Positions 1 to 64,000 of a stretch of DNA of 64,000 nucleotides are shown here, in pieces. The position numbers were made by a program, and so were the translations under genes. The DNA is from Candidatus Aminicenantes bacterium (GTDB lineage Bacteria > Acidobacteriota > Aminicenantia > Aminicenantales > JAFGBC01). Location: positions 2,208,001 to 2,272,000 of the forward strand of contig OY969696.1 in assembly GCA_963702005.1 (NCBI GenBank). The letters run 5' to 3'. Numbering within the stretch: position 1 is the stretch's first letter; every line of letters starts with the position of its first letter. The notes under the pieces are model-generated. The model did not search any database and had not been told where the DNA came from. It was given only the letters and a program-made list of their open reading frames with translations.

Positions 1-1277
1 CTGGCCTCCTTTTCGGGCTGGCAGGGGAGCGCCTTTCCTTCCCGGCTGATCCGGGGAAGGAGATAGTCCTCGGACGAGTTGACCTCGGCCGGCTCGAACT
101 CGCAATCGATGATCGTATCGAATACCCAAGGGTGGGGATTGTAGACGAAGATCGGGATTTCGCCTTCTTCGGCCCGCGCCTCGCCTCCGGCCATCCGGAA
201 GAAAGCCTTGGCCTTGACGCGGGAGGCGATCTCGAGGCCGTGGTCGATGGTCCTCAGCGCGGAATCTTCGGCGGCCTCGATCGAGGAGCCGGGCAGGATA
301 TCGTGGAATTCGGCGAAAGCGAGGTCCCGCAGCGCGTCGTCCAGATCGGCTTTGGGGTAAGGCATCAGGCGCTGGACGAACGCGGCCGCCGCCATCTTCT
401 CGGCCGAGAAAATTTCATTCTCGAGTCTTCGGTGCTTGCGCTTGACCCGGGCCATTGAGGTATAGCATCCGGGCGCCCAAGGATTGAGGCTCTTGGCGAC
501 AATCGGGAGCTTCCGGCCCGAACGGGCCAGGTCCTTGAAATAAGCTTCGGGCGTCGAGTGGATGATGAGGTTGTCGCCGGCGTCCCGGGCCAGCTCGGCG
601 AGATCCTCCAGATCCCGGCGCGAGGCGCCGCCGCCGTGGTTACCGACGCCCCAGAGCAGGATGCTCAGCGGCGCGGCTGGCTTCCGCTTCAGCCAGTCCT
701 CGACCTTGACCCGAGCCCGGCCGAGGCCCGAGTTGTAATGGGCCGTCGCGCGCGCGGCCACGACCCGTGATCCGTCGAACCCGACCCAGATGAACTCCTC
801 AGCCGGAAGAGGGCATTCGGCCTGGGACGGTCTGCAGAATAAATAAGAATCGTACCCGCTCTTGGCCAGGATCTGGGGGATGCCCCGGCCGTGTCCGAAG
901 GGGTCGAGGTTGACGGCCGTCGTCGGCTCGGCGCCGAATTTATCCTTGAAATAGGCCTTTCCGAGCATGATCTGGCGGACGACGGACTCGCCGCTCGGCA
1001 TGTTGCAGTCGGGCTGGAGGTGCCAGCCGCCCATGATGTGCCAGCGTCCGCCGCGAACGAGCCGCTGGATGCGGCGGAACAGGGCCGGCTCGTACTCTTC
1101 GACCCAGCGGTAGAGGACGGCTTCGTTGTGGTTGAAGATAAAAGCGGGGAATTCCCGGCAGAGGTCGGCCGCGGTCCGAAAGGTCGAAAGGGCCTCGCCC
1201 GCGCCCTCTTCCCATTCCCAGAGCCAGACCGGGTCGAGGTGCGCGTTGCAGACGAGGTGAATCTTTGTCTTGGGCAT
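1..1277 (-). CDS. Alpha-mannosidase, glycoside hydrolase family 38 (5' part; runs off window start)
   Basis: Minus strand from ATG at 1277 reads MPKTKIHLVCNAHLDPVWLWEWEEG...GGWHLQPDCNMPSGES...DPFGH, typical GH38 N-terminal Zn-binding motifs. Absent from the ORF track because it is truncated by the window edge. Confidence 0.85.
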   Translation of the reverse strand, partial: MPKTKIHLVCNAHLDPVWLWEWEEGAGEALSTFRTAADLCREFPAFIFNHNEAVLYRWVEEYEPALFRRIQRLVRGGRWHIMGGWHLQPDCNMPSGESVVRQIMLGKAYFKDKFGAEPTTAVNLDPFGHGRGIPQILAKSGYDSYLFCRPSQAECPLPAEEFIWVGFDGSRVVAARATAHYNSGLGRARVKVEDWLKRKPAAPLSILLWGVGNHGGGASRRDLEDLAELARDAGDNLIIHSTPEAYFKDLARSGRKLPIVAKSLNPWAPGCYTSMARVKRKHRRLENEIFSAEKMAAAAFVQRLMPYPKADLDDALRDLAFAEFHDILPGSSIEAAEDSALRTIDHGLEIASRVKAKAFFRMAGGEARAEEGEIPIFVYNPHPWVFDTIIDCEFEPAEVNSSEDYLLPRISREGKALPCQPEKEA

Positions 1278-1287
1278 GGTGCCGATC

Positions 1288-3318
1288 CTATCCCGTTGTG
1301 ATCCGAATTGTCGCGCCGTTCTCATCCCGCTCATAGGGGAGAAAAACGCCCTCTCGGCGCAAGAGACTGCGGCGTCCGCCGATCCAGACGGCGGGGCGGG
1401 ACCCGCGTCCCGCTTTTTCGAGGTCGAGCTTCAGGACGCGGCCCCGCAGGGGAATCTCGGCCTCGGCCTTTTTGATTCCGGCCGGAAGCCGGGGCCGGAG
1501 CAGGAGCCCGTCGAGTGTGGGACGGACGCCGAGCATGTGGCGAACGAGAAGAGAGATGATCTCCACCCAGGTCCAGGGAATGATCCCGACCTGGGGACAG
1601 GGAGGTACGGGCCGGGGTCCGTAGAATTCAAACCAGGAACCGGCCCGGCCCCCCTGGATTCGGCGCAGCCAGTTGAGGACGCGCCAAACCTTTGCGTCAT
1701 TTCCCGCCTCGAAATAGGCCCTGGCTACGAATAGAGACGCAAAAGACCACGGCCCCGGAGAATCCGGTTCCGAGCTGACATGGTAGCGGCCGTAGCCCCC
1801 GCCTGTCCAGCGCTGGTTCCAGAGCTTTTCGATTTCTCCCAGGGTCCGCCCGGCCAAGCCGCTTCGAGGCGGGATGAAGCCGAGGGCGATCGGAAGCGAC
1901 GTCGACGTATCCGGATCGAGGAGATGCCGGCCCGGCTGGAAGAGCGGGACGTCGGTGGCGAGGAGAAGGGTCGGCTCGGGCGTAATTTGCCTCTCGACTT
2001 CTCCGGAGACGAGGCGCCGCTTGAAGAGATGACCTTGGTCGACAAACCTGGAGCGCTTGTCTTCGAACGCGGCACGGCGCAGACGCCATCCCATCCGGAG
2101 CCAGCGTTCGGCCTCCCGGTCTTTGCCGAGCAGCCTGGCGATCCCGGCCGCGCTTCCCAAGCCGCGGGCCACGAAGAGATGGTGGGCCAGCTCGAATCCG
2201 TCTTCGATGCCGTGGGCGGCGTGGCGTTCCCAGAATTCGCGCTGGTTGTGAAGAAGACCCGAGGTGCGGGACCGGAACGAAGGCCGGAGCGGGAACTCGG
2301 CGATCCTCCGGATGTCCCGCCAGCGGCGGCGGAGGAAGGCCGTGTCGCCGCTCCAAGCGGCATAGGCATCCAGGGCGGAGAGGAGAACGCCGTTCTGATC
2401 GAACTCGCATTCCTCCCGAGGCCTGCGCCGGCTCGAATCGAATGTCGCGCCGTCCTCGGCGACGGACGAGTCGAGGATGCGGTCGAGGATGGTCCGGGCG
2501 GTCTCCAGGAAGCCGAGGGCGGCCAGCGCTTCGCTGACCAGGGCTTGGTCCCGGACCCATTCCAGATTGTACTGCCAGATGCTGCCGTCGAGCTTCCCGG
2601 ATCCGGCTACGACGGCCGGAAGCTGATGGCGGGCGGCCTTGAACAAATGGTCCAGCAGGGGATGATGGAAGCGGATGCGGGCCTTTTCGGTCCAGAAGGC
2701 CCGGGCGGCCGGGGCCGGGGCCGGCGCTCCGCACCAGGAACAAAAGGCCGAAAGGGAATGTCCTCGGCGGGCCAGGAGGTATTCGATGAAGAACGATCGT
2801 TCCTGGCCGGGCCTGAAACGGACGGTCCGGCGGAGCGCCTCATCCTTGAGGCCCGTCCTGAGCGTCAGCGTCCGAGAAGCCTGATGAGTGTTGCGGACGC
2901 GAATGTCCCTGACGAGTCGCGGCCGCGTCCGGTCGGGGCAGAAAAAGAATTCCGTGACGAGCCAGCCGGCCTCCGACCACGAGGCACGGAGTCCCGGAAT
3001 CCCATCCGCCTCCGTCCGGCGGACGCTGACGCGGCCGTGCCGCGCCGCGTGCCGATCCCGGGACGAGACGAGGATCAGGGCCGTTGCGCCGAGTCCCCCG
3101 TCCGCGTCGAGGCTTAAAGAGGCGCGCTTCGGTCCCAAGACTTCGGGATTCATCAGGAGGAGCCCGAGCGGGGTCGCCTGGCGGTAGCGGGAAACTTGGA
3201 GGGCGGCCTGGATGAGGCCGTTGCCCAGGAAGTAATATTCGGTCCCGGGAAGGTTTGTCCGGACGTCGGGATGGCCGCGCGACGGATCGTCCGCGTAGAG
3301 GTGCTCCTTGACATCCAT
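1288..3318 (-). CDS. (alpha/alpha)6-barrel glycoside hydrolase (GH15/amylo-alpha-1,6-glucosidase-like)
   Basis: Motifs 'YNLEWVRDQAL', 'EFDQNG', 'EFWER', 'GPWSFASL', 'IIPWTW'. Start placed at ATG 3318, 9 nt after a TATAAT box. Adjacent to the GH38 gene. Confidence 0.65.
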   Translation of the reverse strand: MDVKEHLYADDPSRGHPDVRTNLPGTEYYFLGNGLIQAALQVSRYRQATPLGLLLMNPEVLGPKRASLSLDADGGLGATALILVSSRDRHAARHGRVSVRRTEADGIPGLRASWSEAGWLVTEFFFCPDRTRPRLVRDIRVRNTHQASRTLTLRTGLKDEALRRTVRFRPGQERSFFIEYLLARRGHSLSAFCSWCGAPAPAPAARAFWTEKARIRFHHPLLDHLFKAARHQLPAVVAGSGKLDGSIWQYNLEWVRDQALVSEALAALGFLETARTILDRILDSSVAEDGATFDSSRRRPREECEFDQNGVLLSALDAYAAWSGDTAFLRRRWRDIRRIAEFPLRPSFRSRTSGLLHNQREFWERHAAHGIEDGFELAHHLFVARGLGSAAGIARLLGKDREAERWLRMGWRLRRAAFEDKRSRFVDQGHLFKRRLVSGEVERQITPEPTLLLATDVPLFQPGRHLLDPDTSTSLPIALGFIPPRSGLAGRTLGEIEKLWNQRWTGGGYGRYHVSSEPDSPGPWSFASLFVARAYFEAGNDAKVWRVLNWLRRIQGGRAGSWFEFYGPRPVPPCPQVGIIPWTWVEIISLLVRHMLGVRPTLDGLLLRPRLPAGIKKAEAEIPLRGRVLKLDLEKAGRGSRPAVWIGGRRSLLRREGVFLPYERDENGATIRITTG

Positions 3319-3372
3319 AAGGGCCCCATTATATCCCGGCCCGGCTGCCGGAATCAAAATGGCGGCCCGGGG

Positions 3373-4008
3373 TCAGACGAAGATTGTGGCCAGAGTGTAG
3401 ATTGCGAAACCGAAAAGCATCAGGGCCAGGCCGATGAAGATTCTCTTGAAGGTCTTGGGTTGGAACTGAAGATGGTGCTTGGCGACGAAGCGGATCAGCA
3501 TGAAGTACCAGAGTAGGCTCCCCAGCCCGCAGGCCACGGAGAAGACGATCGGGCGCCAGCCGCTGTTGGACATATGGGTCCAAGGGTGGGCGGTCGTCAT
3601 GCCGGCGACGCCGAGCCAGAAGATGTAGATGGTCGGGTTCGAGATGTAGAGAAGGATGACCCCCAGGATCGGCTTGGCGTTGAGGGGCGGGATGTCCTGC
3701 GGAGTCACGGGCCGAGTGAAGGTCTTGCCCTGGCGGTAGAGCCGGGTGCTGAGAATGATCAAGACGAAAGAGGCCAGCACTTTCATCGGGATGAGGTATT
3801 TCATCATCGGGTCCGTGATCTGGGAGATCCCGATGAGGGCGATCAGGCAGTAGGCGGCGTCGAGAACGGATGTCGTCAGACCGCCGGAGATGCCGTGGAT
3901 GAAGCCTCTCTTCAGCGTCTGAGAGATGACATAGACATTGACAGGACCGAGCGGGATGGCGGCCAGGAAGCCGACGGCCAGTCCCACGATAATGATAATC
4001 CCCGCCAC
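3373..4008 (-). CDS. LysE/RhtB-family translocator
   Basis: 'AAIPLGPVNVYVISQTLKRG', 'ISNP' and multiple hydrophobic helices over 211 aa. Confidence 0.85.
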   Translation of the reverse strand: MAGIIIIVGLAVGFLAAIPLGPVNVYVISQTLKRGFIHGISGGLTTSVLDAAYCLIALIGISQITDPMMKYLIPMKVLASFVLIILSTRLYRQGKTFTRPVTPQDIPPLNAKPILGVILLYISNPTIYIFWLGVAGMTTAHPWTHMSNSGWRPIVFSVACGLGSLLWYFMLIRFVAKHHLQFQPKTFKRIFIGLALMLFGFAIYTLATIFV

Positions 4009-4144
4009 GCGGTTTTAACTCCTTGATCGAGAGAAAACATTTTATAGCAGAAGCGGACGCCGCTGTCAATTTGATAGATCAATCCCCTGCGCGGGAAGAG
4101 AGCGACGGGGAGAATAACGCCGCAGAGCAAGCCGCGTACTCGGG

Positions 4145-4726
4145 TCACAAGTGAAACGAAGTCCCCAGCCCGAGGCCGAACCTCCATCCTCCGAGATCGA
4201 CTTCGATGTCGAAGGGTTTGACCTTGAGCGGAATGTAGTGGGCTTCGATGAATCCGAACAGACCGGCCGCCAGCTTCGCCCGCACGCCCGCGCCGAAGAG
4301 GAGTGAGGTTTTCCGCCCCTTGGCCTGCAAGGAAAGGGGAAACGAGCTTTCGATCGTCTGCCTGTAAGAGAGGCCCGCGAGTCCGGCTTTGATGTAGGGA
4401 GCCCAGCGTCGGTCCAAGATCTTCCAAAGGGCGAATGCCTCCCAGCCTCGGACGGAAAGGTCGGTCTTTTCCTTGTAGAGGCCGATTTCCCCGGAACGGC
4501 AGTAGCCGAACTCGTAGCCCAGGGCGAGCGACAGGCCGTCCAGGACGCGCACGCCCAGGAAAGGGGCGGCCGCGTAGCCATTCCCGTAGACCTCTCGGAT
4601 CTGGCGGCTCCCCACGGTCCGAAAGGCGCCGAAAAGCGCGAGATCTAAGCTCAGGGGTTCGGCGCAAGAGACGAGAAGAAAGGTCAGCAGGATAAAGCCA
4701 AACCCAAGAAATTTCAATCCCCTCAT
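4145..4726 (-). CDS. Outer-membrane beta-barrel protein
   Basis: Signal peptide, alternating hydrophobic beta strands, 'PYIKAG' motif and aromatic C-terminal strand. Confidence 0.65.
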   Translation of the reverse strand: MRGLKFLGFGFILLTFLLVSCAEPLSLDLALFGAFRTVGSRQIREVYGNGYAAAPFLGVRVLDGLSLALGYEFGYCRSGEIGLYKEKTDLSVRGWEAFALWKILDRRWAPYIKAGLAGLSYRQTIESSFPLSLQAKGRKTSLLFGAGVRAKLAAGLFGFIEAHYIPLKVKPFDIEVDLGGWRFGLGLGTSFHL

Positions 4727-4762
4727 ATCCTTAGCGGACCGGAGCAGGGCGGCGCGCCCGCC

Positions 4763-5011
4763 CTACAACTTGGGAAGCGTCGAAGTGGGGGAGGGCTTTT
4801 TTTCTTCTTCCTGCTCGACCTCGAGGCCGAGGAGCTTGGCGGCGCCGTCAAAGATCATCTTGAGGGACTTCTTGGATTCCTGGAGCTCGGCCAGCCGCTC
4901 GCGGACCTTCAGGAGTTCCTTCTCAACCTGGGCGTCGATCCCGTCGAGCTGATGCTTGACCTCTTCCATGGTCTTTTTGTAAAGATCCTCTTGCTCCTTG
5001 TTTAGAGACAT
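4763..5011 (-). CDS. Small coiled-coil hypothetical protein
   Basis: ATG at 5011 preceded by AAGGAG; 82 aa with a heptad pattern (MSLNKEQEDLYKK...). Confidence 0.7.
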   Translation of the reverse strand: MSLNKEQEDLYKKTMEEVKHQLDGIDAQVEKELLKVRERLAELQESKKSLKMIFDGAAKLLGLEVEQEEEKKPSPTSTLPKL

Positions 5012-5033
5012 CGTGGGCTCCTTGGATTGTGAA

Positions 5034-6599
5034 TCACTTTCTGAAGACGATGTTGAACGGTTTCCAGACCTTGACCCGGGCTCCATCTTTGATGGCGGGT
5101 CTGAATTTCCACTGCCTCATGGATGTCTCGGCGGCTCGGTCGAAGCCGAAACTCCCCTTTATCCCCCTCAGGATGGTCGTTTGGGTGACATCTCCGCTTT
5201 CGGAGATCAGCGCGTTGACCGTCACGACGCCTTCGATGCCGATCCTTCGGGCCATCTCGGGATAGATCGGTTGGACCCTTTTGGTCTCGACCGGCTGAGT
5301 GTCAACCTGGTCCAGCGGAATAAGGTCGCCCTCCTGAGCCTTACGGACCACCGGCTGGGACGACTCGGCCAGAGCAGGTTCCGTCTTTTCCGGAGCCGCT
5401 TCCGCTGGCTGAGGCTGGTTCTGGATCTGGAGCGTGGGCGTCTGAGCCGGGAGGATGGGGGCCAGCGTGTCCGACGTCCTTCCCGGCTGGGGAGCGGCCG
5501 TCTGGCCTCTGGAGGACCCGGCCGGGGTCGCCTGGGGCTTGGCGGCCGGCTTGGACTCGGCAGCTTGGGGCTGGGTTTGCTGCTGGGAGCCGTTCGGATT
5601 GGACGCCGGCTGTTGAGCGGCGGCATTTGTTTCCGGCACGTTACCGGGGGGGTTCTCAGCGGGCGTTTGAATGCCGGACGGCGTCGCCTCAGTCTGCTGG
5701 GCCGTCTCGACCAGGCCGGTCTCGCTCTTCTTCGGCTTGAGGACGAACATGACGAGGAGCGCGATGACGACGAGGCCGGCGCCGATCCCGATGATGAGCC
5801 CCACCTTCGATTTCTTCTTCTCGGGTTCTTCAATATATCCACCGAACGGCACCGAACCGGGCCGCGCCTCGACGCGCTTTTCTTCATGCTCCCGGACAGC
5901 CGGGGGGACGGTTTCTTCGAGGGCGGGAGGCGTGAAGACGGGCATCTCCTTGGGCTTTTTGGCCTTTTCTTTGGGAAGCTCGGGCTTCTCTTCGTGGCCG
6001 CTCTTGAGACCAAAGTCGGCCAGGGCGCTTTGCAGGATCGTGTCGATTTCGGCCTCGACGTCGGTGGCCCCTTCGGGCGGCTCGACCTTGGCCGTCGAGT
6101 CCTTACCCCCGGGCATCAGCAGACCCCATTCTTCGCTGAAGTCCAGCGCCTTGTCCTTGGCCTGGGCCGGAGCCGGTTCGGCCGCTTCCGGTTCGGGCGG
6201 TGCGGCCTCCGCGGCCGGCTGTTTCTCTCCTTTAAGGAGGTCCCGGAAGACGGGCTGGAGATCTTCTTTTTTCCAGGGTTTCTCGAAAAAGGCGGAAGCC
6301 CCGTAGAACCGGATGGCTTCCGATTTGTAGACCGATTCCCGATAGATGCCGGTCACGATGATGACGGGCACTTTCTTGGCGGAGTCATAAGCGATCTTCT
6401 TGCAGAGCTCGAACCCATGGAGCTTGGGCAGCATGGCCTCCATGATGACGAGGTCGGGCCGTTCGGCCTTGAACTTCTCGAGGCCGGTGATTCCGTCGCT
6501 GGCGGTGACGACGTCGCAACCCTCGCTCTGCGCGAAATCGGACAGCGATTTTAAGGATTCCGCATCGTAATCGATGATCAGCACCTTTTTCTGGCTCAT
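5034..6599 (-). CDS. Response-regulator receiver domain fused to membrane anchor and TonB C-terminal domain
   Basis: N-terminal REC fold (KKVLIIDYD...FFEKPW), one TM helix, Pro/Gln-rich linker, TonB_C (PIYPEMARRIGIEGVV...WKFRPA). Confidence 0.85.
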   Translation of the reverse strand: MSQKKVLIIDYDAESLKSLSDFAQSEGCDVVTASDGITGLEKFKAERPDLVIMEAMLPKLHGFELCKKIAYDSAKKVPVIIVTGIYRESVYKSEAIRFYGASAFFEKPWKKEDLQPVFRDLLKGEKQPAAEAAPPEPEAAEPAPAQAKDKALDFSEEWGLLMPGGKDSTAKVEPPEGATDVEAEIDTILQSALADFGLKSGHEEKPELPKEKAKKPKEMPVFTPPALEETVPPAVREHEEKRVEARPGSVPFGGYIEEPEKKKSKVGLIIGIGAGLVVIALLVMFVLKPKKSETGLVETAQQTEATPSGIQTPAENPPGNVPETNAAAQQPASNPNGSQQQTQPQAAESKPAAKPQATPAGSSRGQTAAPQPGRTSDTLAPILPAQTPTLQIQNQPQPAEAAPEKTEPALAESSQPVVRKAQEGDLIPLDQVDTQPVETKRVQPIYPEMARRIGIEGVVTVNALISESGDVTQTTILRGIKGSFGFDRAAETSMRQWKFRPAIKDGARVKVWKPFNIVFRK

Positions 6600-6758
6600 G
6601 CGCTGCCCTTCCTTTATTCGAAATCCGGCTTTTCCCTCGCCGGGAGGGTTAGGGCCGAGGAGGTATCTGCCCGCAAGTCTATTTTCATCGAAGGCGGCTA
6701 AACGTCAATCACCCTTTGAGGTGATTCCCAGGATGAAATTCCCCTCTTGGGGGGGGTG

Positions 6759-8537
6759 TTAGGACCGTCCTCGCCGAAAGCGATGAAACGAGGAAGCGGA
6801 TTGGGGTGAGTGAGGGGTCTCGAACCCCCAACCTTTGTCTTTTCTGCTCCCCGGACGGGTGCCGGGGCCGAGAATGGGCCGGCCCGGGCGCGCGTCCGTG
6901 ATCTTTCCTCCGTCGACGACCAGCTCTCCGTTGACCGCTACATATTCGAAGCCCTGGCTATAGTGGTTAGGGTCGGCATAGGTTGAGCGCTCCTGAACCG
7001 TGTCGGGGTCAAAAGCTACGATGTCCGCCGCCATCCCCGGCCGCAGCAGGCCTCGGTCGCGAAGACGCATCCGAGAGGCTGGCAACGAAGTCATCTTGCG
7101 GACCGCCTCTTCGAGCGGGATCAGCTTGACCTCGCGCACGTAGTGGCCAAGGATGCGGGCGGTCGTCGCCCAGGCCCTCGGATGTGATTTCTCGCGGGAA
7201 AAAATTCCGTCCTCGGCCGAAGTCTCCGAGTCGGTGCACATGGAAACCAGCGGATGCCTGAGCGCCGCTCGCACGTCCTCCTCGCTCATTCCGAAGGTCA
7301 CGCGCATCGTGTTCCCGCGGTCGGCGAGCACGATGTCCATGACGGTGTCGAGAGGATCCTTACCTTCGTCCCGCGCGATCTCGGCGATCGTCTGGCCCTC
7401 ATATTTCTTGAGGTCAAGATTGAGGACGCTCGTGATGAGAATACGCGAGGCGCCCTCGGGCCAGTCGGGATTTTCCGCCAGGAATTCGCGTTTGGCACGG
7501 CCGCGCGTCGTCGGGTCGCGGAGTCGTGCCAGGAGCTGCTCGAGGCTCCCTTCCTGAAGCCATGAGGGTAGACTGTCCACGAGTCCATTCGAACTCGCCG
7601 TCCACGGATATTGGTCGGCGGAGACATCCAGGCCCTGCGCCCGCGCCTCCTCCAGCCTCCTGAGGACGGCAGGCATGAGGCCCCAGTTTTCCTTTCCGGA
7701 CGTTTTGAGGTGGTAGATCTCCGCTGGAATCGCCGCTTCACGTGCGATGCGGAACACCTCATCCAGGCTGGCGTCGATGCCGCCATTATTGTCGTTACCC
7801 TCGTCCCGCTGGTGTGTGATGTAGCTTCCACCGTAGGAAGCGGCGATGCGGGCGAGGGCGATGATCTCATCCGTCGAGGCGTAGCGGTCGGGCACGTAAA
7901 TGAGCGCAGTCGACAGCCCCAGGGCCCCTTCTTCCATGGCCCGGGCCACGGCCGCCTTCATGATCTCGAGCTCCTCCGGCCGGGCACGGCGGTTTTCTTT
8001 GCCGATGACGAGATTGCGGATGCCGCCGGCGCCCACAAATGTCCCCAAATTGACGGCGGACCGTGCCCGCATGAACGCTTCCCAGTAGCCGGCAAGCGTC
8101 GTCCAATCGGGAGTCAGCCCGTACCGGCTCCAGACATCCCGCCCTTCTTCGATCATCCGTTGGTTCAGCGGGCCGATCGACGAACCCTCGCCCGTGATCT
8201 CGGTCGTGATGCCCTGGGTGATCTTGCTCGCGACGCGATTATCGACAAGGATCCTGTATTCGGACTGCCCCATCATGTCAATGAATCCGGGGGCGATGAC
8301 GAGGTGCGAGGCGTCGATCCGGCGCCTGGCAGTGGCCTTGGCGAGATTCCCGATAGCGGCGATCCGGTCACCGACGACGCCGACGTCGGCCCGGAACCAG
8401 GGCGCGCCGGTCCCGTCGACCACGCGGCCGCCCGCGAAAATCAGATCATAGACGGGTCCCTGGCCAAGACAAAGGCCCGCCGTGAGAATGAGCCCGATGA
8501 CCGTTCCGCTAAAGATTCTTATTTTGGCAGCGCCCAA
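6759..8537 (-). CDS. N-acyl-D-amino-acid deacylase (amidohydrolase family)
   Basis: 'YDLIFAGGRVVDGTG', 'APGFIDM', 'GLSTALIYVP', 'SHPRAW', 'GMAADIVAFD'. TTG start at 8537 after a GAGGAGG SD; signal peptide present. Confidence 0.9.
   Translation of the reverse strand: MGAAKIRIFSGTVIGLILTAGLCLGQGPVYDLIFAGGRVVDGTGAPWFRADVGVVGDRIAAIGNLAKATARRRIDASHLVIAPGFIDMMGQSEYRILVDNRVASKITQGITTEITGEGSSIGPLNQRMIEEGRDVWSRYGLTPDWTTLAGYWEAFMRARSAVNLGTFVGAGGIRNLVIGKENRRARPEELEIMKAAVARAMEEGALGLSTALIYVPDRYASTDEIIALARIAASYGGSYITHQRDEGNDNNGGIDASLDEVFRIAREAAIPAEIYHLKTSGKENWGLMPAVLRRLEEARAQGLDVSADQYPWTASSNGLVDSLPSWLQEGSLEQLLARLRDPTTRGRAKREFLAENPDWPEGASRILITSVLNLDLKKYEGQTIAEIARDEGKDPLDTVMDIVLADRGNTMRVTFGMSEEDVRAALRHPLVSMCTDSETSAEDGIFSREKSHPRAWATTARILGHYVREVKLIPLEEAVRKMTSLPASRMRLRDRGLLRPGMAADIVAFDPDTVQERSTYADPNHYSQGFEYVAVNGELVVDGGKITDARPGRPILGPGTRPGSRKDKGWGFETPHSPQSASSFHRFRRGRS
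6802..6835 (-). repeat. att-like 34-bp direct repeat of the tRNA-His 3' end
   Basis: tggggtgagtgaggggtctcgaacccccaacctt is identical to 16851-16884. Confidence 0.9.
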
Positions 8538-8896
8538 TTCGCCCTCCTCTTCGGCACATCCAATGCCTGGGAATAACCCAGCCTCTTTCTCTAACCGGCA
8601 ACCTGCGGGTTTGGGTCGGGGTTCTCCTGATCCCACGCCGCTGAACCTGCGCCGCAGAAAGTATAGGTGCCGGCCTGGAGCGATGTCAACTTGACCTGCC
8701 TTTATAAGATTGGGCCGGATATGGAAGTGGTATAGAGCAAGAAATTCGGAACTTAGACCCATCCTTAAATCGGCCCCGATGCCTCGCTAGGTACTGCCCA
8801 TTGGTGGAGGGGCACTCAGGTCCCCTTCAGCCCGGCCAGCCACATCCTGGCATCTTCAGGCTCTGCCGTTTATCGAATGGGATTTCGTTTTGCCCT

Positions 8897-9211
8897 CTAG
8901 TGAGTTGAGCGCTCGACAATCGCTTCCACTACCTCCATTATGACGAGGAGGACGGCAATAAACCCAAAGACCACGGCCAATATCACGACGGGTGAGCGGT
9001 CCTTGAACTTAATTAAGCTTACGATCCCGGTAACGAAAGCGGCAATTCCGGATATCATCATGGATGTTCCCAGCATAATAAGGAGGGGGCTCCCGATTTT
9101 CATTCCTTTCAATCCCAATAAATTCCTCCTGTTAAGAACCGCAATAAGAAGCGCAACGAACACGGCCATCAATATGCCGGCCCATTTTCCGAGTTTTGTT
9201 TTCGGCATCAT
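8897..9211 (-). CDS. Small 3-TM membrane protein
   Basis: MMPKTKLGKWAGILM...; hydrophobic helices; own promoter TTGACT-17-TATCCT at 9270-9242. Confidence 0.7.
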   Translation of the reverse strand: MMPKTKLGKWAGILMAVFVALLIAVLNRRNLLGLKGMKIGSPLLIMLGTSMMISGIAAFVTGIVSLIKFKDRSPVVILAVVFGFIAVLLVIMEVVEAIVERSTH

Positions 9212-9397
9212 TTTCCCCTTTCCCCTTTGTTTGCTGGTCAAAGGATAACGCCGTCGGGAAGGGAAGTCAATTAGTGGTGGCCTGTATGCTCAACGAGGCA
9301 TCACGCATACGAAGGCAGTCGGTCAGCACGGCACAATCAGCTGGGGGATGATGGGTCTGGCCTGCATAGGGGGCTTTCGGGGCTGCTGGACGCGGGC

Positions 9398-9522
9398 AGA
9401 CTCCGCCGCCGTGTCACACCGTTGTCACAAAAAGTGCTAAAACTCGTCTACTTCGGACTAAAGGTGCTTAAAAGGAAAACTTAGGAAACCTTAGATTATC
9501 AGGGAAAACGAGGGGATTAAGC
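9398..9522. repeat. Putative integrase arm region, copy 1
   Basis: AGACTCCGCC...TGTCACA-ccgt-TGTCACA (9412-9429); homologous to 11781-11905 and abuts a tRNA fragment. Confidence 0.65.
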
Positions 9523-9565
9523 TGGCTGGGAAGCAAGGATTCGAACCTCCGACCTTTGGATCCGG
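9523..9565 (-). repeat. Chimeric tRNA 3' fragment (Arg-CCG-like anticodon/T-arm 5' side plus Gln-like T-arm 3' side and acceptor, CCA)
   Basis: Minus strand reads CCGGATCCAAAGGTCGGAGGTTCGAATCCTTGCTTCCCAGCCA; 9536-9565 is identical to 10130-10159. Confidence 0.75.
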
Positions 9566-9587
9566 GAGGGAGGCCGACGACCTATCC

Positions 9588-10043
9588 CTATTTCAGGATG
9601 TCCTCTTCCCCTCTCTGTGCCTTTGCCAATTGCAGGTACTTCTTCGCCGATATGATTGCCAGAATTGCGGCGATCAGGTTCGCTCCAATACAGACCAGCA
9701 TCAAGATCGCCTCTGCGCGGAATCCTTCATAGAACTGCAGAGAATAGACGGCAAGTTGGAACACCATGAAGTCATGTAGAAATAAGAGGAGCGCCCCAAG
9801 ATAAAGGGGGCCGCTGAGCATTCTGACGCCGCGCCGGCTCAGAATGACAACGGCCAGCAAAACAACGACCGCAACCAATTGGATTGCAAAAAATATCTTG
9901 GAAGAAGAATCGACGCGGTCGGCAATCGCCTCAGGATGCGCGGCCAGTCGAGGCACGAACAAGAGAGCCCACAAAGCGGCCACTCCGATTGCGATTGCGG
10001 TTGCGGTATAGACCATGCGCCGCGAAGTGGTTTCTTTGTCCAT
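9588..10043 (-). CDS. Hypothetical 4-TM membrane protein
   Basis: GGAGG SD, about 151 aa, four hydrophobic segments. Confidence 0.7.
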   Translation of the reverse strand: MDKETTSRRMVYTATAIAIGVAALWALLFVPRLAAHPEAIADRVDSSSKIFFAIQLVAVVVLLAVVILSRRGVRMLSGPLYLGALLLFLHDFMVFQLAVYSLQFYEGFRAEAILMLVCIGANLIAAILAIISAKKYLQLAKAQRGEEDILK

Positions 10044-10116
10044 CACAGATACCTCCTTCCAATGCTGATCACTAGTTTATATCAGAATGCTTGACAACAA
10101 AATAGGGGGGGGGATG

Positions 10117-10162
10117 TGGCGTGCCTGAGAGGATTCGAACCTCCGACCTTTGGATCCGGAGG
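10117..10162 (-). repeat. 3' half of a tRNA-Arg(CCG)-like gene (att-like fragment)
   Basis: Minus strand reads CCTCCGGATCCAAAGGTCGGAGGTTCGAATCCTCTCAGGCACGCCA: anticodon loop CT-CCG-GA, T-arm and CCA. No 5' half is present. Confidence 0.8.
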
Positions 10163-10204
10163 CTCCCGGTGCTCTGGCACGAACGGGGATCCGGGCCCGG
10201 GCAT

Positions 10205-10483
10205 TCAGTTTGTCGGCTTGGTGTCCGGCAGGTCCTTGCCCGCTTTCTTCATGTATCTCCGGCCTTCCTCGTAGATGTCAAAATCCTCTTTCCTGTCCAG
10301 GCGCACCTTTTTCCTCTGTCCATCGTCGGTCTGGAAAATTACAAGATATGCGTGCTTGGAGAGAGTGCAGGTCTTCTTGGCCTCGACGGTCCCCGACCAT
10401 TCCTTGCGGCGATCCCTTTTTCTCCTAACCCAGGGTAAGAAAACGAGCCCGTCACCCAGGAGTTCAAGTATGAAATCAATCAT
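10205..10483 (-). CDS. Small hypothetical protein (DUF2500/OB-like, basic)
   Basis: 92-aa ORF with an AGAAGGAGG SD; family assignment is tentative. Confidence 0.6.
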   Translation of the reverse strand: MIDFILELLGDGLVFLPWVRRKRDRRKEWSGTVEAKKTCTLSKHAYLVIFQTDDGQRKKVRLDRKEDFDIYEEGRRYMKKAGKDLPDTKPTN

Positions 10484-10560
10484 TTCGAACCCTCCTTCTC
10501 ATCCGCCCCTCACCAGTCTCGGGGCAGGGTCTCCGCCCGCCGGACCTACCTTCCCGTTGC

Positions 10561-11385
10561 TTATTTTAGCGTCAGCCCGATCCTCTTTTTATCTTTCGCC
10601 CAATAAATATAGAGCGCTTTGCCTTTTACATTGGCGAGAGGGAGAGTTCCCCAGTAGCGGCTGTCGTAGCTATTGTCGCGATTATCTCCGAGAACGAAAC
10701 AATGGCCAGCGGGCATCTTAAGCGGGCCGAAGTTGTCCCGGCTGTTGTCTATGACGATATCCTCGTGGACCTTGTATGATTCCTGGAGGGGTTCGTTACC
10801 GATAAAGACTTGCTTATTTTTTATTTCGACCGTTTCGCCTTCAAGAGCGATGACACGCATGAGAAATTGCTTTGTGGGATCTCGAGGATACTCGAAAACG
10901 ACTAAATCCCCCCGCTTAGGCGCCTGGTCGCTAAAGCCTTTTGGGTCCGTCATCAAGAAATCGTCTTTTTGAAGAGTCGGCATCATGGAGGCCGAAGGAA
11001 ACTTGTACGGTGAGACGCCTAGAGACGTCATCCAAATCCTTGCCGGAACGAAAATCTTCAAGCCGAGTGAAAGAATGATAAAGAACGCATAGACGAGAGG
11101 CGTTTGATATTTCCTAAGCCCCGTCTCCTTGGTCCGGCGCGCCTGGACAAAAGCGTGGATGATAGTGAACAACCAGAAAACAAAGACGGCTAGGACGAGC
11201 GCCATGAACCCGCTAAAATGGCGCGGCCAGCCGGCCAATCCCCAAAGAAAAGGTAGGGCGACAGAGAAGACAAAGAATATAATTCCAAGGACACCTTTCC
11301 CGTTATAGATCTGTCCGAGACCAGGAACGAGCAAAGACAGAAGGGCGGCGATGAACGGATTCCTTTTTTTCTTTTCGGCGGTCAT
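10561..11385 (-). CDS. lepB: Signal peptidase I paralog with extra N-terminal TM domain
   Basis: 'PSASMMPTL', 'FVLGDNRDNSYDSRYWG'; N-terminal 'LSLLVPGLGQIYNG' membrane domain. Confidence 0.85.
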   Translation of the reverse strand: MTAEKKKRNPFIAALLSLLVPGLGQIYNGKGVLGIIFFVFSVALPFLWGLAGWPRHFSGFMALVLAVFVFWLFTIIHAFVQARRTKETGLRKYQTPLVYAFFIILSLGLKIFVPARIWMTSLGVSPYKFPSASMMPTLQKDDFLMTDPKGFSDQAPKRGDLVVFEYPRDPTKQFLMRVIALEGETVEIKNKQVFIGNEPLQESYKVHEDIVIDNSRDNFGPLKMPAGHCFVLGDNRDNSYDSRYWGTLPLANVKGKALYIYWAKDKKRIGLTLK

Positions 11386-11638
11386 GATTCCCTCCCTACG
11401 TTCGTTGATTTCTTGGTTTCTTTTCCCCCCGGGGACCCGCGAGCCCAGCTCATCGCAGCGTTCTCTATATCGCGCAGAAAGGAAAAGAAATTGACCTCTG
11501 GCACGGGATGGCTTTCCCTCCCATTAAGCCCGGGACCCCTCTCCCTCGGTACGAAAAGATGATATTCCCAAGCTTGATTCTATGTCAAGGACCAGTATGG
11601 AGAACGACTGAGTTATCATAAGTTCGGGGCCTTAAGAT

Positions 11639-11782
11639 TGACCTGCCACCCCTTAAACCGATCCAGGCATAATGAGAAAAACCTGGGAGAAAGGAGCCTT
11701 AATGGGCAGGGTATGGTTCACTCCGGAACAAATCATTGAAAAGCTCCGTGAGGCCGAAGTCCTCAGATCTATCGAAATCTAG
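11639..11782 (+). mobile_element. IS3-family left-end remnant with truncated orfA
   Basis: TG-starting terminus TGACCTGCCACCCC..., SD AAAGGAG, and ORF 11702-11782 MGRVWFTPEQIIEKLREAEVL, typical of IS3/IS407 OrfA. Confidence 0.7.
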
Positions 11783-11905
11783 ACTCCGCCCCATGTCACA
11801 AATATGTCACAGATTGTGCCTAAACTCGCTTAACTTAGCCTAACGGAACCTAAATAGGAAAAAGCCTAACTTTCTTATTCACCAGGGGAAAACAGGGAGA
11901 ACAGG
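11781..11905. repeat. Putative integrase arm region, copy 2
   Basis: AGACTCCGCC...TGTCACA-aata-TGTCACA (11794-11811); same spacing to the tRNA CCA as copy 1 (94 vs 93 nt). Confidence 0.65.
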
Positions 11906-11954
11906 TGGGGTGAGTGAGGGGTCTCGAACCCCCAACCTTCGGATCCACAGTCCG
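11906..11954 (-). repeat. att-like 49-bp direct repeat of the tRNA-His 3' half
   Basis: Identical to 16851-16899, including the anticodon arm. Confidence 0.9.
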
Positions 11955-12456
11955 GGAAGTGCGCGCCCCATTCGGTTTTCAATCGACCGTGAACAAAAGG
12001 CTTCCCAGCCGGACGGGATCCTTCTCGTGCATCGCGGCACGCCGGTTGGATCTATTAAGTTATGATAAGGCTGGGAAAAGGAGGCAAGCCGTGAAGCGGA
12101 AAGGCGTCGTCTTCCTAGCTTCCTTCGATTTGTTGTTCATAGTGCTGAGTGTCTTGCTCTACGGGTCTTTCGCTCCCGCCGATCAAGTCGGCTCGCTGCT
12201 GGTAACAAACAACAGCGACCTGGTCAACAGGGATACGTCCAGCCCGGACACGCTGGTCGCCAACCCGGGGCCCGACGGCATCTCACTCCGGGAGGACATG
12301 CTCGCGGCCGCGGGCGCTACGACATCCCTCGCAATTAGCTTCACCCCGTCTTTGAGGGTGGACTGACCCCCAAAAATTGAACCACCCCGAGTGCTAAATA
12401 TTAGGATGCTATAATAGACATCATCAGCCGGGAGAAGGCCTTTAAAGGAGGCTCTG

Positions 12457-12768
12457 ATGGTGTCCGAGAAACACGGCAAACGGTACACGGCGCGGTTCAA
12501 GTTCCAGGTGGTGATGGAAATCTTAAGCGGGGCCAAGGCCATCGGACAGATCGCGCGGTCCTATGGCGTTCATCCGGTGACTCTCAGCCATTGGAAGAAA
12601 GAGTTCATCGAAAAAGGGCCGGAGATCTTCTCCCAGCACACCACGATCCAGGAGTACGAGAAACGGATCGAGGACTTGGAACGGTTAATCGGCCATAAAG
12701 AAGTGGAGATCGCGCTCCTAAAAAATTTCATGGCCGGGAGCTCACCCCGGGGGAAAAAGTTGAGCTGA
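12457..12768 (+). CDS. IS3 transposase OrfA (HTH)
   Basis: 'KRYTARFKFQVVMEIL...IARSYGVHPVTLSHWKK' plus a leucine-zipper region. Confidence 0.9.
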   Translation: MVSEKHGKRYTARFKFQVVMEILSGAKAIGQIARSYGVHPVTLSHWKKEFIEKGPEIFSQHTTIQEYEKRIEDLERLIGHKEVEIALLKNFMAGSSPRGKKLS

Positions 12769-13637
12769 CGCGGGCGTTTAAGGACGACTATGGGCTGAAC
12801 AGAGTCTTGGCGGCTCTGGGGCTTTCGAAAGGGACTTGGCATTATGCCCAGACGAGACCGAGTTATGAAGAGAAGCATGTCGGGCTGAGGAAACCGTTGC
12901 TCGAGATTGCCAGAACCCATCCGGAATACGGATACCGGAGGACGAGTGCCGAGCTCCGGGATCGAGGAATCCAGGTCAATCGGAAAGTCGTGGCGCGTCT
13001 GCATGGGACCTGGGATTTAGCCGTGATTCGACGGGTGAGGAAGCCGAAAACAAGCTCCCTGGCAAAGCTTCTTAAAGACACCGGGTCTAAGATCAATCTC
13101 GTGGCCGGCCTGACCGAGATCGATGATTTTGAGGTCGTCTATACGGATTTTACGGAGCTGCTCTACCGGAGAGGCCGGGCGAAAGCCCAGCTGATGCCGT
13201 TCGTGGATCATTCGAGCAAACTCGTTTTAGGCCACGCCCTGGGAGAGGCGGATAATACGGAGTTGGCCCTGGACGCCTGGCGCAAGGCGAAGACGACGCT
13301 CCGAAGATACGGACGGACAACGGAAGGGCTGATCGTTCATCATGATCAGGATGGTGTTTATTTAGGCCATGGCTGGCTCCGTGAGCTTGCCGTCCAGGAT
13401 AAAGTGCGCGTTTCCTATTCGGAAAACGGGGCCAAGGGCAACGTCCACATGGAGTCGTTCAATTCCCGATTCAAAGCCGAGAATCGGCTGTTGTTTTGGG
13501 AACAGGAAGATCTCCCTTCATTGAAAAAGGTTGTCGGGCAGCGGATCCGGTACTATAATCACGTTCGTCGACACTCGGCGTTGGGTTACCAATCGCCGAT
13601 TCGATATCTCAAAGAAAAGGGCCGAAGACCCGGCTGA
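12765..13637 (+). CDS. IS3 transposase OrfB (DDE/rve), likely reached by -1 frameshift
   Basis: 'YGYRR', 'TDFT', 'HHDQDG', 'MESFNSRFKAE', 'YYNHVRRHSALGYQSP'; A-run slippery candidates near 12720 and 12754. Start approximate. Confidence 0.9.
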   Translation: MTRAFKDDYGLNRVLAALGLSKGTWHYAQTRPSYEEKHVGLRKPLLEIARTHPEYGYRRTSAELRDRGIQVNRKVVARLHGTWDLAVIRRVRKPKTSSLAKLLKDTGSKINLVAGLTEIDDFEVVYTDFTELLYRRGRAKAQLMPFVDHSSKLVLGHALGEADNTELALDAWRKAKTTLRRYGRTTEGLIVHHDQDGVYLGHGWLRELAVQDKVRVSYSENGAKGNVHMESFNSRFKAENRLLFWEQEDLPSLKKVVGQRIRYYNHVRRHSALGYQSPIRYLKEKGRRPG

Positions 13638-13904
13638 GATGTTAGCGGAATTTAGCCCTCTAAGTGGTTCGAAAAATGGGGGTCATGTCCGGGCCCCAAG
13701 ATCTCAATCTCAGATAGGCTGCCGCGCATCACGGGGGGCAGCTTGAAGATCACGGGCGACATTAACGCCGACGGCACGTCGGACATCTCGCTCGACGGCG
13801 GGAAGAAAGCCGCGGAAGCGAATTCTAAGGATCTTTCAGAATCCAAACATCTCCCACTATCACCAACATGTCGCAAATTCGGTTGAAAAGCGCGTAAACT
13901 ACGT

Positions 13905-14030
13905 CATTGAAATCGATGCCTCTTTCGACGAGTTGGGCTGCAAACGTGTGCCGTAGGTCATGAAATCGAAGGCCCCTGATCCCAGCTCTACGTGTGGTTG
14001 CGTTGAAAGCCGTCTTGACATCAAGGGGCC
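13905..14030 (-). pseudogene. Tyrosine recombinase/integrase fragment
   Basis: Reads '[38 protein letters not shown]' (H-x-x-R box). The N-terminus and catalytic Tyr region are missing. Confidence 0.8.
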
Positions 14031-14043
14031 GCGGTTCTATCCT
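14015..14043 (+). promoter_or_regulatory. Sigma70-type promoter for the kinase gene
   Basis: TTGACA-17 bp-TATCCT. Confidence 0.55.
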
Positions 14044-14071
14044 CTGGGCAGACAAGGACTGGGATGGGCGC

Positions 14072-16750
14072 ATGATCGGCCAGCTCGTTTCCCACTACCG
14101 GATCCTGGAGAAGCTCGGCGGCGGAGGCATGGGCGTCGTCTACAAGGCCGAAGACACCAGGCTCAAGCGCGCGGTCGCCCTGAAGTTCCTGCCCGAGGAG
14201 TCGCTCCAAGAGCCGCACGCCCTGGAGCGCTTCGAGCGGGAGGCCCAGGCCGCATCGGCCCTGAACCACCCGGGGATCTGCACCATTTTCGATATCGACC
14301 AACACCAGGGACGCCATTTCATCGCCATGGAGCTACTCGAGGGCCGGACCCTGAAGCGGCGCATCCTCGGCCAGCCGGTCCCGGCCGACGAGATCATCAA
14401 TCTAGCTATCCAGATCGCCGACGCCCTCGACGCCGCCCACGGCAAGGGCATCATCCATCGGGACATCAAGCCGGACAACATCTTCGTCACCGATCGCGGC
14501 CTAGCCAAGATCCTCGATTTCGGCCTGGCCAAAACGATGCCGCGAGAAACGGCTGCCGCGGGCTCGGCCGGCCCGACCGTCACCGCCCCGGAGCCGCTGA
14601 CCGGAGCCGGCGCGGCGGTCGGGACGGTGGCTTATATGTCCCCGGAGCAGGCCCGGGGCGAGCCGCTTGATGCCCGCACCGATCTTTTTTCCTTAGGCGT
14701 CGTGCTCTACGAAATGGCGACAGGTCGGCAGGCCTTTACTGGCTCCACCTCGGCCGTCATCTTCGACGCCATCCTTCATAAAGCCCCGACATCTCCCGTC
14801 CGGCTGAACCCGGATGTCCCGCCCGAGCTGGAGCGGATCATCAACAAGGCCCTGGAGAAAGAACGGCGGTTGCGCTACCAGAGCGCGGCCGAGATCCGGG
14901 CCGATCTCGAGCGGCTGAAACGGGATTCCACCTCGGCGCGCATAGCCGCCTTTGAAGACCAAGCGGCGCCATCGGCAGGCCCCATCGCCTCGGGGCGTAA
15001 GAGACGCCGATGGATCCCTTGGGCCGCGGGGGCAGTCGCCGTGCTCGTCTTAGCCGCGGCCGGCATGCTTCTCCTAATGGGGCATAAAAAGCCCTCCGAA
15101 ACAGCCGTTCCCCAAGTGGCCAACGCTGTCAAAGTGACCACCGCCATGGGTGCCAAGGACTGCCCAAGCTGGTCTCCGGACGGCCGCATGCTGGTCTACC
15201 AGTCCGACCAAGCAGGGAACTGGGACATCTGGGTCACCCAGGTCGGGACGAGCCAGGCCGTCAACCGGACGGCCGACAGCCCGGCCAACGAGATGAATCC
15301 CACCTGGTCGCCGGATGGTCAGTGGATCGCCTTCTTTTCGGACCGGACCGAACGCGGCTACTACGTCATGCCCGGGATCGGCGGCAAGGCCCATCGGATC
15401 GCCTCTTTGGAGTTTGCCGATGCCTATCCGACGGCGGCCCAATGGTCTCCGGACAGTACTCATCTGGCCTATGCCCTGCGCCAGCGCGTCGAACCCTACA
15501 TCGAGATCCTGACCGTGGCCAGTGGCCAATCCAAGAGGCTGACGCTTCCGAACCGGGCCCGCAACAATTCCATCATCGACATGAGCTGGTCGCCCGACGG
15601 GCGCTGGCTCGCCTATGCCCGGGCCATTAGCCCCATCGCAGCGACCGCCGAACTGTGGCTGACGCACACGACCGACGAGAAGAGCTTCCAGCTGACCGAC
15701 GGGACCTTGAGGGATACCAGCCCGACCTGGTCTCCGGACGGCCGCGAGCTCTATTTCATCTCCAATCGCGGCGGGACGCCTGACCTCTGGCGGTTCGCGA
15801 TTGGCGGCCAGGGACTGCCGGAGGGGCCGCCGCGGCAGATCACGGCCGGCATCGAGATGACCCATGCCGTCATAGCCCCGGGCGGACGGACGTTGGCCTA
15901 TTCCAAAGGCCGGACGGTCCGCAACGCGTTCCGGGCCCCCCTCCCGGCGGGCCGGCCGATCACCTGGACGGACGCCACCCAGCTGACCTTCGACGAAGCG
16001 GAGATCGAGTCCGTCGAAGTCTCAAAGGACGGACGGATCCTGGTCAGCTCGGACAGATCGGGAAACTGGGACATCTACCTGCTGTCCCCGGACTCGGGCG
16101 ATCTGCAACAACTGACGACCGATCCGGGAGTGGATGCGGGCCCGCGCTGGAAGCCCGACGGCAGCGAGATCGCGTTCTACTCGTCGAGAACGGGCCATCG
16201 GGAAATATGGCTCATGCCCGTGGGCGGCGGCCCGGCGCGGCAACTCACCCACGGCGAGGTCGAGAGTTTCAACCCGGCTTGGTCCCCCGACGGGAAGTCC
16301 ATCACCATGGAGAGCGGGGGCATTTTGATCCTCGACCCTCAAAGCCTCAAGGTGAGGAACTTAACCGACAAAGAAACCAATTGCCACCCGGACTGGTCCC
16401 CTGACGGGCGCTGGGTGGCCTTCAGTGAAAAGGGCAACCAAGGGTGGCAGATTTTTCGCATCGCAGCCTCCGGTGGGCTGGTCGAGCAGCTGACACGAGG
16501 AGGAGGCTGGACGCCCCGTTGGTCCCCCGACGGGAAGCGGATCTACATGATCGGCACCGGAAGCCGGAGGAATGCCATCTGGGCCCTATCACTCGAGAGC
16601 CGGGAGGAATGGCCGGTGACAGCATTGACCGGCCGGCGCGGCGCGCTGGGATATAACGGCCTAGCCGTCGACGGCCGGTTCCTCTATTTCACCTGGGAAG
16701 AGGTGCGCAGCGACATCTGGGTCGCCGATATCGTCCGGCCGGTGAAGTGA
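14072..16750 (+). CDS. Hanks-type Ser/Thr protein kinase with TM helix and TolB-like (PD40) beta-propeller
   Basis: [30 protein letters not shown]; many WSPDG repeats; ATG at 14072 (MIGQLVSHY). Confidence 0.95.
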
Positions 16751-16850
16751 CCGCCTGTCCGTTTTTCTTAACAAGAGTTCAATTAATCCAAAATGATTTG
16801 TATAAGGAGATTCTCTTATCAGGCTAACTGATTGAATATTGAGGGAACAG

Positions 16851-16928
16851 TGGGGTGAGTGAGGGGTCTCGAACCCCCAACCTTCGGATCCACAGTCCGA
16901 TGCTCTAACCAATTGAGCTACACTCACC
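16851..16928 (-). tRNA. tRNA-His(GTG)
   Basis: GGTGAGTGTAGCTCAATTGGTTAGAGCATCGGACTGTGGATCCGAAGGTTGGGGGTTCGAGACCCCTCACTCACCCCA; G-1:C73, GTG anticodon, encoded CCA; upstream TTGACA-17-GAAAAT. Confidence 0.97.
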
Positions 16929-17074
16929 GTCCCTTCGGAGGCGTATGATTTTCTCATCTCGTCGCCCCATTGTCAATACTGGCTCCAACTCGTTTTATAT
17001 CAATCAATTATGGTAAATTTCGGCCTCCCAAAAAAGGCTTAATACCCAAGTCCGGAAGGGCCGGCCCGGCTTGA

Positions 17075-17989
17075 CTATCGTTTCTGGCCCTCGATGAGGT
17101 CGAGGACGTCGGCCGAATCGCGCCAGCGGGGCCGGACCTTGACCTGGAGGTCGAGATAGATCCGGGTCTTGAGGATGTCCTCGATCTCCCGGCGGGCCTC
17201 GCTCCCGATCGCTTTGAGAAGCTGGGCGTGGCGGCCGATGACGATTTTGCGTTGGGAGTCCTTTTCGACGAGGATGCTTGCTTGGAGGTAGATGACGGGC
17301 GGGCGGGGGGCTTGTCCTTCCGGCGTCTCGGCGCTGCGTTCCTCGATCTGCTCGAGGAGGACGGCCGTCACGAAAGGCAGCTCCTGTTCGACGCGCGCGA
17401 GGAGTTTCTCGCGGATGATTTCGGCCAAGAAGAACCGTTGAGACTGGTCTGTGATCTCGTCGGCTGCATAAAGCCGGTCCGCTTCGGGGAGAGCGTGGTA
17501 GAGGCAGTCCTCGAGCCGGTCGAGGTTGATCCCCTTGAGGGCCGAGATGGGGATGATCTCCTTGAAGGCCAGGAGGTCCTTGTAGCGGTCGATGAGGGGG
17601 AGGAGCTTGTCTTTCCGGATCAGGTCGACCTTGTTGAGGAGGAGGAATAGGGGCTTGGAGACGTCCTTGAGGATCTCCAGGGCGTAGGCGTCCCCGTGGC
17701 CGAAAGGCTGGGCGGCGTCGACGAGAAGGCAGACCAGGTCCGCCGTCTGGAGGGAGGTGAAGACAAAGTTCATCATCCGGCGGTTGAGGCCGTGCAGGGG
17801 TTTGTGGATGCCGGGGTTGTCGATGAAGACGATCTGTCCCCGGTCGCCGGTCTTGATGCCCAGGATGCTGATGCGGGTCGTCTGGGGTTTATCCGAGACG
17901 ATGGCGACCTTGCGGCCCAGGATCCGGTTGAGGAGGGTCGACTTTCCCGCGTTGGGCCGGCCGACCAGGGCGACGGTCCCCGAGTTCAT
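17075..17989 (-). CDS. era: GTPase Era
   Basis: GRPNAGKST, PQTTR, DNPG, NKVD and a KH domain. Confidence 0.95.
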   Translation of the reverse strand: MNSGTVALVGRPNAGKSTLLNRILGRKVAIVSDKPQTTRISILGIKTGDRGQIVFIDNPGIHKPLHGLNRRMMNFVFTSLQTADLVCLLVDAAQPFGHGDAYALEILKDVSKPLFLLLNKVDLIRKDKLLPLIDRYKDLLAFKEIIPISALKGINLDRLEDCLYHALPEADRLYAADEITDQSQRFFLAEIIREKLLARVEQELPFVTAVLLEQIEERSAETPEGQAPRPPVIYLQASILVEKDSQRKIVIGRHAQLLKAIGSEARREIEDILKTRIYLDLQVKVRPRWRDSADVLDLIEGQKR

Positions 17990-19245
17990 GGGCGGGACCC
18001 GTCCTGCCCCCCGGCCGACTCCCGGACCCGGAGTTTCTTGACGCGTTTGGGATCGACATCGAGGACCTCGAAGCTGAGGCCCTTGATAACAACCGTCTCG
18101 CCCTTGCGGGGGAGCCGGCCCAGGTGGTGGGTGACGAGGCCGCCTGCGGTGAGGAAGTCGTCCTCGGCCAGATCGCGCTCGAAGCGGTCCTCGAGCTCCT
18201 CGACTTCGACCTCGCCGGAGAGGGTGAAGTCCCGAGGCCCGTTCTCGACGATCCGGGGCTCCTCGAGGTCATACTCGTCCTGGATCTCGCCGACGATCTC
18301 CTCGACGAGGTCCTCCATGGTCACCAGCCCCGACACCCCGCCGTGCTCGTCGACGACGATGGCCAGCTTGACCTTGGCCCGCTTAAATTCCTTGAGGAGG
18401 GCCGAGACCTCCATGGATTCGGGAACGAAAATAACGGGACGGAGCAGGCCCTCGATGGGCAGGTTTTTATGCGAGGGGTCGGCGTATTCGAGGAGATCCT
18501 TGGCGATGACGATGCCTTCGATGTTGTCGATGCGATCCTTGTAGACGGGAATCCGCGAATACTGCTCCTTGATGATGAGCTCGCGGAGCCGTCCGATCGT
18601 CGTGTCCTTCCGGATGCAGACCATCTTGACCCGGGGCGTCATGATCTCCCGGACGAGCGTGCCGCCGAACTCGACGACGCCGCGCAGGAGACCCTCTTCC
18701 TCTTTTTCGATGATGCCTTCTTCCTGGGCCTCGTCGAGGAAGGTCTCGATGGCATCCTCGGTCGCCGCCTCGCGCGGCTCGTCCGCCTCCACCTTTTCCT
18801 CCTCCCCCCGCTCCTGGAGGCGGCGGGAAAGGAAGGTCAAGGGCGAGCTCAGGGCGAGGAGGGGGCCGAGGACGGGAAGGATCGATCCCAGGAGGCGGCC
18901 CCGGCTCAGGGCGTTGATGAGGCGGGGAACGTATTCAAAAATAAGGAGATAGCCGGCCAGGGCGGTCAGCATCGGGCCCGCCGGCCAGAACCGGCCGCGC
19001 CGGAAGACGAAGAATAATAAAAGGCCCGAAGCCAGGATGGACAGGATACGCAGAATCTCGACCGCGATCCGGAGATCGTCGAAGCGGTCGATCATCCGCT
19101 GGCGGAATTCCTTTTTCCGGTCCTCGAGGATTCCGCTGAAAGCGATCTTGGAGATCGCGTTCAGGGAGACATGGAGGAGGGACAGGAGGAAGGCGGCCAA
19201 CCCGCATACGGCCAATCCCATTCCGGCCAGCCAGGCAGCCCTCAT
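17986..19245 (-). CDS. Hemolysin/CNNM-CBS-CorC family membrane protein
   Basis: TM region, 'VREIMTPR', 'YSRIPVY', 'VVDEHGGVSGLVTMEDLVEEIVGEI'; start set at MRAAWL. Confidence 0.9.
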   Translation of the reverse strand: MRAAWLAGMGLAVCGLAAFLLSLLHVSLNAISKIAFSGILEDRKKEFRQRMIDRFDDLRIAVEILRILSILASGLLLFFVFRRGRFWPAGPMLTALAGYLLIFEYVPRLINALSRGRLLGSILPVLGPLLALSSPLTFLSRRLQERGEEEKVEADEPREAATEDAIETFLDEAQEEGIIEKEEEGLLRGVVEFGGTLVREIMTPRVKMVCIRKDTTIGRLRELIIKEQYSRIPVYKDRIDNIEGIVIAKDLLEYADPSHKNLPIEGLLRPVIFVPESMEVSALLKEFKRAKVKLAIVVDEHGGVSGLVTMEDLVEEIVGEIQDEYDLEEPRIVENGPRDFTLSGEVEVEELEDRFERDLAEDDFLTAGGLVTHHLGRLPRKGETVVIKGLSFEVLDVDPKRVKKLRVRESAGGQDGSRP

Positions 19246-19246
19246 C

Positions 19247-19660
19247 TCAGGCTCCCAGGAACCGCCGCCGGGCCTTGGCTTCCTCGGCCTCCATCCCCCG
19301 GAAGTGTTTGAATCCCAGCAGGTGAAGGAAGCCGTGGATGACGAGGATCCGCAGCTCCCGGTCCAAGCCGTGGCCTTTGGCGGCGGCTTGGACGGCGGCG
19401 CGGGGGACGGAGATGATGACATCGCCCAGGAAGTAGCGGCCGTCGGGTCCCCGCGTCCCGATCGGAAAGCTTAGGACATCGGTCGGCCTGTCCTTGCCCC
19501 GGAATTCGCGGTTGAGCTGCCGGATGCGCCGGTCGTCGACGAAGGCCAGGACGATATCGGGATCCTGAAGGCGGTAGCGGCGGACGAGCCCGGACACCAG
19601 GTCCCGGAAGGCTCGGACCCGGAGGCGGGCCTTGCGCTGAAGGTTAATGACTTCGATCAT
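19247..19660 (-). CDS. ybeY: rRNA maturation RNase YbeY
   Basis: 'PTDVLSFP', 'LGDVIIS', 'HGFLHLLGFKH'. Confidence 0.95.
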   Translation of the reverse strand: MIEVINLQRKARLRVRAFRDLVSGLVRRYRLQDPDIVLAFVDDRRIRQLNREFRGKDRPTDVLSFPIGTRGPDGRYFLGDVIISVPRAAVQAAAKGHGLDRELRILVIHGFLHLLGFKHFRGMEAEEAKARRRFLGA

Positions 19661-22001
19661 GGGCGTCGGGGGCTTTGGAGGGTTTCTTGTCCTTCTTGAT
19701 TTCGAACTCGAACCCGGGGTAGTGGACCCGGGGATGATAGATCGCGTAAAGGATGGACAGGAACGAGGCGGCGATGGACCGCAGCTCGCGGATCGCGAAG
19801 TCGCACTCGTCGAGCTGGCCGTCTTCGAGGTAGCTGGAGAAGATATCGGTGATGACCTTCTTGAGGCTTTCCCGGGAGGGGGATTTCAGGCTTCGCGAGG
19901 CGGCTTCGACGGAATCGGCCAAGAGGATGATCCCGGCTTCTTTGCTGCGCGGCCTCGGCCCCGGGTAGCGGTAATCCTCCTCGCCAACCTTTTGCATCTC
20001 GGGATCGTAGGTTTCCTTGGCCTTCTCGTAGAAGTAGCGGACGAGCGAGGTCCCATGATGCTGTTCGATGATCTCGCGGAGAGCGGTCGGCAGCCTGAGC
20101 TTCCGGGCCAGGTCGACGCCCTCCTTGACGTGGTTGATAATGACCAGGGTCGAGATGTTGGGGGACAGCTCGCGGTGCATGTCCGGATCGCGGGTCGTGT
20201 TCTCGATGTAGTAGTCGGGCATTTTGATCTTGCCGATGTCGTGGTAGAGGGAACCGGCCTTGACGAGCATCGGGTCGAGCCGGATCTCCTCGGCCGCCTT
20301 CTCGGCCAGGGTCGACACGACCAGGGAATGATGGTAGGAGCCGGGCGCTTCCATGGCCATCTCGCGGAAGATGGGGAGGTCGGAATTGGTGAGATCGAGG
20401 AGCTTGGTCTGGGTCGTCAGACGGAAGACGGTCTCGTAGATGGGGAGGAGGACGAAGGCGAGGCCCGCGCTCAGGGCGCCGCCGAGGAGGCCCATGCCGA
20501 CCTTAGCCCCGAGGATCTCCAATCCGGTCGGCGTGTCCCGGATGAGATGGATGGTCAGGGCGACGAAGGCGTTGACCGGAGCCAGGATGAACAGCCCCGC
20601 CCGCAGGATGGCCGTCCGTGTTCGCCGGCGGTAATACTTAATCCCGTATAGGGCGGCCAGCCCGCCGATGAAGCTGTAGACCATGAGGTAGTACTGGCCG
20701 CCGAACAGGTATCCGAGGACGAGGCTGTTGAGGATGGTAAAGGTCAGCGCGATCGGACCCGTATAGATAAAAGCGAACAGCAGGCTGCCCATCGCATAGG
20801 GTAGGCCGAACGACAGCGGGGGAAGGCTGCCGGCGACGTCCGCGGTCTGGAGCGGAGGAGAAGCCGCGCCCAGGAACGAGCCCAGCTTGGCGGCCAGGAG
20901 CCCGATGACGAGGGTCAGGCCCATCATCCGGAACGTCTCCAGGGCTTGGCCGAACCGCAGCTGGGACTTGAGATAATACCAGAGGCTCACGAACAGGAGC
21001 GCGAACAGGAACAGCGACCCGAGGAAGCTGATCAGCCAGCTCGGCTTGGTCTTGAGGCTTCGGTTGATGAGGGCGATCTGCTTGACCGTGTCGGCCGTCG
21101 CTTCGTCGCCCTTGCGAATGATGATTTTGCCTTTCTTGATGGTGTAGAAGACGGTCTCGACGCGGTTACGGGCCTGTTGCTTGCGGGCCTCGGTCTCGAC
21201 CCGGTGGAACGTGATGTTGGGCGAGAGAAAGGAATGCGCCAACCCGAGGAGGAGCGTCCTGTCCGATGAGGGAAGCGAGAGCTTGGCCGCATCCGCCGCG
21301 AGCTTGTCCTGGGCTTCCCGGACGTCGAGGATATCGCTCGTCCTGAGGACTCTCTCCGGCTGGTTTTGGATGAGGGCCAGACCGAGTTCCATCTCCCCGT
21401 GGCTGAACAGGTTTTTATTGAGGATGATTCCCTGGTCGAAGACCGTCTGGAGCAGGCTGAGCAGGGATTCTTCCAGGACGGGGGCGAAGGCCTTTCGGAT
21501 CAAGGCTCCCCATTCGGCCGCGCCGGACTCGATCCCGAACCGTTCAAACGCCAGGGCGGCGAAATCGGAAGACCGGCGCTTCGCGGCCGGGACGGCGGCG
21601 ATCCAATCGCGGCCCGCGCCGAAGACCCCCCGGATTTTTTCCTCAAGGTTGAGGGCCGCGTTGACGTCCAGGACCCAGACGGGCAGGACGGTTTCCTCGG
21701 CTTCCTTACGCCGTTTCGCCGTCGTTTCCAGGTCATCGACGGTCAAGTCCGCGGGCGCGACGATGTCGCTCGGGGCGATGTCGCCGACCTTCGGCTCGGG
21801 CAGCGCCTTGGAGGGGAGATAGGAAATGAGCCAGCCCAGGATGAGGACGAAGGCCGCCAGGTAGAGGCCCGGCATACGGAGAAACCTCCGCTGCCAGGGC
21901 TCGGGCGCTCCGTTGACGGACGGGCCGGCGCCGTTTTTCTTCTTCGGCGGGAACTTGGATCCCAGAAACAGCTTGATGCCCTTGAATGAAATGGGATCCA
22001 T
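19644..22001 (-). CDS. 7TM-HD (HDIG) phosphohydrolase, PgpH-like
   Basis: 7TMR-HDED extracellular domain, 7 TM helices, 'APGSYHHS', 'YHDIGK', 'QHHGT', 'LADSVEAA'. Confidence 0.9.
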   Translation of the reverse strand: MDPISFKGIKLFLGSKFPPKKKNGAGPSVNGAPEPWQRRFLRMPGLYLAAFVLILGWLISYLPSKALPEPKVGDIAPSDIVAPADLTVDDLETTAKRRKEAEETVLPVWVLDVNAALNLEEKIRGVFGAGRDWIAAVPAAKRRSSDFAALAFERFGIESGAAEWGALIRKAFAPVLEESLLSLLQTVFDQGIILNKNLFSHGEMELGLALIQNQPERVLRTSDILDVREAQDKLAADAAKLSLPSSDRTLLLGLAHSFLSPNITFHRVETEARKQQARNRVETVFYTIKKGKIIIRKGDEATADTVKQIALINRSLKTKPSWLISFLGSLFLFALLFVSLWYYLKSQLRFGQALETFRMMGLTLVIGLLAAKLGSFLGAASPPLQTADVAGSLPPLSFGLPYAMGSLLFAFIYTGPIALTFTILNSLVLGYLFGGQYYLMVYSFIGGLAALYGIKYYRRRTRTAILRAGLFILAPVNAFVALTIHLIRDTPTGLEILGAKVGMGLLGGALSAGLAFVLLPIYETVFRLTTQTKLLDLTNSDLPIFREMAMEAPGSYHHSLVVSTLAEKAAEEIRLDPMLVKAGSLYHDIGKIKMPDYYIENTTRDPDMHRELSPNISTLVIINHVKEGVDLARKLRLPTALREIIEQHHGTSLVRYFYEKAKETYDPEMQKVGEEDYRYPGPRPRSKEAGIILLADSVEAASRSLKSPSRESLKKVITDIFSSYLEDGQLDECDFAIRELRSIAASFLSILYAIYHPRVHYPGFEFEIKKDKKPSKAPDAHDRSH

Positions 22002-22006
22002 GGTCG

Positions 22007-22963
22007 TCAGGAGGACTTGGCGGGCCGGGCGCCGGCTTTGTCGTAGGCGAGGATGATTTTCTGGACGAGGGGATGGCGGACGACGTCCTTTTCGTTGAAA
22101 TAGACGAAGGCGATCTCGGGGATCGCCGACAGGATTTTGATCGCCTCGAGAACGCCCGATTGTTTGGGCTGGGGGAGGTCGATCTGGGTGATGTCCGCGG
22201 TGACGACAAGCTTGGAATCGAACCCGGGCCGGGTAAGGACCATCTTCATCTGCTCCCGGGTCGTGTTCTGGGCCTCGTCGACGATGATGAACGCGCCGTT
22301 GAGCGTCCGGCCCCGCATGAAGGCGAGCGGGGCGATCTCGATGACGCCCTTCTCGATCAGGCGGCTGGCCTGATCGTACTGGGAGAGGTCGAACAGGGCG
22401 TCGTAGAGGGGGCGAAGGTAGGGGTTGATTTTTTGGGCCAGGTCGCCGGGCAGAAAGCCGAGCCGCTCGCCGGCCTCGACGGCGGGCCGGGTCAGGATGA
22501 TCCGGTGGACGGCCTTGTTCTGGAGGAAGGACAGGGCCATGGCCATGGCCAGATAGGTCTTGCCCGTGCCGGCCGGCCCGATCCCGAACACCAGGTCGCA
22601 GGTCTTAATGGCCTGCATGAACTCCTGCTGGTTGAGGCTCTTGGGGGCGACCGACTTGCGGGACAGGTTCAGGGCTTCGGCCGGGAAATAGTCCTCGAGC
22701 GTCCGCGAGGAATCCTCCTCGAGCAGGTCGAGGGCGATCCGGAAATCTTCCTCCTTGAGATGGTGGCCTTTTTCGGCGAGCTCGGCCATGCGCTTGAAGA
22801 AATAGAGGGCGAACTCGATCCGCGGCTTGTCGCCGTCGATGATCAGGTCGTCTCCGCGCAGGGCGAGCCGGACGGCCAGGCGTTCTTCCAGCCTGCGCAG
22901 GTTCCGGTCCAGAATTCCGGACAGAGAGTTATTCCCGAGAAAGGGGGAGCTGATTTTTTCCAT
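22007..22963 (-). CDS. phoH: PhoH-family ATPase
   Basis: GPAGTGKT, 'LTRPAVEAGERLGFLPGD', 'DEAQN'. Confidence 0.95.
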   Translation of the reverse strand: MEKISSPFLGNNSLSGILDRNLRRLEERLAVRLALRGDDLIIDGDKPRIEFALYFFKRMAELAEKGHHLKEEDFRIALDLLEEDSSRTLEDYFPAEALNLSRKSVAPKSLNQQEFMQAIKTCDLVFGIGPAGTGKTYLAMAMALSFLQNKAVHRIILTRPAVEAGERLGFLPGDLAQKINPYLRPLYDALFDLSQYDQASRLIEKGVIEIAPLAFMRGRTLNGAFIIVDEAQNTTREQMKMVLTRPGFDSKLVVTADITQIDLPQPKQSGVLEAIKILSAIPEIAFVYFNEKDVVRHPLVQKIILAYDKAGARPAKSS

Positions 22964-23071
22964 ATCAGGCAGGAGGCTGCGGGTCTTCGCTCATAGCGTA
23001 TCCAGGGACCACAGATTATACTCCCTTCAGGGCGGGCTTTGTCAAGGTCCCTGACTGTTGTCGGGCTTCGC

Positions 23072-24829
23072 CTAAAGCTGAAGGCTGATGACTTCGAGAT
23101 AATCCTTAATATCAACGGTTAGATTCGTGCCGGATAATGTGCGGGTTTTGCGATCGAGCTCATAGATTTTGGCGGACAGGGAGGAATCGGACTTGAGACT
23201 GATCCGACCGTCAATCGAGGGAGAGAACGCGAAGAGATAGAAACGGCGGGAATCGTCCCGGTCCACGTAGTACTCGATCATGGTGCCGGTGGGAGCCTTC
23301 AGCGTAAAGGGCATTTCGGATTTTAGCGATGGTAGAGGAATCACCCGAGGGAATTTCAGCGGCTTGGCCCGCGGTTGGTGCCACTGATCCCGTGTCCCAT
23401 TGTTCCCGACGAGAACGACCGGGTGACTTGATAGAAGCTTGAATTCGGCGTCCGTCATCGACTCGACACCAGGTAATACGATCGGCCCCACGTCTTGCAG
23501 CGCGGCGGTCGTCAGAGTTTCAAGCGGGGCGATCTTGAACGGAAGGTGGCCCTCTTCCAGCGTCTCGAAAGCCTCCGTGTACAGGTCAAATGTTCTTTCA
23601 TCCTTGAAGCTGAAGTCTTTGTTGCGAGCCGAATAGATAAGCGCAATCTCCTGGTAGGGGACGCGGCGGCTTAAAACCGGACGACGCAAGCCGTCGAGGA
23701 ACTTGAACGCGTTGGCCGGATAGGGCGAATCGGCGGTCGGGTAATAATTACCGGACTGACACACGGCCGCGGCGAATTCCTTGCGCGCAGCTGTCTTTGA
23801 TTCGGGCCATCCCAGATACAGGATCGGCTGCTTTTGCTGAATATCCCGAGCAAATTTGGCCATGCGAAAAGCGGTCCGGTAGTCTCCCCCGGGCTCAATC
23901 TCGGGCGAGGCGGCGATCCCGGACATGACCGAAAGCGCCGGTTCGTTACCCAACAGAGTCCCGTCACAGGTGTCGTTCGCGGAAGATTCGAAGAAGGGGA
24001 CGATACCGTAGGCTCGCGCCGTATCAGCCAGATCCTGCAAGTACTCCTGTACGGCTTGGTGGCGGAAATAAACGAACTTTCGCCACGCTGTCGATTCCCA
24101 GTTGACAGTCGTCGGAACACTCAAGCCGTACTGACTCTTGAAGGCGCTCGCAAAGCCGGCGTCGCTGGATGCCCATTTGTCACCGAGATTTTGCATGCCG
24201 GGAAGCGAAGCCTGGTCGATATATACCGCATCGAGTTCCTTGAGGCCGAGCCGTTTGATTCGATCCTTGAACAAATCGCGAAAGCCGGAGTAGGGAGATG
24301 CCCAGGCGTCCTCCATGTCTTTCTTGACCCAGTCGGCCTCGATATTGGTCCAGACCATCGGCTTTCCCGCGATGTCTCTCTGTATCCATTCAGGATGGTT
24401 GCGATAGAGCGTGGGCACAGCCGGATTTTTATAAGCTCCATGAGCCATGACCTCAAGACCGTTGAGATAGCAAATCACCTTGAGCTTCCGGAGATGAGCT
24501 TGTTCTATAAGATACCCAATCTTCTGGAGAATGCCGGAAAAACCCGACTCATCGACAAAAGTCCGGTACATCTGCTCCTCTTCGATGTAAAAAATCACCG
24601 TGTTAGCGCCGTGGTTCACGGCGACGGTAAGATTCCGGCTAATTTGCCCCAGAGATGTACCGGGATAAAGAATGTCAAAAGGCCACACGTTCATCGCATA
24701 AGTCCAAGCGGGGAACTTGTCAGCGGCAACCCGCCCAAGCTCTGAGGAGGCGGCTGGAGAGCGCTCGAGCCAGCCGATCAAGCAGGCCGAGCATGCTGCC
24801 AGGAAGCCGAAAAACCGCAGGTTTTTAAT
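23072..24829 (-). CDS. Secreted TIM-barrel glycoside hydrolase-like protein with GATase-like trimerisation domain
   Basis: Signal peptide, 'HPEWIQRD', 'AVYIDQ', C-terminal 'IALIYS...IVLPG'. Lower GC than flanks. Start uncertain (ATT at 24829 follows an SD). Confidence 0.55.
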   Translation of the reverse strand: MKNLRFFGFLAACSACLIGWLERSPAASSELGRVAADKFPAWTYAMNVWPFDILYPGTSLGQISRNLTVAVNHGANTVIFYIEEEQMYRTFVDESGFSGILQKIGYLIEQAHLRKLKVICYLNGLEVMAHGAYKNPAVPTLYRNHPEWIQRDIAGKPMVWTNIEADWVKKDMEDAWASPYSGFRDLFKDRIKRLGLKELDAVYIDQASLPGMQNLGDKWASSDAGFASAFKSQYGLSVPTTVNWESTAWRKFVYFRHQAVQEYLQDLADTARAYGIVPFFESSANDTCDGTLLGNEPALSVMSGIAASPEIEPGGDYRTAFRMAKFARDIQQKQPILYLGWPESKTAARKEFAAAVCQSGNYYPTADSPYPANAFKFLDGLRRPVLSRRVPYQEIALIYSARNKDFSFKDERTFDLYTEAFETLEEGHLPFKIAPLETLTTAALQDVGPIVLPGVESMTDAEFKLLSSHPVVLVGNNGTRDQWHQPRAKPLKFPRVIPLPSLKSEMPFTLKAPTGTMIEYYVDRDDSRRFYLFAFSPSIDGRISLKSDSSLSAKIYELDRKTRTLSGTNLTVDIKDYLEVISLQL

Positions 24830-24879
24830 GGGATTGTCCTCTCGCCAGGGATGATAGAGCGCCGGTGGCCGGGCTGTCA

Positions 24880-25096
24880 AGTCGAGGTCCTTTATCCTAA
24901 TCCGGGGGACTCCCGCCAGCCTCTGGGCCGGGACGAACAAAGGCGTATTCAGATCCGTCGAGGGGGGGCGAAATGGCAGAGTGTCGGCAGAGGCCTGCCC
25001 GTCGATTCCATCATTTATGCGCTGGCCTATGAAAGCGCAAAGAGGCCCGTCTATGCCGGCGGGAATAACGGCGTTTTCTGGATATCCTGGCCGTAG
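24880..25096 (+). pseudogene. C-terminal remnant of a BNR/Asp-box beta-propeller protein
   Basis: Frameshifted reading 'LWAGTNKGVFRSVE-GG-AKWQSVGRGLP...VYAGGNNGVFWI*'. Confidence 0.55.
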
Positions 25097-25310
25097 AGTC
25101 CAAAGGGCGTTGGGCCCGTTCTCACCGTTTTTGCTCGGACCTTGGCAGGATTTTTCCTTTCCTGCTGCGTGTCCGGGTTTTCAAGCCCTAACAATGTCGC
25201 GAAAACCGCTTGAAAAAAAAGCCCGTCTGGTATATAAAAAGGTTTAATTTTAGGAGGGCTTTGCCCGCCCGGATAAGGCCGGGAACGCTCCTCGGCCCGA
25301 AAAAGGAGAA

Positions 25311-25529
25311 ATGATGGACAAGGAATTCATGACGGTCTCGATCCCGACCTCCCTCTTTAAAAAGATCGAGGAGGCCATCAAGGGGACCGAAGTCGGCTCG
25401 GTGGCGAATTACGTGACGAAGGTCCTCAGGGAAAGCCTGTCCAAGGGGGAGGCCGCGCCCGAGGTCTTCAGCAAAGAGGATGAGGAGAAAGTCAAGGAAC
25501 GGCTCAAAGCCCTCGGCTATATCGACTGA
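25311..25529 (+). CDS. CopG/ribbon-helix-helix-like small protein
   Basis: 'TVSIPTSLFKKIEE...SVANYVTKVLRE'; C-terminal 'EEKVKERLKALGYID'; SD AAGGAG. Confidence 0.75.
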   Translation: MMDKEFMTVSIPTSLFKKIEEAIKGTEVGSVANYVTKVLRESLSKGEAAPEVFSKEDEEKVKERLKALGYID

Positions 25530-25571
25530 GAATCCAGCTCGACGACGATCCGATCAAGGAGACACACTCAT

Positions 25572-26720
25572 ATGATACAACCTCACGGCGGCAAGCTGGT
25601 GGACCGGGTGCTCCGCGGTTCCCAGAAGGAGGAAGTCCTGGAGCGTGCCAAGACCCTTCCCAAGATCGTTCTCGACGCCGAATCCGTCTCGGACGTCGAG
25701 AATATCGCCAACGGCGTTTACAGCCCCCTCGAAGGCTTTCTGGGCAAAGCCGATTTCCGGAACGTCCTCAACCAGATGCGGCTGGCCAATGATCTCCCCT
25801 GGACCGTTCCCATCGTTCTCGACGTCAGCCGGGAGGAAGCGGCCAAGTTCAAGGTCGGCGGCGGGATTCTCCTCGTCAACGAAGGCGGCCGGCCCGTCGC
25901 CGTCCTGACCCTCGAGGAGGTCTATGACTACGACCGGGAGGAAATGGCCGAGAAGGTCTTCCAAACCCTCGACCGGGCCCACCCCGGCGTCGCCAAGGTC
26001 ATGGCCATGAAGGACATCCTGCTGGCCGGCAAGATCGACCTCATCCAGGAATCGCCGACTCCGTTCGATCGCTATAAGCTCAGCCCCAAGGAGACGCGGA
26101 TCCTCTTCAAGGAAAAGGGCTGGCGAACCGTGGTCGGATTCCAGACACGGAACACCCCCCACAACGGCCACGAGTACGTCCAGAAAGCGGCCCTGACCTT
26201 CACCGACGGCATCTTCATCAACCCCGTCATCGGTAAGAAGAAAAAGGGCGACTTCAAGGACGAGGTCATCCTAGCCTCCTACGAGGAGCTCATCCGGCAC
26301 TATTACCTCAAAGAGCGGGCCGTCATGGCCATTCTCCAGATGGAGATGCGCTACGCGGGGCCGCGCGAGGCCATCCACCATGCCGTCATCCGCAAGAATT
26401 TCGGCTGCACCCATATCATCATCGGCCGCGACCACGCCGGCGTCGGCAGCTACTACGGCCCCTACGCCGCCCAGGACATCTTCGAGGAGTTCCCCGACCT
26501 GGGAATCGCGCCCCTCTTCTTCCGGGCCTTCTACTTCTGCAAGAAGTGCCGGTCGGTCGTCAACGAAAAGATCTGTCCCCACCCGCCCGCCGACCAGATC
26601 CAGTACAGTGGGACTAAGATCCGGGACATGCTCGTCAAGGGCGAAATCCCGCCCCCCGAGCTGATGCGGCCCGAGGTGGCCAAGATCATCATGGCCTTCA
26701 AGGAACCCTTTAATGACTGA
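25572..26720 (+). CDS. sat: Sulfate adenylyltransferase
   Basis: 'PHGGKLV', 'FQTRNTPHNGHE', 'MRYAGPREA', 'IIGRDHAG', 'SGTKIR'. Confidence 0.95.
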   Translation: MIQPHGGKLVDRVLRGSQKEEVLERAKTLPKIVLDAESVSDVENIANGVYSPLEGFLGKADFRNVLNQMRLANDLPWTVPIVLDVSREEAAKFKVGGGILLVNEGGRPVAVLTLEEVYDYDREEMAEKVFQTLDRAHPGVAKVMAMKDILLAGKIDLIQESPTPFDRYKLSPKETRILFKEKGWRTVVGFQTRNTPHNGHEYVQKAALTFTDGIFINPVIGKKKKGDFKDEVILASYEELIRHYYLKERAVMAILQMEMRYAGPREAIHHAVIRKNFGCTHIIIGRDHAGVGSYYGPYAAQDIFEEFPDLGIAPLFFRAFYFCKKCRSVVNEKICPHPPADQIQYSGTKIRDMLVKGEIPPPELMRPEVAKIIMAFKEPFND

Positions 26721-28095
26721 GCGGAGAAAGATCCTCGTCGTCGGGCTCGATTGCGCGACTCCCGAAATCGTCTTCGGCCGGAGCGGGGAACTCCCCGTCC
26801 TCAAGCGGCTGATCGAAGCCGGAGTCCACGGAACTCTGCGCAGCTCGGACCCACCGATCACGATCCCGGCTTGGATGGTCATGGCGACCGGGAAGGACCC
26901 GGGCCGGCTCGGCCTCTATGGGTTCCGGCATCGCAGGGGATCTTCTTACGACAAGATGTGGATCGCCAATTCCCTGGCCGTTAAGGAAAAGACCGTTTGG
27001 GACATCCTGGGCGACCAGGGCGGGCAGAGCACACTCGTCAGCATCCCGCCCAGCTTCCCGCCCAAGCCGGTCGCCGGGAACCTCATTTCCTGCTTCATCA
27101 CGCCGCCCGCCAAGTCCAAGGAGTCGACCTACCCGGCCTCCCTGTACCAGGAGATCGAGGACCGCTTCGGGCCCTACCTGTTCGACGTCGTCTTCCGGAC
27201 CGAGAACCGGGACCAGATCCTGGCCGAGATCTACAAGATGACCGACAAGCGGTTCGAGATCATGGAGTACCTCCTCGAGACCAAGCCCTGGAACCTGTTC
27301 TGGTTCGTCGAGATCGGCGTCGACCGCGTCCACCACGCCTTCTGGAAATACGCGGACCCCGCCCACCATCTCTACGAGCCGGGCAACCGCTACCAAAACG
27401 TCATTATCGATTACTACAAGCACCTCGACCAGAAGCTCGGCCGCTTTCTGGAAAAGGCGGGCAAGGACACCGTCGTCCTGGTCGTCTCCGACCACGGCGC
27501 CAAACGGATGAAAGGCTGCTTCTGCGTCAACGAATGGCTCATCGAGCAGGGCGACCTGGTCGTCAAGGAAAAACCGGATAAGGTCGTCAGCATCGACGAC
27601 CTTAAAATCGACTGGGCCAAGACCCGGGCTTGGGGCTGGGGCGGCTATTACGCGCGTCTCTTCCTCAACGTGGAGGGGCGCGAGCCGCAGGGTATCATCC
27701 CGGCCGAGGATTACGAGAAGGTCCGCGACGAATTCAAGGCGCGCTTGCTGGCCCTGCGCGGCCCGAACGGCGAGGAATGGAAGACAAAGGTCATCAAACC
27801 CCAGGAATATTACGAAGAAGCCAACGGCGAATACCCGGACCTCATGGTCTATTTCGACGACCTGTACTGGCGGTCGGCCGGGACCCTCGGCTACGGAACC
27901 CTCTTCCTCCCCGAAAACGACACCGGGCCCGACGACGCCGTTCACGCCCAGGAGGGGATCTATATCCTCTGCGATCCCCGCTCCAAGGCCGGAGGCCGGA
28001 AGGACGGTTCCATCCTCGACATCGCTCCGACGATTCTGACGTCCCTGGGGATTCCGGTACCCAAAGACATGAAGGGCCGAGCCCTCGGATCATAA
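26713..28095 (+). CDS. Alkaline phosphatase superfamily / type I phosphodiesterase protein
   Basis: 'VVGLDCA', 'PPITIPAW..MATGK', 'DRVHH', 'VSDHG', 'DIAPTIL'. Confidence 0.9.
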   Translation: MTERRKILVVGLDCATPEIVFGRSGELPVLKRLIEAGVHGTLRSSDPPITIPAWMVMATGKDPGRLGLYGFRHRRGSSYDKMWIANSLAVKEKTVWDILGDQGGQSTLVSIPPSFPPKPVAGNLISCFITPPAKSKESTYPASLYQEIEDRFGPYLFDVVFRTENRDQILAEIYKMTDKRFEIMEYLLETKPWNLFWFVEIGVDRVHHAFWKYADPAHHLYEPGNRYQNVIIDYYKHLDQKLGRFLEKAGKDTVVLVVSDHGAKRMKGCFCVNEWLIEQGDLVVKEKPDKVVSIDDLKIDWAKTRAWGWGGYYARLFLNVEGREPQGIIPAEDYEKVRDEFKARLLALRGPNGEEWKTKVIKPQEYYEEANGEYPDLMVYFDDLYWRSAGTLGYGTLFLPENDTGPDDAVHAQEGIYILCDPRSKAGGRKDGSILDIAPTILTSLGIPVPKDMKGRALGS

Positions 28096-28131
28096 ACAGA
28101 CTTCGAACAACACGAAAGGAGTGCCGTTGCG

Positions 28132-28677
28132 ATGAGTAAGACCTGCTGCCCCGACCGTAAAGGAGTCACCCTCTGGTTCACTGGGCTGCCCTGCTCGGGA
28201 AAGTCGGCCGTCGCCGACCGCGTCGCGGACATCCTCAAGAGCAAGGGATTATACGCGGAGCGCCTGGACGGAGATAACGTCCGCCAGGAGCTGACCCGGG
28301 ACCTTGGTTTCTCCAAGAAAGACCGGGATGAGAACATCCGCCGGGTCAGCTTCGTGGCCAAACTGCTGACCCGGAACGGCGTCTTCGTCCTGACCTCATT
28401 CATCTCGCCCTACAAAGAGATGAGGGCCCACGCCCGGACCCAGATCGGAAGCTTCCTCGAGGTCTACGTCAAGTGCCCGGTCGACGTCTGTATCGAGCGC
28501 GACGTCAAGGGCATGTACAAGAAGGCGATGAGGGGCGAGATCAAGGAATTCACCGGCGTTTCCGACCCCTACGAAGAGCCCGAGAAGCCCGAGCTCGTCC
28601 TGGAAACGGACAAGGAAACGCTCGAGGAGAGCGCCGGGAGGGTTTTGGCCAAGCTCGAGCAACTCGGCTTTATTTAA
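28132..28677 (+). CDS. cysC: Adenylyl-sulfate kinase
   Basis: 'WFTGLPCSGKS', 'LDGDNVR', 'RDVKGMYKKA', 'FTGVSDPYE'. Confidence 0.95.
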   Translation: MSKTCCPDRKGVTLWFTGLPCSGKSAVADRVADILKSKGLYAERLDGDNVRQELTRDLGFSKKDRDENIRRVSFVAKLLTRNGVFVLTSFISPYKEMRAHARTQIGSFLEVYVKCPVDVCIERDVKGMYKKAMRGEIKEFTGVSDPYEEPEKPELVLETDKETLEESAGRVLAKLEQLGFI

Positions 28678-28704
28678 TGATAAGATTTGGAATAAGATGA
28701 GAAT

Positions 28705-29661
28705 ATGACGGCGTACCTGGTGACGGGGGGAGCGGGCTTCATCGGAAGCCACCTGGTCGAGGAGCTCCTGCGGCGCAACGCCCGGGTCCGGGTCCTCGAT
28801 AATTTCCTGACGGGACGCAAGGAGAACCTTGCGGAATTCCGCAAAGACGTCGAGGTCGTCAAGGGCGACATCCGCGAGCCGTCCGCCTGCCGCCGGGCCC
28901 TCCGCGGCGTGGACCACGTCCTCCACCAGGCGGCGCTGCCTTCGGTCCCCCGCTCGGTCCAGGACCCCCGCCTGACCAACGACATCAACATCACCGGGAC
29001 CCTCAACATGCTCGTGGCGGCCCGGGACGCCGGCGTCCGGAGCTTCGTATTCGCCTCGTCCTCGTCCGTCTACGGGGACGACCCGAACCTGCCCAAGCGG
29101 GAAGGGAGCGAGGGCAAACCCCTGTCTCCCTACGCCGTCTCGAAGCTTGTCGGCGAGAAGTACTGCCGGGTCTTCCGGGATCTCTACGGTCTCAACGCGG
29201 TCGCACTCCGCTATTTCAACATCTTCGGCGCCCGCCAGGACCCGACTTCCCAGTACGCGGCGGTCGTCCCCAATTTCATCACCCGGCTCCTGCGCGGGGA
29301 GCGTCCGATCATCTACGGAGACGGCGAACAGTCGCGGGATTTCACCTATGTCGCCAACGTCGTCGAGGCCAACCTGCTGGCGGCCGCGGCGTCCGGAGTC
29401 GGCGGCGAGGTTTTCAACATCGCCTGCGCGGACCGGATCACGATCAACGGCCTGGCCAGGACGCTCAACGCGATCCTGGGGACCGGCCTTCCCTCCCTCC
29501 ATGAGCCGGCCCGGCCGGGCGACATCCTCCACTCGTTCGCCGACATCGCCAAGGCCGAGGCCGGACTGTCCTATCGGCCCTCGGTGGCCTTCGAGGACGG
29601 TCTGCGGCGGACCGTCGACTGGTATCGATCAAGGAGTTCGACATGGGGCAAGAAGCGCTGA
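28705..29661 (+). CDS. NAD-dependent epimerase (UDP-GlcNAc/Glc 4-epimerase, WbpP-like)
   Basis: GGAGFIG, 'SSSSVYG', 'SPYAVSK', 'LRYFNIFG'. Confidence 0.9.
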   Translation: MTAYLVTGGAGFIGSHLVEELLRRNARVRVLDNFLTGRKENLAEFRKDVEVVKGDIREPSACRRALRGVDHVLHQAALPSVPRSVQDPRLTNDINITGTLNMLVAARDAGVRSFVFASSSSVYGDDPNLPKREGSEGKPLSPYAVSKLVGEKYCRVFRDLYGLNAVALRYFNIFGARQDPTSQYAAVVPNFITRLLRGERPIIYGDGEQSRDFTYVANVVEANLLAAAASGVGGEVFNIACADRITINGLARTLNAILGTGLPSLHEPARPGDILHSFADIAKAEAGLSYRPSVAFEDGLRRTVDWYRSRSSTWGKKR

Positions 29662-30962
29662 GGCTGGAGAAAAAGATCCGGGCCAAGCGGGCCCGGGTCG
29701 GCGTCATCGGCCTGGGCTACGTCGGGCTTCCGCTGGTCCAGACGTTTCTGTCCCGGGGCTTCCGGGTCATCGGTTTCGATATCGACCCCAAGAAGGTCCG
29801 CCTGCTCAACGCGGGCCGGAGCTACATCCGTCACATCTCGGCGGCCGAGCTCAAGGTCTTCCTCAAGTCGAGGATGTTCGCGGCCACGACCGATTTCCGG
29901 CGCCTCCGCGCGGCGGACGCCGTCATCATCTGCGTCCCCACTCCGCTCGACGCCCACCGCAACCCGGACCTGTCCTTCGTCCTGGACACGACCCGGGTCA
30001 TCGCCGCCAACCTGCGCCGGGGCCAGCTCGTCGTCCTGGAGAGCACGACCTATCCCGGGACGACGGACGAGGAGATGCTCCCGCTCCTCGAGGCGACCGG
30101 CCTGCGGGTCGGCCGGGACTTTTTCCTGGCCTTTTCGCCCGAACGGGAAAATCCGGGAGACAAGGTCTATTCGACGGCGACGACGCCCAAGGTCGTCGGC
30201 GGCGTGACCCGGGACTGCCTCCGGGTCGCCAAGGCCCTCTACGACCAGGTCATCGTCAAGACGGTCCCCGTCTCGTCGACGCGCGTCGCCGAAGCCTCCA
30301 AGCTCCTCGAGAACATCTTCCGTTCCGTCAACATCGCCCTGGTCAACGAGCTCAAGATGATCTTCGAGCGGATGGGAATCGACGTCTGGGAGGTCATCGC
30401 GGCCGCCTCCTCCAAGCCGTTCGGCTTCATGCCCTTCTACCCCGGGCCGGGCTACGGAGGTCACTGCATCCCGATCGATCCCTTCTACCTGAGCTGGAAG
30501 GCCAAGGAGTTCGACTACACGACGAAGTTCATCGAGCTGGCCGGCGAGATCAACACGGCCATGCCCTATTACGTGGTCGCCAAGACCGTCGATGCTCTCA
30601 GCCGGCGCGGGATCACGATCAAGGGCGCCCGGATCCTCGTCCTGGGCGTCGCCTATAAAAAGGACATCGACGACCAGAGGGAATCCCCCTCCCTCAAGAT
30701 CATCAGCCTCCTTCAGGAACGGGGCGCCCGGGTCGCCTACCACGATCCTTATATCCCCAGGTCGCGCGGCCATCGCGAGTACCCCGGCCTCGACCTCCGA
30801 TCCGTCCCGCTCAGCGCGGCCCGGCTCAGGGGGGCCGATGCCGTCATCATCGCGACCGGCCATACCGTCCTGGATTACGAGCGGATCGCCCGCCAGGCCC
30901 GCCTCGTCGTCGACGCCCGGAACGCCGTCAAGAAACGGTTCAAGAACGTCATCAAGGCCTGA
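29643..30962 (+). CDS. Nucleotide-sugar dehydrogenase (UDP-GlcNAc 6-dehydrogenase, WbpA/WecC-like)
   Basis: GLGYVG, 'LESTTYPG', 'SPER', 'GGHCIPIDP'. Confidence 0.9.
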   Translation: MGQEALRLEKKIRAKRARVGVIGLGYVGLPLVQTFLSRGFRVIGFDIDPKKVRLLNAGRSYIRHISAAELKVFLKSRMFAATTDFRRLRAADAVIICVPTPLDAHRNPDLSFVLDTTRVIAANLRRGQLVVLESTTYPGTTDEEMLPLLEATGLRVGRDFFLAFSPERENPGDKVYSTATTPKVVGGVTRDCLRVAKALYDQVIVKTVPVSSTRVAEASKLLENIFRSVNIALVNELKMIFERMGIDVWEVIAAASSKPFGFMPFYPGPGYGGHCIPIDPFYLSWKAKEFDYTTKFIELAGEINTAMPYYVVAKTVDALSRRGITIKGARILVLGVAYKKDIDDQRESPSLKIISLLQERGARVAYHDPYIPRSRGHREYPGLDLRSVPLSAARLRGADAVIIATGHTVLDYERIARQARLVVDARNAVKKRFKNVIKA

Positions 30963-30998
30963 GGGCCGCCGCCCCGGGCGGCCGCCAAGGAGACGCGC

Positions 30999-32303
30999 AT
31001 GAAGATCGCCGTTGTCGGAACGGGCTACGTCGGCCTGGTCACGGCTACTTGCCTGGCCGAGCTGGGCCACGCCGTCATCGGGACGGACAAGGACGAAGCG
31101 AAGATCCGGACCATCCTCTCCGGGCGGGCGCCCTTCTATGAGCCGGGCCTGGACGACCTCCTGGCCTCGAACCTCGCCAAGGGCCATCTCCGCTTCAGCT
31201 CCGACCAGACGGAAGCCATCCGGGCCGCCGAGGTCATCTTCGTCTGCGTCGGGACGCCTCCCCAGGAGGACGGGAGCGCCGACATGTCCCAGATCGAAGA
31301 GGTCGCCCGGATGATCGCCGAGAACCTCAACGGCTACAAGCTGGTCGTCGAGAAGAGCACGGTCCCGGTCAAGACCTCCTACTGGATCAAGCGGGTCATG
31401 ACTTCGTTCAAGAAAAGCGAGCACCCCTTCGACGTCGCCTCGAACCCCGAGTTTCTCCGTGAGGGCTCCGGCGTCGGCGACTTCATGAATCCGGACCGGG
31501 TCATCATCGGCGTCGAGACCGAACGGGCCCGGGATCTGTTGGCCCGGATCTATGAGCGCTTCAGGGACCGGATCGTCATCACCAACATCGACACGGCCGA
31601 GCTCGTCAAGCACGCCTCGAACTCGTTCCTGGCCCTCAAGATCTCGTTCATCAACATGATCGCCGACCTCTGCGAGCGGACCGACGCCGACGTCGAGATG
31701 GTCGCCCGGGGCATGGGGCTCGACCCGCGGATCGGCAAGTCCTTCCTGAAGGCCGGCCTCGGCTACGGAGGATCCTGCTTTCCCAAGGACGTCAAGGCCC
31801 TGGCCAGGATCGGGGCCGAGCTCGGCGTCGAAATGACCTTGCTCCGGGACGTCGACGCCGTCAACGACGACCGGGTCCGCGTCTTCATGGACAAGGTCCG
31901 CCGCGCGCTCTGGATCCTCAAGGGCAAGACGGTCGGAATCCTGGGCCTCGCCTTCAAGCCCGAGACGGACGACATCCGCGAGGCGCCCAGCATCAAGATC
32001 ATCCGCGAGCTTCTCAGACAGGGCGCTTCTCTGCGGCTCTACGACCCCAAGGCCGCCTCCAACATGAAAGAGCTCTTCCCGGAGGACGGCCAGACCGTGG
32101 CCTACGTCTCATCCCCCTACGAAGCGGCCCAGGGCGCCCACATCCTTCTCGTCCTGACCGAATGGGAGGAATTCCGGAAGCTCGACCTGGCGAAGGTCAA
32201 GTCGCTCATGGCCAACCCCATCCTCATCGACGGCCGGAACGTCTATGATCCGGCCGCCCTCCGCGTCCTCGGGTTCGAGTACGCCTCAATCGGCCGGAAA
32301 TAG
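30999..32303 (+). CDS. ugd: UDP-glucose 6-dehydrogenase
   Basis: GTGYVG, 'KSTVP', 'SNPEFLREG', 'GYGGSCFPKD'. Confidence 0.92.
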   Translation: MKIAVVGTGYVGLVTATCLAELGHAVIGTDKDEAKIRTILSGRAPFYEPGLDDLLASNLAKGHLRFSSDQTEAIRAAEVIFVCVGTPPQEDGSADMSQIEEVARMIAENLNGYKLVVEKSTVPVKTSYWIKRVMTSFKKSEHPFDVASNPEFLREGSGVGDFMNPDRVIIGVETERARDLLARIYERFRDRIVITNIDTAELVKHASNSFLALKISFINMIADLCERTDADVEMVARGMGLDPRIGKSFLKAGLGYGGSCFPKDVKALARIGAELGVEMTLLRDVDAVNDDRVRVFMDKVRRALWILKGKTVGILGLAFKPETDDIREAPSIKIIRELLRQGASLRLYDPKAASNMKELFPEDGQTVAYVSSPYEAAQGAHILLVLTEWEEFRKLDLAKVKSLMANPILIDGRNVYDPAALRVLGFEYASIGRK

Positions 32304-32486
32304 CCGCCCGCGATTTCGGCGTTTACGAATCCTTCCCCCCCCGCGAAGGATATGACTTGGCGATCAACTTCAGAAACGCCCAGGGCCCCCTCGACGCCCG
32401 AGGGGGGGCTCCAACTCGGTGTCAGCTATTTGGCGCTGTCGTATTAAGAAGGCAAGTGGGTTACGTTGTCGGTAGTTGAGAGAGGG

Positions 32487-34574
32487 CTATGACTTAAGCC
32501 GGATCGTAAGCGTGTGGATATGATAATCCGAGGCGATGATGATGATGAAGTCGTCCTCGACGACTGCTTCGATCCGGTAGGGGACTGTCCGACCGTCCAG
32601 CTTCACCTCGAGTTGTGGAGTTTGTACTTTCTTCCCGTCCTTCGCTTCTGGCCGGAGAGGCCAGGGGCTCAGGATTCGGATTTCGCCCCGTCCGGGGACA
32701 TCGCTCGCGTAGCGAAGAGTCAGTTTCCTCCCCGCTTCATTGCATTCGTATTCGTAGGCGGCGAACCGGCCGCAGGCGGGGAGGTCGACGTGAACGCGGC
32801 CGTTGTCCGTCCCCAATCGGGGCTCGAGCGACAGGGAGTCGCGTTCGAGACGGACGCCGAAATATCCCTCGACCAGGGCCTGGCCTAGGCTCCCCGCGCT
32901 CCCCGCATAATAATCGCTTCCGCGGGGCGCCCCGTCTTTCGTGTCCCACTCGGACAGGCCGATATTGGCGATATTCTTGCGGGCGATTTCGAGCAGCTTG
33001 GCCCGGGCCGTCCGGGCCAATCCGCGCCGGAACATCTCCAGGACCAGCTTGCCGCCGAACCAGTCCCACTGCCCGCCGTTTTGATATTCATAGAGCTCAT
33101 CGAGGGCGGGATGCTTGAAGAAGCCGGCTGGATAGGGCGGGAGGAGGACGCCGCTCACGGTTGAGACTCCGAACTTCAGTTGCCTGTCGAGGGCTATCCT
33201 CATGATTTTTAAAGCTTTATCGTCGCTTGCGATTCCGACGCGCACGGCTTGGACATTCCCGCCCAGGGCGAAGATATCGTCCTCGTCGAAGGGATGTGTC
33301 AAGTCGTCGAGGTGGAGGTGCATCCTGTAGAAACCCTTATCTTCCTGCCAGAGCCGGCGGTTGGCGTTCGCTGAGACGGCTTGGGCGCGCTCGGCCCAGA
33401 GCTTCGATCGCTCCTTGTCGCCGAGTCTTCCCTGGAGCGCGGCCAGCGCGCGGGCCGCCTCGACAAACATGGCTTGGTCGTAGATATCCACGGTCCAATG
33501 GGTCGAGTCGCCCGCGTAGATCGCCTTCTGGTCCGCGTCACCGATCTCGACGTCGCCCCAATCGGCGGTATGGGCGCCCGTTACCAAGCCGAGCCGTTTG
33601 TCCCAGCGCTCATGCAGGATGAATTCCATGGCCTCGTCGAGCCTTTGGATGGCGGACTTGCCGGCGATCTGCTCCCGGAGCCAATCCGCGCCGGCGAGCC
33701 GGGCGACTTCGAAAGCGGCCAGGACCGCGCTTGCCTCCTGATCGCTCTCGACCGTGTTCTTGTCCGCGTTGCCCCGGCTGTCGATCCAATCCTCGAGGCC
33801 GCTGTCCTTCCTCTGCCGGGCCAAATGCTCGATCAGCCAGGAGCGAAGCTCGTCGAGGCCATAGAAATTACGCGAGGCGGGGATGATGGTCGCGGCGTCC
33901 CTGAGCCAGACCTGGGGATAGCCCGAGCCCGCGTAAAATCCCCGGATCTCTCCGGTCCGGCCCCGGAAGGCGACCTCGTCACGGCGGAGGGTAATCCGGA
34001 CGAGGCGAAAGAGCTTGTTGAATTCCTCGACCCCCGACTCGATCCTGCTGACGCTGGCCGCCCCGACGTCGAACGGGATCCGATCTTCCGGCCAATCGCG
34101 GGTTTGGACTTCGAGCGGCAGCGTCAGCGTCGGGGACCCGGCGTCCTTGAACCAGGCCAAGCCTTCGCGGACGATGTCGAATTCGAGGAGATAGGAACCT
34201 TTCTCGAGGGGGGCCTTGAGCCGGACTTCGACCCGGGCTTCCCGGCCCGAAGCGATCGGCCCGGGGAGGGGAGTCCGGGGATTGTCGAAGCGGAGGGCCC
34301 GGCCCTTCGCGTCGAGCAAGTGATAGGAGAGAAGGGAGGGATTCCTGCCCGTCGAAACGAGGGACGAGCGGCCTTCGTTTCTGATCGTGATCGCAAGTTC
34401 CAGAGTTTCCGCTTCATAGGCCGCGAGCGTCCGACTCGAGCTCCGGAGCGAAACGCGGTCTTCGGAATTCTCGCGCGAGGACGTTCGCCGTCCGGAACGG
34501 ACGACGAGAGGGAGCGCGATCAGGAACAAAACGGACGTCAGCATCAGCGCGACGGATGGAGCTCTCAGGCTCAT
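32487..34574 (-). CDS. Exported protein: NBR1/Ig-like domain plus (alpha/alpha)6 glycoside-hydrolase-like domain
   Basis: Signal/TM anchor, 'LSYH...G.Y.LEFDIVREG..WF', then 'YPQVWLRDA', 'TADWGD', 'YQNGGQWDW'. Confidence 0.65.
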   Translation of the reverse strand: MSLRAPSVALMLTSVLFLIALPLVVRSGRRTSSRENSEDRVSLRSSSRTLAAYEAETLELAITIRNEGRSSLVSTGRNPSLLSYHLLDAKGRALRFDNPRTPLPGPIASGREARVEVRLKAPLEKGSYLLEFDIVREGLAWFKDAGSPTLTLPLEVQTRDWPEDRIPFDVGAASVSRIESGVEEFNKLFRLVRITLRRDEVAFRGRTGEIRGFYAGSGYPQVWLRDAATIIPASRNFYGLDELRSWLIEHLARQRKDSGLEDWIDSRGNADKNTVESDQEASAVLAAFEVARLAGADWLREQIAGKSAIQRLDEAMEFILHERWDKRLGLVTGAHTADWGDVEIGDADQKAIYAGDSTHWTVDIYDQAMFVEAARALAALQGRLGDKERSKLWAERAQAVSANANRRLWQEDKGFYRMHLHLDDLTHPFDEDDIFALGGNVQAVRVGIASDDKALKIMRIALDRQLKFGVSTVSGVLLPPYPAGFFKHPALDELYEYQNGGQWDWFGGKLVLEMFRRGLARTARAKLLEIARKNIANIGLSEWDTKDGAPRGSDYYAGSAGSLGQALVEGYFGVRLERDSLSLEPRLGTDNGRVHVDLPACGRFAAYEYECNEAGRKLTLRYASDVPGRGEIRILSPWPLRPEAKDGKKVQTPQLEVKLDGRTVPYRIEAVVEDDFIIIIASDYHIHTLTIRLKS

Positions 34575-34584
34575 GGAAGGCCTC

Positions 34585-35610
34585 TCAACAAATCCGGGGG
34601 AGGAGCTCGGAGGTAAGCGGTTCGAGGAGTCTCAACCCGCCCGCCGCCGTCTCGCAGAGGACCTCGCCCGGTCGGCCCGGCTTCAGCCCGACCTCGCCGA
34701 TGACGGCCGCCCGCCTTCCCGGGCTGAAGCGCCGTATGTGACTGAGAACCCGGCCGGCGGAAGCCTTGGGCGCAATCAGGACCGCCCGCCCTTCGCAGGC
34801 CATATAGAGGGGATCGATCCCCAGGATCTCGGCCGCGGCCCGGACCGGCCGCGAGAGAGGGATGAGCCCTTCTTCGATCCGGATGGAGAAGGGGAGGCCT
34901 TCGGCCATCTCGGACAGGATGGTCGCCAATCCTCCCCGGGTGACGTCCCGCATCCAGCGGACGCCCATCTTCCAGACCGGGAGGAGGAAGGTCAGCGGCG
35001 CGCAGTCGCTCTTGACGGCGCTCTCCAGACCGAATTCGCCGCGGGCGGCCAGAATGGCCAGGCTGTGATCGCCCAGGGTTCCGGTTAAGATGACCTTGTC
35101 TCCGAGCCGGACTTTCCCGAGATCCGGCCGGCCGATCGCCCATCCCAAGCCCGCGGTCGTGATGAACATCTTGTCGCACTGGCCGCGCCGGACGACCTTG
35201 GTATCGCCCGTCGCCACGACGACGCCGGCCGCGCCGGACGACCTCCGGATCGAGGCCAGGACCCGCCTCACGTCGTCGAGAGGAAGGCCCTCTTCGAGTA
35301 TGACCGATAGGGACAGGAAGCGGGGGACCGCTCCCGACACGACGAGGTCGTTGACCGTTCCGTTGACGCAGAGCGATCCGATGTCGCCGCCCGGGAAGAA
35401 AAGAGGATCGACGACGTATCCGTCCGTGGTGAAAACGAGATTCCGGTCGAGGCGGCTCGCGTCGGGAAGCCCTTTCAGATAGCGATTCCCCAGGGCGGGA
35501 AGGACGGCCCGGTCGATGAACTCGCGCATCAGCCGTCCTCCGCTCCCGATCTCGAGGCTGATTCTTTCGGACCGGCCGGGTTTCTCAGCGGGCTTTTGGC
35601 GTCCGGCCAC
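34585..35610 (-). CDS. hypE: Hydrogenase maturation protein HypE
   Basis: 'GSGG', 'FTTDGYVVDPLFFPGGDIG', 'GDTKVV', 'RDVTRGG', C-terminal LPRIC; GTG start. Confidence 0.95.
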   Translation of the reverse strand: MAGRQKPAEKPGRSERISLEIGSGGRLMREFIDRAVLPALGNRYLKGLPDASRLDRNLVFTTDGYVVDPLFFPGGDIGSLCVNGTVNDLVVSGAVPRFLSLSVILEEGLPLDDVRRVLASIRRSSGAAGVVVATGDTKVVRRGQCDKMFITTAGLGWAIGRPDLGKVRLGDKVILTGTLGDHSLAILAARGEFGLESAVKSDCAPLTFLLPVWKMGVRWMRDVTRGGLATILSEMAEGLPFSIRIEEGLIPLSRPVRAAAEILGIDPLYMACEGRAVLIAPKASAGRVLSHIRRFSPGRRAAVIGEVGLKPGRPGEVLCETAAGGLRLLEPLTSELLPRIC

Positions 35611-36718
35611 GTTTCCCTCCCTTGCTGGCGTATTTGAAATGGATGAGACAGGCGCCTTCGTAGGACACCATGCAGGGGCCATGCGGAGCGTCGGGCCTGC
35701 ATTTCACGGAGAAGAGGGGACAGTCCGGCGGCGAAGCCGCTCCCCGCAGGATCGCGCCGCAGCGGCAGCCCGGAAGGTCGGAGCTCTCCTCGTCAAGAGA
35801 CAATCCGTGGCGGCTGAGGGCGTCGTAGCGCGCATAAGCTTTCCTGAGGCTCAATCCGCTCCGGGGGATGCGGCCCAGGCCGCGCCAGACCGCGTCGCGC
35901 GGTTCGAAGATCGAAGCCATGGCCTTCTGGGCCTTGATGTTTCCTTCGGGCCGCACGACCCGGCCGTAGGCGTTGGCGACCCGGGGGCGGCCTTCGAGGA
36001 TCTGTCCCAGCACGGACCTCAGCCCCAGCAGGATGTCGGCCGGTTCGAATCCGGTGACGGCGCCCGGGAGCCCGAACTCGGCCGGGATGAACTCGAAGGG
36101 CTTCAGGCCCGTTATGGCGCTGACGTGGCCGGGGTAGAGGAATCCGTCGACTTTGACTTCGCCCGCTCGGCACAGGGCCCGGAGCGGGGGTTCGATCAGC
36201 CAGAGGGCGGCCAGGATCGAATAGTTCCGGAGGCGTTTCCGGCGGGCCTCCCTAACGGTGAGGCCGATCGAAGGGATGGTCGTCTCGAACCCTGCCGCGA
36301 AGAAGACGACGTCGCGGGACGGATTGCGGAGGGCGAGCTCCAGGGATTCGGCGGGCGAATAGACGATCTGGAGCCGGGAGCCGCGGGCCGGGACGGCCCG
36401 CTGCAGGGAGCCGCGCCGGGTCGGGACCCGAGTCATGTCCCCGAACGCGGCCAGGATGACATTCTCCCGGTTGGTGAGGAAGTCCAGGGCGGCCTCATGG
36501 TAGGCGTCCGGGGTGATGCAGACGGGGCAACCCGGCCCCGAGACCATTTCGACGCCCGCCTCGGAGAGGAGGGGCTTGAGGCCGTAGCGGTGGATGGTCA
36601 TGGTGTGCGTCCCGCACACCTCCATGATCCGGACGGCTCCGCCCGGGACCCGGGCGGTCAGCCCGGAGACCTCCCGGAGAAGGCTCCCGATGATCTTCTT
36701 GTCGCGGAAAGGCTCCAT
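35585..36718 (-). CDS. hypD: Hydrogenase maturation protein HypD
   Basis: 'MEVCGTHT', 'GPGCPVC', 'GFETT', 'PGHVS', 'GPCMVSYEGAC'. Confidence 0.95.
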   Translation of the reverse strand: MEPFRDKKIIGSLLREVSGLTARVPGGAVRIMEVCGTHTMTIHRYGLKPLLSEAGVEMVSGPGCPVCITPDAYHEAALDFLTNRENVILAAFGDMTRVPTRRGSLQRAVPARGSRLQIVYSPAESLELALRNPSRDVVFFAAGFETTIPSIGLTVREARRKRLRNYSILAALWLIEPPLRALCRAGEVKVDGFLYPGHVSAITGLKPFEFIPAEFGLPGAVTGFEPADILLGLRSVLGQILEGRPRVANAYGRVVRPEGNIKAQKAMASIFEPRDAVWRGLGRIPRSGLSLRKAYARYDALSRHGLSLDEESSDLPGCRCGAILRGAASPPDCPLFSVKCRPDAPHGPCMVSYEGACLIHFKYASKGGKRGRTPKAR

Positions 36719-36730
36719 GGATACGTTCGG

Positions 36731-36982
36731 TCAGGCGCGACGCTTGGGAGAGCGATTCGAGGCGGCCGGGCCGGCCATCTCCCTGAGGTATCTCAAAGTC
36801 TGGCGCGCTTCCGCCGCGTCGAGCTTGGCGATGGCGAAACCGGCATGGACGATGACCCAGTCGCCGACCCGGACATCTTCGAGAAGGGACAGGTCGACTT
36901 TAATCTTCGTGCCCAGATAGTCGATCCGGCCCTGGGAACCGGGTCCGGCGCTGAGAACCCGGGCGGGAATGGCCAGGCACAT
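36731..36982 (-). CDS. hypC: Hydrogenase chaperone HypC
   Basis: MCLAIP and 'GDWVIVHAGFA'. Confidence 0.95.
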   Translation of the reverse strand: MCLAIPARVLSAGPGSQGRIDYLGTKIKVDLSLLEDVRVGDWVIVHAGFAIAKLDAAEARQTLRYLREMAGPAASNRSPKRRA

Positions 36983-37043
36983 GGCAGTTTCGCCTCCTTT
37001 GACTTCTTAGATTAGCAGATAAGGCCGAGGCCCGCCACCTCTT

Positions 37044-37072
37044 TTGACAATTCCCGACCGTGTCCATATAAT
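37044..37072 (+). promoter_or_regulatory. Consensus sigma70 promoter of the uppS operon (likely leaderless mRNA)
   Basis: TTGACA-17-TATAAT; the ATG follows 6 nt later with no SD. Confidence 0.8.
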
Positions 37073-37078
37073 GAAGCG

Positions 37079-37873
37079 ATGATTCCCGACCTTAAGGGCT
37101 TCATCAAGCCCGGATCCGTCGAAGACGAGCTCGTCCGCCGGGTCGATTTCGAGCGTCTTCCCGTCCACATCGCCATCATCATGGACGGGAACGGCCGCTG
37201 GGCCAAACAAAGGAAGCTTCCCCGCGTCGAGGGGCACCGGGCCGGCTCCAAATCCGTCCGGGAGATCGTCGAGGCGAGCGCCCGGCTGGGCGTCAAAGTC
37301 CTCAGCCTCTACGCCTTTTCCAAGGAAAACTGGAAGAGGCCCAAAAAGGAGGTGTCCCTCCTCTGGAAGCTTCTCGAGGATTATCTCAGGAAAGAGGATA
37401 AGGTGCTGGTCGAGAACAGGATCCGGCTTCGAGCCATCGGCCAGCTGAACGGCCTTCCGGCTTCCGCCCGCCGCGAGCTCGATAGGGTCGAAGCCCTGAC
37501 CGCGGCCAACGACAAGATGACCGTCTGCCTCGCCCTCAACTACAGCGGTCGGGCCGAGATCGTGGACGGCGTGCGCCGTCTGCTGGCGGAACGGAGCGCG
37601 GATCCGGCCGCCCTGGACGAGGCCGGCTTCGCCCGCGTCCTCTATACGGCCGGGCTCCCGGACCCCGATCTTCTCATCCGCACCAGCGGCGAGCTGCGGG
37701 TGTCCAACTTCCTGCTCTGGCAGATCGCCTACGCGGAGATCTGGGTGACCCAAGAATTCTGGCCCGATTTCCGGACCCGGCATCTCCTGCAGGCCCTGAT
37801 CGACTACCAGAAAAGAGAAAGGAGGTTCGGGGCGGTCTCGCCCGGCGACGAACCCGTCCCCGAAGACCCATGA
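37079..37873 (+). CDS. uppS: Undecaprenyl diphosphate synthase
   Basis: 'HIAIIMDGNGRWA', 'AFSKENWKRP', 'RTSGELRVSNFLLWQ'. Confidence 0.95.
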   Translation: MIPDLKGFIKPGSVEDELVRRVDFERLPVHIAIIMDGNGRWAKQRKLPRVEGHRAGSKSVREIVEASARLGVKVLSLYAFSKENWKRPKKEVSLLWKLLEDYLRKEDKVLVENRIRLRAIGQLNGLPASARRELDRVEALTAANDKMTVCLALNYSGRAEIVDGVRRLLAERSADPAALDEAGFARVLYTAGLPDPDLLIRTSGELRVSNFLLWQIAYAEIWVTQEFWPDFRTRHLLQALIDYQKRERRFGAVSPGDEPVPEDP

Positions 37874-38673
37874 GCCTGCGTCAGAGAACTTCGACCGCGC
37901 TGGTACTGATCGCCGTGATCGTAGCCGTCATCCAGTGGGCCCCCCGGCTCGTCTATTTCTTCTTCCTCCAGGCCATCATGCTGGCCGCCCTGATGGAATT
38001 CTACAACCTGGCCCGACGCAGGAACCAATATCCCCGGAGAGTGCTTGGAGCGGTCCTGGCCCTTCTCCTCGGGCTCCCTCTGATCGTGCGGGGGGTCTCT
38101 TTCCCGATGGCCCTGTTCGCCGGCTTTCTGCTCACGGCCGTCGTCTTCGTCGTCACTTTCGACACGGTCGAAAAGCTCCCCGCATTCAGCGCGGCCATCA
38201 CGCTGACGATGTTCGGCGCCCTCTACGTCGCCTTTCCGCTCGATTTCTTCTTCGCCCTGCGCGAAGAGAGAGGTCCCTTCACGATTTATTTTCTGTTCTC
38301 GGTCATCTTTCTGGGCGACAGCGGCGCCTATTTCGTCGGAAAGCTCATCGGCCGTCACAAGATGACCCCCCTGGCCAGCCCCAATAAAACCTGGGAAGGG
38401 AGCGTCGCCGGCATTTTGCTCGCCGCGCTGGGGGGGATGGCCGCCCGCCGGGTCTTCCTCCCCGGGCTGGACTTCGGGATGGCCGTCCTGACCGGAGTCG
38501 TCGTCCACGCCGCCGCCCAGGTCAGCGACCCGCTCGAATCCCTGTTCAAGCGGGCCGTCGGCGTCAAGGACTCATCGAACATGCTGCCCGGCCACGGCGG
38601 CTTCCTCGACCGGGTGGACAGCTTCCTCCTGGCCGCGCCCCTGTTTTACTATTTCGTCCGGTTCTTGTGGTGA
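37870..38673 (+). CDS. cdsA: Phosphatidate cytidylyltransferase
   Basis: 'SPNKTWEG', 'KDSSNMLPGHGGFLDRVDS'. Confidence 0.95.
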   Translation: MSLRQRTSTALVLIAVIVAVIQWAPRLVYFFFLQAIMLAALMEFYNLARRRNQYPRRVLGAVLALLLGLPLIVRGVSFPMALFAGFLLTAVVFVVTFDTVEKLPAFSAAITLTMFGALYVAFPLDFFFALREERGPFTIYFLFSVIFLGDSGAYFVGKLIGRHKMTPLASPNKTWEGSVAGILLAALGGMAARRVFLPGLDFGMAVLTGVVVHAAAQVSDPLESLFKRAVGVKDSSNMLPGHGGFLDRVDSFLLAAPLFYYFVRFLW

Positions 38674-39833
38674 TGAAGCGCATCGTCCTTCTCGGCTCGA
38701 CCGGATCGATCGGAACGAACACGCTCCGGATCGTGGAGCGCTTTCCGCACCGCTTCCGGGTGTCGGGCCTAGCGGCTGGCCGCAACCTGAGCCTCCTCGT
38801 CCGCCAGGCGCGGGCGTTCCGTCCTCGGGTCGTCTCGGTCGAGCGCGAGGCCGACGCCGCCAAGGTTCGCCGGGTCTTGGGCGGGCTCAGGATCGAGGTC
38901 CTGGCCGGTCCCGAAGGCGCCGAAGCGCTGGCCAAGCAGGTCGAATCCGACATCGTCGTCTCGGCCATCACGGGCGTTCAAGGCCTGCGGCCGACCCTGG
39001 CCGCGGTCCGGGCCGGCAAAACCGTGGCCTTGGCCAATAAAGAATCCATGGTCGTGGCCGGACCTCTCCTCCGGCGGGAAGCGGCCCGATCCGGGGCCGT
39101 CTTCATTCCCGTCGACAGCGAGCACAGCGGCGTCTTCCAATGCCTGGCCAAAGAGCGCCGGGACGCCGTCCGGAGGGTCATCCTGACCGCGTCGGGCGGC
39201 CCCTTCTGGCGGACGCCTCTGGCCGAGCTCAAGACTAAAACCCCCGAGGAAGCCCTGCGCCATCCGCGCTGGAAGATGGGGCGCAAGGTCACGATCGATT
39301 CGGCGACCCTGATGAACAAGGGATTGGAGCTCATCGAGGCCCGCTGGCTTTTCGGGCTGGCGCCGGAGGATCTCGACGTCCTCATCCACCCCCAGAGCAT
39401 CGTCCACGCCCTGGTCGAGATGAAGGACGGATCGGTCTTGGCCCAGCTGAGCGTCACCGACATGCGGATTCCCATCCTGTTTGCCTTGAGTTATCCCGAC
39501 CGGAGCGAGGCCGTCTTGCCCTCTCTCGATCTTGCCCGGATCGGCACCCTCGAATTCCACCCGGCCGGCGAGAAGCGGTTCCCTCTCCTCGGCCTGGCCC
39601 GTCGGGCGCTGGCGGAGGGGGGGAGCTGGCCGGTCGCCCTCAATGCGGCCAATGAGGTCGCCGTCCGGGCCTTTCTGGAGCGTCGGATACGTTTCGGCGA
39701 CATCGCCGGCCTGGTGCGCCGAACCCTGGACGGGCACGCCCGAACGGACTGCCGGACGATGGGGGACATCCTGGAGGCCGACCGCGCGGCGCGGGCCCTG
39801 GCCTTGGAAAAGCTCAAACTGACGCAGAGGTAA
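38673..39833 (+). CDS. dxr: 1-deoxy-D-xylulose 5-phosphate reductoisomerase
   Basis: 'LGSTGSIG', 'LANKES', 'PVDSEH', 'TASGGPF', 'NKGLE'. Confidence 0.95.
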   Translation: MKRIVLLGSTGSIGTNTLRIVERFPHRFRVSGLAAGRNLSLLVRQARAFRPRVVSVEREADAAKVRRVLGGLRIEVLAGPEGAEALAKQVESDIVVSAITGVQGLRPTLAAVRAGKTVALANKESMVVAGPLLRREAARSGAVFIPVDSEHSGVFQCLAKERRDAVRRVILTASGGPFWRTPLAELKTKTPEEALRHPRWKMGRKVTIDSATLMNKGLELIEARWLFGLAPEDLDVLIHPQSIVHALVEMKDGSVLAQLSVTDMRIPILFALSYPDRSEAVLPSLDLARIGTLEFHPAGEKRFPLLGLARRALAEGGSWPVALNAANEVAVRAFLERRIRFGDIAGLVRRTLDGHARTDCRTMGDILEADRAARALALEKLKLTQR

Positions 39834-39837
39834 CGAT

Positions 39838-41169
39838 ATGGCTACCATTCTGGGGACGATCCTGGCTTTCGCCATCGTGTTCGGCATCCTGGTTTTCCTG
39901 CATGAATTCGGCCATTTCTTCATGGGCAAGCTGGTCGGCATTCGGATCGAGGTCTTCTCCTTCGGTTACGGGAAGCGCCTGTTCGGCGTCAAGAAAGGGG
40001 AGACCGACTACAGGGTCAGCATGATCCCGATGGGAGGCTACGTCCGGTTTCTGGGCGAGGGCCTGTTCGAGAAGGACCGCCCGATAGCTGCGGACGACTT
40101 CGCGGCCAAATCGAGACCGGCTCGGTTCGGCGTCATGGTCATGGGTTCGGTCATGAACATCCTGCTGGCCGTCGTCCTGGTGGCGGTCGTCAACATGGGC
40201 GGGGTCACCGTCCCCGTCTATCAGGAGCAGGCCCCCGTCATCGGCTGGATCGAGGCCGGCTCGCCGGCCGCCGCGGCCGACCTCAGGGTCGGCGACGAGA
40301 TCCTGAACATCAACAGCCGTCCGGTCCGGACTTGGGCCGACGTCGAGCTCGCGGTCGGGACGCGGCCGGAGCGGACCCTGACGATCGAGGTCCGTCGCGA
40401 CGGCGCGGTCCTCCCCGTCCAACTCCGGACCGAGAAGCGGACCCGTTACGAAATGGGCTACGCCGGCTTCTACGGAAAGGTTTTGACCCAGATCCTGATG
40501 GTTTCCCCGGGCTCGCCGGCCGAGAAGGCGGGCCTCAAGCCCGGCGACGTCTTCGTCTCGATCGACGGCGAACCGGTCTTTTTCTACAAGTTCGTCGCGA
40601 CGATCGAGCGGAGCCCGGGCCGCGAGCTCGTCGTCGGGATCGAGCGGGAGGGCCGGTCCCTGACGCTCCGGATAACGCCGCGCCTCGAAGGCTCGGTCGG
40701 GAAGATCGGCGTCCCGGTCGCCGCCCAGTCCGTCGAGCGCAAATACGCACCGTTCGCGGCGTTCCGAGAGAGCCTCCGCGAGAACAAGCGGTTGGCCTTC
40801 CTCCTCATCCGCTTCGTCAAGGACCTGTTCACGGGCGAGGCCTCGGCCCGTCAGTTGGGCGGTCCCCTTGAGATCGCCAATTTTTCCTACGCCGCGCTCC
40901 GGATGGGTTTCATGGCCCTCTTGAGCTGGATCGCCTTCATCAGCCTCCAGCTGGGCATCATCAACCTGTTCCCGATTCCCGTCTTCGACGGCGGACAGAT
41001 CTTCGTCATCCTGATCGAGGGAATTCTGCGCCGGGACCTCAGCCCCAAGCTCCGCCAGGTCTGGATGCAGATCGGGTTCGTCATGTTCGCGGCTTTGATC
41101 GCCTTCGTCATCCTTAACGATATCGTCAAGCGGCTGCCCCACGGCTGGGGAAGCCTCGTGCCCTGGTGA
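39838..41169 (+). CDS. rseP: RIP metalloprotease RseP
   Basis: HEFGH, two PDZ domains, 'NLFPIPVFDGG'. Confidence 0.95.
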   Translation: MATILGTILAFAIVFGILVFLHEFGHFFMGKLVGIRIEVFSFGYGKRLFGVKKGETDYRVSMIPMGGYVRFLGEGLFEKDRPIAADDFAAKSRPARFGVMVMGSVMNILLAVVLVAVVNMGGVTVPVYQEQAPVIGWIEAGSPAAAADLRVGDEILNINSRPVRTWADVELAVGTRPERTLTIEVRRDGAVLPVQLRTEKRTRYEMGYAGFYGKVLTQILMVSPGSPAEKAGLKPGDVFVSIDGEPVFFYKFVATIERSPGRELVVGIEREGRSLTLRITPRLEGSVGKIGVPVAAQSVERKYAPFAAFRESLRENKRLAFLLIRFVKDLFTGEASARQLGGPLEIANFSYAALRMGFMALLSWIAFISLQLGIINLFPIPVFDGGQIFVILIEGILRRDLSPKLRQVWMQIGFVMFAALIAFVILNDIVKRLPHGWGSLVPW

Positions 41170-42269
41170 TGAAAAAGACATCCCTCCCGTCCTGGCCGCG
41201 CCGACGGACGAGGACCGTCCGGATCGGTCCCGTTCCGGTCGGCGGCGGCGCGCCGATCTCGGTCCAATCCATGACCAAAACGGATACGCGCGACATCGCG
41301 GCGACTCTGCGCCAGATCGAGAGCCTGGGCCGGGCCGGCTGCGAGATCGTCCGGCTGGCCGTCCCCGATCGCCGGGCGGCCCTGGCCCTCAAGGCCATCG
41401 CCAAGGAAGCGGTCCTGCCCCTCATCGCCGACATCCACTTCGACCACCGGCTGGCCCTGGCCGCCCTCGAGGCCGGCGTCGGCGGGCTCCGCATCAACCC
41501 CGGCAACATCGGGTCCAAGGACAAGGTCCGCGAAGTCGTCCGGGCCGCCCGGGAGCGGAAAATCCCGATCCGGATCGGCGTCAACGCCGGCTCCCTCGAG
41601 AAAACGCTCCTGAAGAAATTCGGCGGCCCCGCGCCGCGGGCCCTGGTCGAAAGCGCCCTGGGCCACATCCGGCTTCTCGAGGACCTTGACTTCGACCTTA
41701 TCAAGGTCTCCCTCAAGTCTTCGGACGTCCTGACGGCGCTGGCCGCTTATCGACTGCTTGCCGCAGAGGTCGACTATCCCTTCCACGCCGGAATCACCGA
41801 GGCGGGAGGCCCGGTCTCGGGCGCGGTCGTTTCGGCCGTCGGCCTGAGTTTGCTTCTCCGGGAAGGGCTGGCCGATACGATCCGCGTTTCACTGACGGCG
41901 CCGCCCGAGGAGGAAGTCCGGGTCGGGCATTTGATCCTGGCCGAGATGGGACTCCGGCGCCGCGGGATCCGGGTCATTTCCTGTCCGACCTGCGGCCGCT
42001 GCGAGGTCGATCTCTTGGCCGTCGCGGCCGAGGTCGAGAGCCGCCTGCGCGGGATCGAAGGGGACCTGACCGTGGCCGTCATGGGCTGCACGGTCAACGG
42101 CCCCGGCGAGGCTAAAAAGGCCGACCTGGGGATCGCCTGCGGCCGGGGCGGCGGCGCCTTGTTCAAAAAAGGCCGTTTGCTGAGACGGATTTCCGAAGCC
42201 CGGATTGTGCGCGAGCTCGTCGCCGAGGCCGTCAAGCTCGCGGCCGAGGTCCGGGAGGACAAGGGATGA
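41169..42269 (+). CDS. ispG: HMBPP synthase IspG
   Basis: 'VQSMT', 'ADIHF', 'RINPGN', 'CPTCGR', 'MGCTVNGPGE'. Confidence 0.95.
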   Translation: MKKTSLPSWPRRRTRTVRIGPVPVGGGAPISVQSMTKTDTRDIAATLRQIESLGRAGCEIVRLAVPDRRAALALKAIAKEAVLPLIADIHFDHRLALAALEAGVGGLRINPGNIGSKDKVREVVRAARERKIPIRIGVNAGSLEKTLLKKFGGPAPRALVESALGHIRLLEDLDFDLIKVSLKSSDVLTALAAYRLLAAEVDYPFHAGITEAGGPVSGAVVSAVGLSLLLREGLADTIRVSLTAPPEEEVRVGHLILAEMGLRRRGIRVISCPTCGRCEVDLLAVAAEVESRLRGIEGDLTVAVMGCTVNGPGEAKKADLGIACGRGGGALFKKGRLLRRISEARIVRELVAEAVKLAAEVREDKG

Positions 42270-43113
42270 GACACCAGTCCGCGACGCGTTGTAAGCTCGA
42301 GAAGCTGAGAGCCGGCTTGTCCGGGATGGAAAAAGTCTTGATTGCATTTTCGGGGGGACGGACTCGACCCTTCTTCTCAAGGTGGCTGCCGACGAGCTGG
42401 GTTCGGGCGTCCTGGCTGTGACCGCCTCCTCCAAAACCTATCCGTCCAGGGAGATCGTAGCCGCCCGCCGGCTGGCCCGTTCATTCGGCGTCCGGCACCG
42501 CGTCATCCAAACCTTGGAGCTGGCCAACCCCGAATTCAGGGCCAACCCGCCGCTCCGCTGTTATCATTGCAAGCGGGAGCTCTTCCGGGCGCTGCGTCGG
42601 ATCGCCGACGAAGAAGGGATCTCCCACGTCCTCGACGGCTCCAACCTCGATGACGGCGCCGATTACCGTCCGGGCGGCCGGGCCGGGAAGGAGCTCGGCG
42701 TCCGCTCGCCGCTTAGGGAAGCGGGGTTGACCAAGGCCGAGATACGCCTCATCTCCCGATCGCTCGGGCTTCCGACCTGGGACAAACCCGCCCTGGCCTG
42801 CCTCGCTTCTCGGTTTCCCTACCACCATCCGATCGATGAGTCGAGCCTGGAGCGCGTCGGGCGGGCCGAGGACTCTCTCCGCCGGCTCGGGTTCAAGCTC
42901 GTCCGCGTCCGCCACCACGGAAGCCTGGCCCGGGTCGAGCTCGACCCCTCCGACATCGCCCGGCTGCTGGATGGAAGCTTACGGAATAAAATATCGCGCC
43001 GGCTCAAGGCCCTCGGATACACCTATGTTTCGCTGGACCTGGATGGGTATCGGACGGGAAGCATGAACGAGACGCTGAAAGCCGGCCTGCGGCGCAAAGC
43101 GCCGGCGCGTTAG
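42266..43113 (+). pseudogene. larE: LarE-family ATP-dependent sulfur transferase, frameshifted at a G6 run (or sequencing error)
   Basis: ATG 42266 gives ...VLIAFSGG; adding one G at 42352-42357 restores SGGTDST and joins the ORF containing 'RCYHCK', 'DYRPG', 'CLASRFPY'. Confidence 0.8.
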
Positions 43114-43163
43114 GGCTCGACCGGGAGGAGGGGGCGGGTGACCGGGACGGCCGGTTTCATGGC

Positions 43164-43198
43164 AAAAAAAAGAAGGGGCAAGCTGGGTGCTTGCCCCT
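43164..43198 (-). terminator. Rho-independent terminator of the tonB-exbB-exbD operon
   Basis: AGGGGCAAGC-loop-GCTTGCCCCT hairpin followed by a T-run on the minus strand. Confidence 0.75.
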
Positions 43199-43257
43199 CC
43201 CGGCGAGATTTGCTGGCTAACGTCCGTCAACCAACGCCGGCTTGAAACCGGACGCGT

Positions 43258-43683
43258 CTACTCGGACTTCTCCGTTTTCTTCTCGGTGATGATGCCCAGG
43301 ATATCGATGCCCGCGTCTTTGAGGACGTTGATGACGTCCACGATCTTGCCGAACTCGAGATCCTGGTCGGCCTTGAGGTAGAGCTTCTTTTCGCTGACCG
43401 TCAGGAAGGCCTCTTCCAGGGCCGTCTGGAGGTTCTCCAGGGTCACTGGTTTCGGATCCTGGTTGAGGTACATCGACCCGTCCTTACGTATCGACAAGGC
43501 GACATCGAGCTTGTCGGGCATGTCGATCGTGTTCAGGGCGCTGGGAAGCTTGACGTCGATGCCCTTCTGGACGAGGGGGGTGACGACCATGAAGATGATC
43601 AGGAGGACGAGCAGGACGTCGCAGAGCGGAACGACGTTGGGTTCCGACTTGACCTGTTCCTCGCCCTTGCCACTAAAAGCCAT
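43258..43683 (-). CDS. exbD: Biopolymer transport protein ExbD/TolR
   Basis: 'NVVPLCDVLLVLLIIFMV', 'LKAD'. Confidence 0.9.
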   Translation of the reverse strand: MAFSGKGEEQVKSEPNVVPLCDVLLVLLIIFMVVTPLVQKGIDVKLPSALNTIDMPDKLDVALSIRKDGSMYLNQDPKPVTLENLQTALEEAFLTVSEKKLYLKADQDLEFGKIVDVINVLKDAGIDILGIITEKKTEKSE

Positions 43684-43740
43684 GATATGCCTCTCTTTGC
43701 GGAATCCCGCGCGCCCTGGGGGCGCATACGGTCGTTTCGC

Positions 43741-44409
43741 TTATTTTTTCCTTATGAAGTAATCGACGATCTCTGAGGACGTGTTCTCCATCTCGGCCTG
43801 GTAGATCTCGATCTTGCTGTTGAGCAGGTTGTAGCACCAGAGGGCGATGACGGCGACGGCGATTCCGAACGCGGTCGTGATCAGGGCCTCGGAGATACCG
43901 CCGGCGACGGCGCCGATGCCGCCCGAGCCGGTCAGCTGCATGCCTCGGAAGGCGGTGATGATGCCGAAGATCGTCCCGAACAGCCCGATGAAGGGGGCCG
44001 AGGTCGCGATCGTGGCCAGGACGCTGAAGCCGCGCTTAAGGTCCTGGGTGAACAGGGCGGCGGCCCGCGCGCAGCCTCTCGAGGACGACTCGACCTGCTC
44101 CTCGAGGGACAGGCCCGAATCCTTGGCCGCCAGGAACTCATGGATGCCGGCGGCGGTCACGCGGGCCAGGTGGCTGCCTTTATAGTCCTTCTTATTGGAC
44201 AGGTTCAGCGCCTCGTTGATCTTGCCGGCCTTGAGAAGGTCGGCCAGGGCCGGAGCGGCCTGCTTGGACTTGGCCTTGGCGCGGTTGAAGGTCATCATCC
44301 GCTCGATGAAGAAGTAAATGGAGATGATCGACAGAATGATCAAGAGGAAGGCGACGGACTTGGCCACGGCGCCCATCTGCTGCCACATTTCGATCAAGCC
44401 AAATTGCAT
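43741..44409 (-). CDS. exbB: MotA/TolQ/ExbB proton channel
   Basis: 'APFIGLFGTIFGI', 'GISEALITTAFG'. Confidence 0.9.
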   Translation of the reverse strand: MQFGLIEMWQQMGAVAKSVAFLLIILSIISIYFFIERMMTFNRAKAKSKQAAPALADLLKAGKINEALNLSNKKDYKGSHLARVTAAGIHEFLAAKDSGLSLEEQVESSSRGCARAAALFTQDLKRGFSVLATIATSAPFIGLFGTIFGIITAFRGMQLTGSGGIGAVAGGISEALITTAFGIAVAVIALWCYNLLNSKIEIYQAEMENTSSEIVDYFIRKK

Positions 44410-44465
44410 GTTGAGAACCTCCTATTAAATCTCTAAAGCCATGGACAGCTTTTCTATATATATAG

Positions 44466-45272
44466 TTATTTCAATTGGAATCGAACGGTCACGGTGAAGA
44501 TGACGCCGCGCGGCTTACCGTTGATGATCATCGGCTCGTAGACCCACTGCTTGACGGCGTCGATGGCCGCCTGGTCCAGGAGCGGAATCGAGCGCAGGAC
44601 CTTCCAGCGGATGACGCGGCCGTAGATGTCGGTCACGGCCTCGATAATGACGATCCCCTCGACCCGCGCCTGACGGGCGATCTCGGGATAGATCGGCGGG
44701 ACTTCCTTGAGGAGCCTGGGCGGCTTGATTTCGCCCACGGCTCGGATCGGGGCCTCGACTTCGCCCACCACCCCGCCCAGGACGCCGCCCACGACGCCTC
44801 CCAGGACGCCGCCCACGACGCCGCCCTCGACGCCGCCCTCGACACCGCCCTCGACGCCCAGGTCGGAGACCTGCTCTTCGGCGATCTCCTGGGGGACCTC
44901 GACCGGGGCGACCAGCCGGCCCGGGGTCACCGTCGACTGGGCCTGGACCGGTTTGATCCGCGTCCGCGCCTGCGAGCTGGCCCGCTTCTTGGCCGGAGGA
45001 GGCGGCGGAGGCGGAGGAGGAGGCGGAGGCGCCAGGAAGGCGCTGTAGACTTCAACCTTGGGAAGCTCGCTCGTGGAGAGGAGCGGGATGACGATGACGG
45101 CGATGACGGCCAACGCATGGAGGATGAACGCGATCGGGAAGGCGATCGCTTTGCGACCGGCGCCCTTCGAGCCGACGAAGAAAGAGTCGCGGAACAGCTC
45201 GGGGACGACCTCCTCTTTCTTGACGGGGACGGGCGGCTTGGCCGCTTTCGGCTTTGTCGTCTTTTCAGCCAT
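44466..45272 (-). CDS. tonB: Energy transducer TonB
   Basis: TM helix with His, poly-Pro, GGVEGG/GGVLGG repeats, TonB_C domain. Confidence 0.9.
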   Translation of the reverse strand: MAEKTTKPKAAKPPVPVKKEEVVPELFRDSFFVGSKGAGRKAIAFPIAFILHALAVIAVIVIPLLSTSELPKVEVYSAFLAPPPPPPPPPPPPAKKRASSQARTRIKPVQAQSTVTPGRLVAPVEVPQEIAEEQVSDLGVEGGVEGGVEGGVVGGVLGGVVGGVLGGVVGEVEAPIRAVGEIKPPRLLKEVPPIYPEIARQARVEGIVIIEAVTDIYGRVIRWKVLRSIPLLDQAAIDAVKQWVYEPMIINGKPRGVIFTVTVRFQLK

Positions 45273-45354
45273 GTGTTACCTCGTTGTCAAAAATTGACTC
45301 AGAGAAGGTAGGATAAAGTATAAAGAAAATCCTCCGTTTTGACAACACTTTTTT

Positions 45355-46518
45355 TTATTTTTTAATCCCTTTTTGGGGCGCGAAAATCTTGTACCAGAAC
45401 AGGACGACCGGGCAGGACATGAATATGGTCGAATAGACGCCTTCGATCGTGCCGATGAGCATGATGAAAGCGAAATCGTTGATGACCTCGCCGCCGAACA
45501 GGTAGAGGGCGAGCAGGGTCAGGAAGACCGTGCCCGACGTGATCAGGGTCCGGCCCAGGCACTGGTTGACGGCCAGGTTCATGACGGATTCCAGGGACTC
45601 CCGCCGCATGATTTTCTGGTTCTCCCGGACCCGGTCGAAGATGACGATCGTGTCGTTGATCGAGTAGCCGACGATGGTCAGGATGGCGGCGATGATGGGC
45701 AGGTTGATCTCGCGGTTCGTGAAGGTGAAGATGCTCATCGTGATCAGGACGTCCTGGGTCAGCGTGAAGATGGCGGCGACGCCGTAGGCGAGTTTGAAGC
45801 GGACGGCGATGTAGACGAGCATCCCGATCAAGGCCCAGATCGTGGCCTGGGTCGCCTTGCGCCGGAGGTCCTTGCCGACCTGGGGCCCGACCGTCTCCCG
45901 GCTTAAAACCGTGAGCGACCCGAGGTAGGTCTTGCCCTTGAGATAGCTGACGACGTCATCGCCGACGCCGGAATCCTTAAGCTCGTTGAAGTCGGCGAAG
46001 ACGCCCTTCAGGTTTCGCTGGGCGACGACCTTCTTCGCGAGGTCCTCGCCCCGTTCGGGGTAGGCGACGGACAGCAGGTTGGTCAGGCTCTTGAGGTCGA
46101 GATTGTTGAGGTCGCTCTGACCCGGAGCCGGGGCGGCTTTGCCCGCCGCGCTGCGGAGGGTCTCGACGATCCGGTCGGCCAACTTTTCATGGGCCTCCAT
46201 TTCCTGCTGTTCGTCGGCGTTCTTGACGACCTGGGTTGTTCGGACCTGGTATTCCCGGCCGGCATGGCCTTTGCCGGTTTCCTGAATGACGGAGTTCCCC
46301 AGGCCGGCGTCCTTGAAAATCTGGCGGATCCGGCCGATCTCGACCGGCTCCTTGTATATGACCCGGAGGAGCGTCCCGCCGCCGAAGTCCACGCCCGGCT
46401 TGAGGCCGTGGCCGACCGTGATGTTGAGAATCCCGGCCAGGACGATGAGGCCCGTCGCGGCCAGGCAGGAGTATTTGTATTTCATAAACGGGATGTGGGG
46501 TGTTTTGAAGAGTTGCAT
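45355..46518 (-). CDS. secF: Protein translocase subunit SecF (with periplasmic insertion)
   Basis: 'GVDFGGG', 'VGPQVG', 'GYSINDTIVIFDRVRE'. Confidence 0.95.
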   Translation of the reverse strand: MQLFKTPHIPFMKYKYSCLAATGLIVLAGILNITVGHGLKPGVDFGGGTLLRVIYKEPVEIGRIRQIFKDAGLGNSVIQETGKGHAGREYQVRTTQVVKNADEQQEMEAHEKLADRIVETLRSAAGKAAPAPGQSDLNNLDLKSLTNLLSVAYPERGEDLAKKVVAQRNLKGVFADFNELKDSGVGDDVVSYLKGKTYLGSLTVLSRETVGPQVGKDLRRKATQATIWALIGMLVYIAVRFKLAYGVAAIFTLTQDVLITMSIFTFTNREINLPIIAAILTIVGYSINDTIVIFDRVRENQKIMRRESLESVMNLAVNQCLGRTLITSGTVFLTLLALYLFGGEVINDFAFIMLIGTIEGVYSTIFMSCPVVLFWYKIFAPQKGIKK

Positions 46519-46519
46519 G

Positions 46520-48064
46520 TTAGATGCTCAGCCTCTTAGCGGTCTTGGGGACCGTCAAGTCGAAGATGAGATGCGAGACGTAGACGGCCGTGAGCACGTT
46601 GGCGACCAGGCCGATGATGAGCGTCACGGCGTAGCCCTTGATCGGTCCCGTCCCGAACTGAAAAAGGAAAATAGCCGAAATGATCGTCGTCAGGTTCGAG
46701 TCGAAGATCGCGCTGAAGGCCCGGTTAAACCCCTGGACGATCGAGTTGAGGACGGTCTTGCCCAGGGCCAACTCTTCCTTCATCCGTTCGAAGACGAGGA
46801 CGTTGGCGTCGACGGACATGCCTATGCTGAGGATGATGCCGGCGATGCCGGGCAGGGTCAGGGTGGCTCGAAAATAGGCAAGGGCTCCGAACAGAATGAG
46901 GACGTTCATGATCAGGGCCGCCACGGCGTTCATGCCCGCGAGCTTATAGTAGAAGATCATAAAAGACATGACGGCGATGATGGCAACCAGCCCGGCCAGG
47001 AGCCCCTGGCGGACCGAATCGGCGCCCAGGGAGGGGCCGATCGTCCGCTCTTCGAGGTAATTGATCCTGGCCGGCAGGGCTCCGGCCTTCAGGACGACGA
47101 CGAGGTCGTCGGCCTCCTCGAGCGTGAACCCGCCCTGGATGATGCCGCCCTGGTTGCGGTCGATCTGGGCGTGGACGACGGGCGAGGACTGGACCCGATC
47201 GTCCAGGACGATGGCGATCTGTTTGCCGATGTTCTCGCCGGTCACCTTCTCGAAGCGGGCCCCGCCATCGGGATTCAGGGTGAAGGAAACGGCCGGGTTG
47301 TTCCACTCGTCGGTCCCGCGGCGGATGGTCCGCAGATCGCGGCCGGTCACGGTAGCGACCTTGTCGAGGAGGTAGTAGCCGGCATGACCCCGCTTGGGGT
47401 CGCCCTTGACGACCTGGGCATCCTCGGGAACCTTGCCGCCGAACGCCTGGAGAAGGGCCGCTTCGTCGGGGGCCGGTCCGGCCTTGACCAGCTTCCACTC
47501 GAGGATGGCCGTGACCTTGATCAGGTCCTTAATGCGGCCCGGGTCGTCGACGCCGGGAAGCTCGACGATGATCCGCTCGCTGCCCTGGCGCTGGATGAGA
47601 GGCTCCGAGACGCCGTACTGGTCCACCCGGTTCCGGATGGTCTCGAGGGTCTGAGTGACGGCCTGGTCTCTGAGGAAGATGACGGCGGGCTGCTTCAGGG
47701 AGAAAACGGCCCGCTCCCCGCTGAAGCTGTACTCCCAGTCCCGGGCGTACTCGTCCATGATCTCCCGGATCTTGCCTTCCTGGTCCGCGTCGTATCCGGC
47801 CATGAAGAAGCGGCCCGGCCGTTCCTTGGTCATGGTTTGGAAGGAAATAGCGTTTTTCTTGAGCTGCTCCTGGAAGCGGGCGATCTCCTGGTCGGTCTCG
47901 ATGTTGATGGCGTCTTCCGTCATGACCTGGATGGCGAGGTGGATACCGCCCTTGAGGTCGAGGCCGAGCTTGATCTTTTTTTGATTATAAGGATAGGCGA
48001 GAGCGATGGCGCCGATCAGGACGGCCAGGGTCAGGATGGCCTTCCACTGGAGGTTCTTTCTCAT
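46520..48064 (-). CDS. secD: Protein translocase subunit SecD
   Basis: 'LGLDLKGG', 'GVSEP', 'IGPSLG', 'DANVLVFER'. Confidence 0.95.
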   Translation of the reverse strand: MRKNLQWKAILTLAVLIGAIALAYPYNQKKIKLGLDLKGGIHLAIQVMTEDAINIETDQEIARFQEQLKKNAISFQTMTKERPGRFFMAGYDADQEGKIREIMDEYARDWEYSFSGERAVFSLKQPAVIFLRDQAVTQTLETIRNRVDQYGVSEPLIQRQGSERIIVELPGVDDPGRIKDLIKVTAILEWKLVKAGPAPDEAALLQAFGGKVPEDAQVVKGDPKRGHAGYYLLDKVATVTGRDLRTIRRGTDEWNNPAVSFTLNPDGGARFEKVTGENIGKQIAIVLDDRVQSSPVVHAQIDRNQGGIIQGGFTLEEADDLVVVLKAGALPARINYLEERTIGPSLGADSVRQGLLAGLVAIIAVMSFMIFYYKLAGMNAVAALIMNVLILFGALAYFRATLTLPGIAGIILSIGMSVDANVLVFERMKEELALGKTVLNSIVQGFNRAFSAIFDSNLTTIISAIFLFQFGTGPIKGYAVTLIIGLVANVLTAVYVSHLIFDLTVPKTAKRLSI

Positions 48065-48077
48065 GGCCGGTCCGTCC

Positions 48078-48422
48078 TTATTGGACTTCGGGTTTTTCGC
48101 CTTGCCCCAGTATGACTCCCACGGCGCTCTTGGTGATGTCGATCTTGACGTTGGACGCGATCTTGAGCTCGATCTTGTCTTGCTGGACGCCCATCACCGT
48201 GCCGAAGATCCCGCCCGAAGTGATGACCCGGTCCCCGGGCTTGAGGTTGCTGACCAGATCCTGGTGCTTTTTTTGCTTTCTCCGGGTCGGCATGATGATG
48301 AGAAGGTAGAAGACGACGAAGACCAGCAGGAAGGGGACGAGCGCGGTCAGCATGCTCCCCTGGGGGGGACGCTGCCCGGGTGCCGCCTGCTGGAGGAGTC
48401 CGAAAAAGCCCCCGAACATCAT
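48078..48422 (-). CDS. yajC: Preprotein translocase subunit YajC
   Basis: Single TM helix, 'GDRVITSGGIFG'. Confidence 0.95.
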   Translation of the reverse strand: MMFGGFFGLLQQAAPGQRPPQGSMLTALVPFLLVFVVFYLLIIMPTRRKQKKHQDLVSNLKPGDRVITSGGIFGTVMGVQQDKIELKIASNVKIDITKSAVGVILGQGEKPEVQ

Positions 48423-48445
48423 TCGCGTTTCCTTTCTTTATAGAT

Positions 48446-50640
<2,195 letters not shown>

Positions 50641-50693
50641 GCCATAAGTAGAACTTGAACCATGGATCCTGTCAAGAACTTCCATCAGAAAAG

Positions 50694-50931
50694 GACCAGA
50701 GGGCATTGAAAGCGGGCTTCGCTCCCGGTTCCGGTCCAGATCGCCTAAGCCGTCCGTCTTCCTTAGCTCCTGCGGGCCCGGCACCAGGCAGTCATGATTT
50801 TTAATATTTCTTCTTAAAGGTGCCCATCCAGGTGCCTTGTGTCCTCGGAGGCCTTCGGCTCCCCTCGTCAGACGGACCTCTTAGGCTGACCTCCACATGG
50901 TCGCTTCATCCCGCTTCAATGCCCTCTTGTC
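50694..50931 (-). ncRNA. Putative structured ncRNA (~238 nt; 6S-like rod or novel)
   Basis: Nested long-range inverted repeats; G-U pairs are compatible with the minus strand; U-run directly after the closing stem. Confidence 0.6.
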
Positions 50932-50998
50932 AGGACATCGAAACTCTATTGCCCAATGGCCCGTTTTTGGTTATAGTAGGCCTTCAACCGAGTGACCC

Positions 50999-51763
50999 AT
51001 GAGCGAAACCAAACCGAACCCTAAGACGACGGACAAAGCCGCCCCGGCCAAGACCCCCCGAAAAACCCGCAAAAAAAAGATCCGGGAAAAAAGCGTCCAG
51101 CGGGAATATTTCGAGCTCATCGTCGAGACGGCCGTCTTCGTCTTCTTCGTCATGACCTTCGTCGTCCAGGCCTTCCAAATCCCGACCGGCTCGATGGAGC
51201 CAACTCTCCTCATCGGCGACTTCCTCCTCGTCAACAAGTTCGCCTACGCCCGGCCCAAGTCGGGCTTTGAGGATTTTCTGCTTCCCAACCGACCCCTGAA
51301 GCGCCACAACATCGTCGTCTTCAAGTATCCTCAGGAGCTGACCAAGGATTACGTCAAGCGGGTCGTCGCCCTCGAGGGCGAGAAGGTTGAGATCAAGGAC
51401 AAGCAGGTCTTTGTCAACGATCAGCCCATCCAGGAGCCGTTCAAGGTCCACAGCGACAGTCAGATTTTCAGCAAGAGCGATTCTTTCCAGTACGACGACC
51501 TCATCCGCGACAACTACGGTCCGATCACCGTCCCGCCCGGGCACTTATTCGTGATGGGGGACAACCGGGATAACTCCTATGACAGCCGCTATTGGGGATT
51601 CCTTCCCCTGAGCTACCTCAAGGGGCGGCCCTGGATGATCTATTTTTCCTATGAGGCCGAACGAAACGCCTACCTCCAGACATCGCTGCGCGACAGGCTA
51701 AAAAAGATCGCGACCTTTCTTCCCAAGGCCCGCTGGCGCCGGATGCTCAAGGTCATTAAGTAG
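50999..51763 (+). CDS. lepB: Signal peptidase I
   Basis: 'IPTGSMEPTL', 'YVKRVV', 'GDNRDNSYDSRYWG'; promoter TTGCCC-17-TATAGT upstream. Confidence 0.95.
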   Translation: MSETKPNPKTTDKAAPAKTPRKTRKKKIREKSVQREYFELIVETAVFVFFVMTFVVQAFQIPTGSMEPTLLIGDFLLVNKFAYARPKSGFEDFLLPNRPLKRHNIVVFKYPQELTKDYVKRVVALEGEKVEIKDKQVFVNDQPIQEPFKVHSDSQIFSKSDSFQYDDLIRDNYGPITVPPGHLFVMGDNRDNSYDSRYWGFLPLSYLKGRPWMIYFSYEAERNAYLQTSLRDRLKKIATFLPKARWRRMLKVIK

Positions 51764-51773
51764 AGACGCGCCG

Positions 51774-53450
51774 CTACGGTCTCCGGGCCGATCCCTTTTC
51801 GCTCGTCAGGATGATGTCCTCATAGGACGAGATGTAGAAGATGGGGTTCTCGGCCGTGAACTCCTTGGTGAAGATTCCGCTCTGGACGATCCCGTCCATG
51901 TCCCGCCCGACCGGCAGGCCGAGGTAGTACAGAATGGTCGGCGCCAGGTCGACCAGCCGGACCCGCGCGACCGTATTCCTCTGGATGATCCCCCGCCCGT
52001 AAAAAAAGACGACGCCGTCGGGCGCGTCCTCGTGATCGGCCGACACGTCCGGGTTGCCCAGGATCCACTCCACGAACCGCTTCCAGAGGGGAAGGGGCTC
52101 GATGCCGTGGGAGGAGTAGACGACGAGAAGATCCTCGTCTTTGAGCCCGGCCAGGTACTTGCCGATGACCTGGTCGTAATAATGATAATAGCGGGGGATG
52201 ACCGAGCCGTAGCGGGTGATCTCCTCCTGGGCGATGCTCCCGTAGCGTTCGGGGACGCTGAACTTGAAGAAATAGGTCTCGACGATATTGAGGCCGTTGA
52301 GCCGCAGGGAGAACACCTGGGGCTGGCCGCGCGTTTTCTCGTCGAAGGCTTTTTCTTCGGCGGTCGCATCCTGGTCGAAGGATTGCCTGACGATCTTGAA
52401 CAGCTGGCTCTTGTCCGTTTCGAAATCCTTGAAAAAGAGGGCGAGCGATTTCTCGGTCCGGAACTCGGGGGGAACCGGCTCGGCGATCCGTGTCATCTGG
52501 ACGGGAGATTCCTTCTTGAAGGCGGTCACCCGGTTGTCGGAGAAGATCTGCCAGACGTCCTTGACGACCGGCCGGGGGTCGGCGGCGAGCACGGTCAGGA
52601 GTCCGACTCGGGTCAGCTGCTTGAAGAGCATGAAGCGGGGGACGACCTCGAGTTCGACCGGGCAGAACAGAAGGCGGTAGCGGGAGGGCGAGATCCGGCG
52701 GTGGCGGGAGGGGAGCTTGCCCGTGTCGAGCGACGTCCCCAGCACGATCGGCTCGTTCGGGGAGAAGTTCTCGAGCCGTCCCCAGCTGCCCTTGTCCAGG
52801 AGCCAGCTGAAGTTGGGCAGGGTCCCCTCAGGGATACGGGGGATGATGAAATCGAGGCTCAGGCCGTCGAGGCCGATCAGAATGACTTTCTTCTGAGCCT
52901 TCTTGATATCGAGGGTCATGGCCTGATGGCGGGGTGAAGGCTGCGGAAAGCGGGCTCTCTGGCCGATCGCATAAACGACCCCCCCGGCGAGGAGGACGGC
53001 ATAGACCAGGAAGAAGACGGCTTTCTTTCTATAATAATGATAGCCGTAGGTCAGGATGAGGCCGGCCGCTCCCAGCAGAAAAAAGACGAGCATCTGGCGG
53101 CGCAGGAGCGTTCGGGTCGTCAGGTCGAAGAAGGACAGGAAATATTTATAGTTCTCCCAGAATAAGACCAGAAAGAGGAGGATGAGGAGGGACGACCCCA
53201 AGGTCAGGAATGTCGGCGAGAAGAGGAGGCGGGCCCGTCGGCTGGCGAAGAATTGGAAGAAGAAGAAACAAAGGATGATGAGGACGGTCGCGGCCAGGCC
53301 GTAGCTGAGGCTCAGGAAGAGGACGATTCGGGCCAGAAGGTCCGGCCGGAACGGGATGTTGATGTTGAGGTTAAGGACGAGGAGAGCCAGCAGAAAGCAG
53401 AAGAACAGGCCGCAGACGAGGGAGTGGAGGAGGACGCGGATGAACCTCAT
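51774..53450 (-). CDS. Membrane-anchored alkaline phosphatase superfamily protein
   Basis: About 5 N-terminal TM helices; 'LIGLDGL', 'TGK', 'YSSHG', 'DLAPTILY'. Confidence 0.8.
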   Translation of the reverse strand: MRFIRVLLHSLVCGLFFCFLLALLVLNLNINIPFRPDLLARIVLFLSLSYGLAATVLIILCFFFFQFFASRRARLLFSPTFLTLGSSLLILLFLVLFWENYKYFLSFFDLTTRTLLRRQMLVFFLLGAAGLILTYGYHYYRKKAVFFLVYAVLLAGGVVYAIGQRARFPQPSPRHQAMTLDIKKAQKKVILIGLDGLSLDFIIPRIPEGTLPNFSWLLDKGSWGRLENFSPNEPIVLGTSLDTGKLPSRHRRISPSRYRLLFCPVELEVVPRFMLFKQLTRVGLLTVLAADPRPVVKDVWQIFSDNRVTAFKKESPVQMTRIAEPVPPEFRTEKSLALFFKDFETDKSQLFKIVRQSFDQDATAEEKAFDEKTRGQPQVFSLRLNGLNIVETYFFKFSVPERYGSIAQEEITRYGSVIPRYYHYYDQVIGKYLAGLKDEDLLVVYSSHGIEPLPLWKRFVEWILGNPDVSADHEDAPDGVVFFYGRGIIQRNTVARVRLVDLAPTILYYLGLPVGRDMDGIVQSGIFTKEFTAENPIFYISSYEDIILTSEKGSARRP

Positions 53451-53586
53451 GGCTTCGGAATCACATTAGCATGAATGGGGGGCTCAATCAACGCGGCGGC
53501 TGACAACCCGAAACGGGTTCGGCGATTATATCTATAGGCCGAACCCCCGTTTTGGGTTAGAATGAATTGCGGGAAGGACCAGGACT

Positions 53587-54387
53587 ATGAACCGGCCGCT
53601 GATCGCGCTCATGACCGATTTCGGGACGAAGGACTTCTTCGTCGCTTCCCTCAAGGCCGTCATCCTGTCCATCAATCCCGACGTCCCGATCGTAGACATC
53701 AGCCACGATTTGCCGCCCTTCGACATCAAGGCCGGAGGATTCGTCTTGTACGCCTGCGCTCGGCTTTTTCCGCCCGGGACGATTTTCGTCGCCATCGTCG
53801 ACCCGGGCGTGGGCTCGGGCCGTCCCGTGCTGCTCGTCAAGACCGATCGAGCTCATTTCATCGCTCCCGACAACGGACTCCTGAGCTTGGCCCTGGCCGA
53901 GGAAAAAGCCCTCGAGGTCCGCGAGATCACGAACCCCAAATTCGGATTGGCCGCCGTCAGCCGGACCTTCGAGGGTCGAGACAGGATGGCCCCGGCCGCC
54001 GCATGGCTCTCGCTCGGCGTCCCCGCCGCCGAATTCGGTCCGCGCCGGGATGATTATCGGAGGCTCACCTGGAAGCCTCCCGTCGTGGGCAAAGGCGAAA
54101 TCCGCGGCCGCGTTCTCTACGTCGACAAGTTCGGAAACCTCATCACGGATATCCCGGCCGGGGCGGTTGCCCGTCTGGAAGGGGCGAAGGGGTCGGGCAA
54201 GCTCAGGCTCCATGCCGCCGGACATTCCCTGCGGCGACTCGACGCCTACGCCTCGGCCGCCAAAGGGGACGCTTTCTTCCTCGAAGGCAGCCTGGGTCTT
54301 ATCGAAATCTCGGCCCGCGAAACCTCCGCCGCGAACAAGCTCAGACTCAAGGCCGGCGCCGCCGTCAGGATCACGGCCGGAACCTGA
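53587..54387 (+). CDS. SAM hydroxide adenosyltransferase / SAM-dependent halogenase family (DUF62)
   Basis: 'LMTDFG', 'VDPGVG', 'APDNG', 'TFEGRD', 'VDKFGNL'. Confidence 0.9.
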   Translation: MNRPLIALMTDFGTKDFFVASLKAVILSINPDVPIVDISHDLPPFDIKAGGFVLYACARLFPPGTIFVAIVDPGVGSGRPVLLVKTDRAHFIAPDNGLLSLALAEEKALEVREITNPKFGLAAVSRTFEGRDRMAPAAAWLSLGVPAAEFGPRRDDYRRLTWKPPVVGKGEIRGRVLYVDKFGNLITDIPAGAVARLEGAKGSGKLRLHAAGHSLRRLDAYASAAKGDAFFLEGSLGLIEISARETSAANKLRLKAGAAVRITAGT

Positions 54388-54392
54388 AGCCG

Positions 54393-56579
54393 ATGGCATC
54401 CGAAGAGCAGCTCGAAGGAACGGTCGAGGAGATCGTCTATTACAACCCCGATGACGGCTATACCGTCTGCCGGTTTGTGCCGGAGAGCGGAGAGTCCCTG
54501 ACCCTGGTCGGCCTGTTTCCGCCCCTTTCTCCCGGTGAAACTCTCAAGGTCAAGGGCGGCTGGGAGCTCAATCCCAAGTTCGGCCGGCAGTTTCGCGTTT
54601 CGTCCTTCAGCACGATTCTGCCCTCCTCCGTCAAGGGGATCGAGCGCTTCCTCGGATCCGGCCTCATCAAAGGGATCGGCCCCGTCCTGGCCCGCCGCAT
54701 CATCAAAGCCTTCGGACCGGGCACGATCGAAATCCTGTCCAAGGAACCGGGCCGGATGGCCGAGGTCCCGGGCGTGGGGCCGGCCAAGCTCAGGGAGATC
54801 AAGAAGTCCTGGGCCGAACACAAAGATATCCGCGACCTCATCATCTTCCTCCAGGAGCATGAAGTCTCGACGAGCCTCGCCACCAAGATCTACCGCCAGT
54901 ACGGCGAGCGTTCCTTCCAGGTCCTCCGCTCCAATCCCTACCAGCTCTGTCTTGATATCTGGGGGGTCGGGTTCAAGACGGCCGACCAAATCGCCCTCAA
55001 GCTCGGGACCGACCCGGCCTCGCCGGAGCGGGTCAAGGCCTTCATCCTCTACCTCCTCGAAAAGGACAACGAACAGGGCCATGTCTTCTCGATCAGGGAG
55101 GAGGTCGTCGCGTCCTGCGTCAAGGATCTGGGAGTCGGCGAGGATCTCGTCCGCCGCGCCCTGGACGGGCTGGAGGCCGAGCGACGGGTTGTGACCGAGC
55201 CGCTGGCCGCAGGGTCGGCCCTCTATCTTCCTTTCTTTTATCAAGCCCAGGAGGAGGTCGTCCGCATCCTCCATGATCTCGGCGGCCGGCCCTGCCCGGC
55301 TCCGGACTTCGACTTGGCGGCGGCCCTGGCCGAGGCCGAGCGGGACCTCGGCCTCACCTTCTCGCCGATGCAGAAGACGGCCGTCACGAGCGCCCTGGGA
55401 AAGAAGATCCTGGTCATCACGGGCGGACCGGGAACGGGCAAGACGACCATCATCAAAGCCGTCGTCGATATTTTCGGCCGCTGGGGGAAGACCGTCCTCC
55501 TGGCGGCGCCGACCGGCCGGGCCGCCAAGCGCCTGTCCGAGACGACCGGGGGAGAAGCTAAGACCATCCACCGCACCCTCGAGGTCCGGCCCAAGCAGGG
55601 CGACTTCCGCCGCAACGAGCGGAACCCTCTCAAGGGCGACGCCCTGATCGTGGACGAGTTCTCGATGGTCGACCTTTCCCTCCTTTACCACCTCCTGAAG
55701 GCCGTCCCGCCCTGGATGAGACTCGTCTTCGTCGGGGACCAGGACCAGCTCCCCTCGGTCGGCCCGGGCTGCCTCCTCAGAGACATCATAGACTCGGGCC
55801 GGGTCGAGGTCGTCCGCCTCGACGAGATCTTCCGCCAGGAGCGGGACAGCCTGATCGTCGTCAACGCCCACCGCATCAACCAGGGCCAGGGCCTGATCTA
55901 TCCGCCGCGCGGGGCCGAGGACGCCGACTTCTACTTCATCAGGCGCGATGACGAGGCCAAGGCCTTTTCGACCATCCTCCAAGTCTGCGGCTGGCGCATC
56001 CCGAGCCGCTTCGGCCTGAGCCCGCTCTCCACCCAGATCCAGGTCATCAGTCCGATGTACAAGGGCCTGGTCGGCGTCGACAACCTCAACCGGGAACTCC
56101 AGGCGCGGCTCAACCGCCGCGAGGACGGCCTCAAGGTCGGGACCCGGGAGTTCCGGCTCCGGGACAAGGTCATGCAGGTCCGGAACGACTACGAGAAAGA
56201 GGTCTTCAACGGCGACATCGGCGTCGTCGCCCATATCGACCGCTCCCGCTATCGGCTCATCGTCGAGTACGACGGCCGGGCCGTGCCCTACGAGAAGGAC
56301 GAGCTCAACGACCTCGTCCTGGCCTACGCCGTCTCGGTCCACAAGGCCCAGGGGAGCGAATACCAGGCCGTCGTCATGCCCCTCATGACCCAACACTTCA
56401 TCATGCTCCAGAGGAACCTGTTCTACACGGCCCTGACCCGGGCCAAGAAGCTCAGCATCATCGTCGGTTCCTTCAAGGCTCTCTACATCGCCATCAAGAA
56501 CGACAAGCCCGTCAAGCGGAACTGTCTGGTCAAGGACAAGCTCATCCGACTCGGGGGGGACGGCCTCTCCGGCGTTTGA
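54393..56579 (+). CDS. recD2: ATP-dependent RecD2-like helicase
   Basis: HhH region, GGPGTGKT, 'APTGRAA', 'DEFSM', 'HKAQGSE', 'YTALTR'. Confidence 0.93.
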   Translation: MASEEQLEGTVEEIVYYNPDDGYTVCRFVPESGESLTLVGLFPPLSPGETLKVKGGWELNPKFGRQFRVSSFSTILPSSVKGIERFLGSGLIKGIGPVLARRIIKAFGPGTIEILSKEPGRMAEVPGVGPAKLREIKKSWAEHKDIRDLIIFLQEHEVSTSLATKIYRQYGERSFQVLRSNPYQLCLDIWGVGFKTADQIALKLGTDPASPERVKAFILYLLEKDNEQGHVFSIREEVVASCVKDLGVGEDLVRRALDGLEAERRVVTEPLAAGSALYLPFFYQAQEEVVRILHDLGGRPCPAPDFDLAAALAEAERDLGLTFSPMQKTAVTSALGKKILVITGGPGTGKTTIIKAVVDIFGRWGKTVLLAAPTGRAAKRLSETTGGEAKTIHRTLEVRPKQGDFRRNERNPLKGDALIVDEFSMVDLSLLYHLLKAVPPWMRLVFVGDQDQLPSVGPGCLLRDIIDSGRVEVVRLDEIFRQERDSLIVVNAHRINQGQGLIYPPRGAEDADFYFIRRDDEAKAFSTILQVCGWRIPSRFGLSPLSTQIQVISPMYKGLVGVDNLNRELQARLNRREDGLKVGTREFRLRDKVMQVRNDYEKEVFNGDIGVVAHIDRSRYRLIVEYDGRAVPYEKDELNDLVLAYAVSVHKAQGSEYQAVVMPLMTQHFIMLQRNLFYTALTRAKKLSIIVGSFKALYIAIKNDKPVKRNCLVKDKLIRLGGDGLSGV

Positions 56580-56605
56580 CATTATTTCCGCCTTTTACCT
56601 AAGAT
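56576..56605 (+). promoter_or_regulatory. Sigma70-type promoter of the SH3-M48-cyclase operon
   Basis: TTGACA-18-TAAGAT overlapping the recD2 stop codon. Confidence 0.55.
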
Positions 56606-56620
56606 GGAGGAAAGACGATC

Positions 56621-57118
56621 ATGGAGGTTCCGATGAGAAAGCCGCTCCGGCCGGCCGCGGTCGCCGTCATCTGTGCCCTCTGCGCCGTCCTGCTCCTTGC
56701 CGAGACCGTCGTGGTCAAGATCCAGTCGACGGTGCTCAGGAAGGAGCCCAAGTTCTATGCCCAGACCCTGGTCAACCTGAAGGCCGGGGAGAAGCTCGAG
56801 AAGCTCGCCTCCCAGGAAGGCTGGCTCCAGGTCCGGACCGCCAGCGGGGCGGTCGGCTGGGTCCATGGAAGCGCCGTCGAATCGAAATCGTTCGGCCTGC
56901 TGGCCATGGACAAGTCGATGAAGACCCAAGCCTCTGCGAGCGAGGTCGCCCTGGCCGGGAAAGGATTCAACAAGCAGGTCGAGGAGAGCTACCGGGCCAA
57001 GCACGGAAACGTCTCCTTCGTCTGGGTCGACAAAATGGTCCAGATTAAGGTCCCCGCCGCGGAGCTCGAGAAATTCCTCAAGAGCGGGAAGCTCGGAGAG
57101 TTCGGAGGCGGCAAGTGA
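56621..57118 (+). CDS. Secreted bacterial SH3-domain protein
   Basis: Signal peptide, 'LRKEP...GWLQVR...GWV', 'ALAGKGF' tail. Confidence 0.8.
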   Translation: MEVPMRKPLRPAAVAVICALCAVLLLAETVVVKIQSTVLRKEPKFYAQTLVNLKAGEKLEKLASQEGWLQVRTASGAVGWVHGSAVESKSFGLLAMDKSMKTQASASEVALAGKGFNKQVEESYRAKHGNVSFVWVDKMVQIKVPAAELEKFLKSGKLGEFGGGK

Positions 57119-58008
57119 AAGCGCCCCGGCTCTTAATCCCCGGCTTAGCCGTCGGCCTCGCCCTCCTGGCCGCCTCTGCTTGCGAGACGCTCCAGAAGGG
57201 CGCCGACGTCTTCGACGCCCAGTCCTCCAAGGCCCGGTCGGTGGCCAAAACCGCCAAGCAGATCCGCTCGACCTTCGCCGACATCAGCGAAGAGGAGGAG
57301 TACTACATCGGGCGGTCCGTGGCCGCCTTGATCCTCTCCCGCTACGACGTTTACAACAACGAAGGGCTGACCCGCTACCTCAATGCGGTCGGAAGCGCCG
57401 TGGCCGCGTATTCGGACCGGCCCGAGACCTATGCCGGCTATCACTTCCTGGCCCTGGACACGGACGAGGTCAACGCCCTGGCCGCCCCGAGCGGATTCAT
57501 CTTCCTGACCCGCGGCCTCCTCAAGCGCTGTAAGGACGAGGACACCCTGGCCGACATCATCGCCCACGAGATCGGCCACGTCTGCGCCAAGCACGGCCTC
57601 CAGTCCATCCAGAAATCGCGCCTGATCGACGCTTTCAAGCTTCTCGGCGAGCAGGCCGCCCAGAAGTACGGCCCCCAGGAGCTGGCCCAGCTGACGGGCA
57701 TCTTCGAAAACGTCCTGGGCGACATCAGCGAGAAGCTCATCGAGCGCGGCTACGACCGCAAGTACGAGTATGAGGCCGATGAGCTGGCCGCCAAGTTCGC
57801 GGCCCGGATGCGCTACGACGGCAAAGGCCTGGTCGATTTCCTCGAGACCATGGTCCAGAGCACCGCGGGCGGGGCGGACAAAGGCTGGTTCAAGACCCAT
57901 CCCAGCCCTCAGGACCGGATCGACCGCCTCCAGGGCGTGTTCAAGACCTTCAAGCGTGAAGCGGCCCGGACCGAGCGATTCAAGGCGAGCTTTAAAGGGT
58001 TGAAGTGA
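57115..58008 (+). CDS. M48-family Zn metalloprotease (lipoprotein)
   Basis: Lipobox ASA-C, 'NALAAPSG', HEIGH, 'EYEAD', 'THP'. Confidence 0.9.
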   Translation: MKAPRLLIPGLAVGLALLAASACETLQKGADVFDAQSSKARSVAKTAKQIRSTFADISEEEEYYIGRSVAALILSRYDVYNNEGLTRYLNAVGSAVAAYSDRPETYAGYHFLALDTDEVNALAAPSGFIFLTRGLLKRCKDEDTLADIIAHEIGHVCAKHGLQSIQKSRLIDAFKLLGEQAAQKYGPQELAQLTGIFENVLGDISEKLIERGYDRKYEYEADELAAKFAARMRYDGKGLVDFLETMVQSTAGGADKGWFKTHPSPQDRIDRLQGVFKTFKREAARTERFKASFKGLK

Positions 58009-60089
58009 GGATCGGAAGGGGCGTCCTGGTCGGGCTGGCGGCCGGCCTGGCCGCGCTGCTTATCCTCGGCCTCCAGGTCTTCAGGCCCCTCGAATGGAAA
58101 TCCTGGGATGCACGGCTGCGGCTCCTGGCCGCCCCGGCCGCCGCGGACAAAGACATCGCCATTATCCTCATCGACCAAGCGAGCCTCGACGTCTATGAGA
58201 AGGAACAATCCCTTTCCTGGCCCTGGCCGCGCCAGATGTATTCGGCCCTTTTGCGTTTCCTCAAAACAGGCGGCGCCCGGGCCGTCGCCTTCGACCTGGT
58301 CCTGAGCGAGGCGTCCTATATGGGCGTCGAGGATGATGCGGACCTGGCCCGGGCCATGAAGGAATCGGGGAACGTCTTGCTGGCTTTCTTCCTGAGCGGC
58401 GAGGCGAGCGACTCCGACCAGTCCTCCTCGGACCTCCTGAAACGATTCGCCCTCCAGGGCGAGTCGGCGCCGGCCCGAGCCGTCCTGCCGCTCGCTTCGG
58501 CCGCGCTCCCGGTCGACGCCCTTTTAGCAGCCGCGGCCGGAGCGGGCAACGTCCGTTTCAATCCTGATGCGGACCAAATCTACCGCCGCATGCCGCTCGC
58601 ATTCTCGGTCCAGGGGCGGGTCTATCCTTCGCTTCCCCTCGCCATTTCACGGTATCTGACGAGAGGACCTGCCCTGGATGCCGTTCCGATCGATCCTTCG
58701 GGCCAGTTTGTCATCCGCTATCATGGCCCGGCCGGAACCTATAAGACCTACTCGATCGGGTCCCTCATCAACTCCCAAGCGCAGATCGAGGCCGGCCGGG
58801 AGCCCCAGGTCAAGCCTTCGGAATTCGCGGGCAAGGTCGTCCTGCTCGGGACGGGAGCGCCCGGCTTGTTCGACCTCCACCCCGCGCCGTTTTCCACGGT
58901 CTATCCCGGTGTCGAGATCAACGCGACGGTCGTCGACAGCCTCATCCATCGGAATTTCGTAAGGCTGCCCGCCCGTGGTGCGGTCGCGGCGCTCATCCTC
59001 GGATTGGCGCTGGCGACCGCCGCCGGCATTTCGCTCCTCAGGAAGGTCTGGGCCCAGGCCATCCTCTTCGTCCTGGCGGCCGCGCTCCCGGTCGCCGCGG
59101 CGCTCCTCGCTTTCCGGAAAGGCTTCTGGCTTGAATTCGTCGCGCCCGAGCTCGCGGTCCTGCTGAGCTTCCTGGGGGCCGCCCTCCTCAACTACAGCGT
59201 CGAGGGACGCCAGCGGCGTTTCATCAAGAACGCCTTTCGATATTACCTGAGTCCCGAGGTCATCGAACGGGTTCTCGAAAACCCGTCCCTTCTCCGGCTG
59301 GGCGGGGAGAAGCGCGAGATCACGTCCTTCTTCTCGGATATTGCCGGGTTCACGGCCGTTGCCGAAGGGCTGGCGCCCGACCGGCTGGTCGCTCTCCTCA
59401 ACGAATACTTGACCGAAATGACGGACATCATCCTCGGCTCGGGAGGAACCCTCGATAAGTACGTGGGCGATGCCATCGTCGCCTTCTGGAATGCGCCCCT
59501 CGACCAACCCGATCACGCCCTGCGGGCCTGCCGGGCGGCCTTGCTCTGCCGGTCCCGGCTCGCGTCTCTCCAGCCCTCCTTCGGGGAGCACTACGGGCAC
59601 GGAATCGCGATGCGGATCGGGCTCAATTCCGGGCCGGCCGTCGTCGGGAATATGGGATCGTCCCGCCGCTTCGACTTCACGGCCATGGGCGATACCGTCA
59701 ACCTGGCCTCCCGCCTCGAGGGGGCCTGCAAGCCGTTCGGAATCTCCCTTCTTGTCGGCGAAGAGACTTATCTCCGCGTCCGGGGAACGCTGGCGGCGCG
59801 CGAAGTCGACCTCATCCGCGTCGTCGGAAAGACGCGGCCCGTCCGCGCCTACGAGATTCTCGGCGAAAGCGGCGCGGAGACGGCCGGCGAGGCGGAAAGG
59901 CTCGTGGCCTATCAAACGGCCCTCGAGGCCTACCGCGCCCGGGATTGGCAGAAAGCGGCCGCCTTGTTCTCGGTTCCGGCCAAGGCCGGGGATCCGGTCT
60001 CCGGCCTCTACCTGCGTCGCTGCCGGGAGCTTGCGGCCGCGCCGCCCCCTGTTGACTGGGATGGGGTCTTTGAGCTTAAAATCAAATAA
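58005..60089 (+). CDS. CHASE2-domain class III adenylate cyclase
   Basis: 'WPWPR', CHASE2 domain, 3 TM helices, 'FSDIAGFT', 'DKYVGDA', 'GDTVNLASRLEG'. Confidence 0.93.
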   Translation: MRIGRGVLVGLAAGLAALLILGLQVFRPLEWKSWDARLRLLAAPAAADKDIAIILIDQASLDVYEKEQSLSWPWPRQMYSALLRFLKTGGARAVAFDLVLSEASYMGVEDDADLARAMKESGNVLLAFFLSGEASDSDQSSSDLLKRFALQGESAPARAVLPLASAALPVDALLAAAAGAGNVRFNPDADQIYRRMPLAFSVQGRVYPSLPLAISRYLTRGPALDAVPIDPSGQFVIRYHGPAGTYKTYSIGSLINSQAQIEAGREPQVKPSEFAGKVVLLGTGAPGLFDLHPAPFSTVYPGVEINATVVDSLIHRNFVRLPARGAVAALILGLALATAAGISLLRKVWAQAILFVLAAALPVAAALLAFRKGFWLEFVAPELAVLLSFLGAALLNYSVEGRQRRFIKNAFRYYLSPEVIERVLENPSLLRLGGEKREITSFFSDIAGFTAVAEGLAPDRLVALLNEYLTEMTDIILGSGGTLDKYVGDAIVAFWNAPLDQPDHALRACRAALLCRSRLASLQPSFGEHYGHGIAMRIGLNSGPAVVGNMGSSRRFDFTAMGDTVNLASRLEGACKPFGISLLVGEETYLRVRGTLAAREVDLIRVVGKTRPVRAYEILGESGAETAGEAERLVAYQTALEAYRARDWQKAAALFSVPAKAGDPVSGLYLRRCRELAAAPPPVDWDGVFELKIK

Positions 60090-60100
60090 GGATTTCTTCC

Positions 60101-60916
60101 ATGGACATTGAATTCTGGGGCGTCAGAGGAACGGTGCCGGTGTCGTCGCCGCAGACGATGAAATACGGCGGCGCGACCATCTGCGCGTCGGTCCGCTCGG
60201 CCGGCGGGGACATCATCATCATCGATGCCGGGACGGGGTTCAAGCCTCTCGGCGACAGCCTGGTCCGAGAACGGAAGGGACCGCTCAAGCTCCATCTCCT
60301 GCTGACGCATTTCCATCTCGACCACATCATGGGATTCCCGTTCTTCGCCCCCCTCTGGGACAAGGACGTCGAACTCATCATCCACGCTCCCGCGCCGACG
60401 GCGGACACGGAAGGAGCTCTGGCCGGGCTCATGGGAGGACGCTATTTCCCCCTCAGCCTCGCCAGCACGACCGCCGCCAAGTCCTTCCGGACCGTACCGG
60501 CGGGCTCGTTCGCCATCGGGGACTTCCGGGTCTCGGCCTGCCAGCTCCGCCATCCCCAAGGGAGCGTCGCCTACAAGATCGAGGAGGCGGTTCGCAAGAT
60601 CGTGTTCGCGACCGACACCGAGCATCCCGAGCTGGGGATCGACCAAAGACTGCGCGATTTCTGCCGGGGGGCGGATTTGCTCATCTACGACGCGACCTTC
60701 ACGCCCGAGGAATACGCGGCGGGGAAGAAGGGTTGGGGCCACAGTACCTGGCAGGCGGGGGCTAAGCTCGCCAAAGAGGCGGGCGTCAAAAAGCTGCTGC
60801 TGTCTCATCTCAATCCCGATCACAGCGACGCCCGAGTCGATATGATCGTCGGCCTCGCCAAATGGGAATTCCCCTCCGTCGAGGCCGTCCGGTCCGGCTG
60901 GAGAAGGACCTTGTGA
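60101..60916 (+). CDS. MBL-fold metallohydrolase (putative cyclic-nucleotide phosphodiesterase)
   Basis: 'WGVRGT', 'DAGTG', THFHLDH, 'TDTE', 'GHST'. Confidence 0.85.
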   Translation: MDIEFWGVRGTVPVSSPQTMKYGGATICASVRSAGGDIIIIDAGTGFKPLGDSLVRERKGPLKLHLLLTHFHLDHIMGFPFFAPLWDKDVELIIHAPAPTADTEGALAGLMGGRYFPLSLASTTAAKSFRTVPAGSFAIGDFRVSACQLRHPQGSVAYKIEEAVRKIVFATDTEHPELGIDQRLRDFCRGADLLIYDATFTPEEYAAGKKGWGHSTWQAGAKLAKEAGVKKLLLSHLNPDHSDARVDMIVGLAKWEFPSVEAVRSGWRRTL

Positions 60917-62520
60917 TGGCCGCTCCCGTCGGGATCCTCGACGCCTTTCTCGCCCTTGCCGGCCTGTCCGTTGCGACCGGCCTGACCGCGCTCCTCCAGC
61001 GGCTGAGCGGCCGCGCCGGTTCGGACGGCCCGAGTCCCGCGAAGATCTTTCTCGGCCGGCTGGCCATGCCGATGTCGTTCCTGACCGTCGTCCTCCTCCT
61101 CAGGTTCGGCCCCTATCGTGAGGCGGTCAGCGCCGAGGCCCGGTTCGGGACCTATCTCGGGGCGGCTTTGGTTTTCTTCGCCGCGATTCTCTTTATTCAC
61201 TTCTGCGACGCCGTCGTCCTCGCCTGGTACGCCCGGAAAGGGCGGTCCTACCCGTTGCCGCGCGTCCTGCGCGGGTTTATCCTGGCCATCCTTTATATCG
61301 CGGTCTTCTTGTCCATCCTGAAAGGGGTCTTGGGGATCAACCTGACGCCCTTCCTGGCGACCTCGGCCGTCCTGACCATGATTCTCGGCCTCGCCCTTCA
61401 GGGCGTCCTGAGCAATATCCTGGCCGGGATGTCCCTTCATTTCACAAGGTCTTTTTCGCGGGGGGACTGGGTCAAGGTCGGCGACCAGGAGGGGATCGTG
61501 GTCGATACCAACTGGCGGGAAACGCGGCTCCTTGACCGACAATCCAACATCGTCGTTCTTCCCAACAACACGGTTGCCTCGGCGACGATCGTCAATTTCA
61601 GCCAGCCCGGCGCCAAGACGGCCCTCAGCCTTATGCTCAAGGTCAGCTTCCGGGCCCCGGCTGCCCTCGTCCAAGATTGTCTCCTGGCGGCGGCCCGCGA
61701 GGTCGACGGCGTCGTCGCCGAGCCCGCTCCCTTGGCCTACCTCCTAAGCTACGACGAGACGGGCGTTTCCTACCAGTTGAAGTTCTGGGTCGAGGATTAT
61801 GCCCGGAAGGATCCGATCACGACCGAAGTGGCCAAAAGAATCTGGTATAAGTTCCGGCGGCAGGGGATCGAGGTCCCGATCGCCCTGGACGACAAAGTCG
61901 CCGACGTCGTCCGCAACCTCCGCGCGGAGGACCGCCGTCAAAGCGATGAGGCGGACCGGCTTCGGAATTTCGCCGACCTGGTCCGCTCCTCCTTCCTGAG
62001 ACGGACCGAAGGGAGGGGCGCCGGCCGGCTCCTCGTCCCGGAGAGGGAGGTTCGGGAGCTGGCCGGACTCGTCCGGCGCAAGATTTACGGCCGGGGCGAG
62101 GTTTTATTCCGGCAGGGGGAAAGGGGAGAGAGCTGTTTCATCGTGGCCGAGGGCGGGATCCGCGGCGAGATCGAAACCGAGGAAAACGGGAAGCGCTACA
62201 AATCCGAATTCCGCGTTGAGCCGGGCGGCCTGTTCGGCGAGATGTCCCTCTTCACCGGGATGCCGCGTACGGCGTCCGGCGTTGTCGAAAAAGACACCGA
62301 GCTCATCGAGATCGGGGCCGAAGCCTTCGGCCGGCTCCTCAGCCGCAACCCTCGGCTCGCGGACGCGATTGCGGCCATAGTCAGCGAACGCAACCGCAAG
62401 AATCAGGAGACTCTAAGCAAGATCAAGGATCTCTCGGCCCAGGACATCGCGCGAAGCTGCAGCAAGAAGTCGATCCTGGAGCGGCTCAAGGGCCTCATCC
62501 GCCTGGTCAAACGATACTAA
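60916..62520 (+). CDS. MscS-family mechanosensitive channel with C-terminal cNMP-binding domain
   Basis: 'GLALQGVLSNILAG', 'GDWVKVG', 'LPN'; cNMP domain 'LFRQGE...FGEMSLFTGMPRTAS'. Confidence 0.92.
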   Translation: MAAPVGILDAFLALAGLSVATGLTALLQRLSGRAGSDGPSPAKIFLGRLAMPMSFLTVVLLLRFGPYREAVSAEARFGTYLGAALVFFAAILFIHFCDAVVLAWYARKGRSYPLPRVLRGFILAILYIAVFLSILKGVLGINLTPFLATSAVLTMILGLALQGVLSNILAGMSLHFTRSFSRGDWVKVGDQEGIVVDTNWRETRLLDRQSNIVVLPNNTVASATIVNFSQPGAKTALSLMLKVSFRAPAALVQDCLLAAAREVDGVVAEPAPLAYLLSYDETGVSYQLKFWVEDYARKDPITTEVAKRIWYKFRRQGIEVPIALDDKVADVVRNLRAEDRRQSDEADRLRNFADLVRSSFLRRTEGRGAGRLLVPEREVRELAGLVRRKIYGRGEVLFRQGERGESCFIVAEGGIRGEIETEENGKRYKSEFRVEPGGLFGEMSLFTGMPRTASGVVEKDTELIEIGAEAFGRLLSRNPRLADAIAAIVSERNRKNQETLSKIKDLSAQDIARSCSKKSILERLKGLIRLVKRY

Positions 62521-62541
62521 TAGGAGGGCTTTTTAAGAAAT

Positions 62542-62597
62542 AATTCTGGGGACACACGACTTAATTCGGAAGAATTAAGTCGTGTGTCCCCAGAATT
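62542..62597. repeat. Perfect 26-bp palindrome with 4-nt loop (REP-like or terminator)
   Basis: aattctggggacacacgacttaattc-GGAA-gaattaagtcgtgtgtccccagaatt. Confidence 0.85.
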
Positions 62598-62653
62598 TGA
62601 ATTATGGGTTTTTTTGCGTTATTATAAATTAAGTCCGGGAAATAGCGGCGAGT

Positions 62654-62731
62654 AGCCCTGTAGCTCAGTTTGGATAGAGCAAGGGATTCCTAATCCCTGT
62701 GTCGCCGGTTCGAGTCCGGCCAGGGCTACCA
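62654..62731 (+). tRNA. tRNA-Arg(CCT)
   Basis: AGCCCTG/CAGGGCT acceptor stem, anticodon loop TT-CCT-AA, GGTTCGAGTCC, encoded CCA. Confidence 0.95.
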
Positions 62732-62739
62732 TTTTCCTC

Positions 62740-63804
62740 ATGACAACAAGGGCAGGTCGCGGGATTTCAGCCGTTTCTCTCCTGGTTGCGGCATTCGGTT
62801 TAACCCTTCCGGCCTCTTCGCCCGCTCCGGAACGGACGGACCCTCGGCTGGCCGCGGTCAAGGACTTTTTCTACGTCCTCCAGATGGACAAAGTGAGCCT
62901 ATCCGCGCTGGCCAACACCCGGTTCGACCTCCTGGTTATGGATTACGCCCGCTTCGGGGATGAAGACAGCGAATTCACGCCGGCCCAGATCGCTTCGGTC
63001 AAGAAGGGCGGGACCTCGGGCTGCCCCAAGACCGTCCTGGCCTACATGAGCATCGGCGAAGCCGAAAACTACCGTTTCTACTGGAATGATTCCTGGAAGC
63101 CCGGCTCGCCCGCCTGGCTCGGCCCCGAGAACCCGGATTGGGAAGGGAACTTCAAGGTCCGCTACTGGATGGCTGGATGGCAGAGCTTGATCCTGGGGAC
63201 TTCCGGAGGCCCCAAAAAAAGTTACCTGGACCGGATCATAGACCAGGGTTTCGACGGCGTCTACCTGGACATCATCGACGCCTACCAGTACTGGTCGGAC
63301 GATGAAGGAGTGCGGGAGCGGACCCGAATCCAAGCCCGCCGGGACATGGCCGCGTTCGTAAAGCGGATCCGGTCCTACGCCCGGACCCGAAGGGGGAAAA
63401 AGGATTTTCTGGTCGTACCCCAAAACGCCGCCGATATCATTTGGGACGACAACGGCGTCCTCGATGCCGTCGGCAGCGATTATCTCACGTCCTGCGACGG
63501 AATCGGCCAGGAGGACCTCTGGTACAACGAAACGACCCCCCAGCCCGCGGACTCCGTCCGCTGGACTCTCAAGGCCCTGAAGACTTTCCGGTCCAAAGGG
63601 AAAAAGGTCCTGTCCATCGATTACATATGGGACCCGGCTCATGTTTTTGGCTCATCCAACGTCGTCCGTTTCAACGACTACTACGCCAAGGCACTGGCCC
63701 AGGCGTTCGTCCCCTATGCGGGGAACAAAAACAGGGCCCTCCGGGACATCGTCCTTGTCCGTGAAGAGAAGGGCTTTCTATACGCCCAGCCACGCGTCGA
63801 ATAG
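62740..63804 (+). CDS. Endo-alpha-1,4-polygalactosaminidase-like protein (GH114/GH166, TM1410/PelA-like)
   Basis: 'AYMSIGEAENYRFYW', 'ENPDWEGN', 'GFDGVYLD', 'PQNA', 'IGQED'. Confidence 0.85.
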   Translation: MTTRAGRGISAVSLLVAAFGLTLPASSPAPERTDPRLAAVKDFFYVLQMDKVSLSALANTRFDLLVMDYARFGDEDSEFTPAQIASVKKGGTSGCPKTVLAYMSIGEAENYRFYWNDSWKPGSPAWLGPENPDWEGNFKVRYWMAGWQSLILGTSGGPKKSYLDRIIDQGFDGVYLDIIDAYQYWSDDEGVRERTRIQARRDMAAFVKRIRSYARTRRGKKDFLVVPQNAADIIWDDNGVLDAVGSDYLTSCDGIGQEDLWYNETTPQPADSVRWTLKALKTFRSKGKKVLSIDYIWDPAHVFGSSNVVRFNDYYAKALAQAFVPYAGNKNRALRDIVLVREEKGFLYAQPRVE

Positions 63805-63868
63805 CCTCTTTAATTTTGCCCGGGATTGTGCTTAAATAGGTCCCTGACCGCGGCCAGAGGAGACCGGC

Positions 63869-64000
63869 ATGAAGAAAGAAATCAAGAAGCAAATCAAAGA
63901 AGACGAATTCGTATCCATCGTCACCCACATCGTCCGGTTCTTCAAGACCCATCATAAAACGTTGGCGGCCGCCCTGGCCGGCGTTCTAGCCGTCATTCTC
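63869..64000 (+). CDS. YfgM/TPR-like membrane protein (5' part, truncated by window)
   Basis: MKKEIKKQIKEDEFVS...TM helix; GAGGAG SD. Confidence 0.6.
   Translation, partial: MKKEIKKQIKEDEFVSIVTHIVRFFKTHHKTLAAALAGVLAVIL

Follow-up and report, generated by a model that had tools for sequence, protein, structure and literature searches.

A row of small integrase-less units with tRNA-derived borders behind tRNA-His in an Aminicenantes bacterium looks like a miniature form of genomic-island accretion

The window, which is the whole stretch of DNA that was analysed, comprises 64,000 nt of the genome of an Aminicenantes bacterium. About 10 kb on the 3' side of its tRNA-His gene are occupied by at least five stacked small units of foreign DNA, 0.6-5 kb in size, with pieces of tRNA genes as their borders (Table 1). 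The pairing of era with tRNA-His is conserved in the congener G001 and in five more distant genomes, and the DNA to the left of the outermost tRNA piece (F1) is core-like, with 70-83% identity in G001 and G002. A preceding sequence-only reading had described four co-oriented tRNA 3' fragments at this locus and had likened the whole to an integron. The four fragments were recovered by BLAST, all on the strand of tRNA-His and as exact or near-exact matches, and their E-values of 1e-8 to 1e-25 exclude chance similarity.

Table 1. Features of the tRNA-His array and its flank, with positions in the window.
Feature	Position	Strand	Basis or detail
Era GTPase, upstream of tRNA-His	17075-17989		Pfam
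Intact tRNA-His(GTG), anchor of the array	16851-16927	minus	ARAGORN
Unit 1 cargo: Ser/Thr kinase of 918 aa, PD40 beta-propeller repeats present, encoded antisense to the tRNA	13994-16750	plus	Pfam
Tyrosine-integrase remnant of ~42 codons, HDLRHT box included, both ends truncated	13905-14030	minus	PF00589
Degenerate arm, fused directly to the integrase remnant	13813-13909	minus
IS3-family insertion sequence within unit 2	12457-13637	plus	HTH_Tnp_1, rve, rve_3
F4, displaced tRNA-His 3' part, anticodon stem to 3' end	11906-11954	minus	49/49 identical to positions 29-77
Arm behind F4, P'-type, TGTGACA-N4-TGTGACA	11780-11854	minus	nhmmer E 2e-17; covariance model E 2.4e-18
IS3-family left-end remnant with the first ~26 transposase codons, abutting the arm	~11620-11780	plus	Sequence reading
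Unit 3 cargo: signal peptidase I, 274 aa	10561-11385	minus	Peptidase_S26 5.7e-39
Unit 3 cargo: 92-aa protein, upstream (in tRNA sense) of the Arg-type core	10205-10483	minus
F3, foreign tRNA-Arg(CCG) 3' half, CCA encoded	10116-10165	minus	BLAST
Unit 4 cargo: 152-aa hydrophobic protein, sole gene between F3 and F2	9588-10046	minus
F2, chimeric core, Arg-type 5' part and tRNA-Gln(CTG) 3' end	9523-9565	minus
Arm behind F2	9397-9472	minus	nhmmer E 6e-19; covariance model E 7e-18
Unit 5 cargo: 114-aa hydrophobic protein	8897-9241	minus	Promoter-like site 9270-9242
Unit 5 cargo: amidohydrolase, D-aminoacylase-like	6759-8762	minus	Amidohydro_3 E 4e-23
F1, displaced tRNA-His 3' part furthest from the gene, at the distal array border	6802-6835	minus	34/34 identical to positions 44-77

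The tRNA-His gene together with F4 and F1 shows the arrangement sought by Islander-type searches, namely a complete tRNA gene and a cognate fragment in the proper orientation and on the correct side. F3 is 92% identical across 39 nt to tRNA-Arg(CCG) of its own genome and matches the genuine tRNA-Arg(CCG) of G113, a genome of another family, at 43 of 43 positions. F2 is composite: its segment 9536-9565 equals F3 (30/30), while 9523-9548 equals the 3' end of the own-genome tRNA-Gln(CTG) (26/26), the two parts overlapping in the T loop with the junction within GGTTCGAATCCT. An identical copy of this chimera was found in G001. The search for parent tRNAs led to tRNA-His and tRNA-Gln(CTG) in the same genome and to a foreign source for the Arg(CCG) part, and the earlier claim that att sites of different tRNAs meet at one locus (His, Arg(CCG) and an Arg/Gln chimera) holds.

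The gene content was largely as previously described, with an amidohydrolase, hydrophobic proteins, the 92-aa protein, a signal peptidase and a kinase, except for a supposed CSLREA-like fragment: that open reading frame (11914-12366) had no match in Pfam, NCBIfam or PHROGs. The kinase scored 3.8e-46 for Pkinase and 4.3e-68 for PD40 and has matches of 66-68% at best in G001, while the signal peptidase reached 129 bits against TIGR02227 (cut-off 47). No family was found in PHROGs or NCBIfam for the 92-aa, 152-aa and 114-aa proteins. The 92-aa gene is 95% identical to genome positions 3704-4020 and adjoins an Arg core in the same way at five of six other loci examined. The amidohydrolase has lost its native stop, as judged by comparison of the 3' ends, and its reading frame consequently continues through F1 into the core flank. 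The IS3-family element carries OrfA (12457-12768) and OrfB (12807-13637); pieces related to the separate IS left end occur at five other sites of the genome, and its inverted repeat is presumably of the IS407 type. Eight promoter-like sites were counted in the array as opposed to 2.3 +/- 1.5 in shuffled sequences, in keeping with the sigma70-like promoters proposed for several units; these consensus matches precede the peptidase, the 114-aa gene and the amidohydrolase.

Likewise, only a short remnant of an integrase is present, as had been stated. A whole-genome scan with PF00589 gave 12 matches, of which solely the remnant of ~42 codons (E 2.8e-8, scored on the open reading frame 13825-14073) falls within 6.8-16.9 kb; its closest relatives in the same genome are 40-44% identical. 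No intact integration or transfer genes were found by Pfam among the larger open reading frames of the array, as would be expected of a CIME (cis-mobilizable element), and the description of the units as small and integrase-less was accurate. The genome holds two serine recombinases, at 1.51 and 1.54 Mb, neither near an array. A 560-aa open reading frame behind tRNA-Glu was considered as a recombinase and ruled out, being single-copy and without a family.

Behind F4 and F2 lies a conserved arm of ~75 nt with two TGTKACA repeats. The arms, the degenerate arm, the IS3 element and the IS end were all absent from the sequence-only reading. Eight copies of the arm occur in the genome, each co-oriented behind a tRNA or a tRNA 3' fragment, and it is present in 69 of the 129 genomes of the order with a completeness of 90% or more, covering 33 of 52 genera with 1-16 copies per genome. 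In 32 loci of other genomes, 22 of 41 arms stand directly behind a full tRNA of one of nine isoacceptor types and most of the others behind tRNA 3' fragments. Arm cores are up to 96% identical across genomes of different families, and the sequence behind the arm diverges between loci exactly at the arm end, where recombination might also take place. A stricter arm pattern yielded four matches in two of five genomes and was too strict to serve. The degenerate arm aligns over 97 nt, at 74% identity, with the His-type arm of genome position 1793969-1794065 and probably marks a former unit junction whose tRNA core has since been deleted. Profile and covariance searches of the window placed P'-type arms solely behind F4 and F2 and detected none of the P type.

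Several readings of the arm were rejected. As an RNA it has no fold and no covariation (consensus fold -2.4 kcal/mol, 0 covarying pairs in the alignment); as a transposon end it would have inverted copies, of which the genome has none; and as the coding tail of an antisense integrase it was ruled out by the longest antisense frame ending in the arm (149 aa), although the antisense reading nonetheless resembles the tail of the G113 integrase. The arm could alternatively be a host element, a regulatory or processing signal behind tRNA genes that is unrelated to the array and to mobile DNA, given that it lies 25-55 nt behind many different tRNAs, always co-oriented, and that tRNA-Asp is followed by it in at least 10 genomes. 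This is very unlikely, since the arm is present behind tRNA-His in G019 and absent there in G013 of the same genus, travels with tRNA fragments to sites that are not tRNA genes, lacks a conserved fold, has a repeat motif that is enriched at the 3' ends of integrases, and in G057 lies, inverted, on the far side of a core as well. To judge from its sequence, the arm thus appears to behave as a DNA site and neither as an RNA nor as a gene, and is best read as a candidate att arm of the whole lineage.

Relatives provided further hints as to what such arms belong to. In G113 the arm is followed by an HTH_17-like frame (E 0.0016, below the cut-off) and by a tyrosine integrase (PF00589, 3.5e-35) whose 3' end bears GGTCACAATTTGGTCACA and abuts tRNA-Arg(CCG). 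This is not a textbook element because its flanking cores come from different tRNAs, an Arg-TCG fragment on the left and tRNA-Arg-CCG on the right. A GKNACA-N4-6-GKNACA repeat was found at the 3' end of seven of 30 integrase loci, as compared with a background of 0.0016 per 390 nt in the studied genome. In G057, inverted arms on both sides of a core form an attP-like site of ~295 bp, and two units there have inverted arms with cores outside and intact att ends, with no integrase between them. In phage lambda, the att core lies between arms with direct repeats for the arm-binding domain of the integrase, and the excisionase gene sits beside that of the integrase. The borders of the array, a tRNA core plus a direct-repeat arm, look like att sites of this type, and the G113 order of arm, excisionase-like frame and integrase as well as the arms flanking the G057 core would be analogous; unlike in lambda, the G057 arms are near-symmetric inverted copies, and binding to the arms is putative.

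Integrases were otherwise rare near arms: 11 integrase frames of the genome searched with tblastn against 49 loci gave one 29-aa match (E 0.005), none of 29 cargo frames of arm loci was an integrase in Pfam, and the 30 integrase loci listed contained one weak arm match. A single-protein query of a species collection with the integrase at 2.73 Mb returned no close relatives, and order-wide its relatives occur in 91 of 201 genomes.

The segment 9523-11954 was found again in G001 (contig C192) with 2351 of 2435 aligned columns identical (96.6%), where it belongs to an array upstream of tRNA-Leu(CAA) rather than to the tRNA-His locus. Identity drops to 79% in the arm past F2 and to noise outside F4, and the edges of the relocated block coincide with tRNA pieces, which bears out the proposal that tRNA-derived sites form the borders of units. 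Core DNA of the two congeners is 81-88% identical, and the higher identity of the block is suggestive of transfer between genomes. The block has a His core at one border and an Arg/Gln core at the opposite one, a combination not to be expected from a single integrase acting on matching sites.

Comparison among relatives, as had been recommended, showed that both content and order of the units vary. Any match to array units was found in 64 of 246 genomes, and the units are distributed separately from one another. In eight genomes of another family (f4), with an Era about 65% identical at the protein level, the amidohydrolase is 84-90% identical in nucleotides. The 92-aa gene, widespread at 81-92%, forms a pair with the peptidase in three genomes (G126, G028 and G011) and with the membrane gene both in G239 and at 3.6-4.6 kb of the present genome. 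In G113, a stretch of 1.1 kb contains tRNA-Arg(CCG), the gene for the membrane protein and an Arg repeat of 43 nt, and the homologue of the 152-aa protein is the sole gene between tRNA and repeat. Large intact islands with these genes, which would have spoken for simple decay, were not seen; relatives such as G113 carry them in small units.

These observations bear on the possibility of pure decay, by which one or two large integrase-bearing islands at tRNA-His would have been eroded by deletions and IS activity, with the inner tRNA fragments as passengers that have not moved since. The integrase remnant, the IS3 element, the IS remnant, the stop lost at the F1 junction, a fall in GC to 0.50-0.56 across 8.5-14 kb and eroded tRNA pieces before arms in other genomes all agree with it. 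Nevertheless, the same units are small in other places too, a genuine tRNA-Arg(CCG) among them, the 2.4-kb block occupies another tRNA locus in the congener, where its edges fall on cores, and the units differ in distribution and identity across families, making this quite unlikely.

Misassembly at short repeats or chance similarity, in favour of which no evidence was found, is extremely improbable. The array repeats measure just 30-50 nt in a single-contig genome of 4.3 Mb, the order from F4 to F2 was recovered in the independent assembly of G001, metagenome contigs span the junctions membrane gene/F3, 92-aa gene/peptidase and IS remnant/arm/F4, and E-values reach 1e-25; the misassembly that had been named as a refuting outcome was accordingly not seen. 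In run X2, a single metagenome contig with 90 nt on the shorter side of the joint links 10528 to 9625, giving an alternative order of the 92-aa and membrane genes that also exists linearly at 3.6-4.6 kb of the genome. This was the only back-joint in the metagenome contigs, and none showed a circular junction. Weak joints link 9270 to 10116 (30-31 nt on the shorter side) and 9446 to 16851 (23 nt). At most 0.24 of the sampled words were found in any sequencing run. Over four runs, coverage of the amidohydrolase part came chiefly from X1 and X2 and that of the IS part from X3 and X5, and almost no run covered the propeller part of the kinase; the contigs are short and gaps in them uninformative.

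The array is probably the outcome of tandem accretion of at least five integrative modules of lambda type, reduced to integrase-less mini-islands that resemble CIMEs. Elements with a tyrosine integrase would have inserted repeatedly and site-specifically behind tRNA-His, each bringing a core that copies a tRNA 3' part and, behind the core, a P' arm of ~75-130 nt whose two TGTKACA repeats, ~11 bp apart, are putative arm-type binding sites of the integrase. Every insertion would restore the tRNA and displace older modules, core and arm included, outward. Integrase genes would have been lost afterwards, with the 42-codon remnant as survivor, leaving non-autonomous modules that could move only if a related integrase acted in trans or if a neighbour carried them along. 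I infer from these traces the recombinase, the order of events and any present-day mobility, including mobilisation of the units in trans. The Arg(CCG) core with its membrane-protein gene would be a mini-island native to tRNA-Arg(CCG) of another Aminicenantes lineage, and F2 would record one crossover of an Arg-type with a Gln-type core in their shared T loop. The mixture of tRNA types would thereby have a simpler cause, the import of one mini-island and a single T-loop crossover.

Active shuffling of cassettes, in which integrase-less units of core and arm are the normal propagating form and a few trans-acting recombinases let them enter any tRNA-derived site via conserved tRNA sequence, is a possible though doubtful alternative and corresponds to the strong version of what the sequence-only reading had proposed. 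Integrase-less arrays of 3-7 arms with one to few cargo genes each exist in several genomes (L039, L045 and the G057 region), the G057 units keep both att ends with no integrase between, and arm cores agree closely between families. Cores of one tRNA also turn up in the array of another (a His core in a tRNA-Glu array, an Asp core in a tRNA-Lys array, and a Glu core at genome position 3143320), the F2 chimera attests to crossing-over between unlike cores, and promoter-like sites lie inside units. On the other hand, no dedicated recombinase candidate was found, the window units lack P arms, and the tRNA fragments before arms range from 0 to ~50 nt, which looks like erosion rather than precise cutting. 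Moreover, the G113 arm adjoins an excisionase-like frame and an integrase, so that autonomous parents exist, and in place of a circular junction the sole back-joint matches a linear arrangement. Extended to the lineage, it may tentatively be proposed that Aminicenantes harbour non-autonomous gene cassettes, each with a tRNA-half core and a ~75-nt arm, possibly on both sides, moved in trans by a small number of integrases; the T-loop chimera suggests that such cassettes hop between unlike tRNA-derived sites via conserved tRNA sequence.

Accretion as the preferred reading has precedents. CIMEs, first described for ICESt1-type elements of Streptococcus thermophilus, keep their att sites and have lost the integration genes, and tandem accretion of ICEs and IMEs is known, according to the portion of that source drawn on here (PMC5704250). 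The units behind tRNA-His similarly keep cores without integration genes, but they number at least five at 0.6-5 kb, their cores come from three tRNAs and include a chimera, the arm in the window is conserved on one side only, and the array has no functional partner element. A CIME also excises or transfers together with a functional neighbour; for the array, where movement of the units is putative, the relocation of the 2.4-kb block between genomes is indirect evidence. The ssrA islands of Dehalococcoides, in the part of the account used here, are many small tandem islands behind a single small-RNA gene, each ended by a direct repeat of its 3' end, with niche cargo, and 15 without an integration module were proposed as CIMEs (PMC3146451). 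Those islands use a serine recombinase resembling CcrB and a 20-bp repeat of a single gene, whereas in Aminicenantes many tRNAs are targeted, the arms are lambda-like and a tyrosine integrase was seen once.

Islander and TIGER islands are marked by a regenerated tRNA and a co-oriented displaced fragment, with crossovers classed as lying in the anticodon loop or in the T-stem region, plus cases of 5' fragments, as set out in the sections consulted of PMC4383910. By the same sections, candidates without an integrase or under 2 kb were rejected, and four tandems of at least three occur among 3919 islands. The combination of tRNA-His with F4 and F1 is Islander-like, but in place of an integrase gene in each unit the array has a single remnant, and since Islander, on that account, demands an integrase and at least 2 kb, arrays such as the present one fall outside its filters.

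The integron-like system that had been proposed was not upheld. The array does recall integrons in that small units, mostly of one gene each, are lined up next to a fixed site and are common to several genomes. In contrast to integrons, whose promoterless cassettes are read from a common Pc promoter, the array has no resident IntI-type integrase by the PF00589 scan, no attI and no hairpin attC, has promoter-like consensus matches in its units, and is bordered by tRNA cores with lambda-like arms; none of 23 inverted-repeat pairs was located at a unit border, where attC-type hairpins were sought, and the arm alignment has no conserved fold. Overall, the array resembles, on a miniature scale, the stacking of genomic islands that is already known, and not a new integron.

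A literature search on Aminicenantes integrases and tRNAs gave no matching report by title or abstract, which does not prove that none is in print. Since island finders need an integrase and at least 2 kb, going by the sections of PMC4383910 used above, rows of integrase-less mini-islands go uncounted. Such rows are common in uncultured Aminicenantes, with kinases, secreted enzymes and defence-type genes as cargo, and the conserved arm is a simple marker for locating them. If units do move in trans, this would be a cheap way of shuffling single genes among tRNA loci and genomes, and if the cassettes are lineage-wide, they would amount to a functional analogue of integrons built from tRNA att sites at many tRNA loci. 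The T-loop chimera offers a concrete lead as to how a single recombinase might act on unlike tRNA sites.

Repeat finding, together with BLAST against the 52 predicted tRNAs of G000 (the genome holding the window), bore out the four co-oriented tRNA 3' fragments (F1 to F4) that the sequence-only reading had placed downstream of tRNA-His. In the chimeric F2, the Arg-type and Gln-type parts overlap in GGTTCGAATCCT. The gene content of the units between these pieces also stood as first described, apart from a 'CSLREA' piece, for which Pfam, NCBIfam and PHROGs gave no match. GC content drops to 0.50-0.56 over 8.5-14 kb, compared with 0.62-0.66 in the surroundings, and the array region includes two IS features, of which I take the truncated one to resemble IS407-type ends. 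At the F1 junction, the amidohydrolase frame (window 6759-6835) has lost its native stop codon and runs through F1 into the flank of the core (the tRNA-derived part of a unit border), gaining ~25 extra codons. A second tRNA of the window, tRNA-Arg(CCT), lies at 62654-62731.

Features of the tRNA-His array and of related loci (window coordinates unless another source is given)
Feature	Position	Strand	Remarks
tRNA-His(GTG)	16851-16927	minus	ARAGORN
F4	11906-11954	minus	tRNA-His positions 29-77
F3	10116-10165	minus	tRNA-Arg(CCG) 3' half; just 92% like G000's own gene
F2	9523-9565	minus	chimera: 5' part as F3, last 26 nt as end of G000's tRNA-Gln(CTG)
F1	6802-6835	minus	tRNA-His positions 44-77
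Degenerate arm copy	13813-13909		fused to integrase remnant
IS3-family element	12457-13637		within array region
Truncated IS end	about 11620-11780		within array region
Second array of G000 (L005)	G000 2796-4576		three Arg(CCG)-type cores, non-tRNA site
tRNA-Arg(TCG) 5' half (positions 1-41), six copies	G000 1792570, 2367913, 3081669, 3146361, 3150276, 3153648		outside window
attP-like sites, L116 (G057:C1:2160000-2179000)	7737-8031 and 15105-15402		antisense tRNA-Arg(CCT) 3' part between inverted arms

Immediately after F4 and F2, read in the sense of the tRNA, comes a conserved ~75-nt stretch, the arm, which had been overlooked; its consensus reads TTTAAGCACCATTAG..AGGCGAGTTT..TGTKACA-N4-GTKACAYGG..GTCTG. 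A profile search of G000 recovered 8 copies, each one following either a tRNA (Glu twice, Arg-TCG, Asp) or a tRNA 3' fragment. No tRNA core is left where one is expected, between the degenerate arm and the integrase remnant, so this copy is what erosion has left of a fifth unit border.

When the species collection was scanned for the exact pattern, the arm was found at 32 loci; 13 of these carry other labels, and 19 are labelled as MAGs of Aminicenantes, Acidobacteria or Acidobacteriota. Among the 41 arms at these loci, 22 immediately follow a full tRNA (nine isoacceptor types); most others come after tRNA 3' fragments 10-50 nt long, and a few have no such fragment before them. Among 129 genomes of the order with a completeness of at least 90%, 69 gave a match to a sequence-only covariance model of the arm, with 1-16 copies per genome. 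Neither a conserved fold in the arm alignment nor a long ORF ending in the arm was found, and the DNA beyond the arm showed no relation between loci. tRNA-His is followed by an arm in G019 and lacks one in G013 of the same genus, which indicates that the arm is part of the inserted DNA. These results mark the arm as a DNA site that is linked to tRNAs throughout the lineage. In some genomes (L051 4133-4434, and L044) a tRNA-Arg(ACG) gene comes within ~50 nt after the arm behind tRNA-Asp, and at G000 2367836-2367952 a distance of 35 nt separates an Asp 3' fragment from the Arg(TCG) 5' half that comes next; two tRNAs can thus have their cores back to back.

Comparison of the tRNA-His locus among relatives, a check proposed with the sequence-only reading, revealed differing content, and several findings pointed to movement of the units. 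In G001, of the same genus, the era/tRNA-His pairing is kept and the DNA behind tRNA-His is unrelated; window 9523-11954 was instead found at 96.6% identity (2351/2435 columns) within an array upstream of tRNA-Leu(CAA). Both end cores of this segment are 100% identical, the arm past F2 is 79% identical, and similarity outside is random, against 81-88% identity for the core DNA of the two genomes. Each unit has its own distribution among the 246 genomes of the order that were compared; the amidohydrolase, for instance, occurs at 84-90% identity in eight genomes of one family, where the Era protein is ~65% identical, and its neighbours there differ from those in the window. One metagenome contig carries the joint 10528 -> 9625, an alternative gene order.

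The foreign Arg core could be traced further. Within 1.1 kb, G113 carries a tRNA-Arg(CCG), a homologue of the window's 152-aa gene and a 43-nt repeat of the tRNA end, and F3 is identical to this tRNA at 43/43 positions. By this gene order and identity, the segment formed by F3, the membrane-protein gene and F2 is the copy of a mini-island native to the tRNA-Arg(CCG) of another family. In 5 of 6 other loci an Arg-type core lies directly downstream of the 92-aa gene, which is partnered by the membrane gene (G239; second array of G000, 3.6-4.6 kb) or the signal peptidase (G126, G028). The copies in that second array are 95% (92-aa gene) and 71% (membrane-protein gene) identical to the window's, and its last core overlaps the end of a C45-type acyltransferase-like ORF.

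The search for further arrays, likewise proposed earlier, was fruitful: BLAST of all tRNAs against G000 returned ~30 tRNA pieces outside tRNA genes, so the tRNA-His array is one of several. These include two Arg(ACG) ends behind an integrase at 2.73 Mb, and four tRNA-Val ends at 167-177 kb, each with a conserved ~50-nt stretch ahead. At G000 89457-177200, an integrase reads into the 3' end of tRNA-Val(CAC), and a long island is followed by three 2-5 kb units. A second arm type (GGTATAC repeats and GTCACAATTTGGTCACA) follows four of the six Arg(TCG) 5'-half copies. One copy sits upstream of the genuine tRNA-Arg(TCG), 1.8 kb away, which points to elements whose insertion occurs on the 5' side and which bring a 5' half along. 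ARAGORN also made two calls that probably do not represent genes: a 'tRNA-Leu(TAA)' of 89 nt (G000 3143121-3143209, anticodon at position 38), in which a Leu 3' fragment is joined to an arm end, and a 68-nt 'tRNA-Glu' (1792026-1792093), a 5'-truncated copy.

A link to tyrosine integrases emerged from three observations. Behind an arm of G113 come an HTH_17-like ORF and a tyrosine integrase of 361 aa, whose 3' end bears GGTCACAATTTGGTCACA and stops 14 nt short of the genuine tRNA-Arg(CCG). Of 30 integrase loci in the order, 7 have a repeat of this type at the 3' end, against an expectation of ~0.05 given the background of G000. The complete genome G057 has cores with an arm on either side, inverted, as in an attP-like site, and two units bounded by inverted arms with the cores outside. 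Together these fit a lambda-type att site, with a core and arms bearing putative integrase-binding repeats, presumably comparable to the phage lambda architecture. The units between the G057 sites hold one to several genes, without an integrase. Ser/Thr kinases that carry fused TPR or PD40 repeat domains are recurrent arm-adjacent cargo (L033, L046, and two genes in L116), making up 4 of 29 Pfam-scanned cargo ORFs of other genomes; the window kinase (13994-16750) is a fifth case.

Integrases are nearly absent near arms: a single 29-aa match was found in 49 loci and none among the 29 cargo ORFs scanned with Pfam, and one weak arm match was seen in 30 integrase loci. This scarcity, the cores of unlike tRNAs flanking the units and the sharp break in similarity at the distal end of the arm sit awkwardly with the simplest account, set out below, and lend some weight to a stronger, cassette-like reading of the units, which I nevertheless consider unlikely. 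As for the integron-like system proposed at the outset, an IntI-type integrase gene beside the array and hairpin attC sites at the unit borders were both looked for and not found, and promoter-like sites (consensus matches) lie upstream of the peptidase, the 114-aa gene and the amidohydrolase. The simplest account is site-specific insertion that recurred, with integrases lost and units, singly or joined, relocated now and then; a recombinase and an order of events would have to be presumed for it. This account agrees with the CIME-and-accretion picture (PMC5704250) and with the Dehalococcoides ssrA arrays (PMC3146451), on a smaller scale and with many tRNAs here.

What the first reader, a model, noticed from the sequence alone, without database searches (positions are those of the whole stretch)
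9523..9565. Chimeric Arg/Gln tRNA fragment with crossover in the T-loop
Seen: 30 bp (9536-9565) are identical to the Arg(CCG)-like fragment (10130-10159). Beyond GGTTCGAATCCT the sequence switches to TGCTTCCCAGCCA, which breaks T-stem pairing (GGAGG vs CCTTG). Known: U1-A72 with G73 (...CCCAGCCA) is characteristic of bacterial tRNA-Gln. Inference: this is a recombination junction between att sites of two different tRNAs via the universally conserved TPsiC loop, implying a promiscuous recombinase that can move cargo between tRNA loci.
Basis: partly seen in the sequence, partly recalled or inferred. Interest (0 to 1): 0.72.

Follow-up and report, generated by a model that had tools for sequence, protein, structure and literature searches.

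The report
Hybrid Arg/Gln tRNA attachment-site scar
A 43-base piece of DNA really is half tRNA-Arg and half tRNA-Gln, joined in the T-loop; it is a leftover recombination scar between the docking sites of two mobile islands, not a gene.

Summary
Window 9536-9565 (- strand) is identical to the Arg(CCG)-like fragment at 10130-10159. Window 9523-9548 is identical to the 3' end of this genome's own tRNA-Gln(CTG), 180 kb away. The two identities overlap in 13 nt, AGGTTCGAATCCT. It is not a tRNA gene and not an assembly error. The same chimera occurs in a sister species, in three metagenome contigs and in one bridging contig of a public run.

Homologues of both parents were found. In relative G150, the ORF152 homologue is followed by an ordinary Arg fragment with the same odd 5' flank. 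Homology to the window stops at ...GAATCCT. In relative G025, an intact tRNA-Gln(CTG) plus about 140 nt of island arm is collinear with the right half.

The chimera is therefore a fossil junction between a tRNA-Arg-derived and a tRNA-Gln-derived island attachment site. It lies in a decayed island array at tRNA-His that has no working integrase, inside a 2.56-kb module that has moved between species.

The enzyme is unresolved. I lean towards an off-target T-loop crossover by a tyrosine integrase (about 0.4). Microhomology-driven illegitimate recombination is close behind (about 0.35). A 'promiscuous recombinase' is not shown.

The parts
9523..9565 (-). Chimeric tRNA-derived fragment (fragA). 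9536-9565 is Arg(CCG)-type, from the anticodon loop to the T loop. 9523-9548 is the tRNA-Gln(CTG) T loop to CCA. The shared 13 nt at 9536-9548 contain the junction.
9566..9587 (-). Degenerate remnant resembling the D loop and 5' anticodon stem of a tRNA-Arg(CCG) (GGATAG..TCGGCCT), with 5 extra bases in the anticodon loop. G150 has a closely similar 5' flank (one C fewer).
9380..9522 (-). Island 'arm' that begins directly after the CCA of the chimera. It is homologous to the sequence that follows intact tRNA-Gln(CTG) in G025, and to that following tRNA-Glu(CTC), tRNA-Asp and a Glu fragment in G000. The best conserved part is 9394-9480 and holds direct repeats of GTGACA/GTTACA type.
9588..10046 (-). 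ORF152, a small predicted membrane protein with no Pfam or PADLOC family. It is the cargo of a mini-islet bounded by Arg fragments. Homologues occur in 17 of 246 genomes of the order.
10117..10175 (-). fragB. 10117-10162 is an exact 3' part of a foreign-type tRNA-Arg(CCG), from the anticodon loop to CCA. 10163-10175 is a decayed 5' extension, so the whole looks like a pseudo-tRNA-Arg.
10205..10483 (-). ORF92, with a weak DUF7489 match below the Pfam cut-off. It is 95% identical in DNA to genome 3704-4020, beside other Arg fragments.
10561..11385 (-). Signal peptidase I-like gene (Peptidase_S26), part of the transferred 2.56-kb module.
11899..11954 (-). tRNA-His 3' fragment (56 nt, 98% identical to window 16845-16899). 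It is the left edge of the 2.56-kb module 9395-11954 shared at 95.7% with G001.
6802..6835 (-). Distal tRNA-His 3' fragment (34/34 nt), the end of the tRNA-His island array.
16851..16927 (-). Intact tRNA-His(GTG), the head of the array.
13894..14022 (-). Relic of a tyrosine integrase (89-aa open frame). It is the only PF00589 match within the array.
12807..13637 (+). IS3-type transposase (rve domains) within the first island of the array.

Best explanation
fragA is a fossil hybrid attachment site.

Left half. It descends from the distal tRNA-Arg(CCG) fragment that closes a tiny integrase-less islet carrying ORF152. That islet was acquired from a lineage whose native tRNA-Arg(CCG) has this sequence.

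Right half. It is the T-loop-to-CCA end of tRNA-Gln(CTG) together with the left arm of an island of the same arm family that docks at tRNA-Gln.

Junction. The two were joined by one crossover inside the 13 nt that both T arms share (AGGTTCGAATCCT).

Mechanism I think most likely. A tyrosine integrase made the crossover at the symmetric T-loop sublocation (5-bp stems around TTCGAAT) on a non-cognate pair of sites. One route is recombination between an attL at one tRNA-derived site and an attR at the other.

Present state. The scar is now inert. It travels as a passenger in a 2.56-kb module that sits in the tRNA-His array here and beside tRNA-Leu(CAA) in the sister species.

Shown: the chimera, homologues of both parents, the position of the junction, and the mobility of the module. 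Inferred: the enzyme and the order of events.
For: 1. The exact identities to both tRNA types overlap in 13 nt.
2. G150 keeps the unchimeric state: intact tRNA-Arg(CCG), then the ORF152 homologue (75% DNA identity), then an Arg fragment with a near-identical 5' flank (GCCTCCCTCCGGATCC; the window has one more C). The alignment with the window ends at ...GAATCCT.
3. The G025 tRNA-Gln(CTG) plus arm is 71% identical over 145 nt, starting right after CCA.
4. Arms of this family follow tRNA-Glu, Asp, Arg(TCG), His-fragment and Arg fragments. Both partners therefore belong to one family of islands.
5. A roughly 460-aa integrase family was found in 89 of 246 genomes. In 24 of 30 examined loci a tRNA match lies behind the integrase gene, with targets including Arg(CCG) and Gln(CTG). 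Targets are scattered over its tree, so site switching is frequent.
6. T-arm-bounded Arg fragments exist. Four have unrelated upstream letters and all start at TCGGAGG (G000 193438, G005, G187, G190:C17). One starts at TTCGAATCC (G000 2801).
7. The T loop is one of the recognised crossover subsites in tRNA genes (PMC4383910, Table 1 footnote; passages read).
8. The Arg T arm shares 17 nt with tRNA-Gln(TTG) but the partner is Gln(CTG) with 13 nt, so length of identity alone did not choose the partner.
9. L073 carries the same 43 nt with a different 5' flank from the anticodon loop on and a diverged arm. This fits repeated or continued site-specific use.
Against: - There is no intact integrase in or near the array.
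- In none of the 24 integrase loci with a tRNA match does the match begin at the T arm. The canonical crossover of this family is probably the anticodon loop.
- Gln fragments in G025 and G023 also begin at the anticodon loop.
- The reciprocal Gln-5'/Arg-3' junction was not found: 0 of 246 genomes with up to 2 mismatches, and 0 in viral contigs.
- The upstream flanks of three T-bounded Arg fragments share no arm. The G190:C17 copy was not examined, because the script landed on another copy.
- Only 2 non-chimeric non-canonical Gln 3' ends turned up in 246 genomes, and both still have the T-stem 5' strand. This gives no support for a T-loop class at tRNA-Gln, apart from one fragment in G002.
- The Arg(CCG) and Gln(CTG) integrases are not sisters on the tree.
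Confidence: 0.4

Rival explanations
1. The parents are the same, but no recombinase was involved. The junction arose by RecA-independent illegitimate recombination at the 13-nt microhomology. Examples are replication slippage or a microhomology-mediated deletion or joining between two tRNA-derived scars lying in one composite island.
For: - The T loop is the most conserved stretch of tRNAs, so it is the natural microhomology between any two tRNA relics (one search lists dozens of GGTTCRANTCC sites in the genome).
- Island arrays here place many fragments in direct orientation within a few kb.
- The array at genome 2.4-4.6 kb has breakpoints in the variable and T-loop region with 6 nt missing between the two halves. 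That looks imprecise.
- There is no integrase nearby and no reciprocal product.
- The integrase family is of the anticodon class.
Against: - It needs Arg and Gln scars in one array, which was not seen. In G045, G057 and G025 the two tRNA genes lie on different contigs.
- The partner is not the tRNA with the longest shared T arm, which is Gln(TTG) with 17 nt.
- The same chimera occurs in L073 with other flanks.
- Four Arg fragments share exactly one boundary at TCGGAGG, which is unlike random breakage.
Confidence: 0.35
2. The chimera is a living hybrid attachment site. It is still used as a target by Arg-type integrases at its anticodon-loop half. This lets integrase-less single-gene islets be placed next to Gln-type islands and shuttle between arrays.
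For: - The 43 nt are 100% conserved in G000, G001 and L073, while the arm behind them has diverged and the 5' flank differs from the anticodon loop on.
- Mini-islets without an integrase are common: G150 Arg-ORF152 (about 1.1 kb), G023 Gln (914 bp), G025 Gln (6.3 kb).
Against: - Only three contexts are known, two of which are one lineage.
- Independent formation from conserved tRNA sequences explains the perfect identity equally well.
- No excision product or integrase was seen here.
- The window copy has 5 extra bases in the anticodon loop, which would damage such a site.
Confidence: 0.12
3. It is a single natural tRNA or tRNA pseudogene that drifted by point mutation, or it is an assembly artefact.
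For: The T stem is only weakened (one G-G mismatch and one G-T pair). A degenerate D-loop-like stretch lies upstream.
Against: - No tRNA is called by ARAGORN or Rfam.
- The exact 31-mer occurs in no other species representative than the sister MAG.
- The 14 nt after the T loop match tRNA-Gln exactly, and the 17 nt before it match Arg fragments exactly.
- Five independent assemblies and one bridging contig hold it.
Confidence: 0.02

Closest known systems
tRNA-gene attachment-site fragments and tandem island arrays (Islander signature; PMC4383910, abstract and passages read; Williams 2002 NAR 30:866 recalled, seen only in that paper's reference list)
   Same: - 3' tRNA fragments in the orientation of the tRNA mark island ends.
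- Arrays hold several fragments.
- Crossover subsites are the anticodon loop, the T loop and the T/acceptor junction.
- The tRNA-His array here (16851-16927, 11899-11954, 6802-6835) fits this signature.
   Different: - fragA combines two different tRNAs.
- Its Gln half lies 180 kb upstream of the tRNA-Gln gene.
- Its Arg half matches no tRNA of this genome.
- There is no integrase in the interval.
- It would fail Islander's configuration and integrase filters.
Integrase-driven recombination between tRNA genes in Thermococcales (Int-pTN3; PMC5495485, abstract and passages read)
   Same: A tyrosine integrase is proposed to recombine tRNA genes other than its att site. Comparative genomics there pointed to endpoints in different tRNA genes (Leu/Thr, Leu/Gly).
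   Different: - That is an archaeal enzyme that needs about 100 bp of identity.
- The Leu/Thr pair failed in vitro.
- The outcome there is large inversions.
- Here the identity is 13 nt, the host is a bacterium and the product is a small scar inside an island.
Secondary-site integration and hybrid att sites of lambda-type integrases; accretion and cis-mobilisable elements (CIMEs) of ICEs (recalled; PMC5812530 seen only in a search listing)
   Same: attL x attR recombination between elements at different sites gives hybrid sites. Integrase-less elements flanked by att sites persist and can be moved by relatives.
   Different: No experimental system exists here. The sites are tRNA-derived, and the hybrid joins two tRNA species at the T loop.
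Tycheposon islands of marine bacteria (bioRxiv 10.1101/2020.12.28.424599, passages read)
   Same: Islands next to tRNA genes are filled by successive integrations. They contain partial tRNAs, fragmented integrases and degenerate elements. The integrases cluster by target tRNA.
   Different: - That text has no mention of 'chimer' or 'hybrid'.
- The integrase family here does not cluster cleanly by target.
- The phylum is different.

Membership tests
Functional tRNA gene | Cloverleaf with paired acceptor, D, anticodon and T stems, called by tRNA finders | tested here: not met
   ARAGORN finds no gene at 9523-9620 or 10117-10200. The Rfam tRNA model gives no match there at E up to 1. There is no 5' acceptor strand, and the T stem has a G-G mismatch.
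Island att fragment of a tRNA gene (Islander signature) | Fragment identical to the 3' part of a tRNA gene of the same replicon, in the same orientation and downstream of it | tested here: not met
   The Gln half is identical to tRNA-Gln(CTG), but it lies 179.6 kb upstream of it in the gene's orientation. The Arg half differs from the genome's tRNA-Arg(CCG). By contrast, the His fragments around it do meet this feature.
Island att fragment of a tRNA gene (Islander signature) | Tyrosine integrase gene inside the interval | tested here: not met
   PF00589 search of the genome: 12 matches, none near 9.5-10.2 kb of the window. The only one in the array is an 89-aa relic at 13894-14022.
Island att fragment of a tRNA gene (Islander signature) | Homologous locus elsewhere with an intact tRNA, cargo and distal fragment | tested here: met
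   G150 (L080): tRNA-Arg(CCG) at 841-915, the ORF152 homologue, then an Arg fragment 43 nt behind it.
T-loop sublocation crossover by a tyrosine integrase | Junction falls in the 7-nt T loop flanked by the inverted T-stem arms | tested here: met
   The junction interval is AGGTTCGAATCCT (9536-9548). Homology with G150 ends at ...GAATCCT, and homology with tRNA-Gln starts at AGGTTCG.
T-loop sublocation crossover by a tyrosine integrase | An integrase that exchanges strands at that site | not testable with these tools
   Only indirect hints are available. Four Arg fragments share the boundary TCGGAGG. However, the integrase family next to tRNA fragments is of the anticodon class: in 24 of 30 loci with a match, none starts at the T arm.
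Reciprocal site-specific exchange | Presence of the reciprocal junction (Gln 5' part + Arg 3' end) | tested here: not met
   0 of 246 genomes of the order with up to 2 mismatches. 0 in viral contigs.

The most novel reading that the evidence does not exclude
In Aminicenantes, tRNA-derived half-sites act as portable docking modules for a population of integrase-less single-gene islets. The Arg/Gln hybrid would be a working adaptor: its anticodon-loop half is still a target for Arg-type integrases, while its 3' half and arm belong to Gln-type islands. Cassettes could then hop between the island arrays of different tRNA genes through T-loop exchange. This would be an integron-like cassette economy built on tRNA fragments.
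Probability: 0.12. Interest if true: 0.65.

Novelty: new variant of a known kind. Interest (0 to 1): 0.4.

Why it matters
Island arrays at tRNA genes are usually read as stacks of scars from one tRNA. Here a scar joins two different tRNAs, and homologues of both parents are still visible in relatives. That makes it a rare, datable footprint of how islands or their cargo change docking site.

If an integrase made the junction, it shows the anticodon-loop/T-loop flexibility long inferred from integrase phylogeny, caught in the act. If microhomology made it, it shows that the universal T loop is a hotspot for shuffling island remnants.

In either case it warns annotators that tRNA fragments in such genomes can be foreign or composite. 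It also shows that a 2.56-kb piece of a dead island still moved between two Aminicenantes species.

Tried and rejected
- Rfam scan of 6000-17500 at E up to 1: only tRNA-His and a chance mgtE match. Nothing at the fragments or the arm.
- Pfam and PADLOC on ORF152, ORF92, ORF114, ORF162 and the 393-aa protein beside the G025 arm: no families, or only matches below the cut-off.
- Search for a conserved protein next to the arms: all-against-all BLASTP of ORFs of at least 110 aa from 11 arm-flanked regions found none shared. The arms therefore do not mark a nearby unknown recombinase.
- The idea that upstream sequence completes a cloverleaf: a GGGGAAG stretch could pair with CTTCCC, but it lies in the ORF152 coding end and no tRNA is called. 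Rejected.
- The fragment at genome 193.4 kb as a second chimera: its fold gave no tRNA-like shape. Left open.
- Reciprocal junction: not found.
- Chimera in viral contigs: 0.
- T-loop class at tRNA-Gln: only variant fragments were found.
- Common arm upstream of T-bounded Arg fragments: none among G000, G005 and G187. For G190 my script picked another copy, so that one was not examined.
- Reads: only Logan contigs were on offer, so single raw reads across the junction were not seen. In X1 and X17 contigs stop at 9536, the repeat edge. Only X2 record 18 bridges.
- Literature: three searches and passages in four papers gave no description of an Arg/Gln or other chimeric tRNA att fragment. Supplements were closed and might hold such cases.
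- MEPS values for RecA, lambda secondary sites, CIMEs and chloroplast chimeric tRNA pseudogenes are recalled, not checked.

Full report
**What is there**

On the - strand the window reads ...CCGGATCCAAAGGTCGGAGGTTCGAATCCTTGCTTCCCAGCCA at 9565-9523.
- The first 30 nt (9565-9536) are identical to 10159-10130.
- The last 26 nt (9548-9523) are identical to the 3' end of the genome's single tRNA-Gln(CTG), c[2037846-2037919].
- The two identities share AGGTTCGAATCCT (13 nt).
- ARAGORN finds only tRNA-His (16851-16927, -) and tRNA-Arg(CCT) in the window. Rfam finds no tRNA at either fragment.

The organism is an Aminicenantes bacterium. This comes from the record title of the only other genome that holds the chimera. 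The window is G000:C1:2208001-2272000 of a single 4.31-Mb contig.

**The Arg part is foreign**

The genome's own tRNA-Arg(CCG) at 2366448-2366523 differs in the anticodon stem and the acceptor stem (CAGCCGC against CAGGCAC).

The exact 30-mer occurs four times in the genome, all outside tRNA genes: 3573-3602, 4543-4572 and the two window copies.

The 27-mer core, with up to 1 mismatch, occurs in 16 of 61 related genomes. In several genomes of family f4 it is part of an intact tRNA-Arg(CCG) (L015, L017, L019, L026, L035). It is also repeated as fragments there: 13 matches in G019 and 7 in G005. That tRNA is therefore an integration hot spot in those lineages, and the copies in G000 came in with mobile DNA.

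The tRNA-Gln(CTG) 3' 25-mer, with up to 1 mismatch, is in 39 of 61 genomes. It is exact in families f1, f2, f3, f4 and f9. The Gln half does not therefore tell where the chimera formed.

**Setting**

The site lies in an island array at tRNA-His.
- The gene is at 16851-16927.
- A 56-nt 3' fragment is at 11899-11954 and a 34-nt one at 6802-6835, all on the - strand.
- Between them Pfam finds a Ser/Thr kinase with PD40 repeats, an IS3-type transposase, a signal peptidase I-like gene, a weak sub-cut-off DUF7489 match (ORF92), a weak sub-cut-off DUF6688 match (ORF114) and an amidohydrolase. ORF152 matches no family.
- Of 12 PF00589 matches in the genome, only an 89-aa relic (13894-14022) lies in the array.

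The order on the - strand is: His fragment, peptidase, ORF92, fragB (10162-10117), ORF152 (10046-9588), fragA (9565-9523), and then a conserved arm.

**The arm**

The 143 nt after the CCA of fragA (9522-9380) are homologous to several other sequences:
- the sequence that directly follows intact tRNA-Gln(CTG) in G025 (71% over 145 nt);
- the sequence after both tRNA-Glu(CTC) copies, a Glu fragment, tRNA-Asp and tRNA-Arg(TCG) of G000;
- the sequence after the His fragment at 11862-11781;
- the sequence after Arg fragments in G005, G051 and G001.

No protein is shared next to these arms.

**Both parents**

ORF152 has homologues in 17 of 246 genomes of the order.

Left parent, in G150 (L080):
- An intact tRNA-Arg(CCG) is followed by the ORF152 homologue.
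- 43 nt behind that lies an ordinary Arg fragment with the same peculiar 5' flank: GCCTCCCTCCGGATCC...GGTTCGAATCCTCTCAGGCACGG.
- The alignment with the window (75% over 545 nt) ends at ...GAATCCT.
- fragB, with its decayed 5' extension, corresponds to the tRNA-Arg of that arrangement.

Right parent, in G025:
- The tRNA-Gln(CTG) plus arm is collinear with fragA from AGGTTCG onward.

The left side of fragA is therefore an Arg att fragment, the right side is a Gln attL-type junction, and the switch lies in the T loop.

**Not an artefact, and mobile**

The exact 31-mer is in one other species representative, G001:C192. A 28-mer is in three metagenome contigs.

L071 and L072 repeat the G001 arrangement. 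There the module equal to window 9395-11954 is 95.6-95.7% identical, while neighbouring core genes are 81-85% identical. It lies in an island on the 5' side of tRNA-Leu(CAA), not at tRNA-His.

L073 holds the same 43 nt with a different 5' flank from the anticodon loop on and a diverged arm. Only 73 nt are alike, at 89%.

A 1399-nt contig of run X2 spans 9412-10300. Only contigs could be laid, not raw reads.

**Mechanism**

A family of roughly 460-aa tyrosine integrases is present in 89 of 246 genomes.
- In 24 of 30 examined loci, a tRNA match lies within 450 nt behind the integrase gene. Targets include Arg(CCG), His, Asp, Ala, Arg(CCT/TCT/ACG/TCG), Gln(CTG) and a Lys/Val-like tRNA.
- The match begins near the D or anticodon arm, or covers the whole tRNA. 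It never begins at the T arm.
- Targets are scattered over the tree. Gln(CTG), Arg(CCT), Ala(GGC) and Asp each appear in two clades, and Arg(CCG) sits on a long unresolved branch.
- Gln fragments in G025 and G023 also begin in the anticodon loop.

A T-loop junction is therefore not the usual product of this family.

On the other hand, among 22 Arg-type 3' ends with a non-canonical base 15 nt before the T loop (in 19 of 246 genomes), four begin exactly at TCGGAGG behind unrelated letters. One begins at TTCGAATCC. G002 has a Gln fragment starting at AAGGTTCG. For three of the T-bounded Arg fragments, the upstream flanks share no arm.

The reciprocal junction was not found.

The T loop is a recognised crossover subsite (PMC4383910, passages). 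Integrase-linked recombination between tRNA genes is documented in Thermococcales (PMC5495485, passages). Thirteen nt is short for RecA-dependent exchange (recalled). The Arg T arm shares 17 nt with tRNA-Gln(TTG), which was not the partner.

**Verdict**

This is a real fossil hybrid att scar, and homologues of both parents are identified.
- Junction between Arg- and Gln-derived att sequences in the T loop: about 0.85.
- Made by an integrase acting off-target at the T loop: about 0.4.
- Made by microhomology-driven illegitimate recombination: about 0.35.
- Still an active hybrid site: about 0.12.

The 'promiscuous recombinase' is not shown.

Noticed in passing
G000:C1:2421-4575 (locus L001): A second graveyard of Arg(CCG)-type fragments lies beside a GH94 gene. 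It holds a full fragment at 4530-4575, a fragment with a roughly 90-nt 5' extension at 3559-3690, a T-loop-to-CCA piece at 2796-2819 placed directly after the stop of a 162-aa membrane ORF, and a repeat of the 5' extension plus anticodon arm at 2421-2540. The 3' piece precedes the 5' piece, as if a small circle had been inserted with a break between the variable loop and the T loop; 6 nt are missing.
   Followed up: partly
window 9394-9480; G000 347294-347378, 3143191-3143274, 1789977-1790102, 1792109-1792220: A conserved 85-140-nt 'arm' directly follows many tRNA 3' ends. It has direct repeats (GTGACA/GTTACA spaced about 11 nt apart) and ends in a GGAGAGG-like stretch. It could hold integrase arm sites or a promoter and leader. 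No Rfam match.
   Followed up: partly
window 6759-6835: The amidohydrolase ORF (6759-8762, -) runs through the distal tRNA-His fragment. Its last roughly 25 codons are therefore read from tRNA-derived DNA. The Pfam match ends at residue 616 of 667.
   Followed up: no
G000:C1:89457-198281: tRNA-Val(CAC) with an adjacent integrase (89638-90069) is followed by Val-type fragments at about 167.4, 172.2, 177.2 and 198.3 kb, some of a foreign Val type. This looks like an island array of about 110 kb. An Arg-type T-arm fragment sits inside it at 193435-193464.
   Followed up: no
G000:C1:2583030-2583102 and 2584979-2585058; L072 7562-7640: The 5' part of tRNA-Leu(CAA) with its upstream flank is duplicated about 1.9 kb upstream of the gene. 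In the G001-type genomes the island carrying the module lies between such a 5' duplicate and the gene. This is integration with a 5' tRNA fragment, the rarer configuration.
   Followed up: no
G000:C1:3143121-3143344 (locus L006): A Glu(CTC) 3' fragment, an arm and a Leu(TAA) 3' fragment lie within about 220 nt. ARAGORN calls the last one a tRNA-Leu(TAA) with an aberrant 5' half. It is probably another composite of att scars from two tRNAs, though not fused in a loop.
   Followed up: no
L074 (G025:C12:73800-80722): A 6.3-kb islet at tRNA-Gln(CTG) carries an AbiEii/AbiEi pair and a 393-aa protein of no known family right behind the arm. It has no PF00589 gene. A second arm follows its distal Gln fragment, so the islands are in tandem.
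   Followed up: partly
G000:C1:1789899-1793918 (locus L007): tRNA-Glu(CTC) is followed 2.1 kb later by a 5'-truncated second copy. About 1.8 kb further on there is a tRNA-His 3' fragment (55 nt, 100%). This is another array that mixes scars of different tRNAs.
   Followed up: no
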